The translations under genes and the position numbers were made by a program. From Heptranchias perlo (taxonomy: Eukaryota): a stretch of 64,000 bases of DNA. Location: positions 8,122,001 through 8,186,000 of the forward strand of contig NC_090362.1 of NCBI RefSeq assembly GCF_035084215.1. Direction: 5' to 3'. Under the pieces are notes generated by a model. It had not been told where the DNA came from. It saw nothing but the letters and a program-made list of their open reading frames with translations, and did no database searches. Positions 1 to 64,000 of the stretch are shown piece by piece; positions within the stretch are counted from its first letter, which is position 1, and every line of letters begins with the position of its first letter.

Positions 1-114
1 TGTTGGTCCCATCATGGACCACAACGACTGGATCTTACCCCTCCATCTCCAATATCCTTTCACACCAGTTCCTCCTGTTCCTCTTCCTCCTCCTGTTCCT
101 CTCCCCCCCCCCCC

Positions 115-404
115 NNNNNNNNNNNNNNNNNNNNNNNNNNNNNNNNNNNNNNNNNNNNNNNNNNNNNNNNNNNNNNNNNNNNNNNNNNNNNNNNNNNNNN
201 NNNNNNNNNNNNNNNNNNNNNNNNNNNNNNNNNNNNNNNNNNNNNNNNNNNNNNNNNNNNNNNNNNNNNNNNNNNNNNNNNNNNNNNNNNNNNNNNNNNN
301 NNNNNNNNNNNNNNNNNNNNNNNNNNNNNNNNNNNNNNNNNNNNNNNNNNNNNNNNNNNNNNNNNNNNNNNNNNNNNNNNNNNNNNNNNNNNNNNNNNNN
401 NNNN
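115..404. other. Assembly gap (290 N)
   Basis: Run of N; ORFs crossing it are meaningless. Confidence 0.99.
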
Positions 405-650
405 CAGGTAGTAAGTACATTGTACCTGTTGGATAGGATCAGTTTCTGCAGATCCTCGTTCTCTATCTTACCTGGGTTCCCCATACTCTGTACACTATCG
501 GTCACACCTACCCCCTTCTGATCCTGTATCTCTCTATGAGGTGTGACCCAGGTCTGGAACAAACTGTCCAGATACTCCTCCCCACTCCTTTATGTGTTGG
601 AGTGTCTCCAACTCGCACTCCAGCTCAATACTGCAGTTCAGTCACACAAC
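405..650 (-). mobile_element. CR1 LINE ORF1 fragment
   Basis: Minus-strand translation ...GEEYLDSLFQTWVTP...LILSNRYNVL resembles the coiled-coil-proximal part of vertebrate CR1 ORF1. Confidence 0.55.
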
Positions 651-1331
651 CTGCTCTGCCATATCTTAGTCTATATTTATTTATAGATAATTACTTCTTA
701 GTTTGTTTAGCTTTTTTAAAAAAAAATTTAGCACCTCCTTCCCCCTCTACATCTAATTCCGACCAAATTCTCAGATTCTTACTCTGTTCACTCTGTGCTT
801 CAGCTCTGGTGTATTTACATTAAAAATTCAAGTGTCTTTACATGCACAATACCTTTGCTGTAGGCTTTGGGAGACCAACACCATAATGGCCCCAGTATGT
901 GGCTCTCCCATGTTCATATGTTCCTCTTGTTCTCCCCATCGACCTGCTGGGAGGCCAATTTGAAAAGCAGAGAGCCAGTCTACTAAATAGGCCTTCAGTG
1001 GGCCTTTAGAGAATAGGAGCAGAGAACAGTACAGAGTATTCTTCAATTTTAAATACCAATTTTCTTTCATTTTGAAAACAACTATACAGAGAAAAATAGT
1101 CACGAGCTTCCGAGCAGAAGCTGAACTGGTCCAATGCGACAGAAATGCTGCAATACTGCATGAGAATACAAGCTCACCAACCGGCCGAACTGGCTCAGGC
1201 TAGCTCGGGGGGGGTCAAGGTTGCAGCAGCAAAACTAGAGACCTACCAAAAAAGCGGGTGTCCACTGCTGTCGGCTGAACCGAGACTGGCAAGTTTATAC
1301 TTGGTAATGTCGTTGACTATGCAGTGGATTA

Positions 1332-1690
1332 AGAACATAAGAAATAGGAGCAGGAGTAAATATGGCCCCTTGAGCCTGCTCCGCCATTCAACAAGATCAT
1401 GGCTGATCTTCCACCTCAACTCCACTTTCCCACCCTATCCCCATATTCCTTGATTCCCTTAAAGTCCAAATATCCATCGATCTCAGTCTTTAATATACTC
1501 AAAGATTGAGCATCCACAGCCCTCCTGAAGTTGAGAATTCCAAAGATTCACAGCCCTCCGAGTAAAGAATTTTTTCCTCATCTCGGTCCTAAATGGCCAA
1601 CCCCTTATCTTGAGACTATGACCCCTAGTTCTAGACTCTCCAGCCATGGGAAACAGCCTCTCAGTATCTACCCTGTCAAGCCCTCATGCA
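1332..1690 (-). mobile_element. CR1 LINE 3' fragment
   Basis: Starts with the aagaacataagaaatagg tail (reverse complement of the CR1 3' microsatellite), followed by degenerate ORF2 C-terminus. Confidence 0.75.
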
Positions 1691-1721
1691 AAGATTCTTC
1701 CAATACTCTGTACGTTTAGTT

Positions 1722-2192
1722 AACCTCAGGAAGGAAATATTGGCCTTGGAGAGGGTGCAGCGCAGATTCACCAGTATGATACCGGGGCTTAGAAGGTTAA
1801 ATTATGAGGACAGATCGCATTAGGCTTGTATTACCTTGGGTATACAAGATGAAGGGATGATCTAATTGAGGTGTTTAAGATGTTTAAAAGAATTGATAGG
1901 GTAGATAGAGAGAAACTATTTCCTCCGGTGGGAGAGTCCAGAACAAGGGGGCATAACCTTATAATTAGAGCTAGGCTGTTTAGGGGTGATGTCAGGAAGC
2001 ACTTCTTCACACAAAGGGTAGTGGAAATCTGGAACAAGCTGTTGAGGTTGGGGTCAATTGAAAATTTAAAAACCGAGATTGATAGATTTTTGTTAAGTCA
2101 GGGTATTAAGGGTTACAGAACCAAGGCGGATAAATGGAGTTAAGATCAGCCATGATCTAATCTGAATGGCGCACTCCTGTTCCTATGTTCTT
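1722..2192 (+). mobile_element. CR1 LINE 3' fragment
   Basis: ORF 1871-2143 ...SRTRGHNL...RKHFFTQRVVEIWNKL is the CR1 ORF2 C-terminal signature; ends in a ttcctatgttctt tail. Confidence 0.85.
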
Positions 2193-2399
2193 AACAGTGA
2201 TCTGGGAGAAAAGTTAAAACGCTAAGGGACCATGTGGAATTGAAAATGAGGTTTAAGAGTAAACCACTTGGCAGGTGTTATCAAGGGAGGGGAATAACAA
2301 TACTTCCTCCCACATCAGACATCTTGTCTGTGCTCCCAAAGTGAAGCTGTGGTTCCAGATAGCCTCAAAAGACTGAAAACTAACAAATTCCCAAGGACA

Positions 2400-4170
2400 G
2401 ATGAACTCTACCCCAGGATAGAGAGACAAGGAAGGAGATTTGTGAAGCACAGACAGCCATCATGAGGGAGTCAGTGAACACTGGGGAGATTCCAACAGAC
2501 TGGAAACAGGCAAATGTACTTGCCGCATTCAGGTAGGGAGACATAACTACAGAGCTACTAATCTGACCTTCATAATCGGAAAATAATCAAAAGCGAAACA
2601 GAAGAGCATCTGTATTTTAACCTTCAATGTGACTTCAGAAGGGGCAGATCTTGTCTCACTAACGTCATAAAGGAGATAATATCCCATGGTGACATATCCC
2701 ATACAACATAGTCAAACTTCCAAAAGACCTTTGATAAGTACAAGAACCTCCTTAATAGACTTCACTCTTTTCGACCTCAAGTGTGCTCAATGGCTGCACT
2801 CTTGGCTACCTCGTCTTCATTATTTGCTACCCGTCCTGTAGACATGGGATCAGTTTCCACATACATGCTAACGACACCCAGCTTTGCTTCCTGACAGCTG
2901 TCTGTCCGACATCAAGACCTGGGTCAGCCAAAACTTTCACCAGCTAAAAGTCATCAAAACTGAAGCCGACTACTTCTCAACTAGTGGTTCCTTTGATCAC
3001 GAATGCTTCCACCCTCAAATTCCCTCCCTCGGCACACCTCTGTTTTGTCACCTCCCTCCCAAAAGCCTAAGACTCTTCTTTCTCATGATGGTTTTGCCAC
3101 CCCCCCTGCAATCCAATCCTTGCTTTTCCTTTCTGCCTCCTGCTTGGTGCCCACTCTTTGCCTGCTGCCCTATAAAGCATGTTATGATATCTCTCTGCAG
3201 CTGAGGATCACCATAGAAATCCAGGTTGTTATTGCAAGTTGGTGGGTTAGTAATGGGCCAAAGGGAAGGAAGCCGAGGGTAGTTATGAAGGGAGCTCCAC
3301 TGAAATGAGGAAAGTACTGAGGGAACGCACCAGGGATTCATGCTGGGATACCTCCTGTTTATGAGATACATAAAGGATATGGGATACATAAAGGACCTGG
3401 ATTTTTCAGTCTCAGTGCAAGGTAATTAAATTCACAGGTGACGCCAAGATTGGGGAGAAGGAGGGGAAACAAATTGTAGACTTACAGGTGACAGCTAAGA
3501 TCTTACAAAGAGAACTCAACAAGGCCGATCAGTGGCAGATAAAATTCAGCACATCAAATGCAAAGTACTGCAAACTGAAAGTAAAAAAAATAGGAGTCAC
3601 GTGTGCTCCACGAGTGGAGCAGAACTTGCCATGGGGGAATTTGAAAGAAACCTGTGTGTTATTTTACTTATCATTTGCAAACAGAGTGATGCAACAATGA
3701 AGCAACCACAGTTCTGGGAAGCAACCACATTTTGGGCTATAATTGCCAAATTAGTGCAGCTGAAATCGTCAGAAGTCATGCTGAAGAAGTATGGTGTCCT
3801 GGTCAGACTGCTCCTGTCATAATCCTCATAGTTCTGATAACTAAAACTTAAGGGGGCCATCCAGACTCTAGAGGAGGTACAGAGTAAAACAACAAGGATG
3901 GTCCCCAGTGTTGGAATGACGAGCCATAAGGAATGACTGGATAACCAGGGCTAGTCGGCCTCATAAAAGAGATGCTTCAGAGGGGACCTTATAAAGGTTT
4001 ACAGGATACTTAACAGGATTTTCAGATATGCCAGGGCAGCTGGACAAGAGGGTACAGGTGCAGGACTATGAACAAGAGACATCTGGAAGTATCTCTTACA
4101 GCAGCAGGTATGTGTTGTCGGGATGGGCACTAGACTCAAGGAACAGCTGGCTGCTGTAAAGGGAAGATGG
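2400..4170 (+). mobile_element. Highly degenerate CR1 ORF2 remnants with an intervening L2-like fragment
   Basis: Broken RT-region motifs (FQKTFDK-like, ADQWQIKF, EVMLKKYGVLVR); LSDIKTWVSQNFHQLKVIKTE at 2884 is L2-like. Confidence 0.55.
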
Positions 4171-4416
4171 TAAGGTTAGCATTCTGGAAGGATGATTTTT
4201 TTTTCCCTACACAAAGTAATGAACTGAACTCTGAACTGGTCAATTGCACCTATTTCTCACTTCCTGTTTTGTGGTTCTTAGGGTCCCTGAACCATAAACA
4301 AGACTTTAGCTACTACAAGTCAATCTCCAGTGGCATTGCTCGGGGGCAGAGTCAAAACCAAGTGCAGTCATCCAGTTGAGCAGGGTTAGAGGCTGGAGGA
4401 GGAAGAGAGAGAAAAG

Positions 4417-5488
4417 AAAGAAAGAACTTGCATTTCTAGAGTGACTTTCATGACCTCAGGATTTCCCAAAGTTCTTTACAGCCAATTAAGTACTTCTGAA
4501 GTGTAGTCACCGTTTTAATATAGAAAACACGGCAGCCAATTTACACACAGCAAGGTCCCACAATCAGCAACGTGATAATGATCAGATAATCTGATTTAGT
4601 GATGTTGGTTAAGGAATAAATATTGGCCAGGGCACCGGGGAGAACTCGCCTTGCTCTTCTTCAAAATAGTGCCATGGGATCTTTTACGTCTAACTGAAAG
4701 GGCAGACGGGGCCCCAGTTTAACGTCTCATCCGAAAGACGGCACCTCTGACAGTGCAGCACTCCCTCAGTACTGCACTGGAGTGTCAGCCTAGATCATGT
4801 GCTTAAACATAAATACTGTGGCTAGGTATTCTGTGGCGAGTGACTCACCTCCTGACTACCCAAAGCCTTTCCACCATCTACAAGGCACAGGTCAGGAGTG
4901 TGATGGAATACTCTCTACTTGCTTGGACGAATGCAGCTCCAACAACACTCAAGAAGCTCGACACCATCCAGGACAAAGCAGCCCGCTTGATTGGCATCCC
5001 ATCCACCACCCTAAACATTCACTCCCTTCACCACTGGCGCACAGTGGCTGCAGTGTGTACCATCCACAGGATGCGCTGCAGCAACTCGCCAAGGCTTCTT
5101 CGACAGCACCTCCCAAACCCACGACCTCTACCACCTAGAAGGACAAGGGCAGCAGGCACATGGGAACAACACCACCTGCACGTTCCCCTCCAAGTCACAC
5201 ACCATCCCGACTTGGAAATATATCGCCGTTCCTTCATCGTCGCTGGGTCAAAATCCGGGAACTCCCTTCCTAACAGCACTGTGGCAGAACCTTCACTACA
5301 CGGACTGCAGCGGTTCAAGAAGGCGGCTCGTCACCACCTTCTCAGGGCAATTAGGGATGGGCAATAAATGCTGGCCTTGCCAATGACGCCCACATCCCAT
5401 GAATGAATTAAAAAAAAGTCTCTGGGGTGGGAACTGAACCCACAACTTCCTGACTCAGAGGTGAGAGTGCTACCCACTGAGCCACGGT
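4417..5488 (-). mobile_element. Deu-domain tRNA SINE (SacSINE1-like), split by a LINE insertion at about 4805-5417
   Basis: Deu core gggatcttttacgtc...ctcatccgaaagacggcacc...gcactccctcagtactgcactgg; tRNA-like head resumes at 5419 (gtctctggggtgggaactgaacccac...actgagccacgg). Confidence 0.8.
4805..5417 (+). mobile_element. 3' fragment of CR1/L2-group LINE (same family as 8316-10866)
   Basis: ORF 4840-5367 IYKAQVRSVMEYS...LKKLDTIQDKAARLI; tail gggcaataaatgctggccttgcc...cacatcccatgaatgaattaaaaaaaaa. Confidence 0.9.
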
Positions 5489-6244
5489 AAAGGCAGGAAA
5501 AGGATGCCAGAGATGAATTAGAGATCCAGCAAAGGGACGCAAAGAGAATTAAAGGCCACCAGAGCAGGACTGGAGCCCAAAGGGAACAAATGCACTGCTG
5601 CAACCAGGGACACCAGTGCAGTGATCCCAGCCAGAGAGTGTAGGGAGGGGGAGTAAAGAGGAGTTCTCTGTTTTTGGTGCTGTCATTGTTGGATGAGTCC
5701 CAACTATTGTACATTCTGCAAAATTTCAGGGGTGTAAAATTCACATAATTTGGGGGGGGGGTGGAATTGAGGAGAAAAGTTCTAGAAATGTAGTTTAGTT
5801 AGGAACACACCAAACTTAACCACCCTGTGTCTCATTGCAATTAAACAGCGAGGATTTGCAAGCACTGTGCTTTCATTTTTTTGGTGGAGGGAAAAGAAAT
5901 TATCAGAAAATAATTTTAAATAGATATAGCTTTTTCATTTTAAAAAATCCACAAACTATTTACCTGTCCAGTTACAAACCTGACGTGACCAGGATTCTGG
6001 ATCACAAGACATTCCCCGCAGCCACAAAGCAATAACCTTAACTCATTAATCACGGAGTCAGGTCAGTACATCATCCTCCACGGTGCTGTTTGCCTCTGGT
6101 GAGTCTCAGCATGTCTCCAGTGCCTGTCTGATGGAACAGGCAGGCTGGCACTCGCACAGAAGTCATGTGAATCGCAGAAGGCAGCCTCCCTAGTGTCCCT
6201 GCCAGGAGCTTCAACCACAATAATGAATTAATGTGGCCTATTCA

Positions 6245-6490
6245 AAAAGAAGCAGGGAGCTATCGCGAGTTCCCTGGCCAATATTTATCCCTCAACCAAC
6301 GTCACCAAAACAGATTATATGGTCATTTATATCACTGCTTTGTGGTACCTTGCTGTGCACAAAATGGCTGCTGAATTTTCGTACATTACAACAGTGACTA
6401 CACCTGAAAAATGCTTCATTGGCTGTGAAGCGCTTTGGGACATCCGAGAGGTTGTGAAAGGCGCTATATAAATGCAAGTTCTTTCTTTTC
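6245..6490 (+). mobile_element. Deu-SINE 3' half
   Basis: Matches the other SINE copies; ends aaaggcgctatataaatgcaagttctttc. Confidence 0.75.
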
Positions 6491-7056
6491 TTGCAATGGA
6501 ACGCACGATCCATGTAGGAATTTAACATTTTAAAGATACGCTATGTTGGGGGCGGGGGGTGGGAAGTAGGGCTAAATTACATACAAGTAGCTGGCTAGCA
6601 TCAAGATAGACTCCAGCCGAAGACGTGGAGTCAGGGCTACAGAGGAAGCAGAATTTGCCACGGGTCAATGCATTGGAGAATCAACTGAGCAGAAATCACA
6701 TTGCGATTCAACTCACGTGTGTGAAATAACTTGAAATTCAGCATATCTCAGAAGCCTGACTAAAGCAGTTTGAATGATGCTTGTGACACTGACAATACAT
6801 AATTTCCTATTTTTAAGCAAGCGTTCTTGTTAATGGAGGAAGTAGAGTTAGTTGGAACATAGGAGATTCCCTGCAGTACAGGCTGAGGAGCCGGGAGATA
6901 GCAAACTGAGTTGCCATCACTGACAGTGTAAAAACTTTACATAGGCAACTTCCATTATACAGGTGGACATATCATTTACAAATGGAAACGGTGACACAAA
7001 AGTGCAACAAAAACATGACAATAGGTAGTAAGATTTTGTGGATAGGCGCAGGACAG

Positions 7057-7292
7057 ATTTTTTTTTCATTCATGGGATGTGGGTGTCGCTGGCAAGGCTG
7101 ACATTTATTGCCCATCCCTAATTGCCCTCGAGAAGGTGGTGGTGAGCCGCCTTCTTGAACCGCTGCAGTCCATATGATGAAGGTTCTCCCACAGTGCTGT
7201 TAGGAAGGGAGTTCCAGGATTTTGACCCAGCAACAATGAAGGAACGGCGATATATTTTCAAGTCAGGATGGTGTGTGATTTGGAGGGGAACT
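7057..7292 (-). mobile_element. 3' end of CR1/L2-group LINE
   Basis: Reverse complement of the same tail and 3' region as 4805-5417. Confidence 0.8.
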
Positions 7293-7764
7293 TATAGGGT
7301 TTTTAAATATATTATATAGGTAGTTGGATGAAGTGCTCCTGAGATGGGATGCGTAAAATTACAACTTACACATCAGATACCGCCTTCAGTTAATATCTAA
7401 CATATACAAGGATATAAGTTAGTGAAATTCTCTAAAAACAAATGACCACAGCAAAATGGGTACGTACAAGTGACAGCATGAAAAAATGCGCACGTTATGC
7501 ACTCAGCTCACCTCTGCTTCTGGGATGTTCTCCCATTTGCACTCTCACCTGTAACCTCATGTCTCTCACTCTCACATCCTCCACATATTGCAATGCCTGC
7601 TGTAAGCCATTTCATGACTACATTTCTAACCAGAGTTGCTCTGCACACACAGTTTTCCACCCCAGCCATAACAAACCTGCTGACAGCAGCCGTTAACATT
7701 TGCCACTGGTGGCACTTTGCCTTTCGAGGCAAATGAAACTATCTCACCACATGGTGCCCTTTTT

Positions 7765-8145
7765 AATTGGAACAGAGGAGGCGGAGGGGAGATTTAATTG
7801 AGGTGTATAAAATTATTAGCTTCCGAGATAGAGTGGATAGGGAGAATCTATTTCCCTTAGCAGAGGGGTCAGTGACCAGGGGACATAGATTTAAAGTAAT
7901 TGGTAGAAGGATTAGAGGGGAGCTGAGGAGAAATGTTTTCACCCAGAGGGTGCCTGGAAGTGTGGTAGAGGCAGAAACCCTCAACTCATTTAAAAAGTTC
8001 TTGGATGTGCACTGGAAGTGCCGTAACCTACAGGGCTACAGACCAAGTGCTGGAAAATGGGATTAAGCTGGATAGCTCTTTTTCGGCTGGTACAAACACG
8101 ATGGGCCGAATGGCCTCCTTCTGTGCCATAACTTTCTATGATTCT
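7765..8145 (+). mobile_element. CR1 LINE 3' fragment
   Basis: ORF RRRRGDLIEVYKI...TRGHRFKV...FTQRV; ttctatgattcta tail. Confidence 0.85.
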
Positions 8146-8315
8146 ATACCTCCAGAGACATGTACGCCACCCATTTACAAATGGGGCAACAATCTCCACC
8201 TCTCCCTTACTTTCTTATTCGGGGGAAATTTTCCCAGAGGTTATGAATAATTTGGGTGCAGTCCACTCCACAATGGATTGTACACCGGGACCTTGTCAAC
8301 CTGGGGGGGATTTTT

Positions 8316-10866
8316 TTTTAAAAATTCGTTCATGGGATGTGGGCGTCGCTGGCGAGGCCGGCATTTTTATTGCCCATCCCTAATTCCCTTGAGAAGGTGG
8401 TGGTGAGCTGCCTTCTTGAACCGCTGCAGTCCGTGTGGTGAAGGTTCTCCCACAGTGCTGTTAGGAAGGGAGTTCCAGGATTTTGACCCAGCGAGTCAAG
8501 GAAGGAACGGTGATACATTTCCAAGTCGGGATGGTGTGTGACTTGGAGGGGAACGTGCAGGTGGTGTTGTTCCCATCTACCTGCTGCTCTTGTCCTTCTA
8601 CGTGGTAGAGGTCACGGGTTTGGGAGGTGCTGTCGAAGAAGCCTTGGCGAGTTGCTACAGTGCATCCTGTGTTTGGTACACACTGCAGCCACTGTCCGCC
8701 GGTGGTGAAGGGAGTGCATGTTTAGGGTGGTGGATGGGCTGCCAATCAAGCGGGCTGCTTCGTTCTGAATGGTGTCGAGCTTCTTGAGTGTTGTTGGAGC
8801 TGCACTCATCCAGGCAAGTGGAGAGTATTCCATCACACTCCTGACTTGTGCCTTGTAGATGGTGGACAGGCTTTGGGGAGTCAGGAGGTGAGTCACTCGC
8901 CGCAGAATACCCAGCCTCTGACCTGCTCTTGTAGCCACAGTATTTATATGGCTGGTCCAGTTAAGTTTCTGGTCAATGGTGACCCCCAGGATGTTGATGG
9001 TGGGGGATTCGGCGATGGTAATGCCGTTGAATGTTAAGGGGAGGTGGTTAGACTCTCTCTTGTTGGAGACGGTCATTGCCTGGCACCAATGTTACTTGTC
9101 ACTTATGAGCCCAAGCCTGGATGTTGTCCAGATCTTACTGCATGCGGGCTTGGACTGCTTCATTATTTGAGGGGTTGCGAATGGAACTGAACACTGTACA
9201 ATCATCAGCGAACATCCCCATTTCTGACCTTATGATGGAGGGAAGGTCATTGATGAAGCAGCTGAAGATGGTTGGGCCTAGGACACTGCCCTGAGGAACT
9301 CCTGCAGCAATGTCTTGGGGCTGAGATGATTGGCCTCCAACAACCACTACCATCGTCCTTTGTGCTAGGTATGACTCCAGCCACTGGAGAGTTTTCCCCC
9401 TGATTCCCATTGACTTCAATTTTACTAGGGCTCCTTGGTGCCACACTCGGTCAAATGCTGCCTTGATGTCAAGGGCAGTCACTCTCACCTCACCTCTGGA
9501 ATTCAGCTCTTTTGTCCATGTTTGGACCAAGGCTGTAATGAAGTCTGGAGCCGAATGGTCCTGGCGGAACCCAAACTGAGCATCGGTGAGCAGGTTATTG
9601 GTGAGTAAGTGGCGCTTGATAGCACTGTCGACGATACCTTCCATCACTTTGCTGATGATCGAGAGTAGACTGATGGGGCGGTAACTGGCCAGATTGGATT
9701 TGTCCTGCTCTTTGTGGACAGGACATACCTGGGCAATTTTCCACATTGTCGGGTAGATGCCAGTTTCGTAGCTGTACTGGGACAGCTTGGCTAGAGGCGC
9801 AGCTAGTTCTGGAGCACAAGTCTTCAGCACTACAGCCGGGATGTTGTCGGGGCCCATAGCCTTTGCTGTATCCAGTGCACTCAGCCGTTTCTTGATATCA
9901 CATGGAATGAATCGAATTGGCTGAAGACTGGCTTCTGTGATGGTGGGGATATCGGGAGGAGGCTGAGATGGATCATCCACTCGGCATTTCTGGCTGAAGA
10001 TGGTTGCAAACGCTTCAGACATGTCTTTTGCACTCACGTGCTGGACTCCGCCATCATTGAGGATAGGGATGTGTACAGACCCTTCTCCTCCCGTTAGTTG
10101 TTTAATTGTCCACCACCATTCACGACTGGATGTGGCAGGACTGCAGAGCTTTGATCTGATCCGTTGGTTGTGGAATCGCATAGCTCTGTCTATAGCATGT
10201 TGCTTCCGCTGTTTAGCATGCACGTAGTCCTGAGTTGTAGGTTCACCAGGTTGGCACCTCATTTTTAGGTACACTTGGTGCTGCTCCTGGCATGCTCTTC
10301 TACACTCCTCATTGAACCAGAGTTGATCCCCTGGCTTGTTGGTAATGGTGGAGTGAGGAATATGCCGGGCCATGAGGTTACAGATTGTGCTGGAATACAA
10401 TTCTGCTGCTGCTGATGGCCCACAGCGCCTCATGGTTGCCCAGTTTTGAGCTGCTAGATCTGTTCTGAATCTATCCCATTTAGCACGGTGGTAGTGGCAC
10501 ACAAGTTGGATGGTATCCTCAGTGCAAAGACAGGACGTCGTCTTCACAAAGACTGTGCGATGATCACTCCTACCAATACTGTCATGGAAGATGCATCTGT
10601 GACAGGTAGATTGGTGAGGACGAGGTCAAGTAAGTTTTTCCCTCGTGTTGGTTTGCTCACCACCTGGCAGCTATGTCCTTCAGGACTCAGCCAGCTCGGT
10701 CAGTAGTGGTGCTACCGAGCCACTCTTGGCGATGGTCATTGAAGTCCCCCACCCAAAGTACATTCTGTGCCCTTGCTGCCCTCAGTGCTTCCTCCAAGTG
10801 GTGTTCAACATGGAGGAGGACTGATTCATCAGCTGAGGGAGGGCGGTAGGTGGCAATCAGCAGGAG
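8316..10866 (-). mobile_element. 5'-truncated CR1/L2-group non-LTR retrotransposon (partial AP endonuclease + reverse transcriptase)
   Basis: 470-aa ORF 9135-10547 with [35 protein letters not shown]; endonuclease motif WVGDFN near 10740-10760; RT C-terminus in ORF 8612-9076; 3' tail at about 8316-8400. Stops and deletions indicate inactivity. Confidence 0.93.
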
Positions 10867-11310
10867 TGTTAGGGTGGAGATGTACAGTCAACAACAAAGA
10901 CAACAAACCCAAATAAAAATATTGTTTGTATCAGAGTGACACTTGGTAGGTCTGTCTCACTACCAACATTTCCCTGACGATGGCAAATGAGAGCTGGGAC
11001 CATTAGGAAGAGAGGATAGTGAGTTGGTGGAGAGGACGAGGGGGGCGGGGGTAGGGGAGGGGGTTGAAGGACTGAGAGCGGAGGAGGCACAGGAGGGGAG
11101 CGGGGGAGAGGGGGTACAGGAGACTGGGGGGGGGGGGCATAGGGACCGGTGACAGGTGGGCAGATGGACCGGGGACCTAGGGGTCCGGGGGCCTCGGGGA
11201 CCGGAGGGAGGGAGGGCGGTCAGGGGTCACGACCGGAAGGGGGAATCAGGGGCCTCGGGGACCAGGGGGCCCCGGGGACCTCGGGGTCTGGGGGCCTCGG
11301 GTGGAGGTTT

Positions 11311-11382
11311 GGGGGTCTCGGGCACCGGGGGGTCTCGGGCACCGGGGGGTCGCGGGCACCGGGGGGTCTCGGGCACCGGGGG
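11311..11382. repeat. GC-rich 17-bp tandem repeat (GGGGGGTCTCGGGCACC, about 4 copies)
   Basis: Directly visible; G-run rich. Confidence 0.85.
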
Positions 11383-11417
11383 CCATCCCCTTCTCACCCA
11401 CCCCCCTCTCCCAGTAC

Positions 11418-11472
11418 CTTCGCTCTCCGACTCCTCGGGCCGCAGGAGCGGCTCCCTGTCCCGCGCTGCCAT
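11418..11472 (-). CDS. Candidate first coding exon of an unidentified gene (MAARDREPLLRPEESESE-G)
   Basis: Strong Kozak context AGGATGG inside the CpG island; donor AAG|GTACTG (phase 1); DREPLL fits the [DE]xxxLL sorting motif. Downstream exons not established. Confidence 0.5.
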
Positions 11473-11681
11473 CCTGCCCCTCATCAGGCCGCTTTCCCCG
11501 AGTCCCGGGAGCCGGAGCTCTCCAACCGCCCCGCTCGCAACGTCACCACGCCGAGCCCTGAGGGGCGGGGCCGCTCGCCAATGGTCAGAAGGGCGCTGCG
11601 CATTACGTCACTGGGAGGGTGGGTGGGGCCATCACATTACCATGGAAACAAGGGACATCGCGCTGGAGGGGAAACAGCAGA

Positions 11682-14600
11682 GCAATACCCGGGATAATAG
11701 GGCAATACCCGGGATAATAGGGCAATACCCAGGATAATAGGGCAATACCCGGGATAATAGGGCAATACCCAGGATAACAGGGCAATACCCGGGATAATAG
11801 GGCAATACCCGGGATAATAGGGCAATACCCAGGATAATAGGGCAATACCCGGGATAATAGGGCAATACCCAGGATAATAGGGCAATACCCAGGATAATAG
11901 GGCAATACCCAGGATAACAGGGCAATACCCGGGATAATAGGGCAATACCCGGGATAATAGGGCAATACCCAGGATAATAGGGCAATACCCAGGATAATAG
12001 GGCAATACCCGGGATAATAGGGCAATACCCAGGATAATAGGGCAATACCCAGGATAACAGGGCAATACCCGGGATAATAGGGCAATACCCGGGATAATAG
12101 GGCAATACCCAGGATAATAGGGCAATACCCGGGATAATAGGGCAATACCCGGGATAATAGGGCAATACCCAGGATAATAGGGCAATACCCGGGATAATAG
12201 GGCAATACCCAGGATAATAGGGCAATACCCGGGATAATAGGGCAATACCCGGGATAATAGGGCAATACCCGGGATAACAGGGCAATACCCGGGATAATAG
12301 GGCAATACCCGGGATAACAGGGCAATACCCGGGATAACAGGGCAATACCCGGGATAATAGGGCAATACCCGGGATAACAGGGCAATACCCGGGATAACAA
12401 GAGAGTACCCGGGATAATAGGGCAATACCCGGGATAATAGGGCAATACCCAGGATAATAGGGCAATACCCAGGATAATAGGGCAATACCCGGGATAATAG
12501 GGCAATACCCAGGATAACAGGGCAATACCCGGGATAATAGGGCAATACCCGGGATAATAGGGCAATACCCAGGATAATAGGGCAATACCCGGGATAATAG
12601 GGCAATACCCAGGATAATAGGGCAATACCCAGGATAATAGGGCAATACCCAGGATAACAGGGCAATACCCGGGATAATAGGGCAATACCCGGGATAATAG
12701 GGCAATACCCAGGATAATAGGGCAATACCCAGGATAATAGGGCAATACCCGGGATAATAGGGCAATACCCAGGATAATAGGGCAATACCCAGGATAACAG
12801 GGCAATACCCGGGATAATAGGGCAATACCCGGGATAATAGGGCAATACCCAGGATAATAGGGCAATACCCGGGATAATAGGGCAATACCCGGGATAATAG
12901 GGCAATACCCAGGATAATAGGGCAATACCCGGGATAATAGGGCAATACCCAGGATAATAGGGCAATACCCGGGATAATAGGGCAATACCCGGGATAATAG
13001 GGCAATACCCGGGATAATAGGGCAATACCCGGGATAACAGGGCAATACCCGGGATAACAGGGCAATACCCGGGATAATAGGGCAATACCCGGGATAACAG
13101 GGCAATACCCGGGATAACAGGGCAATACCCGGGATAACAGGGCAATACCCGGGATAATAGGGCAATACCCGGGATAACAGGGCAATACCCGGGATAACAA
13201 GAGAGTACCCGGGATAATAGGGCAATACCCGGGATAATAGGGCAATACCCAGGATAATAGGGCAATACCCAGGATAATAGGGCAATACCCGGGATAATAG
13301 GGCAATACCCAGGATAATAGGGCAATACCCGGGATAATAGGGCAATACCCAGGATAATAGGGCAATACCCGGGATAATAGGGCAATACCCAGGATAATAG
13401 GGCAATACCCAGGATAATAGGGCAATACCCGGGATAATAGGGCAATACCCAGGATAACAGGGCAATACCCGGGATAATAGGGCAATACCCGGGATAATAG
13501 GGCAATACCCAGGATAATAGGGCAATACCCGGGATAATAGGGCAATACCCAGGATAATAGGGCAATACCCAGGATAATAGGGCAATACCCAGGATAACAG
13601 GGCAATACCCGGGATAATAGGGCAATACCCGGGATAATAGGGCAATACCCAGGATAATAGGGCAATACCCAGGATAATAGGGCAATACCCGGGATAATAG
13701 GGCAATACCCAGGATAATAGGGCAATACCCAGGATAACAGGGCAATACCCGGGATAATAGGGCAATACCCGGGATAATAGGGCAATACCCAGGATAATAG
13801 GGCAATACCCGGGATAATAGGGCAATACCCGGGATAATAGGGCAATACCCAGGATAATAGGGCAATACCCGGGATAATAGGGCAATACCCAGGATAATAG
13901 GGCAATACCCGGGATAATAGGGCAATACCCGGGATAATAGGGCAATACCCGGGATAATAGGGCAATACCCGGGATAACAGGGCAATACCCGGGATAACAG
14001 GGCAATACCCGGGATAATAGGGCAATACCCGGGATAACAGGGCAATACCCGGGATAACAGGGCAATACCCGGGATAACAGGGCAATACCCGGGATAATAG
14101 GGCAATACCCGGGATAACAGGGCAATACCCGGGATAACAAGAGAGTACCCGGGATAATAGGGCAATACCCAGGATAATAGGGCAATACCCGGGACAAGAG
14201 GACAATACCCAGGATAATAGGGCAATACCCGGGATAACAGGGCAATACCCAGGATAACAGGGCAATACCCCGGATAATAGGGCAATACCCAGGATAATAG
14301 GGCAATACCCGGGATAATAGGGCAATACCCAGGATAACAAGAGAGTACCCGGGATAACAGGACAATACCCGGGATAATAGGGCAATACCCGGGATAACAG
14401 GGCAATACCCGGGATAATAGGGCAATACCCGGGACAACAGGGCAATACCCAGGATAATAGGGCAATACCCGGGATAACAGGGCAATACCCGGGATAATAG
14501 GGCAATACCCGGGATAATAGGACAATACCTGGGATAATAGGACAATACCCAGGATAATAGGGCAATATCCAGGATAATAGGGCAATACCTGGGATAACAG

Positions 14601-17600
14601 GGCAATACCCAGGATAATAGGGCAATACCCAGGATAATAGGGCAATACCCGGGATAATAGGGCAATACCCAGGATAATAGGGCAATACCCAGGATAATAG
14701 GGCAATACCCGGGATAATAGGGCAATACCCGGGATAACGGCAATACCCGGGACAAGAGGACAATACCCGGGATAACAGGGCAATACCCAGGATAATAGGG
14801 CAATACCCAGGATAATAGGGCAATACCCGGGATAATAGGGCAATACCCAGGATAATAGGGCAATACCCGGGACAAGAGGACAATACCCGGGATAACAGGG
14901 CAATACCCGGGATAACAGGACAATACCCGGGATAATAGGGCAATACCCAGGATAATAGGGCAATACCCAGGATAATAGGGCAATACCCGGGATAACAGGG
15001 CAATACCCAGGATAACAGGGCAATACCCAGGATAATAGGGCAATACCCGGGATAATAGGGCAATACCCAGGATAACAAGAGAGTACCCGGGATAATAGGG
15101 CAATACCCAGGATAATAGGGCAATACCCGGGACAAGAGGACAATACCCAGGATAATAGCGCAATACCCGGGATAACAGGGCAATACCCAGGATAACAGGG
15201 CAATACCCCGGATAATAGGGCAATACCCAGGATAATAGGGCAATACCCGGGATAATAGGGCAATACCCAGGATAACAAGAGAGTACCCGGGATAACAGGA
15301 CAATACCCGGGATAATAGGGCAATACCCGGGATAACAGGGCAATACCCGGGATAATAGGGCAATACCCGGGACAACAGGGCAATACCCAGGATAATAGGG
15401 CAATACCCGGGATAACAGGGCAATACCCGGGATAATAGGGCAATACCCGGGATAATAGGACAATACCTGGGATAATAGGGCAATACCCAGGATAATAGGA
15501 CAATACCCGGGATAATAGGGCAATACCCGGGATAATAGGGCAATACCCAGGATAATAGGGCAATACCCGGGATAACAGGACAACACCCGGGATAATAGGG
15601 CAATACCCAGGATAACAGGGCAATACCCGGGACAATAGGGCAATACCCAGGATAATAGGGCAATACCCGGGATAATAGGGCAATACCCAGGATAACAGGA
15701 CAATACCCGGGATAACAGGACAATACCCGGGATAACAGGACAATACCCGGGATAACAGGGCAATACCCGGGATAATAGGGCAATACCCGGGACAACAGGG
15801 CAATACCCAGGATAATAGGGCAATACCCGGGATAATAGGGCAATACCCGGGATAATAGGGCAATACCCGGGATAACAGGGCAATACCCAGGATAATAGGA
15901 CAATACCCAGGATAATAGGGCAATATCCAGGATAATAGGGCAATACCCGGGATAACAGGGCAATACCCAGGATAATAGGGCAATATCCAGGATAATAGGG
16001 CAATACCCGGGATAACAGGGCAATACCCAGGATAATAGGGCAATACCCGGGATAATAGGGCAATACCCGGGATAACAGGACAATACCCAGGATAACAGGG
16101 AAATACCCAGGATAATAGGGCAATACCCGGGATAACAGGACAATACCCGGGATAACAGGGCAATACCCGGGATAATAGGGCAATACCCGGGACAACAGGA
16201 CAATACCCGGGATAACAGGGCAATACCCGGGACAACAGGACAATACCCGGGATAACAGGGCAATACCCGGGACAACAGGACAATACCCGGGAAAATAGGG
16301 CAATACCCGGGACAACAGGACAATACCTGGGATAACAGGGCAATACCCGGGATAATAGGGCAATACCCGGGACAACAGGACAATACCCGGGATAACAGGG
16401 CAATACCCGGGATAATAGGGCAATACCCAGGACAACAGGACAATACCCGGGATAACCGGGCAATACCCGGGCAATACCCGGGATAACAGGGCAATACCCG
16501 GGATAATAGGACAATACCCGGGACAACAGGGCAATACCCGGGATAATAGGACAATACCCGGGATAACAGTACAATACCCGGGACAACAGGGCAATACCCG
16601 GGACAACAGGGCAATACCCGGAATACAGGACAATACCCGGGACAACAGGGCAATACCCAGGACAACAGGGCAATACCCGGGATAACAGGACAATACCCGG
16701 GACAACAGGGCAATACCCGGGATAACAGGACAATACCCGGGACAACAGGGCAATACCCGGGACAACAGGACAATACCCGGGATAACAGGACAATACCCGG
16801 GACAACAGGGCAATACCCGGGATAACAGGACAATACCCGGGACAACAGGGCAATACCCGGGATAACAGGACAATACCCGGGACAACAGGGCAATACCCAG
16901 GATAATAGGGCAATACCCGGGATAATAGGGCAATACCCGGGATAACAGGACAATACCCAGGATAACAGGGAAATACCCAGGATAATAGGGCAATACCCGG
17001 GATAACAGGACAATACCCGGGATAACAGGGCAATACCCGGGATAATAGGGCAATACCCGGGACAACAGGACAATACCCGGGATAACAGGGCAATACCCGG
17101 GACAACAGGACAATACCCGGGATAACAGGGCAATACCCGGGACAACAGGACAATACCCGGGAAAATAGGGCAATACCCGGGACAACAGGACAATACCTGG
17201 GATAACAGGGCAATACCCGGGATAATAGGGCAATACCCGGGACAACAGGACAATACCCGGGATAACAGGGCAATACCCGGGATAATAGGGCAATACCCAG
17301 GACAACAGGACAATACCCGGGATAACCGGGCAATACCCGGGCAATACCCGGGATAACAGGGCAATACCCGGGATAATAGGACAATACCCGGGACAACAGG
17401 GCAATACCCGGGATAATAGGACAATACCCGGGATAACAGTACAATACCCGGGACAACAGGGCAATACCCGGGACAACAGGGCAATACCCGGAATACAGGA
17501 CAATACCCGGGACAACAGGGCAATACCCAGGACAACAGGGCAATACCCGGGATAACAGGACAATACCCGGGACAACAGGGCAATACCCGGGATAACAGGA

Positions 17601-17975
17601 CAATACCCGGGACAACAGGGCAATACCCGGGACAACAGGACAATACCCGGGATAACAGGACAATACCCGGGACAACAGGGCAATACCCGGGATAACAGGA
17701 CAATACCCGGGATAATAGGGCAATACCCGGGACAACAGGACAATACCCGGAATACCCGGGACAACAGGGCAATACCCGGGACAACAGGGCAATTCCTGGG
17801 ACAGCAGGACAATACCCGGGACAACAGGACAATACCCGAGACAACAGGGCAATTCCTGGGACAGCAGGACAATACCCGGGACAACAGGGCAATTCCTGGG
17901 ACAGCAGGACAATACCCGGGACAACAGGACAATACCCGGGACAACAGGGCAATTCCTGAGACAGCAGGACAATAC
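11682..17975. repeat. Minisatellite/satellite array, 20-bp unit GGGCAATACCC(G/A)GGATAA(T/C)A, about 315 units, with higher-order duplications
   Basis: Directly visible periodicity; homogeneous on the left, increasingly diverged on the right. Confidence 0.99.
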
Positions 17976-19603
17976 ATAGAATTTACAGCACAGAATCAGG
18001 CCATTCGGCCCAAAAGATCCAAGCTGGTGTTTATGCTCCACACGCGCCTTCTCCCTTCCTACCTCATCTAACCCTATCAGCATATCCTTCTATTCCCTTC
18101 TCCCTCATGTGTTTATCCAGCTCCCCCTTAAATGCAGCTATACTAGTCGCCTCAACTACTCCTTGTGGTAGTGAGTTCCACATCCTCAATACTCTCTGGG
18201 TAAAGAAGTTTCTACTTAATTCCCTATTTGATTTATTAGTGATTATCTTATATTTATGGCCCCTAGCTCTGGTCTCCCCCACAAGTGGAAACATCTTCTC
18301 TACTTCTACCCTATCAAACCCTTTCATAATCTTAAAGATCTCTACCAGGTCACCCCTCAGTCTTTTTTTTAATAGAAAAGAGCCCCAGCCTGCTCAATCT
18401 TTCCTGATAGGTAAACCCTCGGTTCTGGTATCATCCCAGTAAATCTTTTTTGCACCTTCTCCATTGCCTCTATATCCTTTTTCTAATATAGAGACCAGAA
18501 CTGTTCACAGTACTCCAGTGTGGTCTAACCAAAGTTCTACACAAGTTTAACATAACTTCTCTGCTTTTCAATTCTAAATGAACCCCAGCGCTTGGTTTGT
18601 TTTTTTTATTTCTTAATGTCTTCCTGTATTTTGTCGCGGTCCTCCTCTGCATTAACTATACCCCCCAATTTGGTGTCGTCCACAAATTTTGAAATTGTAC
18701 TTGGGAATCCGAAGTAACATTTCAATATTTGCGGAGTCCAAATCATTTATGTAAATGGTAAAATAACAGTGGTCCCAGCACCGATCCTTGTGGAACACTA
18801 CTTCCCATCTTTTGCCAGGCTGAGTAAATACCCTACTCTCTGTTTTCTGTTTTGTAGCCAGCTTGCTATCCATTCTTGCAAATGGAATATTGGCCTTTAT
18901 TTCTAGGGGGATGGAGTATAAAAGCATGGAAGTCATGCTGCAACTGTACAGGGTGCTGGTGAGACCACTCTTGGAGTACTGCATACAGTTCTGGTGCCCT
19001 TATTTAAGGAAGGACATACTTGCATTGGAGGCAATTCAGAGAAGGTTCACTAGGTTGATTCCAGGTATGGAAGGGTTGCCTTATGAGGAAAGATCGAACA
19101 GGTTGAGTCTATACTCATTGGAGATTAGAAGAATGAGAGGAGATCTTATTGAAACATACAAGATTCGATAGGGTAGATGCTGAGAGGATGTTACCCCTCA
19201 TGGGGGCATTGTCTCAGAATAAGGGGTCGCCCGTTTAAGACGGAAATGAGGAGGAATTTCTTCTCCCAGAGGGTGGTGAATCTTTGAAATTCTTTACCCC
19301 AAAAAGCTGTAGAGGCCGAGTCATTGAATACATTCAAGGCTGAGTTAGACAAATTTTTGATCAGCAAGGGAGTCAAAGGATATGGGGAAAGGGCGGGAAA
19401 GTGGAGTTGAGGTAAAAATTAGATCAGCCATGATCTCATTAAATGGTGGAGCAGGCTCGAGGGGCCGAATGGCCTACTCCTGCTCCTATCTCTTATGGTC
19501 TTATGGTTATTCTGCTACTTGTTCCCTGTCTCCACATGCTCTGACCTTAGTCATGAGTCTACTATGCGGTACCTTATCGAAGGCCTTTTGAAAATCCAAA
19601 TAT
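17976..19603 (-). mobile_element. CR1 LINE fragment inserted in the end of the satellite, itself interrupted at 18877-19508
   Basis: ORF 18064-18327 ...TRARGHKYKI...NFFTQRVLRMWNSLP; element resumes at 19509 with FQKAFDKVPHSRL on the minus strand. Confidence 0.85.
18877..19508 (+). mobile_element. CR1 LINE 3' fragment nested in another CR1
   Basis: ORF 18863-19171 ANGILAFISRG...LVRPLLEYCIQFWCP...RGDLIETYKI; flanked by duplicated ATTCT (18872-18876 and 19509-19513). Confidence 0.88.
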
Positions 19604-19664
19604 AATACCCGGGACAATAGGGCAATACCTTGGAAAACAGGACAATACCTGGGGCAGCATGGAC
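19604..19664. repeat. Degenerate terminal remnant of the 20-bp satellite (about 3 units)
   Basis: aatacccgggacaatagggcaataccttggaaaacaggacaatacctgggg. Confidence 0.85.
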
Positions 19665-20379
19665 ATAATTTCAACACGGTGTCCTGGCCAATATGTATCC
19701 CTCAATCACCATCGCTATTTGTGGGAGCTTGCTGTGCAATAATTGGCTGCCGCACTTCCTTCACTACAACAGTGACTACACTTCAAAAGTACTTCATAGG
19801 CTGTAAAGCGCTTTGGGGTGTACTGAGGTTGTGAAAGGCGCTATATAAATGCAAGTTTTTTTCTTTATAGTTGACTCTTAATGCCCTCTGAAGTGGCCCA
19901 GCAGGCCACACAGTTGCAAAACACTCGCTGTTCAATAAGAAGACCCACTATCGAAGGGCCTGGAAGGACAGGCAATAAATGCAGCCTTGCCAGTGTCATT
20001 CGCATCCTGCAACAAATAATAAAGAACAAAAGAGGCCAGTGAATCCAATCATTCAAACGACACTCTTCTTGTCTTGGGTCAAAGCCAAGTTGACTTTTAA
20101 TCCCTTGGAGGTCCCTGGTTGCTGTAGTGGTATTCTAAACAGACTTGCAACCGTTGCAAAAAAAAAGTTCAACTGGTACCATAGAAACAGACAATTGATC
20201 CAATCCAGTGGCTCGGTCTTACCTCAAGCAGTGAAAGATGAAGATCTCCTCTGTGTCCTAGTGCCGCTTGTGTACAACGTCTAGACTCTGCTGCCAGGCA
20301 GACAATGCTGCAGAGTCTAGGTGCACAGCACTGCTGAAAAGGAAAACTATGAACACCGGAAATCTGGAATAAAACAAAA

Positions 20380-20770
20380 ACAACAACTTGCATTTATAAA
20401 GCGCCTTTAACGTGATAAAACGTCCCAGGGTGCTTCGCAGGAGCGATTATCAAACAAAAAATTGATACCGAGCCAAAGAAGGAGATATTAGGACAGGTGA
20501 CCAAATGCTTGGTCAAAGAGGTCGGTTTTAAGCCGAGTCTTAAAGGAAGAGAGAGAGGTGGAGAGGCAAAGCGGTTTGTGGAGGGAATTCCACAAGCTTA
20601 GGTCCTGGACGGCTGAACCCACGGCCGCCAATTGTGGGACAATGAAAGTGGAGGAAGGTCAAGAGGCCATAGTTGGAGGAATGCAGAGTTCTCAGAGATT
20701 TGCAGAGCTGGAGGAGCTTAGAGAGATAGGGAGGGGCGAGGGCATGGAGGGATTTGAACATGAGGATGAG
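20380..20770 (-). mobile_element. L2 LINE 3' fragment
   Basis: ILILMFKSLHALAPPYLS...GGRGFS; tail is the reverse complement of aaaggcgct...aaatgcaagttgttg. Confidence 0.8.
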
Positions 20771-21212
20771 AATGTAGGCAAGTGTGAGGTCATCCACTTT
20801 GGCCCTAAAAAGGATAGATCAGGCTACTTTCTAAATGGTGAAAAGCTCGAAACAGTGGAGGTCCAAGAGACTTGGGGGTCCATGTACATAGATCATTAAA
20901 ATGTCATGGATAAGTACAGAAAATAATCAAAAAGCTAATGGAATGCTGACCTTTATATCTAGAAGACTAGAAAACAAGGGGGTAGAAGTTATGCTACAGC
21001 TATACAAAGCCCTGGTTAGACCACACCTGGTATACTGTGTTCAGTTCTGGGCACTGCACCTTAGGAAGGATATATTGGCCTTGGGGGGAGTGCAACGTAG
21101 ATTTACTAGAATGATACCTGGAGTCCAAGGGTTAAATTATGAGGAGAGATTACGCAAACTAAGGTTGCATTCCCTGGAATTTAGAAGATTAAGGGATTAT
21201 TTGATTGAAGTG
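20771..21212 (+). mobile_element. CR1 ORF2 fragment
   Basis: NVGKCEVIHFG...KANGMLTFISR...LVRPHLVYCVQFW. Confidence 0.85.
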
Positions 21213-21754
21213 TCAAATCTATTCGTTCATTCGTGCAACCTGCCTTTCCACAAAGTCTTACTTCCCATTGACATTTTTTGTCTTGCTTTTATGTAAACTT
21301 GCTCCATTATAAATTCCAATATCCACGCTTATAATGGAAACTCCCTATGTAAACGTGTCACGCTGTAATTGCACTTTCCCACCAGTGATGGCACTGTAAT
21401 GCCTCAGTTTTACGTCTCCCAGCTCAGCCAGTACTGCGGAGAAACTCCTGCGTTCCAACAAACTCTACTTCTCTGCTTCCCAAATTGTCATAGTTTTGCA
21501 ATTTAACTATAAATAATAATATAAATTAAAGTATTATCTAAAAATAAGGACAGAACTTAGGACTTTAAAATGCTTATTGAAATATGTTTGCAAGCCCTGG
21601 CCCAATTATTTCCCACCATCTAACGTCCCCTTCGGCTGAGGACTACATTTGATGTTCATTCCTTATGTGCAATGTCACGGACAATTGAATAGTTTTTACG
21701 ATTAACCCAGGACGTTCCTGACAGAGGGACATTTTCACTATATTTTTGTCGTGA

Positions 21755-22312
21755 AACCTTCATCCATGCTTTTGTTACGCTCCAATGCTCTCCTGGCCTC
21801 CTAGCTTCCACCTCCGTAAACTTCAGCTCATCCAAAACTCTGTTGCCCGTATCCTTACCCGCAACAAGTCAAGTTCAAACATCATCCCTGTGCTCGCTGA
21901 CCTACATTGGCTTCCGGTCCGGCAATGCCTCAAAGTTAAAATTCTCATCCTAGTGTTCAAATCCCTCCATGGCCTCGTTCCTCCCTATCTCTGTAACCTC
22001 CTCCAGCCCTACACCTTCTGCGATCTCTGCGTTCCTCCAATTCTGGCCTCTTGTACATTCCCAATTTCCATCGCCCCACTATTAGAGGCCGTGCCTTCAG
22101 CTGCCTAGGCCCTAAGCTCTGGAATTCCCTCCCTAAACCTCTCTACCTCTCTCTCCTCCTTTAAGATGCTCCTAAAAACCAACCTCTTTGACTAAACCTG
22201 TCTTAATATCTCTTTATGTTGCTCGGGGTCAGTTTTTGTCTGATAATCGCTCCTGTGAAGCACTTTGGGACATTTTACTATGTTAAAGGTGCCACAAAAA
22301 TGTAAGTTGTTA
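21755..22312 (+). mobile_element. L2 LINE 3' fragment
   Basis: LRKLQLIQNSVARILT...LADLHWLPVRQCLKVKILILVFKSLHGLVPPYL. Confidence 0.88.
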
Positions 22313-24011
22313 TTGGTACAGAAGATGAAGGTTCAATGGAGACAGAAAGGAAAATGGCTGGAGCAATATGGAATTTTAATTTGAAATCTCTGAAGCCCCA
22401 TAGCATGAATCATAGAATCATAGAAAATTTACGGTACAGAAGGAGGCCATTCGGCCCATCGTGTCCGCGCCGGCCGAAAATGAGCCACCCAGCCTAATCC
22501 CACTTTCCAGCACTTGGTCCGTAGCCTTGTAGGTTACGGCACTTCAAGTGCATATCCCAGTACTTTTTAAATGCGATGAGAGTTTCTGCCTCTACCTCCC
22601 TTTCAGGCAGTGAGTTCCAGATCCCCACCACCCCACCATGAACTAAGTTGATCTCCACAGTTGGCCCAACCAGGTGATGTGGACATCATTGGTTGGGCTA
22701 TGGCAGTAAGAGGAGGAAAAAATGGGCTATGATCCTTTTCCATAATCTCAAGCACCTTCCAGGGTGGGCGGGAGAGGAATTGGAGAGAAAGCATTTGTGG
22801 AGATGCCTGTGAGGTGGAACACCCTGCTCTTCCTGAGTATAAAATTTAAAGCAGATGGAGGGGAGTGTTGGTGAGGAGAAAGTAGGTAACAAAATTAAAC
22901 AAATAATGTGTTGTTAGCAATAAGCCCTTTTACATTTATCAGCAAGCTCTTTGTTCCAAGACTTGGGCGGTCCAGTATTTCTTTGTAATTTCCATCCAGT
23001 TTCCCAGTCCCCACTCTGCATCTCGTGCCTTACTACGAGGTGCCACATATATTATAGCAACCATATTCTGTTCCACCCTGTCACTTTACAATCAATGGAC
23101 TTTGCTCTCTCCATTTTCCTCTGGTTACCAAACATCCTCTATAAGGGGAGAATAGACAACAGACTTCTCCATGGAAGCCATTAATTTCATCTAATGACTA
23201 ACCACAGGACATATTAGAGTGAATAGGATGTCAGTTTTTCTTTCTCCTTTCCCCTTTGCCTGAGGTAGATTTCTTTACATGATGTTTCAGCTATCAAGAC
23301 TGATAAAAATGGACACAAGTCTTGCGATTGAGGTAGCTCATGGTTGGGATTCAAGTGTTCAACTAAATGAGCAAGGTTTATGGCAGAACCCAGTGTATGC
23401 ACCCTTTGTGTTTCTGACATAACCCACTGTGTTTCCTCGATGTATGTTTGGACAAGTATGACCATCGGGATCCAAGCCCCGAGATTCCGCTCCCTTCTGG
23501 GGTGAAATTCTAGTGCAGAATCAGCAGAGGCACCAGAATTTGGAGTGTAACTCAGATCTGTCATTTGACAGCAGGCATGGTATAGTCTTTCGGGAGGGGA
23601 GGGCATTTCCTCTGCCCGCACTCCCTATCTGCTGGTAGCAGTTTGGGGGGGGGGGTGCGAGGTGCGGTAGGTGGGGTGAGGCTCAGTGGGGGTTTGGGTT
23701 ACCCAGGAATCCTTTGATAGGCCCAGCGATACCTACATCTGCTTTATTCTAACTGCACTCTTTGTCCTGACCACGCCTTTGGCTCCCAATGGCAGGATGC
23801 CACTCCCAGATTCTGTTGTGCGCGTGCAATGCAGTCACTGGAAATTTGCACCCACCTGCAAATAAAGTTAGGCACAGAGAGGCACTAGGACCCAGGAGAA
23901 GTGGCTCCATCCGTGGTGGTGTTCCAACTCACTGGGCAGCACATCTATTCTGAACTACTTAGTAACTCAACACTCCAGGATCACATTCACATCTCTGGAC
24001 ATTAGAGTAAA

Positions 24012-24104
24012 ATGCACCGAGCTTATCAACCCATCGTGCCAACCAGCAATAAGTATCTGCAGCAGAAGTGGGACAAGGACGATTACCAAAAGCACAGGAC
24101 AAAG
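24012..24104 (+). CDS. CFAP97D2: CFAP97D2-like, coding exon 1 (MHRAYQPIVPTSNKYLQQKWDKDDYQKHRTK)
   Basis: ATG then donor AAG|GTCAGG, phase 0; MHRAYQP..NKYLQQKWD is the typical N-terminus of CFAP97D (KIAA1430/Hemingway domain) proteins. Exact paralogue uncertain. Confidence 0.85.
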
Positions 24105-24364
24105 GTCAGGTGGTGCCGAGCGTAGTAGAAAATATAAATGGAGTATTAAAAATACGTTTCATCTTAAAGTTTTTTTATATCTTGTTACTGGTGTGTTTCT
24201 AAACTCTGTGAATGTTGTTGCATTTATTTATCAGCCCATCTCCCATGACGTTGCTCAGAGTCAGTCTCTGTTGTGTCACAATCATCTTTTCCCCCACTCT
24301 GTCACCCATCATACCCACCCTCGCTCCCTCACAATCCTGTCTCTTGTTCCTCAGTTATTGTTGC

Positions 24365-24695
24365 ACTTCCTCCAGCCCTACAACCCTCCAAGATCTCTGC
24401 GCTCCTCCAATTCTGGCCTCTTGCGCAGCCCCGATTTTCATCGCTCCACCGTTGGCGGCCGTGCCTTCAGCTGCCTAGGCCCTAAGCTCTGGAATTCCCT
24501 CCCTAAACCTCTCCGCCTCTCAACCTCTCTCTCCACCTTTAAGACGCTCCTTAAAACCTACCTCTTTGACCAAGCTTTTGATCATCTGTTCTATCTCCTT
24601 ATGTGGCTCGGTTAAATTTTGTTTGACAACGCTTCTGTGAAGCGCCTTGGGATGTTTTAAGGCTGCCATATAAATGTACGTCGTTGTTGTTGCAT
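24365..24695 (+). mobile_element. L2 LINE 3' fragment
   Basis: LQPYNPPRSLRSS...GGRAFSCLGPKLWNSLP...FKTLLKTYLF. Confidence 0.85.
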
Positions 24696-25084
24696 TATCC
24701 AATTGCTTCTTGTCCTCTCCCTAACCTTCCATCATCTGCTCTACCTTCCCTCGCTCCCCCATAGCCTTTCTCATCTATCTGTTCCGATGACTTGGCTCCC
24801 TATGCCGGCAGCAATCACTTCAGTAAAGCCCAATATGTGCTTTAAATTATTGGCCTAGCGAGCTGGTGAAGGGAGCAGGAAGACCCAAAGAGGAAGGGAA
24901 GTGGGAAGCAGGCAGGAAGACCGGAAAGAATTGGGGCTAATTTTTTGCAGTGGGGGGCAGTAACAGTGGGAAGGTCTGAAGAACGGGAGATGCTTAATAT
25001 TTGGAGCAGTGTCGGGAAGAAAGAGTGGGAAGTTGTCATGAAAGCAGTGGGAGTTAGTGTGTGGAAAAGCCCAGGCCACAGACA

Positions 25085-25528
25085 AAAAGAAGAAAGACTT
25101 GCATTTATATAGCGTCTTTCATGACCTCAGGACGTCTCAAAGCGCTTTACAGCAAATTAAGTACTTTTGAAGTGCAGTCACTGTTGTAATGTAGGAAACG
25201 GGGCAGCCAATTAGCGCACAGCAAGGTCCCACAAACAGCAAAGTGATAATGACCAGATCATCTGATATAGTGATGTTGGTCGAGGGATACATATTGGCGA
25301 GGGCACCAGGGAGAACCCCCTGCCCTTCGAATAGTGCCACGGGATCTTTTACGTCCACCTGAGAGGAGGTCTCATCCAAAAGATGGCACCTCTGACAGTG
25401 CAGCACTCCCTCAGTACTGCACCAGAGTGTCAGCCTGGAGTATGTGCTCAAGTCTCTATAGTGGGGCTTGAACCTCCAAACTGCTGGCTTAGAGACACGA
25501 GTGCAACCCACTGAACCACGGCTGACTC
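25085..25528 (-). mobile_element. Near full-length Deu-domain tRNA SINE (SacSINE1-like)
   Basis: tRNA-like head with A/B-box-like motifs at about 25450-25528 (minus strand), Deu core, L2-type 3' tail. Confidence 0.85.
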
Positions 25529-27751
25529 AGAGACAGAAAGCAAGGAGGGTGGCAAGGGGAAGTGAGTGGGCCGGGCCAAAGGGCAGTGGGCAGATCTTTG
25601 GAGTGGGGTCAGGAAGAGATGGTGACATGGTTGTGAAGAACTGATGGTGGCAACAAAGGGCAAGCAGCAAGGAACAGGTGGGGAGCCTGAATAGCATTGG
25701 GGCGGGGATTACATTTTGTACATATCCAGGATGAGGAGAAGTGGAAGAGCAGACCTGGAAGCAGGCCGGCACAAGCCTTTGAATCAGAAGAGGGTGGCTT
25801 ACCAATAGGTGAGCAGGAAACCTCAAAGTGGAGGCTGTGGACCAGGGGAATGGCGGCTGCCAAATAGGGAAGGAGGAAATCTCATAAGTAGGATCTGGAG
25901 ACTGTGGACCTACGGATACAGAAGGGACCTGGTAGAGGAGCCTTTGAAGGGAATATGTCGGCAGATGGTTATAGGCAGGGACCAGGTGCTCCAGTGCAGA
26001 GGCATGAGGCAGGAAGCAGAAGGATACAGGCACAAAAATAATGGCCTGGAAATTGCTCTTCAAATAATGGTGAAGCTAACAGGGCTCACCATTATTTCAG
26101 CGAAAATGGAAGAGTAAGTTCCAGAGAGCATTCACGCACAGTGAAGCATGGAAATCCAGAACTTGCTCTTCCTGATTCACCAGTGATCTGAAAGCTTCGC
26201 ATTAAAGGGACCTCGCTGGCTGCAATCAATGGACCAGCGCCAACTTGCTCCCCTGCCCAGCTGCAAACTAACTAATCTCGCCACAAAAAAGGTACACTGA
26301 GTTTTTTAGGCCGAAGCTAACTTTTAACAGCATGGTAAGTATTAATGACTGCCAAACAAACTCTCTGGCACTGAAAATTAACTTTTAAAAATGTGGAGTC
26401 TCATTACACCTGATTTTAATAGTTTTTGGACATTTAAAAATAAATTTAAATTAAAAAATGTAAACTTTTTAAAAACTTTTTCTTTCTGTCTCTTTTATCT
26501 CAGTCTTTTAATCCTACCCTCTCTTTATTTTATTTTCTCTATCTCATTTTATAATACCTTTACTAAGCTTATTGGACACTTCCTGGTTGTTAGTCTGCGC
26601 GGCTTGTGAATGAGTTTCACTTCCTGGTTCTCACAGCGTGACTTGCTTCAAGCTGATTGATTGCGGAGACATAGAGCTCCTTTCCCTGCTCACACAGCCC
26701 GGGAAAGAACGCTGCAGTTTTTTGAACTCAAAGTTCAAGGGAGTTGCCACCATGCAGTAGCAACTCCCTTGAACTGTTGGTTCACCGCTCAGAACTATTT
26801 ACAATGTTGACATAGTAATTCACAATGGGAAATGTTAACACAAAAGTGAGACCAAAGCTTGTAACAATGGGAAGTAAAGTTTATGGAAGCATGTGCCCTC
26901 TGCAAGATTCTTAATATAAAATAGATATTTAAATTGATAAGGGACTGGTTATTATCATTAAAGTCTGATGCACATGGGGACTCTCAGAGAGAGAGAAATA
27001 CCAGCTCACACAGACATGTACAAATATATATAGACAGAAATACACTCATCCACATGCCTACAGAGAGAGACACATATACATGCAATTACAAAGAAAATAC
27101 ATGCACTCAAGTGCATATATTTGCCTGCTTGGAGTGAAATACACTCACATATACATACAAGCGGACATGGAAAATACATTCACAAGTGTACATTCATGGA
27201 GAGAAGTGCAGTTGTATACACACAGAAACAGTCACACACTCACAAAGAAACACACCCTCAATAAGAGACAGACAAAACAATCACACACAGAGACAGAGAA
27301 CGACGTCTAGACATGAGTAAAAGCGTAGATAGCCTCGTACTAATATATAGATATAGAAACAATCATATAAACAAAGACCTATTGACACTGGGATCTGCAG
27401 GCAGTGATTTCAGGTCACGACAGCTCAAACATTCGCTGACAGAAGGTGAAGGGACAACCCCAGTGGTTTCGTCTATCGCTGCTGCTACTAGTCTCAGCTG
27501 AGCCTCTCGCTGCTCCTCCAGGCCGTGCCAAGCCTGCCCGTTACGTTACAAGCTAAAAATGATTGGGAGAAGCAGTGGATCTCCGATTTTGCGGAACAGA
27601 GTTCACGTTCCTGGTGCTAGTAGACGATGGCCATAATCTTGCACTCAAACGAGTTAGCAGCAGCAACATCCTCCGCACCAATGCTCTACGTGAAGCTTTC
27701 TTCTATGTGTAATGTCTGACACATCATATTATATTTGTCATCCGTCCACAG

Positions 27752-27832
27752 GTGCAAAAGGCCACAGCAGTTGTGGATACCAAAGGACCTCAGACCCCGG
27801 TACATCTTCAAGTCAAGCTAAAAACACTACAG
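27752..27832 (+). CDS. CFAP97D2: CFAP97D2-like, coding exon 2 (VQKATAVVDTKGPQTPVHLQVKLKTLQ)
   Basis: tccacag| acceptor, CAG|GTATGA donor, phase 0/0; VDT..P...HL..KLK family motif. Confidence 0.88.
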
Positions 27833-27849
27833 GTATGATGTGTGCCGTT

Positions 27850-28205
27850 TTTTTAAAAATCATTCTCGGGATGTGGGTGCTGCTGGCAAGGCCAGTATTT
27901 ATTGCCCATCCCTAATTGCCCATATACAATTGAATGACTTGCTAGGCCACTTCAGAGTCAATCACTTTGGTGTGGGACTGGAGTCACATGTAGGCCAGAC
28001 TGGGTAAGGACAACAGGTTTCCTTCCCTAAAGGGCATTAGTGAACCAGTGACAATCAGACAGTTTCATGGTCACTTTTACCGATAACAGTTTTTTTATTT
28101 TCTCCAGATTTTTTTAACTGAATTCAAATTCTTAAACTGCCATGGTTAGGATTTGAATTCACATTCTCTGGATTATTAGTCCAGTAACATAACCACCATG
28201 TTACC
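27850..28205 (-). mobile_element. tRNA-derived SINE sharing the 3' tail of the 8316-10866 LINE family
   Basis: Tail gggatgtgggtgctgctggcaaggccagtatttattgccc plus tRNA-like head at about 28140-28205; related copy at about 39895-40120. Confidence 0.65.
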
Positions 28206-28484
28206 ATATCCCATTTCCAGTAGAGATTCCAAAAGTCACACACAATAGACCATAGAAGTCATTTTGAAAGGCTCTGGTCCCAATGTGGAGCCTTATTAGG
28301 GAAGGCAGGTTGGAGATGGGTCTGTAACCCAATAGGGCTGATTCTGTGACCTGTGCTGACTTTCCCTTCCCTAACTCTAGGGCGCAATGGTCAATTTTAG
28401 TTTTTCTCTTGCCACCCTGGCTGAGATTAACTGTCTCAGCAAAGACCAGGGATTGAAACTGGGATCTTCCTGATCTATTATAAC

Positions 28485-28897
28485 ACCTCGATTTTAAAAT
28501 TTCATCCTTGTTTTCAAGTCCCTCTATGGCCTCGCCCCTCCCTATCTTTGTAACCTCCTCCAGTCCTACAACCCTCTGAGATCTCTGCCCTCCTCCAATT
28601 CTAGACTCTTGCACATCCCCAATTTCCTTTGCTCCACCATTGGCGGCCGTACCTTCAGCTGCCTAGGCCCTAAACTCTGGAATTCCCTTCCTAAACCTCT
28701 CCACCTCTCTACCTTTCTCTCCTTCTTAAAAGACACTCCTTAAAACTTACTTCTTTGGCCAAACTTTTGATGATCTGTCCTAATATCTCCTTATGTGGCT
28801 CGGTGTCAAATTTTGTTTGATAATCGTTCCTGTGAAGCGCCTTGGGTCGTTTTACTACGTTAAAGGCGCTATATAAATGCAAGTTGTTGTGGTTGTT
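28485..28897 (+). mobile_element. L2 LINE 3' fragment
   Basis: Same sequence as other L2 ends; tail aaaggcgctatataaatgcaagttgttg. Confidence 0.82.
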
Positions 28898-29321
28898 GCA
28901 TGGCTCAACTACTCACTGATTGGCCAAATAAGCGATCAGGTGACCTGCGGGTTTCAGTCTTCAAGATGCCCCACAGAGTGGCCCATGTTGGGAACTTAGG
29001 CAGTTTCCTTTGATTGTGGTTGACAGACTCAAGAGTCCTGCAAAGTTCAACATAAATATTGACAGGACAATGAACTACAGCACCAACTGGCTGTGTCATG
29101 GAGTGGTGATGCCGAGGTCCACACCCACAGCCCCCAACACATTGAACCCTTAACTGTGCTGTCATATAGAGGCAGCAAAGAGAAGCCAGACACTTGGGAG
29201 CTGGTTGCCGGCCTCTTCATTCAATCATAAGAGGTCGGTACGCGGGGAACTAGAGAAGGGGAGGAAACAACTTCAAAAACAGAGATAAATTCTCATCAAG
29301 CCAGTGCTGCAGATTGACTAG

Positions 29322-29600
29322 GAACATAGGAAGGAACATGACAAGGCCATTCGGCCTCTCAAGCCTGTTCCGCCATTCAATTAGATCATGGCTGATCTGT
29401 ATCCTAACTCCATTTACCCCCTTGGTTCTGTAACCCTAACAAAAATCTATCGATCTCAGTTTTGAAATTTTCAATTGACCCCCAGCCTCAACAGCTTTAT
29501 GGAGGAAAAAGTTCCAGATTTCCACTGCCCTTTGTGTGAAGAAGTGTTTCCTGACATCACTCCTGAACAGCCTAGCTCTAATTTTAAGGTTATGCCCCCT
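29322..29600 (-). mobile_element. CR1 3' fragment
   Basis: RGHNLKIRARLFRSDVRKHFFTQRAVEIWN. Confidence 0.8.
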
Positions 29601-29696
29601 ATATTTTGTTGGTGAACTCAATGGTAATTAGCCCAAAAGTCTGCAGAGAATGCAGATGCATTGACTGTAGCTGATGACTGACTGTCCTTTCTTCAG

Positions 29697-29815
29697 ATAC
29701 AGGAAGAGCGTTTGGCCATTATAACAAGAGACAATCAGATCCTTTCTTCCAAATTAGCTGCCATTATGAGATCCAACGGGACGGTGGAGAATTGGAACAA
29801 CTATTCATATAAAAG
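29697..29815 (+). CDS. CFAP97D2: CFAP97D2-like, coding exon 3 (IQEERLAIITRDNQILSSKLAAIMRSNGTVENWNNYSYK-S)
   Basis: ctttcttcag| acceptor, AAG|GTACAG donor, phase 0/2; EERL..I.RDN..L..K motif. Confidence 0.9.
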
Positions 29816-29943
29816 GTACAGAAATTACCGGCAAAGGCAGAGAAGGCTTAATATTTGGGTTCTTATTAAGGCAGTCAGAAAGTTTCTGCCACCATTGAGG
29901 GGTGTTTACTGACAACCTCTAATGTCCAACTCATTACACTTAA

Positions 29944-30310
29944 AAAGAAAGAAAGACTTGCAATAATACAGTGCCTTTCACAACCTCAGGATGTCCCAAA
30001 GCGCTTTACAGCCAATAAAATACTTTTCAAGTATAGTCATTGTTGTAATGTAGGAACATTACATTGTAATGAGTAGCTTCACCACATGGACTGCAGCGGT
30101 TCAAAAAGGCGACTCACCACCAACTTCTCAAGGGCAATTAGAGATGGGCAATAAATGCTGGCTTTGCTAGCGATGCCCACATCCCATGAATGAATAAGAA
30201 AAATGCAGCAACCAATTTGCGCACAGCAATGTCCCGCAAACAGCAATGTAATAATGACCAGATAATCTATTTTAGTGATGTTGGTTGAAGGATAAATATT
30301 GGCCAGTGAC
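29944..30310 (-). mobile_element. Deu-SINE 3' part interrupted by a short LINE 3' end (about 30079-30202, + strand)
   Basis: SINE tail, then the LINE tail in opposite orientation, then the SINE resumes. Confidence 0.7.
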
Positions 30311-30814
30311 ATCTAAAGTGTGATGGACACTTGCTAGATGCAAGACTTTTGTATAAATAGATTATACCCAACGGATTACTTTATCTCATTAAAGATCATT
30401 TATACCAATGATCTGGAATACACTGCCTGAAAGGGTGGTGGAAGCAGTTTCAAAAGTAACTTTCAAAAGGAAATTAGATCTCTGCTTAAAAAGGAAAACT
30501 TTGCAAGGCTTTGGAGAAAGAGCAAGGGAGTGGGTCTAATTGGTCGCTCTTTCAGAGAGCTGGCACAGGCATGATGGGCCAAATGGCCTCCTTCAGTGCT
30601 GTACGATTCTATGATTCTGTGAACAGATTCCTGTCAGATTTTACTGATTAAAACAGTTCATATGATAGAGTGTGCATCAGAAGATACTTAGACAGACTCC
30701 TGATGGCAAGATGACAAGGCAACTGAGAGACAAAGGTCTATGTGGGCCCTCAGAAAGGATCTAAATGACAAGACCTGCTGGATGGCCAGAAATTCTTTTT
30801 CTTGTTTTCTCTTA

Positions 30815-31155
30815 ATTCATTCTTGAGATGTGGGTGTCGCTGACAAGGCCAGCATTTATTGCCTATTTCTAGTTGCCCCTTGAGAAGGACCTTCTTCTTG
30901 AACCGCTGCAGTCCATGTGGCGAAGGGGCTCCCACAGTGCTGTTAGATAGGGAGTTCCAGTGTTTTAACCCAGCAACAACAAAGGAACGGCCGATATATG
31001 TCCAAGTCGGGATGGTGTGTGGCTTGGAGGGGAACTTGGAGGTGATGGTGTTCCCATATGCCTGCTGCCCTTGTCCCTCTGGGTGGGAGAGGTCACAGGT
31101 TTGGGAGGTGCTGTCGAGCAAGCCTTAGCGAGTTGCTGCAGTGTGCATCCTGTGT
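30815..31155 (-). mobile_element. 3' fragment of CR1/L2-group LINE
   Basis: Matches the 3' end of the 8316-10866 family. Confidence 0.8.
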
Positions 31156-31243
31156 GTTGCTCCCTTCTGATTTAATTATTTTCTTCCTTTTACTGTTTTG
31201 ATGTCATCCCTTAACTGATATTTTCTAGTATCCTTCCACGCAG

Positions 31244-31427
31244 TCTGAATGCAGAGAAGCGACAGAGGGAGCTCATGCAGATATCACGGGAGAACCAAGC
31301 CATTCTTCAGCGCATCATGCATTGTGAATCAGAGTACAACCGCAGCAGACTGAAAGAGGATTGGGAGAAAGCTGAGAGAGTGCAAAAAGATATTGCACGT
31401 TATCCACGTGGGTTAAAAACAGTGCAG
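31244..31427 (+). CDS. CFAP97D2: CFAP97D2-like, coding exon 4 (SLNAEKRQRELMQISRENQAILQRIMHCESEYNRSRLKEDWEKAERVQKDIARYPRGLKTVQ)
   Basis: ccacgcag| acceptor, CAG|GTAAGA donor, phase 2/0; SLN..KR..EL..I..EN..IL.RI and IARYP motifs of the KIAA1430 domain. Confidence 0.92.
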
Positions 31428-33071
31428 GTAAGAAAGATACCAGTGAGAATGCTGTACTTGCTACCACATGGAGTAGTTGAGGCGAATAGCATAGATGCAT
31501 TTAAGGGGAAGCTAGATAAATACATGAGGGTGAAACAAATAGAAGGATATGTTGGTAGGATTTGATAAAGTAGGGTGGGAGGAGATTCTTGTGGAGCATA
31601 AACACAGGCATAGTCCAGTTGGCCTGTTTCTGTGCTGTAAATTCTATGTAACTGAGACTCTGATTTCCTATGAGAGGAGAGAGAGTGATCTAAGATCCCA
31701 CAGAAGGTACAGAGAGAAGAGAGAGAAAAAGACTGAGATCCCTTAACATGTCCAGAGAGGAACGAGAGAATGAGACTCTTGTCGCTCATTATCCTGGAGG
31801 GGGAGTTATAGTCATGTTGACATGCCTTTTTGCCAAAGCCCCTAAGATGAGGACCTAGATTAAGTAGTTGATGATGAACAAGTTGGGCATGCAGCATTGG
31901 ACATGGGCATCTGGAAACTCAAGATGGTTGGCATCTTGCAAAATGGCCCTCAAACACACTGAATTCAGATGTTCATCAAGTAGCTGATGTGGAGAGTCTG
32001 AGGCTTTAACAACAGTTACTGGAAAGTGTTAGCTCGATGTGAACCTGTGTACATATATTCATGGTTCACTGCCTACCTGACCAGGCTACAGAAAGGCAAG
32101 AAGTTGCTACTGAAGCTCTGCACATCCAACTGGAGTGGTTGAAGCCGACATCATTGATGCATTTTAGGCGAGGCTTGATGCATTCATGGGGGAGAATGAA
32201 ATAGAGGGATACGGGGGCAGGGTGGGAAGGGAACATTAGAGTGGGGGAGGCTCGTGTGGCCTATTTCTGTGCTGTAGATTCTATGTATGTAATTCTATTA
32301 TATGCTCTAGGAACTGGAAAGCTTGTTTTCGAGATAGATAATGACTTGAGGCCTGGTCAGGATCAGTGTACATGCCTTTAACAACGTCAACACTCAATGG
32401 GAATGATCAAGAAAAGAAAACAATTCTCATTTAATGGCTTCTACTTTGTATCAGTGATAATTACAATGAGACATTGCGGAGTTTTATGCGCACAGAAATT
32501 GCCTCCACTTGTGCGCTACGTAAATGGGAACAATTCAAATTATGCCCATCCTTAGTCTCTCCTTTCATCATCTTCACGTTTACCCCTACCCCTCTCTCCC
32601 CCTCCTTCAGCTGGAGCCACCCTTCCTTCCGCCGGAGGCGTGAGCTCTCCTGTTAATGGCAGCCGTATTTCCCACAGTGCGTAGCGACAGAGAACAAGCC
32701 CCGGCGGCTGCACGGGCCGCTCTGCCTTGCGGGAAAAGGTTCCCCCTGGCGCACGCGCACAAGCGTCCAGTCAGCCAGAGGCGGTGCAGGGAAAGTTTGA
32801 AGAGTTGTGCCTGGTGCGGGGCTCTGATGCTGGAGGACGGGCCACGGAGCTGAGGATCCACAAGGCTGCGGGGTGTTGTGCCTGAGATAATCTTGATGGA
32901 ATGACACCGCCCATTAAATAGCCTGTTAATGTGTATCTGTATACAGCATGTGGTGAACTTTCTCCGGAGAGAACTTGCATTGACAACAGCTCCTTATCAG
33001 GTGGCCGCAGGGGCCACTCATGGATTACATTTAAAGCCCAGTCACTTGTTAGGCAAACAAACGTGACATAA

Positions 33072-33470
33072 TCTTAGAATAAGGGGCTGCTCTTTCAAAA
33101 CTGAGATGAGGAGAAACTTCTTCACTCAGAGGGTGGTGGGTCTGTGGAATTTGCTGCCCCAGGAAGCTGTGGAAGCTACATCATTAAATAAATTTAAAAC
33201 AGAAATAGACAGTTTTCTAGAAGTAAAGGAAATTAGGGGTTACGGGGAGCGGGCAGGAAATTGGACATGAAGCTGAGTTCGGATCGGTCAATGCCCTGTG
33301 GGTGGCGGAGAGGGCCCAGGGGCTGAGTGGCCGGGTCCTGCTCCTACTTCTTGTGTTCTTTAGATTTGTGGTTGGGATCAGATCAGCCATGATCTTATTG
33401 AATGGCGGAGCAGGCTCGAGGGGCCGATTGGCCTACTCCTGCTCCAATTTCTTATGTTCTTATGTTCTTA
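33072..33470 (+). mobile_element. CR1 3' fragment
   Basis: RRNFFTQRVVGLWNLLP; (ttcttatg)n tail. Confidence 0.8.
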
Positions 33471-33480
33471 TCCAATTTTA

Positions 33481-34192
33481 CATAGAATTTACAACACAGA
33501 AACAGGCCATTCGGCCCAACTAGTCTATGCTGGTGTTTATGCTCCACACAAACCTTCTCCCACCCTACTGGTGATCTCCTGGACTGGTTTTGATGGCCTA
33601 AGGCAGGGGGGGGGGGGGGGTCAGAAAATTTACAGAGTATTTTTTCCCCTTATTGGTTCTGGGTTTTTCCTCTTTTTTTTGCCTCTCCCAGGAGATTACA
33701 TGGCTGCAGAGGTGGGTGTGAGGTGGGGGGAGGGAAGAAGTGTTTAGCCATGATGCAGCGGCCGTCATGGTGTAGGGCAGGCTTGATGGACCAGCTGGTC
33801 TTTTCCTGCCCGTCAATTTTGTATGTTTGTACTTCCTCTCACCCTATCAGCACATCCTTCTATTCCTTTCTCCCTCATGTACCTATCCAGCTTCCCCTTA
33901 AATGCATTTATGTTATTTGCTTCAACCACCCCATGTTTCACATTCTGACCACTCTCGGGGTAAAGAAATTTCTCCTGAATTCCATACTGGATTTATTAGT
34001 GACTGTCTTATATTTATGGCCCCTAGTTTTGGACTCCCCTGCAAGTGGAAACACCTTCTCTACATTTATCCTATTAAACCCCTTCATAATTTTAAAGACC
34101 TCTATTAGGTCACCCCTCAGCCTTCCCTTTTCTAGAGAAAAGAGCCCCAGCCTGTTCAATCTTTCCTGATAGTTATAACCTCTCCATTCTGG
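33481..34192 (-). mobile_element. CR1 3' fragment with an internal insertion (about 33570-33830)
   Basis: ORF 33938-34204 YQERLNRLGLFSLEKGRLRGDLIEVFKI...TRGH. Confidence 0.82.
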
Positions 34193-34224
34193 AAGGGCCC
34201 ACACACAGTAAGTGAGCAGTAATT

Positions 34225-34580
34225 AAAAACAGAAAATGCTGGAAAACACTCAGCAGGTCGGGCAGCATCTGCGGAGAGAGAAACAGAGTTAACATTTTAG
34301 TATGATGACCTTTCATCAGAGTTGGAAGATGTTAGAGATGAACAGCTTTTAAGGAATTGCAGAGCCAGGGCAAAGGGAGGCAGGCAAGGAACAAAGAGGC
34401 TTTAAAGGTCACTGATGTGGTCTCTAGGGTGGAGGGCAGATTACAATAATAATTGGTATGAATTTGCAGTATAAGTGATTAAATGACCAAAATAATGATG
34501 GTGCAAGGCAAAAGGGGGTGGTAATGAGACAAGTAACGAAACAAAAGATGGGTCCAGAGGAGGTGTAAATGGTTACAGCT
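34225..34580 (-). mobile_element. Penelope-like element terminal fragment
   Basis: gaaaatgctgga...ctcagcaggtc.ggcagcatct..ggagagagaaacagagttaac...tttcatcag, recurring at about 38200-38425, 51270-51366 and 54685-54895; carries hammerhead-like CTGATGA on the minus strand. Confidence 0.6.
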
Positions 34581-35141
34581 GTGGGAGAGAAGAGCAGAAC
34601 TTCTTCAATGTAGGAATTAGTGGAAGTACATTGGCAGTGAATTAAAACATGTGAGAGATAAGAGTAGAACTGGGCAATGAGCAGTAAATCCGTTTTGTGG
34701 TGCTGGTTGAGGCTGGGGAATAGAGCCATTGGATCTCGTATGAACAGACAGGTGGGTTTAACATCTCATCCGAAAGAGGCACCTCTGACTCTGCAGCATC
34801 AGCCTAGATTTATGTGCTCAAGTGGACTTGAACCCATGACCTTTATGACTCAAGAGATAAGGGTGCTACAAACAGAGCTAGGCCGACATGTAGCATTTCG
34901 TAGCAAACTTTCGAAAAGGTGTATTTCATATATTTAACATATAATTTACAATAATTTTACTTTTACAATCATTTTATTTAGATAAGTAATGCGATCATTA
35001 TATAACACGGATATTTCCACATGTTAAATTACGTAATTACTCCAGTAGTGAACTGCCTAACCCACCTGGCATACAATGTAATTACAAAAATAAATGGTAT
35101 GAATTTGCATTATAAAGAGAAATCTTTGCTATTTTCCACAG

Positions 35142-35258
35142 AAAAGTAAGAAGAAAGTTCGCATCAGAGGTTGGATGAGTGGTGAAACCTCTGATGATGT
35201 CCAAGAACAGAGGGAGTTGCAGCAGCGAGGAGAGAAGTCAACAATGTTAATTGTATGA
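35142..35258 (+). CDS. CFAP97D2: CFAP97D2-like, last coding exon (KSKKKVRIRGWMSGETSDDVQEQRELQQRGEKSTMLIV*)
   Basis: ttttccacag| acceptor, phase 0 continues exon 4; TGA at 35256-35258; AATAAA at 35354-35359. Poorly conserved tail, so less certain than exons 1-4. Confidence 0.65.
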   Translation, partial: KSKKKVRIRGWMSGETSDDVQEQRELQQRGEKSTMLIV

Positions 35259-35428
35259 TTTATATCAATTAGTGTTAATTGCAGTCAGGTGGTGGGTTTC
35301 AATTATTATAGGAGAGCTTAGCTAGGGTGTGGGGTGCGTGTAAGGAATGTGTGAATAAAGGCTTGGAAGCAAGTAAAGACGGGGCTCTAGTATTCTACTC
35401 TTCAACACATGGCTATCCAATTTTAACA
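35245..35428 (+). mobile_element. Putative solo LTR (184 bp)
   Basis: Termini TGTTAA...TTAACA, internal AATAAA, flanking 5-bp near-TSD AACAA/AACAT. Confidence 0.65.
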
Positions 35429-35689
35429 AACATCAGGGTGACCAGTGAAGGAGCAACTCCAGGCCCTTCTCCATCCAAATATCTCACTTCTGCTATTCGC
35501 CCAAATCTATCCCGTTCGCACCACACAAATAACTTGTGGCGCATTCTTAGTTAAATCTTTCAGACATTTTTGTTATTTCCCTCCCTGCATTTCCTCCTGC
35601 GTTGGGTAGAAGGGGGTCTCAGAGGCTGCCCCACATTGATCTATGCCAATCTATATCCAACAGTGGATGGATGAGCACACTGTGGGTTA

Positions 35690-37155
35690 GAATCATGGAA
35701 TCATAGAATGGTTACAGCACAGAAGGAGGCCATTCGTCCCATCGAGCCCACACCTGCTCCCTGTAAGAGCAATCCAGTTAGTCCCATTCCCCCGCTCTTT
35801 CCCCATAGCCCTGCAATTTTTTTCCCCTCAAGTATTTATCCAATTCCTTTTTGAAAGCCACGATTGAATCTGCTTCCACCACCCTTTCAGGCATCACTTT
35901 CCAGATCGTAACGACTCGCTGTGTAAATAAGTTCTCCCTCATGTCGCCTTTGGTTCTTTTGCCAATCAGCTTAAATCTGTGTCCTCTGGTTCTCAAACTT
36001 TCCACCAATGTGATCAGTTTCTCTTTATTTACTTTACCTAAACCCTTCATGATTTTGAACACTTCTATCAAATCTCCTCTTAACCTTCTCTGTTCAGAGG
36101 AGAACAACCCCAGCTTCTCCAGTCTATCCATGTAACTGAAGTCCCTCATCCCTGGAACCATTCTAGTAAATCTTTTCTGTACCCTCTCCAAGGCCTTCAC
36201 ACCCTTCCTAAAGTGCGGTGCCCAGAATTGGACACAATATTCCAGCTGTGGCCGAACCAGTGTTTTATAAAGGTTCATCATAACTTCCTTGCTTATGCCT
36301 CTATTTATAAAGCCCAGGATCCCGTATGCTTTTTTAATCGCTTTCTCAACCTGCCCTGCCTCCTTCAAAGATTTGTGCACATATACCCCCAGGTCTCTCT
36401 GTTCCTGCACCCCCTTTAGAATTGTACTCTTTAGTTTATATTGCCTCTCCTCATTCTTCCTACTGAAATGTATCACTTCGCACTTTTCTGTGTTAAATTT
36501 AATTTGTCATCTGTCCGCCCATTCCACCAGCCTGCCTATGTCCTCTTGAAGTCTATTACTATCCTCCTGACTGTTCACTACACTTCCAAGTTTTGTGTCA
36601 TCTACAAATTTGGAAATTGTGCCCTGTACACCCAAGTCCAAGTCATTAATATATATAAAAAAAGTAGTGGTCCTAGTACCGACCCCTGGGGAACACCACT
36701 GTATACCTCCCTCCAGTCCGAAAAACAACCGTTCACCACTACTCTCTGTTTCCTGTCACTTATCCAATTTCATATCCATGCTGCCACTGCCCCTTTTATT
36801 CCATGGGCTTCAGTTTTGCTGACAAGCCTATTATGTGGCACTTTATCAAATGCCTTTTGAAAGTCCATATACACAACAGTAATCACATTGCCTTCAACAA
36901 CCTTCTCTGTTACCTCATCAAAAAACTCAATCAAGTTAGTTAAACACGATTTGCCTTTAATAAATCCGTGCTGGCTTTCCTTTATTAATCCACACTTGTC
37001 CAAGCGACTATTAATTTTGTCCCGGATTATCGTTTCTAAAAGCTTCTCCACTACTGAGATTAAACTGACTGGCCTGTAGTTGCTGGGTTTATCCTTACAC
37101 CCTTTTTTGAACAAGGGTGTAACATTTGCAATTCTCCAATCCTCTGGCACCACCC
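35690..37155 (-). mobile_element. CR1 LINE ORF2 (RT) 3' portion
   Basis: VPEDWRIANVTPLFKKG...YRPVSL...DFQKAFDKVPH, FVDDTKL, LVRPQLEYCVQFWAP...TRGH; frameshifted; atcatagaat tail. Confidence 0.93.
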
Positions 37156-37627
37156 AGAGGACTGGAGAATTGCAACAAGGTTCATGATGTCCCTTGTTTT
37201 AACCTCTCAACATCTTGCAACAGTGGCACCATCCCATTGGACTGCTTTCACATTTCCTAAAGGATTGTAGGGCCAAAAATGGTCGAATGTTATCAATTCC
37301 CTCCCTGCACACAACCTGAAATGCTTCGGTCTGGCTGCCTGCCTCTCTTCCACAGTCTTGTCCGTGCCCAGGTGGCCCTGGAGAGGGAACATGAGAGGCC
37401 TCGCACGAACCGTGGGCACCGTGGGACATACACCGTTTGATCGACAGTGATGACAATATTATGATTTGGTTTTCATTTAAGCGTCTTTACTTTTGATTGG
37501 ATTTCACGTTCAGAGTGTTATATTAGTGGTGCCTCCTCGGATGAGGCGGACACTTGTAGAGCTGTTCTTCCAGTTATTGTTTCAATCAAAAACAGGCACA
37601 ACTTGAAATGCTTGTAAGCCCTTTGCG

Positions 37628-38070
37628 GCCTGCTGCCCGTATCCAAACTCGCACCAAGTCTGTTCACCCATCAGCCCTGTGCTCGCTGACCTACATTGGC
37701 TCCCAGTCCACCAACTCCTCAAATTTAAAATTCTCATCCTTGTGTTCAAATCCCTCCACGGCCTCGCCCCTCCCTATTCCTGTAACCACCTCCAGCCCTA
37801 CAACTCTCCGAGATCCCTGCGTTCCTCCAACTCTGGCCTCTTGACTTTTATCCTGTGTAGGCCCTAAGCTCTGGAATTCCCTCCTTAAACGTCTCTGCCT
37901 CTCCACCTCTCCTCCTTTAAGGGGCTCCTTAAAACCTCCCTCTTTGACCAAGCTTTTGGTCACCTGTCCTAATGTCTCTTTCTTTGGCTCGGTGTCAATT
38001 TTTTTTTGTCTGGTTACACTCCTGTGACGTTTTCACTATGTTAAAGGCGCTATATAAATGCAAGTTGTTT
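37628..38070 (+). mobile_element. L2 LINE 3' fragment
   Basis: LADLHWLPVHQLLKFKILILVFKSLHGLAPPY; L2 tail. Confidence 0.85.
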
Positions 38071-40869
38071 TAATTTTATAACTAGAAGAGAACATTCAAT
38101 GGAATTCAAGGCCTTGCCACCTCTGCAGATTCCATCAGTTTCTAAACAGCTCACTGGGATTTTCCGTCGAACTTGTTAACAAAAAATATGAACAAGGAGC
38201 AAAACACTGCAGGTTCTGGAAATCCGAAAACAAAACTGGAAAAAAAAAACGGAAGTACTCAGCAGGTCAGGCAGCAACTGCGGAGAAACAGAAGTCGAGT
38301 CAATCTAACTTTCAGGTCTAAGACCCTTCCCCAATCCTGAGGAAGGGTCCTAGATCTGAAACTACGACTGACTGACCAGTTTCTGCATGGATGCTGCCTG
38401 ACCTGTTGAGTATTTCCAGCTTTTGCTATTAAAAAAGAAAACTGCTTTTCCCAACATGACGTCTTTAATGTCCACCTGAGCCACTGGAACAGGCAGATTT
38501 GGCCATGGTTTAATGGCTCATCCAAAGGATGGCACTTTTGACCTGTCATATTCCCTCAGTACTGAGCTGAAGTGTCAGTTGAGATTATGTGTACTGACTC
38601 AGGGAAGGAGTGCTGCCAACTGAGCCAAGTGGACACAATGGATTAAAAGGAAGGCAAACCCCAATGTGTACAGCCAACTGGATGGTTTAAATACAAAAGC
38701 ATGCTCTCATGTCTTTAGTTCTGGCTCGAGATCCAAAATCCATGGAAATTCACAGCATCCATCCACAATTTTGCATCATGAATTTCTACAAAAGACTTTC
38801 ATCCAAAAGTCCTGGTGGTTACAGTGCAAAAAAAATACTATGGAAAAGGATATTTCTCTCCCAAACTGAAAGCAGAAGATGCTGGGAAACATACAGCATG
38901 TCATTCAGCACCTGTAAAGAGAAAAGAAAGACTTGTATTTCTACAGTGTGTTTCACTGCCTCAGGATGTCCCAAAGTGCTTTACAGCCAATGAGGTACTT
39001 TTGAAGTGTAGTCACTGTTGTAATGTAGGAAACAAAGGCCAATTATGACGTTTTAGACATGGCACCTTTCCTCTGAAGATATATTTAATCCCCTATTGAC
39101 TGACTCTACCCTTGTTGTGTTTCAGGATTGTACTGTCAATATCTTGCTGTGTCTTATTGGTGCTATGTGTTATCATCTGAAACATAACTCTTAGTTTCTC
39201 CTGCACTCATTGGTATAATAGCCTGGTATTTTCCACCTTCTGATGGAACTAGGAGAATATGGTGGGTACCCCACATGATCACCAGTGGCCAATACATAGG
39301 AACAGGAGTAGGCCATTCAGCCCCTCGAGCCTGTTCCACACACCATTATTAAGAGGTGAATCTTAATTCTGAGCATGCTATCCCATTCATGGCATGAATA
39401 AAGATGCAGGTTTCAGACCATACAACATTCAGTCTGGTTAAGAAAATCTTTTTGCAGTGAGCAGAAATACTGGGAGAAACCCAAACTGTAACAAGCTCCA
39501 TATTTCAAACTTGAAACTCATATTTACTTACAAAAACCCCAAATAATTCCTTGTCGTGTGCTTAAATATACAATCTTGTGCTGCAATCTTATGTTTCCTG
39601 TGCTACATCTTGAATCTTTGTAAAACTCAGCTATTTCAGTGCAGAAATCACTTAATAAAATTCGAAAGCTTTGATTTGTTGGTGGAATGGATTGAGGCAG
39701 CAGGGTTTTGGAGTCTGGCTCCAATTACTCAATGATCGGAACAAGATTTCTGAAACTTGACAAATTCTACATCATCCTCTGTTATAATCAGGAAGCTTCT
39801 AATTATTTATCGGAGATATTAGAATTCTCAGCTATTATTTTTTTCGAACCAATTTGTTTACCAGAAGATGTTGACTCATGCTGGGATATTTTTTAAAAAA
39901 TCATTCTTGGGATGTGGGCATCGCTGGCAAGGCTGGCATTCATTGTCCCATCCCTGGTTGCCCTAAGGTTTGATACAACTGAGTGGCTTGCTAGGCCACT
40001 TCAGAGGGCAGTTAAGAGTCAAGTTCGTTGGGTGTGGGAGTGGAATCATGTGTAGGCCGGACTGGGTAAGGACGGTAGGTTTCCTTCCCTAAAGGACATG
40101 AGTGAATCAGTTGGGTTTATATGATAATCCGAATTTTAAGATTGAGGTGTTGAGGGACCAGGAGCCAATGTAGGCCAGAAGTGGTAGGTGATGGAGCAGG
40201 ACCCAGAATGGGATCAGGTACAGGCAAAATATCTGTGGCATCCAGTTTGCTGAGAAAATGTGTTTTTTCCATCAGTATGTTCAGTTTTGTCGTGTGATCT
40301 ACTCGATGAAGTGGCAAATAAAAGTTGTTTTTAATCATTCTTGATTGACCCCTGTACCTAATAGAAATAGGGAGCAAGAACGCAGAGGAAGAAAGTCATG
40401 AGTATTAGGAATGTAGGAACAGGAGGAGGCCATTCAGCCCCTCAAGCCTGTTCCAACATCAAAATAAGATCATGGCTGATCTGTATCCTAACTCCCATCT
40501 ACCCGCCTTGGTTCTGTAACCCTTAATACTCATGCCTAATAAAAATCTATCAATCTCGGTTCAATTGACCCCCAGCCTCAACAGATTTCCACTACCCTTT
40601 GTGTGAAGAAGTGCCTCCTGACATCACCCCTGAACGGCCTAGCTCTAATTTTAAGGTTATGCCCCCTTGTTCTGGACTCCCTCACCAGAGGAAATAGTTT
40701 ATCTACCTTATATAGAATATAGAAACACAACACCGAATATCTATTAGATATGGATTCATACTGGAAAGTCTAAGTCCCTAATCTCTCCAAGACAGATGCA
40801 GAGATCATTCCTGTACTCTGCCCCGACGATGTCCCTAATCCCAGAAGAACAAGTGCTGCTGTGAACTCA

Positions 40870-42330
40870 CCAGCATTCGAATTTTCTGTTTGCAACATCA
40901 GCTCTCAAAAGATCAGATAACAAAACATCCAAAGACAGAGAATATAAAATAAAACAGTCCGAACAGATTTCTAAAAGGAAGGTCATGTTTACCCAAACTT
41001 TTTGGATTATTTGAAGAAGTAACAGAAAGAGTAGACAAGGGCAATGCGGTGGATGTGGTTTACATGGACTTTCAAAAGGCCTTCGATAAGGTGTCACATA
41101 AGAGACTTATGACAAAGGTCAGAGCGTGTGGAGTCAGGGGCCAAGTAGCAGAATGGATTGAAAGATGGCTACAAAACAGAAAACAGAGGAAGGCGTAGCA
41201 AAAGGTGTGAAGTGGTGTCCCGCAGGGATCCGTGCTGGGACCGTTGTTGTTTACCATATCCGTAAATGATTTGGACTCAGAAATTGGAGATATGGTGTCG
41301 AAATTTGCAGATAATAATAAATTGGGGTGTATAGCTAATAATGTGGAGGACTTCACCAAAGTACAGGCAGACATAAATCGGCTTGCAGAATGGGCGGATA
41401 AATGGAAAATGAAATTCAATATAGCTAAGCTCTGGAACTCCCTCCTTAAACTTCACCGCCTCTCTACCTCTCTCTCCTCCTTTAAGACGCTCCTTAAAAC
41501 CTACCTTTTTGACCACCTTGGTCACCTGTCCTAATATGTGGCTCAGTGTCAAATTTTGTTTGATAACGCTCCTGTGAAGCACATAGGGAATTTTTACTAC
41601 GTTAAAGGCGCTATATAAATGCAGCTTGTTGTTGTTGTTATTGAGGTGGTTTATTTTGGTCATATGAATGAGGAGGCCACTTATTCCTTGGAAGGTAAGA
41701 AAGCAAATGGGGTAGAGGAGCAAAGAGACCTGGGGATACAGAAACATGAATGACTAAAAGTAGCAACACAAGTTGATAAGACCATTAAGAGTGCAAAGTA
41801 CTGGGGATCACTTCTTGAGGAATAACAACAACTTGCATTTATATAGTGTTTTTAACATAGTAAAACACCCCATGGTGCTTAATATGAGAATACAAAAGCA
41901 GGAAGGTAATGTTAAATTTATATAAAACATTGGTTAGATCACACGTGGAGCACTGTGTGCAGTTCTAGTCTCTATACTACCAAGAGGCTATTGAAGGACT
42001 GGAGAAAGAGCAGAAAAGGTTTACAAGTTTTCAGAATTGAGAGGATGCAACTATCAGGAAAGATTGATCAGACTGGGACTCTTCTCTGGAGAAGATAAGC
42101 CTTAGAAGAGACCTGATCGAGATCTTTAAAATTATGAAGGGTTTCAATAGAGTGGATGTGGAGAAACTATATCCACTTGGGTGAGTCCAGGACAAAGAGC
42201 ATAAATATAAGACAGCCACTAACAGATCAAATAAAGAATTTAGGAGGAATGCCTTCACAAAGAGAGTGCTGAGAATGTGGAACTCGCTGCCACATGAGTG
42301 GTTAAAGCAAATAGCATTGCTGCATTTATG
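40870..42330 (+). mobile_element. Degenerate CR1 ORF2 interrupted by an L2 3' end (about 41425-41640)
   Basis: [37 protein letters not shown], then L2 KLWNSL...LKTYLF, then CR1 resumes. Confidence 0.82.
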
Positions 42331-42399
42331 ATTTAGTTTTTCTATTAGATGTGCCCCTCTAAAAAGGGGCACTTTTGTTAGGTTTTTTTTTTGTATGTT

Positions 42400-43030
42400 T
42401 TATGCAAAGGCACAGCAGGAGTCTGCAGTGCAGGTAATCCGAGGGTGTTTCAGGCAGTGCGTTAGCCACCCTGCCGCTGGGGTCCTTATAGAGCTGCTCC
42501 CAGTCGCCTTCGCCCTCTTCTAGCTGCTGGAATCCAAGATGGTGGGTCTGGGCGGACCGGGGCTGGGGGGGACAATCTGCCGCCATCCGCCTGGCAATCG
42601 GGCACCAAAGCTTCCCACACCGGCCCACGCACATTTATAACTCGTCCGGCCAACTTTATCCGCCGATATTACTGGAAAAAGCGGATAAAGAAGGAGGCGA
42701 TGTGCCCGGAGTCGGCCGGGGCCTATCCCTGGGCTGTGACTCCTCGCTGTGGGGGTTTAATGTAACCGGGTTCTTGTTTAATTGTGTGGGGGGGGGGGGT
42801 GCAGGGGAAGAGGAGAAGCTTGAAATTTAGGACGGGGCATTTGTGAGACGAGGCCTCGGGCTTTCCCGGATGCCGTCCGGCCTGGGTTGCGGCGCTGCCC
42901 GATCCCCGGGCTCTTGCGTTCCGGCTGAGTAAAAGCTTCTTGTTGGAAAGTCTTCATTTGGTCCCGGGCGGATGGGGAGCTGAGGCTGGGACAGTAACTG
43001 CGGAGAGGACGGTCTGAGAGCAGCTTGAAC
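42400..43030 (+). promoter_or_regulatory. RPS17: RPS17 CpG-island promoter with TATA-like element and 5'TOP-type pyrimidine start
   Basis: CTTATAGA at about 42485-42492, pyrimidine tract CCCTCTTCT at 42513-42521 about 25-30 nt downstream, CpG-rich intron 1. Confidence 0.75.
42539..42541 (+). CDS. RPS17: RPS17 exon 1 (ATG only)
   Basis: CCAAGATG|GTGGGT; ATG-only first coding exon as in vertebrate RPS17. Confidence 0.85.
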
Positions 43031-43784
43031 CCAAATGTTCATTCAGTTATTTATTTAAACTGGGATTGTTCTCCTTGGAGAAGGTTAGGGGGAGACTTAA
43101 TAGAGGTGCTCAGAATTATGAGGGGGTTTTGATAGGGTAGATGGGGAGAAACTGTTTCCACTGGCAGAAGGGTCAGTGACTGGAGGATGCAGATTTTAGA
43201 TAATTGGCAAAAGAACCAGAGGGGAGATGAGAAAAGGACAAATTTGCAGGGCTATGGGGAAAAGGCAGGGGAGTGGAAGTAACTGGATAGCTCTTTCAAA
43301 GAGCAGGCATGATGTTGCCTGTGCTGTATGATTCTGTGTAATAGTTTGGGTTTATGGATCTCAATTTAATCTTAGTTGCCCAGAGTGTCTACAGTACTCC
43401 ATCCTTTTGCTGCATTAAAAAGGTGTTCAGTGTTAAAATTGGTGTACAGTAGATCAGGAAGAATTATGCATTTGGGGTTCTGATGCCCAACTCATTTGAT
43501 GAAGCCAATAAATGTCCTACCTTTAAATTACAACTGCTCAATAGCTGTTAGTCTGGGGAAAAAAAACCTGCAAATGCTGGAAATCTGAAATAAGTTAGTA
43601 TGTTTACTCAGCTTGCCTTGAGATGTAAAACCACACCTGTTAGCCCAGAACTGTAATGTAGTTATGTGCAAATGTTACATTAAACAATTGATTCCTTGAA
43701 AGGTTATGACTACATGGCCTGTTTTAAGTGCTGACCTTTGGTTCCCCCTTGGATTAAAAGGGTTGTAGAGGATGCTTTTTATAA

Positions 43785-43961
<177 letters not shown>

Positions 43962-45030
43962 TAAGAAGTGAGATGCTTTTATTAATTCTATCTCGCCAAT
44001 GTTCTCCCTCCCCATACGCTCCTGGGAAGTGGGTTAATTCCTAGCTGGATCTAATTGAATGACGGAACAGGCTCGAGAGTCTGAATGGCCTCCTTCTGTT
44101 CCATGGCTATAGTTCCACGGGTGCCCTCTAATAATTTGCACATAATGGCTGTTACTCGTATGCGCCTTGGTAGTGAATGTTGGCAAACTATTCACCTGTG
44201 GGCCACACATCAGGTGGAGGGGTGTGGGTGGCAGGGAAAGAGATAAAATTTGATCCTATTCTCTTCTTCACCTGACTTCTAAATGTGCGTGATTCTCCCC
44301 CCATTGGGTGGGGGGTGTGTGAGAGAGATTTGAGGCCAGTTGTCACACCATCATTTTCTATCCTGTTGAGATGAGCTAACTCAAAACGAGCCAGTGATCG
44401 TACATGGGACTTCCTCGTTCTTTGATTGAACCTCGCCGCTAGAATTGAGGGCATCGATTTCCTTTTTGTGGTCTCCCTGTCCTTGCTCTGTCACGGCTGT
44501 GACTATGTCTCTCAGTGGCTCTGCTCATCGTGTTGCCCAATCTTATTTGAACATTGGATGTATTAGTGGGTCCTGTGTGCTTGTCCGAATCCCCATTTAA
44601 TGATCCCTCCTGTTATATCAATATATACAAGGAGAAATAAGGGGGTCTTGCTACCCCTACAGGAGGAATAAGTTGAGTGGAATCAGTTTGGTTTCTCTGC
44701 AGCATCCATCCCCAGTGGTTATGGGGAACCTTGCAGTATCTTAATGATATTTGAGGAATTTTCACCATCGATTGATGAGATTTAAATTATTAACACAGGT
44801 AAAAACCAAGAATGCGAGTTTGAAAAATCTGTAATTTAAAAGTGCTGTTAACACTAATGACTGAACTGAAAGCTAAGTTGAAATATCCTCTAATTATAAT
44901 TATACTGTCTTGTTTGGAACCTGTTTTAGAACCGCTCTGTAGTTTGTTGCTGCCTAGTACTGTGCAGGTATAGCAGTTGACTACAGTAGGATTTACAATG
45001 TACAATAATTGGTGTCTGTAATTTATCTAG

Positions 45031-45136
45031 ATACGTGACACACTTAATGAAGCGTATCCAGCGTGGGCCTGTGAGAGGCATCTCCATCAAACTGCAGGAA
45101 GAGGAGCGAGAGAGGAGGGACAACTATGTCCCAGAG
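45031..45136 (+). CDS. RPS17: RPS17 exon 3
   Basis: [35 protein letters not shown]; phase 2/0. Confidence 0.98.
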
Positions 45137-46589
45137 GTGGGTTTATCTTCAGTCGAGTTCACTCACTGGTTTATTCATTGAGTTCTATCTGATGCTGCAT
45201 CTGTGTACTTGCTTGGGTACACTCAGAACGTGGGTTTTGTATTTAAGTAACAAGATTGGGATGCTTGAAGTCTTCAGGCAAAATACTGCAACTGACCTGT
45301 AAATTACCAGGATAGTGTTCAAGATTTATATTCATTTGGGATAAGGTGAATCATTCTGCACTTTGATCGTTAGATTCAGGTGTTGAAGGACCTTCAGCCC
45401 AATTTGAGTTTTTCCTTCCAGAATACCAGCCCTGCTCTCTTGCCATGACATCTAGCTGTTTCTTTAGCAAGTGAGTTGTAGCATGGAGAGTAAATGAGAC
45501 TGCGTGCTGCTTTGAGGCCTTTTTGGGTGTCGGGGCGCAGACCATCAAATTGCCGCGCGCTCCTCCATTTCTGTGGTCACTTTTGGCCGTCACCTCCTTA
45601 TCACAATTCAAGGTTGGTCAGTTGACGCTGGCTGTTCCCAGTCTGTTGGAAGCTCCCTAGTGATCAGATTGACTGTCGATGCTCCCTTGTTTCAGGCCTA
45701 TGTTGAGCTGGTGTTGGCTTGTTGGTAAAGTACACACAAACTCCACAAAGATGAGCAGGTACCATATCAACATGACTGAATATCTGAGCCCAAATATTTA
45801 CTCCGCGCTTGTCTCAAAATCATATGATACGTATCTCGCCTTTTTTTGGAATTATGCAGAGCTAAGTTTCCCAGCCCTGTAGACTGTTCGAGTACAGGCA
45901 GTGTCCATATCATCTGTATTTTGTGGTACCTGGAATAGCAAAACACAGCACCACTCAATTACAAGTCCAAATAGGAAACGTTGATTAGATCTTTAGCTCT
46001 CTTACCGGAATTTTTGATGCTGACGGCCATTGCAGCTCGATCCCCACTTCACATCTTGGCTCGATGTTTGTTATATCTCGAGCAATCCTGATATCCCCCC
46101 ACACCGCGGATCTCTGCAAAATTCTTAATAGCAACTTGTTCACCGCCCACGCTTACTATTTATGTCGAACTGTTAAGTCCTAGAAATAATACCTGCTCAT
46201 TTTTGCCTTTGGACATTGTGCCTAATACATTCATGATTTGTAATTAACAAACTAAATGTTGCAGTTTTAGTATTGACAACTTTATTGGCCTGATTGCGCC
46301 CCATGTTTACCTACTTTCTTGTCCAAATGATCACCGAATATGGAAATATAGATTGTTTTTAATGATGAAACTTTGCATTCACCTTGAGCAGTGGTTCTGA
46401 GCCTGTATGTAATTGGTTAAAGTCTAGCTGGGTTTAGCTCCTTCAGTTGAGATCCTAACAGTGGCTAAAGCTGTGATCGATTTTAGGTCGTACCTGGTAG
46501 TTTCCTGGGATGGTATGATGATTGGAATAGGGCTTTGGTGCCTCCAGTGAATGAGGTTACTTTTAAAACCAGGTTTCCTCGAAGAAAGA

Positions 46590-46962
46590 AGTATTTGTAT
46601 AGTGCCTTTCACAGCATTTACATTCAATAGCTCACTCTTGTAATGCTGCTACTGTTCTGTAGGCAAATGTGGCAGCTACTTAGTGCATAGAAAGATCCCA
46701 CAAACTAGATATGAATGACTAGATATTCTGTTTGTGGTTGTATTAGTTGAGGGAGTGAATGTTGGCCAGGAGAACATCCCTGTTCTCGTATAGTGCCATG
46801 GGATCTTTTACACCCCATCTGAGCTGGCAGTTGGGGCTTTGGTTTAATGTCATCCAAAAGACTGAACCGGAGTGCTGGCCTCGACTGTGTGCTCAAGTCC
46901 ACAGTGGCGCCTGAGCCCACGCACGGTGTGCAGGGCGAGTGCTACCAGCCGAGCCAGTCTGA
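46590..46962 (-). mobile_element. Degenerate Deu-SINE in RPS17 intron 3
   Basis: tagtgccatgggatcttttac...ggtttaatgtcatccaaaagac core. Confidence 0.65.
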
Positions 46963-46982
46963 CTCTTTGAGGAATAATTTGA

Positions 46983-47186
<204 letters not shown>

Positions 47187-49631
47187 TGACCCACAACCCG
47201 TCCAGATGATGTGGCGTGCTGATGTGCCAACTGCTGCATCAGTTTTGTGGAGTTAGTTCCGTGTCTGATCTACCACATGTGCAGGTGAAGTGTCCTCTGA
47301 AAGAAAGGAGCAGAAGACAAGTCAGACCAGTGGTTGAAGCTGGGGAAGGACACCTGTTCTCGCAACATGGGAGGGTAGAGAGGGAGGAAGTAACCGTAAA
47401 CCCTCAGTGTGATATCCCACTTAATATGATGTGCCTTGCAGAGTAGCTGACTTCTATTAGGATTTGGGGTCTCGTTCAAGGAAGATTAGATATATTTTAT
47501 GAATTTACATATTAAACCCAGGGTGCTCTCTTCACGTTATCTTGCTTTTGCTATGTGACTATTTATTTAGAACGCGCTCACTGGGAATAGACAAAACAAA
47601 ACCATACTGGTTCAGCAAGTTTATGACTTCTACTATTTGTTTACCAATAAACCCTCTTGGATGGTGAAAGGGAAGTTGAATAGTCCATACAGTAGTCGTG
47701 AAGTTTTGGTGTATCTACAATCCCAGTGCTACACTGATGCTTGCACACTCAGAATGGATCCTGCATTTCACAGCTCTTACACATGCAGAACATAAAGTCT
47801 TTGTGTCGCTCTCACCAAATTTTCAAAAAGGTGGGAGTGAAATTGTAAGTAAGGAAAAGGGCCGAGTTACTATGTGCATAGCCATAATAGTTTACAGTGA
47901 TGAATAGAGCATTCTGCTTCAGTCGGGCAACACTGGGAGATTATGGTATCGTGGGAGTCCATCAATGAGCATTAATCTTTGGGGAGCAGCTTGCAGTCTC
48001 CTTCGCTACAGTAGCGTGACTCTTCAGGATGGTAAGATGTTTTTAGAAAAGTTTCTGTTCAGGACTTAGCTTCTTTCTCTGCCACTTACCCCCCATCTCT
48101 TTTTAGCCATTCCTCCTACTAAGCTGAACGTAATTTACGACATTCTGTCCCACCTGAAGTGAAGTTTAAAATCTATTGCTTTCTTGTCTTTGATAGTCTT
48201 TCCCTCCTCTCATTACTACCTGCATGAACTTATCCTGACCTTGTTGAAGGGTGATTTTTTTTTCAGATTAGGCACATTGGCATTCCTGGCCATATTTATG
48301 AGCCTCATTCTGGGGTGTTGCGCAGCAGAGAGCTGGTGGCCCAGTATCCATCCCATCCTGGGATGGAGTCCAGATACGCAGTGAAGTGGGCTAGGTTTGG
48401 TCAAGATTCTAATGAATGGCTTGATTCTTCTAATCCTATGATCCCAGTTTTGATGGATGTTCATGACTCCTGCACTCCATTGGGGTTGTGCATTGAGCTC
48501 CTGGTGGATTCCACATCTACACTAGAGCTTGGGCGATACGATAAACTCAGTATAAATATGACTTGGCTCTCCGCTTACTTCATTTGGATGGGAACGTAAC
48601 AAGTTCCCACTGTTCACTCTTGTGGGGGGCGACATGTCCTGTGGCAGCACTGGGTAGAATGTCTTACTCCAAAGTAGGGGACCCAGCCTGTTTTTAACTT
48701 GTAGTGACTTTAATTAGTTTTACGCAGTGTGGGAAGGTTCATTAATGTTTTAAATTGAATTGATGCATCATCTTGTGTAAATAAAAGATAAATTAGTCAT
48801 GGTAAGTGTTGAAGTACTATTCGAGGTTTGAACATTGTGTATAGCCTTGTTGATGTTTTATGCCTGGACTGCAGGCAATGCCTGTTGATGCTTTACTTCC
48901 TTCTGTGGCCGGATCCTGTTCCACAAGATTTACTATCTCGTCTCATCCCCACTCCCTTAAATGGAGGCATTCCCTGTGTCATGTAACTTGTCCATCAAGG
49001 ATCTGTCACATTGCAGTGGAGTCCGGGGCTGTCCTTTCAGAATTTGGGGGTTAATTTGCTGTCCTGCAGGTGTACTTAACCCCTAGTTTGCTGCAGCTGA
49101 GTTCTCAACTGGGCAAATCGTGGTGTTGATGCCACAGACAAGAGAACTCATGCTGCAAAAGTGCTTTTTTTGGATTTGTTTACATTATGTTAAAACATCA
49201 CATTTAATCCTGGGCTATAACTGCACAATAGTTTTTGGAACCTATTTTCAGTCAATCAAGGACCGGATGTTTTTAGGTTGCTGCCACCTCAAATGGATGG
49301 TGGAAAGTAGGATGATGACAGCTAAGCGTGAGATGCAAACTTGCCACTGACCTCGGGTGTCTTGGAATTCCCTGGGACCCGTGGACTGGACTGAGTTAAT
49401 TGGAGTTTTGAGTTCATTCTAGATGCTGTAACTTGCCTATTTTGTAACTGTTCACTAGCAGGACAGTTAATTGAATTCAAGCCCCTGCCATATAACATTG
49501 TTGGCTGCAAAATCCCTTCAAGACTGTCGTACTGGTCTAGCTTGCAGTATTTGTTACTAAACTAACCTGTTGTACGGTTCTGTGGATTTTGTCTGCCTTG
49601 CATTTAATGTATTTTGCCCCCTCTTTTGCAG

Positions 49632-49706
49632 GACTTTGGCAGCTTGTCCAATCTGCAGGTCACACAGCCTTCAGTAGGAATGGCCTTCAGGACCCCAAGA
49701 ATCTAA
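49632..49706 (+). CDS. RPS17: RPS17 exon 5 ([24 protein letters not shown])
   Basis: cttttgcag| acceptor; TAA stop; total protein 133 aa. Confidence 0.97.
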
Positions 49707-49729
49707 AATTATTTGTACAACATTGCTCT

Positions 49730-49735
49730 AATAAA
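49730..49735 (+). terminator. RPS17: RPS17 polyadenylation signal
   Basis: AATAAA 23 nt after the stop, followed by a GT-rich downstream element. Confidence 0.85.
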
Positions 49736-50424
49736 AAAAGACAAAAGGAATTTGCTGGGTTGTGTGTCATTATTTGTTCCATTGTATCGAATGTCTGCAA
49801 TTTCCTCCTCTTCGCTCCAGTTTGGAGACAGCCTAGGTGACCCATTTGTATTCCTGTGAAATAGTTGCTGGGGCTTCTCTAGGATTGACGTGAAATGGTG
49901 TAATGTGAATGCTAAATGTTTCAGTCGGTAAGTTACCGTAACCTCTGATTTCTAAATCTAACTATCATACTGGGGGAGATGACATTTCTTTTATGCATCA
50001 GTCAGGTTATTGTTGCTTCGTAACTGGGGAATGTTGAACGAGATTCCTGCACTAAGCTGCAGTGTGGATTGCAAATTAATGCAACGTGGATTTAAACTTT
50101 GTATGTGGCCCCTCTGGTGCCATGGAACACAACTATGTGGCTCATGGAACCAAAAGCTGGGACAGCTCTGTCTTACGTAATGAGGTTGGAAAGGTTTGTA
50201 CAGCAAGTATTTTAACAACTGGTGAGCTCATCCATCCCAACAGTGACGGAGATTGCTCAAGCGGAGGTGAGGTGATGGGATCTGAACTGGTGCATTACAA
50301 GACTGCTTCTTGAGACAATGTCATGGACTCCATTAGGGGGCGCTCATGTCTAGACTTGGTATAAGCAATCAGAATGACATTTACAATTTAGAAGCAATGG
50401 AGCTTGTGGTGATGAGTGACCATA

Positions 50425-50715
50425 AGAAAGATTTGCATTTATATAGCACCTTTCACGACCACAGGATGTCCCAAACGCTTTACAGCCAATGAAGTACTTT
50501 TGAAGTGTAGTCACTTGTAGGAAACGGCATCCAAATTGCGCAGAGCAAGGTTCCACAAACATCAATGTGGTCGTGACCAGACAATCTGTTTTAGTGATGT
50601 TGGTTGAAGGATAAATATTGGCCAGGACACCAGGAAGAACTCCCCTGCTCTTCAAAATAGTGCCGTGGGATCTTTTGTGTCCACCTGAGAGGCCTTGGTT
50701 TAAAGTCTCATCCAA
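50425..50715 (-). mobile_element. Deu-SINE fragment
   Basis: Matches 25085-25528; further copies at about 19680-19865, 53480-53740 and 63610-63815. Confidence 0.78.
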
Positions 50716-53700
50716 TATGATCAAATTTTGGATTGGCAATTGGTGCAGCAAGGACCAGGAAATCATTATTTCCATTACTTGAGTGAGATGATCTGTTTAT
50801 ATCATCCATCAATCACTTCACTGATGCTTCCTAATTTATCATAAAACACTTAAATTACCCTGGTTACTTTGTTTAATTCATTCCATACAGACTGGAACTG
50901 AATTTAGTCTATCACAAAACCTGGTTTCAACCAAGCCCAGATTATTTGTGCTTGTCAGGCAAATTAGAGTTTCATGTACAGCTTTGACTGAACTTTCCCA
51001 CCTTTATAAACTGGGGACGGCAATGTGAGTGATGACAAACTAGTCCCACTGCTCGAACTAAAATTAAAGAGGAGGTATGGTTATAACATGATTTTAAATA
51101 AAGATTGTGAGGTAAATGAGGAAAGCAAGGATATTAAAAATAACAAGTATTGTACAAATAAATTATAAGCAGACCACACAGATTTCACAAAGGACAAACC
51201 TGAGATGAGTTCTTTGAAGAGGTGGCAGATACTGTGGATGGAGGAAATTCAGATGAGTGATTTTCTAAAATAAAAACAAAATGCTGGAAACACTCAGCTG
51301 GTCAGGCAGTATCTGTGGAGAGAGAAACAGTTAATGTTTAAAGTCGATGACTTTTCATCAGAACTAATTTTTCTAAGTTGGTCTCACTACTGTATTATAC
51401 AGTCCATTTCTAATCCCCATCCCTTCACCTTGAGAGATGGTCCATTATACTGGGCTGCACTTCTACAAGTGTTCACAGCCCTCTGGTTCTTTAACCAAGT
51501 GGCCGTTCTTGATCTTGGAGATTAGACAGTGATTGTCGGCAGGCTATTTGAGACAAGGCATCACAGCCAAAAGTTTACATAAGCTCTTTCCAGCTGGGGA
51601 TGAACAATAGCGATTAGACCTTGGAATCCTTGTGATTCCCTGCCCCTTTCCCCACTGGCTCTGGGGTGCTAATGCCAATTGGAGTACTCCCAATGCACTT
51701 TGGGGGTACACTCAGCGCAAATTGAATCCAACCCCCTGGTTCTGTATTTTCTATGCACATGGTCCAGCAGGAGAATCCCATATTATAGTTATGTGGAGCT
51801 GATGGTGGTTCATACTGGGCTGTGCAGGGACCTTACATGGAGCTCTCCTTGATAGTTCACCAAGTAAATGCACAGTTATCGGGCGTGCTGAACGCATACA
51901 GAGCAGGAACGTCCCAGCTTCGATCCGTGGGCTGTGCTGAGTTACCTGATCTTGATTGGGATGATGATCGAGGTGCTAGTCATTCTCAACGCCCCTGGTC
52001 ATTGTCGTCTTTCTCTTCCGTGGCATCTGAGACAGCCCATTTCTTCCACCATCCAGCAGTTTGTGCTCTGGGTTGTTTCCATAACAAATTCCCTTTTTGT
52101 TTTAATAGGTCGTTAGCCTGACTCACAGGTCCATATCAGAAGAACTGGCTAGTGGGGTTGGTGTTTCTGAAGCTGAGTTGCCCTCAGCGCTTGTGCTGCG
52201 TTTGTGTTTGCCCTCAGTGTCTGTTCTGTAGCTGCGGGTTTGAAGTTGTGTGAAAGCTGGCTGGGAGAGAGGGAGGTTTATTTTGTCAGTCGCTTCTGGC
52301 AGAAGAGCTTTGCTTCACCAAATAATAAGGGCGTGACCCCAGCGCCAGGAACTGCTTGCACAATTTCTTTAGGAGGAGACTGAGTTACTGGGACCTGTTT
52401 ATAGTAACCACCTCCACAGAGACAACTCAGTCAGTCCCATTAAAGCCTCCCCACCCTGGGACTGGAGTGGGTGTACAGGACCTGGTCTGTGAGCACAGCA
52501 GTGTGGTGAGTTGCACTAGTTCGATTTGTCATTAAAGTATAATTTACCCATTGATGACCAAGGGATCAATTTGTTTTCCAAAGTAAAATATGAAAGGGCG
52601 GTGGAAGTAGCTTCAATAGTAACTTTCAAAAGGGAATTGGATAAATACTTGAAAAGGAAACATTTGCAGGGCTACGGAGAAAAAGCAGAGGAGTGGGATT
52701 AATTGGATAGCTCTTTCAAAGAGCCGCCAAAGGTACAATGAGCCAAATGGTCTCCTGTACTGTATGATTCTATGTACAGGGTGACTTGTCTGTGACTGAT
52801 GAATCCAGTCATCCTTGAATTAAATGTAAAAACAAATAATGACACGAGCTACTTACACAGATCTCATCTGAATTATTCAGTATATTCAATGTTCTTAGAT
52901 GATTTCAGAATTAATGAGAGGCTTTTAAATCATCTCACGTTGATCTTTCTGTTCGCTTTAATGGCCAAAATATAATTTTGCTGGTATGAATTAATAGTTC
53001 CGGTCGTCATGTATGAAATTTTCACTCACCCACAGCATTAAGTGGGCTTGTAGTTTGTGTGTACTGGAGGATATTGCCAAGAGGAAATGTTCTGTATCCT
53101 GCCTATGTAAAAGTTAACTTTGATATAATGTCTTGCGAATGTGATTATGCATGTTTATTGTGTATAATACCTTCTTAGCTCATGTATCTCTGTTAACTCT
53201 CAACCGAATAGGACAATACTTTAACTGAAAGGCAGGGGAATGGGACTAAGTAGCGAGCTCTTTCAGAGAGCCAGCACAGCTGAAATGGGCCAAATGGCCT
53301 CTTCCAGTGCTGCAGAATGATTCTATGGAATGTTTTTCTTCATGTGCATCTCATATTTTCATGACCACTTGACCCAAGAGAGATTTTTGGCTTAAGCTTT
53401 GAAATGTTTTTGAACTGAAGTCACATTCAGGATTCTAAAGTTTAATTCACAAAGGTCTAGCATCCTTTCTGTTAGAAATAAAGGTTTGCATTTAAATTGC
53501 TCCTTTCAAGACCTCAAGATGTCCCAAAGCACTGTACAACCAATGAAGTACTTTTGAAGTGCAGTCACTGATGTAATATAGGAAACACAGCAGCCAATTT
53601 GTGCACAGCAAGATCCCACAAACACTCGCTCAGTGCTGCACTGGAGTGTCAGCCTAGATTATGTGCTCAAATCTCAGGAGTTGGAGCTTGAACTCACAAG

Positions 53701-54684
53701 CTTCTGACTCAGAGGCGAGAGTGCTACCACTGAGCCACACTTGTATCTTGACTGTGGAAGGCAGGCTGGATTCACTGGGACAAAGAAGAGATCGATATGT
53801 TAATGGGTTCTCCTGAAAGTTAATGAGCCTTAGCGAGATGGATTATTGTCACTTTCAGACACTTCCAGTAGGTATTCCTACATGAGGCGCTGGATTCATC
53901 CGCACACTGAATGAAGTTGTCTGATTGAGGTACAGATAAAGGGGGAGGCAGGGTAGCCGGTGTAATTGGCGGCCCGACTAGTCAACTCCCTAATTGGTGA
54001 GAGGATCAGTGGTCACTTCATGCCCAGCCTCATCTCATTACAGTGTGAATCATCTGCCTTTGGGACGATTGGAGAAATGCACACAGAGGCAGCTGTGAGA
54101 TCATCTAGTTCATACAACAAGAGGGGTATCATTCTTATGGCTAGATACTGGGCAAGAAAGGTAAACTCCTGTTCACAAGGGACACGGCATCTGCTTATGG
54201 GAGAGACTGGTGAAGCTGAACCCAAAGGAATACTGAGAGCAGATCCGACATTTGTATTTTTAAAGGTAAAGGCAGGTTACTTTAACTAATTTCAATACTT
54301 CTAGTAAAACAGGTGAAGTGACTAGAGGATCAAAAGTGCAATCTCTCTGACCTAGCTTGCGGTCACCCCTCCTAATCTCTCCCTTCCTGGTTTGGCACTC
54401 GTTTCCTTGCACCTATTTGTGAATCACCTTGTCCCATGGCAATATGGAAAATCTAATGTAAAAGTGGAGAATTTACAGGAGAGAAAGAGGCCGTTTATCC
54501 ACCAGGCCTTTGCCAGTTCTAGCACTGCAGCTGAAGCTGCCTCCTTGCACTTCCTCTGTATCTTTTTACGTATGTAAGTTTGCCATTCATGACATTGAGC
54601 CGTAATTAACCTTGAACTAATGAATAAAGGAGGTACCCTGCCCAGAAATAACCAGTAACATCAACTTACCTTTCATCTAGCAAA

Positions 54685-54895
54685 AGTAAAATACTGCGGA
54701 TGCTCGAAATCTGCAATAAAAACAGAAAATGTTGGAAAGCACTCAGCAGGTCAGGCAGCATCTGTGGAGAGAGAAACCGAGTTAACGTTTCTGGCCGATG
54801 ACCTTACATCAGAACTCCTGAAACGTTAATGCTGTTTCTCTCTCCGCAGATGCTGCCTGGCCTGCTGAGTGTTTTCCAGCATCTTCTACTTTTAC
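54685..54895. mobile_element. Penelope-like terminal repeat in inverted (fold-back) arrangement
   Basis: About 70-bp arms (54720-54791 and 54820-54895) are reverse complements; degenerate hammerhead motif at the centre. Confidence 0.65.
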
Positions 54896-56270
54896 GTAGC
54901 ACCTTTTGATGTAGGAGAAATGTTCCCCGGTGCTTCACAGACGTGTAATTAGACATCGAACCAAAGAAGGAGATTTTAAGGAGTGTGGGGACGGACTAAA
55001 AGCTCTAAACCAAAGGGAAAGATCCAATTACAGTAACAAAAAAACCCCTCCCAGTTTACCCAGTGGTTCAGTTGGTAAGTACATTCTCTAGTGTGGAACT
55101 GAACCACAGGATCAGGAAGATCCCAGGACTTGAGCTGCAATCTGTGCTGAATTAGCTGATCGCAGTTGGTGGTAGGGACACTACGGTTGACCCTGGTGTG
55201 GAGACAGGAAGAATGGGCCATGGCTCCCCCTCCCGTTGGCTATCCAGAGATCCCCTGCTGGCAGGCGTGGGTGGCAGCTGAGAACGGGATTGGGGAACAC
55301 TTGGTTGTGACGCTGCACTTGGTTGAAAAAGCCTCCCACGACTCACTGTCTAGGCTCGGTCGGAAATAATGATAAACGTGGACAATGTACCAGAGAGCGG
55401 TTGGTGAGGAGAGGTAAGACTTGGAGAGGGTTAAAAAAACAAGTGGCATAGCTGAGGCCTTGGGCTGAGTAGAGGAGGGAAGAGCTATTCTCTCAGCCCT
55501 CATTACATAGAATTTACAACACAGAAACAGGCCATATCGGCCCAACAGGTCCATGCCAGTGTTTATGCTCCATTCGAGTCTCCTCCCACCTTACTTCATC
55601 TCACCCTGTCAGCATAGCCTTCTATTCCTTTCTCCCTCGTGTACTTATCTAGCTTCCCCTTATTGCCCATCGGGTTTTTGTTTTGTCAAGTTTTGTTTCT
55701 CCTTGACCTCTCCTGATGACACTAAACTCTGGCTGGGATGCAGTTCCACAGGCACTGGGCATTGTGGCACCAATGGCAACTTTCCATGTCTGAGCTGAAA
55801 CAGTATCTGCTCATGTGGGCACCCAGTAGAAAATGGGATACTGGCAGAAGCCATCGAACCCCAGTGATCGATGGAGCAGGACTGTAGGTAAATGTTACTT
55901 GTTCTAACAATAAGGGAATTATCAGATAAAACATTGAGAATGAAACTTTTTTCTAAAATAAAATGCATTGCTGCCCTGCCCTAATCATTCATAGAATCTT
56001 ACAGCACAGATGGAGGCCATTCATCCCATTGTGCCTGTGCTGGCTCTTTGAAAGAGCTATCCAATCAGTCCCACTCCCCTGCTATTTCTCCATAGCCCTG
56101 CAAATTTTTCCTTTTCAATTATATATCCAATTTGCCTTCTGTATCAAAGGAGTAGCAGGTGACCTTGTGTCCACATTGGTACTCTAGAACTGGCCCCAGA
56201 GGGTGTATAAGAGCAATCCCCAGTGTCTCTTCCTCTATTGTCTCATCCTTGTTTATAAGGGGAGCACTTA

Positions 56271-56438
56271 GGGTTGATCTTGACCTTGCGCGACAGTAAA
56301 ACGGGTGATAGTGAGTCGGCAGCCCGTTTAACATCTCTCCATTGAAGTCAATGACAACAAAAATGGGGAGAGATGTAAAACAGGCTGCCAACTCGTTAAC
56401 ACCTGCTTTACACTGTCACGCAAAGTCCAAATCTACCC
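56271..56438. mobile_element. Palindromic MITE, PIF/Harbinger-like
   Basis: Whole element is an imperfect inverted repeat (GGGTTGATCTTGACC...AGTCCAAATCTACCC) flanked by TTA/TTA. Confidence 0.75.
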
Positions 56439-56514
56439 TTAATGTCATCTTAACACTTGAGAACTTGCTTTGGGGTAAATATACGTTCTATCAGAGGTTG
56501 TTGACTGAGCACGC

Positions 56515-56682
56515 ATGCTGACCGTCACTAACTGGGTGTTAATGGTCCTTCCTGACCGACGAGTGCTGACCGTCACTAACTGGGTGTTAATGGTCCTTCC
56601 TAACTGACGAGTGCTGACCGTCACTAACTGGGTGTTAATGGTCCTTCCTAACCGACGAGTGCTGACCATCACTAACTGGGTG
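56515..56682. repeat. 48-bp tandem repeat, 3.5 copies
   Basis: GTGCTGACCGTCACTAACTGGGTGTTAATGGTCCTTCCTAACCGACGA starting at 56515, 56563, 56611 and 56659. Confidence 0.92.
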
Positions 56683-56935
56683 CTGATGAGATACTGATTA
56701 CTGATAGATGATGGGCCCTGACAGTTGCTGACATGATGGACGATACTGTCACTAACTGGGCACTGGTGTCTTTTCCTAAACAATGTTGGGTGTTGATTGT
56801 GAATGAGTGATAATGGATATTGATTGACCTGTCGTTGACTGGCTGCTGGTGGTCCTACCAGATCAGGACCTATTTTCTGCTGATATCTTTTCTTTTATCC
56901 GGACAAGAGACTGTACTGAAGACCCCACTTGAAGT

Positions 56936-57109
56936 ATGGGTTCCCACGGGGCTTTACCAAACACCCCGCCCCTCGAATGCAGACACTGCAGGGAGCTCCG
57001 AGACGAGGCCTACCACGTTGTGCCGGACTTGACACCATGGGCCAGGCGAGAGCGTCAGTCCGCAGAGATGAGGGAAGAGCTGGAAAATATCAAGACGAGA
57101 GTGAGCAAT
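56936..57109 (+). CDS. Candidate first coding exon of an unidentified gene (MGSHGALPNTPPLECRHCRELRDEAYHVVPDLTPWARRERQSAEMREELENIKTRVSN)
   Basis: Pyrimidine tract and AG at 56906-56907, in-frame upstream TGA, strong Kozak AGTATGG, donor AAT|GTAAGG phase 0; non-repetitive coding-like composition. Confidence 0.55.
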
Positions 57110-58974
57110 GTAAGGATGGATGTGAAGGCATCCAATCATTTTCCATGTTTCACAGTAACACTGTCCATTCCTGTTCGATAAATTATGACAACTCATGCTT
57201 TTATCTGGTCTAAGCTACATAGATAAACAAAGTTAGCACAAATCTGAGGGATCAATAATTCAATCTGTGACAAATGTTCAGCGAGGACTGATGTAACTGC
57301 GCGATGACTACAAATACTTTTGAATAAAGGTCTGCGTCGGGTTCCCATGACAGATCGGCAAGTGCATCCTTTGAGTAGCTGAGTCACGGACTGGGAAGGT
57401 TTGATTCCCTGGCCTGCGCTGAGATAGCTGACCTCAAATGAGCTGTCAGGAGGAGTGTTACAATTGACCTCAGTGGTTAAGGAGGAGAAAATTAGGCAGA
57501 GCTCCTGGTGCTGATCACAATCTGTTAGAAGTGCCTTTATTGTGTGTGTTGGGTGAGAACAGGACATGGGTCAGGCTGATACTCGCTGCAAGGTCCACAC
57601 TTGAACATACTGAAGGAAGAGTGAGATAAGACCATCAGGCCCAGCAAGTCCACCCCATCCAGTCAACGGTGCAACCTCGCACACCTGTTATCTCCTGGGA
57701 AAGGCAGAAAGACCTGACCCCCTGAGGTAATCGAGCAAACTCCAGGAGCCTCCCATTGCCCATGTCTCATCACAATCTCAACTAACTAGCAACGTACCCC
57801 CTATAACTGGGCATGTCCTCTTCTCTCAGGAACATGTTATGTTCCCTTTGAACGGACACACAAAGTGTAATGGAAATCTGGAACTTTCTCCCCCAATAAG
57901 CTGTGGATGCTGGGGGTCAATTGAAAATTTCAAAACTGAGATTGATAGATTTTTGTTAAGCAAGGGCAATAAGGGTTATGGAACCAAGGTGGGTAGATGG
58001 AATTAAGATAGAGTTCAGACGTGATATAATTGAATGGCAGAATAGGCTTGAGGGGCTGAATGGCCTACTGCTGTTCCTATGTTCCTATGACTGTAGCAAC
58101 CCCATAATCACCACATGCCTCAGCAGTCTGTTCCAGAGGGCGATGACTCTCTGCAAAAGGCAATGCTTCCTTGCATCTAACCTCATTCTTTGTCAATGGT
58201 TATTATGGACACGCTCCCAAGTCCTACCATTCCTATCCATCTCAAGTAATCTTGGACTGTATTTGATCCCCTCAAATTGGCCAACTGGGTGAGGCACCAG
58301 TGGGTGACCAACATCCGTGGAACTGAACTCCTTCAAGGAGTCAGCGTCGTCAGGGGAGGAGAGGAGGTGAGAATGTTGGTGGGGAAAGAGCCCTTGTGGC
58401 AAAGAGGTTGTCTCATTAACAGAAACTGAAGACACTCACTTAGGAGGAATGGACATTGAAGGGTCTTCCCCAAAGGGTCGCTGGGTGAAGGTGCAGATGC
58501 CATTGCCGAACCGTACAGGCCATGTAGGTACCAGCTGCCACCCTTGGTCTGTACCGAGCAGTCCATGTTCTTATCAGTATCCCTGGGCTACACAGGGGAA
58601 AAATCAGCCAGGGCTCCTCATCCTGATTACAACCCAGTGACCTCTTGTGGGAAGAGTATGTGTGGAGAGGATGACACTCATGATCTAGTTTCACCATTTG
58701 GGTGATAGTCTGTCTGGGCCTGGATTCCAGGAGCAGTCGATGTCCTCAGGACAAGAGAAGATAATTGAGTGATGAATGGGTTGACACTGAAGTATAATAT
58801 ACACGCTCTGCAGCAGAATGTTTTAAGGATTCTTCAATTGCAATAGGTTAACTTGTGGACTAAGAAGCATTTTGATAATAGCTGTTATTCTCACTTCAGG
58901 AAACTTTCACCAGGACAGCCCACACCGAACCCGATAGCTAAAGTAGTGACTGTGCGATTGGCCAGTGAAGACAC

Positions 58975-59215
58975 TGCCTTCAGCTGCCTGGGCCCTAAGC
59001 TCTGGAATTCCCTCCCTAAACCTCTCCGCCTCTCTACCTCTCTCTCCTTGAAGACGCTCCTTAAATCCTACCTCTTTGACCAAGCTTTTGGTCACCTGTC
59101 CTAATATCGCCTCATGTGGCTCAGTGTCAAATTTTGTTTGATAATCGCACCTGTGAAGCCCCTTGGGACGTTTTACTACGTTAAAGGCGCTATATAAATG
59201 CAAGTTGTTGTTGTT
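58975..59215 (+). mobile_element. L2 3' fragment
   Basis: AFSCLGPKLWNSLPKPLRL...LKSYLF; (gtt)n tail. Confidence 0.85.
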
Positions 59216-59579
59216 GTAACATATGATGTAGACGGGACTGTGTGTGATAAAGCTTTAAGCACACAGCCCTGTAACACATGATGTAGAATGTGACTGAAAA
59301 CACCCCTGATGTTCTCAGTGCTCCCTTGGCGAGAGATGCCTTGGCGAGAGATGTCTGATGGCTTATGGTGTGGTGGAGCCTCCCCCCACATTTATTTGGA
59401 TGGCGATCTGGTATTGCCTGAATGAATCTAAACGCTCTTCCCCACTAACCATTGATATTTATCAAAATACACCGAGGGGAAAATGTTGGAAGGACTGAGC
59501 CCGAATGTGAACAATAAGCTTCTTCTCCTCTGGTATTTTGCTTATTGTCTTCAACACGGCTTAACAACCTCCTCCCAGC

Positions 59580-59933
59580 TAGGGGTTGCCAACTCTGGCT
59601 GGACTTATTCCTGGAGGTTTCATCACATGATCTCCAGACTCCAACTGCTCCCACCATTGGTCGCCCAACACGTCCATCATCGCGGTGCTCCGCCTTCCCA
59701 CGGCCAATTGGAAAGCGAAAAGACTCTTTATAACCCGATTGGGTTATTTTATCCAATGCCCGATATTTTTATATCTAATAAACAGAAGTGTTCAAAGAAA
59801 ATGAAAAAAAAACACTTTTTCTTCCAAAGCCCCATGATTTTTTTCCCCGGGTCTTTGCTCGCAGCAGTGTCCTGGAGATTAATCTTTAATCCCTGGAGAC
59901 TCCAGGCCAATCCTGGAGGGTCGGCAACCCCTA
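59580..59933. mobile_element. Non-autonomous hAT DNA transposon (MITE)
   Basis: 14-bp TIR TAGGGGTTGCCAAC / GTCGGCAACCCCTA; 8-bp TSD CTCCCAGC / CTCCCAGT. Confidence 0.85.
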
Positions 59934-60206
59934 CTCCCAGTTGCAGTTAGTCGCTGGCTGGCTTAGTCATTGATTTTACTTGGCCTGGCCCAGCTGCATT
60001 CCCGGTTTGGGATGGTCTCTCCCTGACCTGGAATGTCTGAACTTAGGACCCGAAGCAGATTAGAGCAACATTTCCATTTCAGAATCGCGTCGTCCCATTT
60101 TTGAACTGGCAACTAAAGTAAACACACTGATGAGTTCTGTTTGTGGCTGAGAAAGATGGATGAATTATCGATTTATTTTCAGACTAAATGAATATTTACT
60201 TCCTAG

Positions 60207-60290
60207 GCCGTTCAAGCATTCGAGCTGGCCAGCAGCCGACTGTGTTTGGAAAGAGCTTATCAGGCCAACGTGGAGTTTGTGGAAGATGTG
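60207..60290 (+). CDS. Candidate exon 2 of the same unidentified gene (AVQAFELASSRLCLERAYQANVEFVEDV)
   Basis: tttacttcctag| acceptor, GTG|GTATGT donor, 84 nt open in phase 0/0. Confidence 0.6.
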
Positions 60291-63067
60291 GTATGTTCTT
60301 TATAATTTTAAGAAAATGTTTTTTGTATCACTGAATGTAAACAAGCCAAAGAATTGGAGTGAGATGATATTGGAGGGAGTGGCCACAGTCAATAACTCGG
60401 GGCTTGTAGCTGTTGTCATGGATATCGTGGTTAGCCAATTGTAAAACACATTACTAGCAGGTGAATAAGTAGACGAAGCACCATAATAAAGTGTAAACAG
60501 ATGGATAATATAAAATAGCAAGTCATCAAACAATCCCCTCCTTAACTCATAACATACCACATTCAAACACTTCACTAAGCTCAGAATAGGAGTGTGACAA
60601 CTAGCATTTAATTAATGAAATAACAGCCAAACGCTAATCATCTTCTGCTCAGGGAGGTTATCCAAACACGAAATTAAATTCATTACTTCAAGAGGGAGTC
60701 ATTGAAGATTTATTTGTGACTACAATCTGTTCTGTCAGTTTTGTTTTACCAATTTCACCAATCTTTTTACACAAAACCTTTCTCCCCCAATTTTCACTCT
60801 CCACCAATAGTCCTGATGTGGAGTTCTTGTATTTTTGACCTGTTATTTTGCCTCTTGTATTCGTTCATTGCAAACTGTCAGGCCAAGTGAGAAGACTGCC
60901 TCAGCCATTGCGAACACAAGGCCATTTAGCCTATGGTAGCTGTTTCAGCTCTCGCAAAGCACTATCCCCTCCCTTCCATTGCCCTGTCCTTCCCTCACAC
61001 CATTTTGGCGCTACGTAAATGCAAGTTGTTGTTGTTGTTTACGACCAATGGATTAAAGTGAATTTTTGTGGTCCCAATTTTGAAACTTCACCCACCGGGA
61101 GCGCATTTCAGGAAATTGGGCCTGTGCTTCCCAAAACAAGTTTTCAGAAAATAGTGCAATGTTATAGGGGAAAAAAAAGACATCCTTACAGAAAGAATGT
61201 TCCAAAAAGCACCCAGTAACTACCATGTTTACACACAGATTGTAGACATGGTGACTGGTATTTTCAAATTTCCAGATCCATACTGTTTTCTTTGGCCTTT
61301 AGTTTGCAAGCTGAGGGAATAGAAACCCCATAAGCCAATAAAGAATCTCTGTTTAACTGACATCAAAGCCATCGGGCCACACATAATGTGCATTTGATGT
61401 TTGATAGTCCATTATTAGTTACATCGAGTCTACAGCACGGAAACAGGCCATTTATGCTCCACACAAGCCTCCTCCTTCTTGGTTAAAAACCTCCAAGAAA
61501 TAATCATCTAGGATGGCGTCTATCTCCTGTTCTTCTTTATGTTCAACTGTGCATGGTCCTCATCATTTTAACTTCCTCCTTGACTAGTCTCTTGTTATAT
61601 TTTACATCTTATGTTCCTTTTCAATTTTCTCTCTTACATTTCTTCGATCTGCTTCTGTGTAATCTTGTACTTGATCTAATGGTCACTTTGAGCCTAAGAG
61701 CTTTGTAAATCTTTTGTTTAACCTCCCTTTCAATTTTTCTCTTGATCCATTTTGGTGTATTTTTGTTTACTTTCGTTTCGTGAATTATATGCTTGCTTCA
61801 TTGTGTTTTTAAAGGATGTCCATTTATCTTTGACAAATTTATTCTTAAGAAGTCACCCCCCCCCCCCCTTTCTATCTATGTTAGTATACCATGTCTATTC
61901 CCTCAATAGTGTCTGGGTTACTCACAAGAACCAAGAGTCAATGGGTTACCAAACAAACCCCCTCCTTAACTTGTGACATACCAGATCCAAGCATTAATCA
62001 ATGGTTCTGAAACCGAATATTGCTTGTTACAGGCTTCACGTCACGAAGCTCAGAACAGGAGTGTGACAAAACTGAACCATTTCATCGAAGATTTAGCATG
62101 GCCTTGGCTTTTTAAATTATATCAAGGTGTGCAAGGGATTAAATCAGCATCACTCACAGAAGAACGTTCCAGCTCATTTTTGATACGATTGTTGCCAGAT
62201 TGGTGCTTCTTGTGGAACAGGTGACACAGGAGCCAATCCATATAATTCAAAACCAAATTTTACACTAATAATGGTGACACACCAGGCTGTGACCAGCGAC
62301 CTTTAAACAGCAAAGCCCCCCCCCCCAATAATAAATGTGTACGCAGAGCAAGGCCCCACCCAAAATAGCATGATGGAGGTGGGAGGAAGCCCATCCCAGG
62401 AAATCCATCCACGTCTTCCCCACAAAGCAATCAGTCCAATTCAGTCTTCACAATGGGGAGGGTGACTCAGTTAGGACACCCGCTTCTCTTCCCCAAAGAG
62501 CCATAGCTCCAGTCCCTCGTGCGTCTTGCCACTCAAGCACTTGCAGCCTTGCCAGCACCCACAACGGCCCAGAAATTCATTCATTCCCTGCACCAGAATG
62601 GTTAGGCCCGAAGCTCCCCAGATATTGGGCCCTCGGGCCTGATTATAAGGAGCTGGCGCAGCACAACAGCCCGACGGTGAAGACTACAGAAAAATTGGGC
62701 CGCTGCTAAGGTCACAGCAGTAAAAAAAAATTGGATAGCCCGGTGGTGAAGGATCGAATACTAGAGCCTGGTCTTCAGTTGCTTCCGAGCCTCTATTCTC
62801 AGAGATCCCCATTACACACACCGTGCACCCCCTAGATAAGCTCCCTCCGATAAATGGACACAAGAGAGTCCCCAATTGATACCCACCACCTGAATACAAT
62901 TAACACTAATTTATATAAATCACATGGATACAATTAACAACAGCGACTCGCAGGTAAGTGGATCCGTGGAGTCGGAGATCGAGATGGGGGCATGGCAGCA
63001 GCAATTGAGTCCTTTAATGTGGGGTCAGGAGGAGCACTACTATTCCTCCTGGCTTCACGTTCAGGTA

Positions 63068-63290
63068 AGTCACTCACCATCCTGACTTGGACAAATATCG
63101 GCCGTTCCTTCACCATCGCTGGGTCAAAATCCTGGAACTCCCTTCCTAACAGCACTGCGGGAGAACCTTCACCACACGGACTGCAGCGGTTCAAGAAGGC
63201 GGCTCACCACCACCTTCTCAAGGGCAATTAGGGATGGGCAATAAATGCCGGCCTCGCCAGCGACGCCCACATCCTGGGAACGAATTTTTA
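63068..63290 (+). mobile_element. 3' end of CR1/L2-group LINE
   Basis: RSFTIAGSKSWNSLPNS...HGLQRFKKAAHHHLLKGN plus family tail. Confidence 0.85.
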
Positions 63291-63988
63291 AAAAGGAGAG
63301 TGAGGAGGAACATGTTTCCTGGAATCAATGAGAGAGGGAACCAATATCAACACTGGGGACACACAGCAAGAGAATGTTAAAAATGGTAATCGATGCTTGT
63401 CAGCATTATCAGGCCTCCACACATTTTCCCTACTGCAGGTTGGTGCCAATACTTTAAATGAACCCCACAGCAATGTAGGATTTTAATGCTGAGCTTTATT
63501 AACTGTGTGATTTTTCTTTTAAATTTAAATTCCATCCCCCACCACCAATTTTCCCCTCCTTACCTGGCAACAGTCCTTTACACTTCAGTCCAGGAGTGCA
63601 CGGGAGGAGGAAGACTTGCATTTGTATAGCGCCTTTCACGTCCTCAGGACATCCCAAAGTGCTTCACAACCAATTGTAGTCACTGTTGTAATGGAGGAAA
63701 CGCAGCAGCCAATTTGCACACAGCAAGCTCCCACAAACAGCAATATAATGACCAGGTAATCTGTTTTAGGCTTTGGTTGAGGGATAAATGTTGGTCAGGA
63801 AACTGGGGAGAACTCAGTTCTACAAATGTTCAACTGCATTAACGAATAAAAGCCATTGCAAGCATTCTGCCCTTCAGGCAACTGTATATTGTTGGGTCAG
63901 GTTGTGTTTTTAATTCTACTTTATCCAAATCGTCTCTGTAGGCTCCATGGCAGCCTGAGCCCTGTTCTTGTGTCCTTTGTCCCCACAG

Positions 63989-64000
63989 ATCCAGTTGGAT
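63989..64000 (+). CDS. Start of candidate exon 3 (IQLD..., truncated by window edge)
   Basis: Strong acceptor gttcttgtgtcctttgtccccacag|; only 12 nt visible. Confidence 0.4.

What the first reader, a model, noticed from the sequence alone, without database searches (positions are those of the whole stretch)
35240..35441. Solo-LTR-like insertion rewrote the C-terminus and offers a poly(A) signal for the CFAP97D gene
Seen: a 184-bp segment 35245-35428 with TGTTAA...TTAACA ends, internal AATAAA (35354-35359) and flanks AACAA/AACAT. The gene's stop (TGA 35256-35258) lies inside it. Deleting the segment and one flank restores ...AAG TCA ACA (A/T)CA GGG TGA, an in-frame stop at 35439-35441. Established: TG...CA ends with 4-6-bp TSDs are typical of LTRs. 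Inference: insertion just before the ancestral stop changed the tail from ST(S/T)G* to STMLIV* and may have replaced the 3' UTR and poly(A) site (TE exaptation).
Basis: partly seen in the sequence, partly recalled or inferred. Interest (0 to 1): 0.7.

Follow-up and report, generated by a model that had tools for sequence, protein, structure and literature searches.

The report
Shark gene reads into retrotransposon remnant
A 184-base leftover end of a jumping retroelement sits just behind the old stop position of a shark cilia gene; it likely landed in the untranslated tail first, and a likely later loss of the old stop codon makes the protein run on into it, a known and probably harmless kind of event.

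Summary
Segment 35245-35428 is a solo LTR of a decayed GalEa-like Ty1/Copia family. The family has hundreds of copies, 5-bp target duplications (15 of 28 exact), and two-LTR copies with a tRNA-Met primer site, a purine tract, and integrase before an RVT_2 reverse transcriptase.

The TGA at 35439 is not the ancestral stop. Five shark orthologues end at the codon that reads CGA here (35226-35228). A relative's spliced contig carries both TGA at that codon and the LTR start. So the LTR likely entered the 3' UTR 16 nt behind an intact stop, and a later TGA>CGA change made translation run into it.

Spliced RNA-type contigs run past the LTR's GT donor (35253) to the LTR's TGA in 3 of 4 runs (197 aa, ending STMLIV). 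RefSeq instead splices from that donor to a sixth exon at 38086 (215/220 aa). The AATAAA is the family's own signal in sense orientation, but its use is untested. The tail of this protein is very variable among cartilaginous fishes, so the change is probably neutral. A new member of a known kind; modest interest.

The parts
35245..35428 (+). Solo LTR of a GalEa-like Ty1/Copia retrotransposon, in the same sense as the host gene
   Evidence: Multicopy; orientation fixed by the primer site following its 3' end in 33 copies and a purine tract preceding its 5' end in 207 copies; two-LTR copies hold rve then RVT_2
35240..35244 (+). Left copy of the 5-bp target-site duplication (AACAA)
   Evidence: Sequence; family TSD length is 5
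35429..35433 (+). Right copy of the target-site duplication (AACAT, one mismatch)
   Evidence: Sequence
35226..35228 (+). CGA: the former stop codon (TGA in a relative), 16 nt upstream of the LTR
   Evidence: Five shark orthologues end at this column; run X19 of organism D reads T at 35226; contigs of organism A show no other letter here
35142..35252 (+). Exon 5 of the CFAP97D2-type gene up to the LTR donor; its last 8 nt are LTR
   Evidence: Joined to exon 4 in contigs of X5-X8 and X19; matches P0001
35253..35258 (+). LTR hexamer GTATGA: GT donor used by the RefSeq models, and the TGA (35256-35258) used if unspliced
   Evidence: Six-exon model equals P0001; hexamer present in 34 of 42 family copies; unspliced contigs pass it in X5, X6, X7
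35354..35359 (+). AATAAA native to the LTR family; candidate poly(A) signal, use not shown
   Evidence: AATAAA or ATTAAA at this position in 38 of 42 copies; only canonical hexamer on the + strand between 35229 and 36958
35439..35441 (+). TGA in the old 3' UTR; not the ancestral stop
38086..38145 (+). Coding part of exon 6 of the RefSeq models (19 codons and TAA); single match in the genome
   Evidence: an X5 contig begins exactly at 38086
24012..24104 (+). Coding exon 1
27752..27832 (+). Exon 2
29697..29815 (+). Exon 3
31244..31427 (+). Exon 4

Best explanation
The segment is a solo LTR of a Ty1/Copia retrotransposon that likely inserted into the 3' UTR of a shark CFAP97D2-type gene, 16 nt behind the old stop, and a likely later TGA-to-CGA change would make translation run into it. 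Step 1 (inferred): a GalEa-like element integrated with a 5-bp duplication and recombined down to one LTR, leaving the protein unchanged. Step 2 (shown): the LTR start is part of the spliced transcript in this species and in organism D. Step 3 (inferred): the LTR's sense AATAAA likely ends part of the transcripts. Step 4 (state shown, order inferred): the stop at 35226 was lost in this lineage only. Step 5: the frame now gains six codons of old UTR and target site plus four in the LTR, ending at the LTR's TGA (197 aa instead of 187). A probably minor form splices from the LTR's GT to a sixth exon (215/220 aa, RefSeq). The extension lies outside the conserved domain and is probably neutral.
For: LTR identity. 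Old stop: P0014, P0002, P0003, P0015 and P0006/P0016 end at the column of 35226; these are 5 of 12 other shark species listed, and all those that keep this exon-5 frame. Order: the X19 contig (organism D) has exon-4 letters joined to 35139, T at 35226, and aligns through 35272 (28 LTR letters) with 6 differences over 134 bases. Read-through form: exon4-exon5 contigs continue unspliced to 35274, 35274 and 35270 in X5, X6 and X7; X8 ends at 35234 and is uninformative. X5 shows no loose end at 35252. Empty site: the frameshifted tail of Stegostoma P0017 scores on the right flank at rank 3 of 2134 bins, on the LTR start at rank 838. Lability: tails differ in frame and length across the 28 cartilaginous-fish proteins listed.
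Against: The order rests on one contig of one unnamed relative, with 28 LTR letters checked, below the tool's 31-letter bridging rule. CGA>TGA is a fast CpG change, so a reversion in D is possible. The only two records for this species use the spliced exon-6 end, not STMLIV. An X5 contig runs unbroken from 35307 to 35721, across the expected cleavage zone and the LTR end, so some RNA (or DNA) passes the AATAAA. All organism A runs come from one sample, and their RNA status is a guess by the tool. The homologous Chiloscyllium tail P0063 does not support the empty site (rank 444 of 2134) and P0005 is uninformative (rank 349). Organism B's DNA contig did not reach the site and organism C gave nothing.
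Confidence: 0.75

Rival explanations
1. One reading: the stop at 35226 was lost first, the gene ended ST(S/T)G at 35439, and the LTR then cut into coding sequence. Organism D would have reverted CGA to TGA.
For: CGA>TGA is a frequent CpG transition (established knowledge); the empty site does give an in-frame TGA three codons on.
Against: It needs two changes instead of one. None of the 28 proteins listed ends in ST(S/T)G. A stop within three codons arises at 13.7% of positions. D has LTR plus TGA.
Confidence: 0.08
2. The main mRNA is the RefSeq form: the LTR acts chiefly as splice donor to exon 6, and its TGA and AATAAA lie in an intron and are little used.
For: P0001 and P0012 both end this way; the six-exon model reproduces P0001 exactly; an X5 contig starts exactly at the acceptor 38086; GTATGA also serves as the donor of exon 2.
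Against: Exon-joined contigs pass 35253 unspliced in 3 of 4 runs. No junction contig or loose end at 35252 appeared in X5. The junction is not among the 15 joints shown of 101 (86 not shown). The exon side of this donor (ATT) is weak: 4 of 9 consensus matches. Contigs drop rare forms, so absence is not shown.
Confidence: 0.25
3. The CGA is a private or segregating stop-loss allele of the one individual sequenced, not a fixed trait of the species.
For: All organism A runs are from one sample. Recent C-terminal extensions are often still polymorphic (PMC4494051, passages).
Against: Contigs of 4 runs show no other letter at 35226, as expected for a homozygote, though contigs drop variants.
Confidence: 0.2

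Closest known systems
GalEa clade of Ty1/Copia LTR retrotransposons (CoRex1/2 of Rimicaris; PMC3587641 and PMC5445492, passages)
   Same: Short LTRs (133-217 bp there, about 200 bp here) starting TGTTA; primer site matching TGGTAGCAGAG directly after the 5' LTR; A/G-rich purine tract; CCHC knuckle; integrase before RT; KARLV and xDxxTK motifs.
   Different: The 12th primer-site base is A, not C, in the 4 copies with an otherwise intact site. TRPDI was found in none of 5 decayed copies. No RT tree was built. The host is a shark.
LTR-derived poly(A) sites adopted by host genes (Lee, Ji and Tian 2008, PMC2553571; abstract and section 10)
   Same: A sense-oriented LTR with its own AATAAA lies at a gene's 3' end; that paper reports a strong plus-strand bias.
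   Different: Those are mapped cleavage sites, mostly in ERV1/MaLR LTRs of human genes. Here the LTR is Copia and cleavage is not mapped.
De novo C-terminal extension by stop-codon loss (PMC4494051, passages)
   Same: A point change removes the stop and 3' UTR becomes coding up to the next stop (9 of 54 yeast cases were point losses).
   Different: Here the next stop and an optional splice donor come from a pre-existing LTR.
MaLR/ERVL LTRs donating splice donors (PMC5538554, passages)
   Same: A solo LTR carries a splice donor and a poly(A) site usable by a host gene.
   Different: There the LTRs act as promoters and first exons in mammalian oocytes. Here the donor is at nt 9 of a Copia LTR at the gene's 3' end.

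Membership tests
Solo LTR | TG...CA ends with 4-6-bp target duplication | tested here: met
   Window AACAA/AACAT; family 5-bp exact in 15 of 28, within one mismatch in 21 of 28
Solo LTR | Same sequence occurs as paired direct repeats around an internal region with PBS and PPT | tested here: met
   5 of 6 candidate pairs fetched share an internal region; 33 LTR-PBS and 207 PPT-LTR junctions, controls 0; exact outer TSD in 1 of 5 (L052)
Solo LTR | No internal sequence next to this copy | tested here: met
   Right flank 35429-35690 has a single match in the genome; left flank is exon 5
Ty1/Copia | Integrase upstream of an RVT_2-type reverse transcriptase | tested here: met
   L052: rve at 2335-2988 (E 3.7e-4, below cut-off) then RVT_2 at 3803-4135 (E 4.7e-12, above cut-off); L051 rve E 1.5e-9; 4 of 21 ORFs hit these families; none in the L046/L047 ORFs
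GalEa clade | PBS TGGTAGCAGAGC directly after the 5' LTR | tested here: inconclusive
   11 of 12 bases match in L046, L050, L051, L052; the 12th is A
GalEa clade | KARLVA, YVDD, TRPDI and ADxxTK motifs; CCHC knuckle | tested here: inconclusive
   KARLV in 2, HVDD in 1, SDCFTK in 3, CCHC in 2, TRPDI in 0 of 5 decayed copies
GalEa clade | Groups with GalEa elements in an RT/RNase H tree | not tested
MITE / DNA transposon | Long terminal inverted repeats and no retroelement internal region | tested here: not met
   The inverted match is 6 bp; a retroelement internal region exists
TE-derived poly(A) site | Canonical hexamer in sense orientation within the transcript | tested here: met
TE-derived poly(A) site | Mapped cleavage 15-30 nt after the hexamer | not testable with these tools
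   Only contigs were served, which cannot show ends
CFAP97 / Hemingway family | PF13879 domain | tested here: met
   P0001 residues 28-122, E 3.2e-25. D1 versus D2 was not resolved: sources use both names, most shark records say D2

The most novel reading that the evidence does not exclude
A Copia solo LTR, from a superfamily that is scarce in vertebrates, has taken over the whole 3' end of a shark ciliary gene in steps. It first became the main poly(A) site while the old one decayed. After a stop loss it became both the stop codon and a splice donor that recruits a new coding exon, giving two fixed alternative C-termini.
Probability: 0.25. Interest if true: 0.5.

Novelty: new member of a known kind. 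Interest (0 to 1): 0.3.

Why it matters
It is a clean, ordered example of a transposon fragment sitting silently in a 3' UTR and only later becoming coding, because a separate point mutation removed the stop. If the poly(A) and donor uses hold, it would be a co-option of a Copia LTR in a vertebrate. The one search made for such a case in sharks (shark, solo LTR, exapt, polyadenylation) returned only a mammalian review, seen as a listing. It is also a caution: an in-frame stop behind an insertion is no evidence of the ancestral stop without outgroups. A functional effect is unlikely, since this tail varies freely among sharks and rays.

Tried and rejected
MITE reading: rejected (6-bp inverted ends, retroelement internal region).

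ERV or Gypsy reading: rejected (RVT_2, integrase first). The RVT_1 hit in L047 lies in a stretch absent from L046, L050 and L052 and is taken as a nested insert (inferred).

First primer-site pattern with a 3-base gap: 15 unrelated hits, uninformative. Pair C1:57.5 Mb (L048/L049) was not a two-LTR element and was dropped.

Contig depth falls beyond the LTR (X5: 133.7 on exons, 16.5 on 35307-35721; no cover in 35418-35671 for X7 and X8). Contig depth cannot rank parts of a gene, so this is not used as evidence for the poly(A) site. No run was on record as RNA.

Runs X14 and X18 did not reach the insertion site. 13 of the 21 runs listed were from other organisms at a 0.04 share; 3 of them were laid. 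A plain tblastn of frameshifted tails against the window gave nothing. The codon-profile scan supported the empty site for 1 (P0017) of 6 tails scanned.

A near-miss hexamer (AATAAC, 35528) in the old UTR is about what chance gives and was not used. Earlier-findings look-ups by place, sequence and words returned nothing. No structure was predicted: the tail lies outside the domain.

Full report
1. Observation. Every coordinate in the finding is correct. The 184-bp segment is a repeat: 2131 candidates in the 3.25-Gb genome, 40 scored, the 39 other copies 76-86% identical. Its first 19 bases occur exactly 648 times against 1 for the control. Of 29 copies fetched, 28 have both ends. Their flanks show a 5-bp duplication, exact in 15 and within one mismatch in 21, against 0.000 and 0.017 for flanks of different copies; 4-bp exact 1, 6-bp 0. 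The inverted match of the ends is only 6 bp.

2. What the element is. The LTR end is followed directly by TGGTAGCAGAG in 33 places and preceded by a purine tract in 207, controls 0. This fixes the + strand of the window as the LTR's sense strand. Of 6 candidate pairs fetched, 5 are two-LTR elements with a shared internal region, and one (L052) has an exact outer 5-bp duplication. The copies examined are broken into short open stretches. Pfam finds integrase (rve) upstream of RVT_2 in L052 and rve in L051; 4 of 21 stretches hit these families, and none did. That order and RT type define Ty1/Copia (established knowledge). The primer site, TGTTA start, short LTR and several motifs match published GalEa features (PMC3587641 and PMC5445492, passages). 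The 12th primer-site base differs and TRPDI was found in 0 of 5 copies, so I call it GalEa-like, not a member. The two LTRs of 4 elements differ by K2P 0.06-0.10, and the window copy differs from them by 0.10-0.18, so the family is old. Copia is reported in only a few chondrichthyan species (PMC11889832, passages).

3. The gene. Exon 4 matches at 100% a record named for Heptranchias perlo (P0001) with the PF13879 domain at residues 28-122. Six exons at 24012, 27752, 29697, 31244, 35142 and 38086 reproduce P0001 exactly. Both records for this species (P0001, P0012) leave exon 5 at the GT at 35253, nine bases into the LTR, and end in exon 6. In them the TGA at 35256 is intronic. Mouse Cfap97d1 is needed for flagellar axoneme maintenance; Cfap97d2 is expressed in several tissues (PMC7444823, passages).

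4. The ancestral stop. Proteins of Pristiophorus, Heterodontus, Carcharodon, Cetorhinus and Scyliorhinus torazame end exactly at the column of window codon 35226-35228, which reads CGA. These are 5 of the 12 other shark species listed. The other 7, and the rays and the chimaera, have frameshifted or otherwise different tails, and none of the 28 proteins ends in ST(S/T)G. These records are annotation predictions. Direct evidence comes from run X19 of coded organism D. Its one contig has exon-4 letters joined to exon 5, reads T at 35226 (TGA), and aligns on through 35272 with 6 differences in 134 bases, including 28 letters of the LTR. D therefore has the LTR and the intact stop together. The simplest order is insertion into the 3' UTR, 16 nt behind the stop, then TGA>CGA in this lineage (inference). 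A CpG reversion in D remains possible. Evidence for an empty site is modest: the frameshifted Stegostoma tail ranks the right flank 3rd of 2134 bins and the LTR start 838th, but the homologous Chiloscyllium tail ranks it 444th. Organisms B and C did not reach the site.

5. What is transcribed. Four runs of organism A were laid; all come from one sample, are RNA by the tool's guess, and are contigs only. Exon 4 is joined to exon 5 in 4 of 4. In 3 of 4 the same contig continues unspliced 18-22 letters past the GT, through the LTR's TGA; the fourth stops at 35234. That is the 197-aa form ending STMLIV, against 187 aa with the old stop. The RefSeq junction was not seen: no loose end at 35252 in X5, and it is not among the 15 of 101 joints shown. 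One X5 contig begins exactly at the acceptor 38086, a hint that the acceptor is used. I infer that both forms exist, with the unspliced one commoner in these runs. The AATAAA belongs to the family (38 of 42 copies; GTATGA in 34 of 42), so its presence shows no selection. It is in sense orientation and is the only canonical hexamer between the old stop and 36958. Sense LTR signals are often adopted by host genes (PMC2553571, abstract and section 10). Against exclusive use, an X5 contig runs unbroken from 35307 to 35721. I put the odds that it is a real poly(A) site at about one half.

6. Mechanism. Shown: LTR identity and orientation; CGA here and TGA in D; LTR start in spliced transcripts of A and D; unspliced passage through the LTR's TGA. 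Inferred: order of events, reduction to a solo LTR by recombination, poly(A) use, minor use of the donor, and neutrality. Neutrality rests on the tail lying outside the domain and varying in frame and length across cartilaginous fishes. With the old stop intact, a splice at 35253 would lie 24 nt behind the stop, inside the roughly 50-nt distance that usually escapes nonsense-mediated decay (recalled rule). The donor could thus have been used harmlessly before the stop loss.

7. Comparison and verdict. It works like LTR-donated poly(A) and splice signals in mammals (PMC2553571; PMC5538554, passages) combined with C-terminal extension by stop loss (PMC4494051, passages). The pairing of the two and the Copia origin in a shark are the new details. 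Searches (listings) showed no report of this locus; subscription journals are not covered and no supplements were seen. New member of a known kind; interest 0.3.

Noticed in passing
window 62719-62939 (- strand): A second solo LTR of the same family, 73% identical to the first, with an exact 5-bp duplication (GCTGT) and its poly(A) hexamer changed to AATAGA.
   Followed up: partly
window about 11670-17990: A tandem array about 6 kb long; self-alignment offsets suggest a unit near 20 bp.
   Followed up: no
window 35166: Exon 5 lacks 9 nt (3 codons) that organism D and the in-frame shark orthologues have; organism B's loose end shows the same extra letters. A second lineage-specific change in the same exon.
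   Followed up: partly
window 31229-31243: An alternative acceptor upstream of exon 4 adds five residues in RefSeq isoform X1 (P0012).
   Followed up: no
window 35528-35581: AATAAC followed about 35 nt later by a U-rich tract in the old 3' UTR; could be the decayed former poly(A) signal, but near-miss hexamers are expected by chance.
   Followed up: no
L046:2138-4167: An insert inside a Copia copy with 529-bp inverted ends (98% alike) and a 398-aa open stretch; it resembles Penelope-type elements (recalled; Pfam gave no such hit).
   Followed up: no
L049:4087-5535: Two LTR copies in opposite orientation within a 474-bp inverted duplication, 94% alike.
   Followed up: no
window 37140-37703 and 38391-38700: Long perfect contigs of run X5 cover these stretches outside annotated coding exons; their origin (UTR, intron or another transcript) is unknown.
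   Followed up: no
G000, whole genome: Purine-tract junctions (207, one mismatch allowed) outnumber primer-site junctions (33, exact); the patterns differ in strictness, so the excess of 3' ends is only a lead.
   Followed up: no
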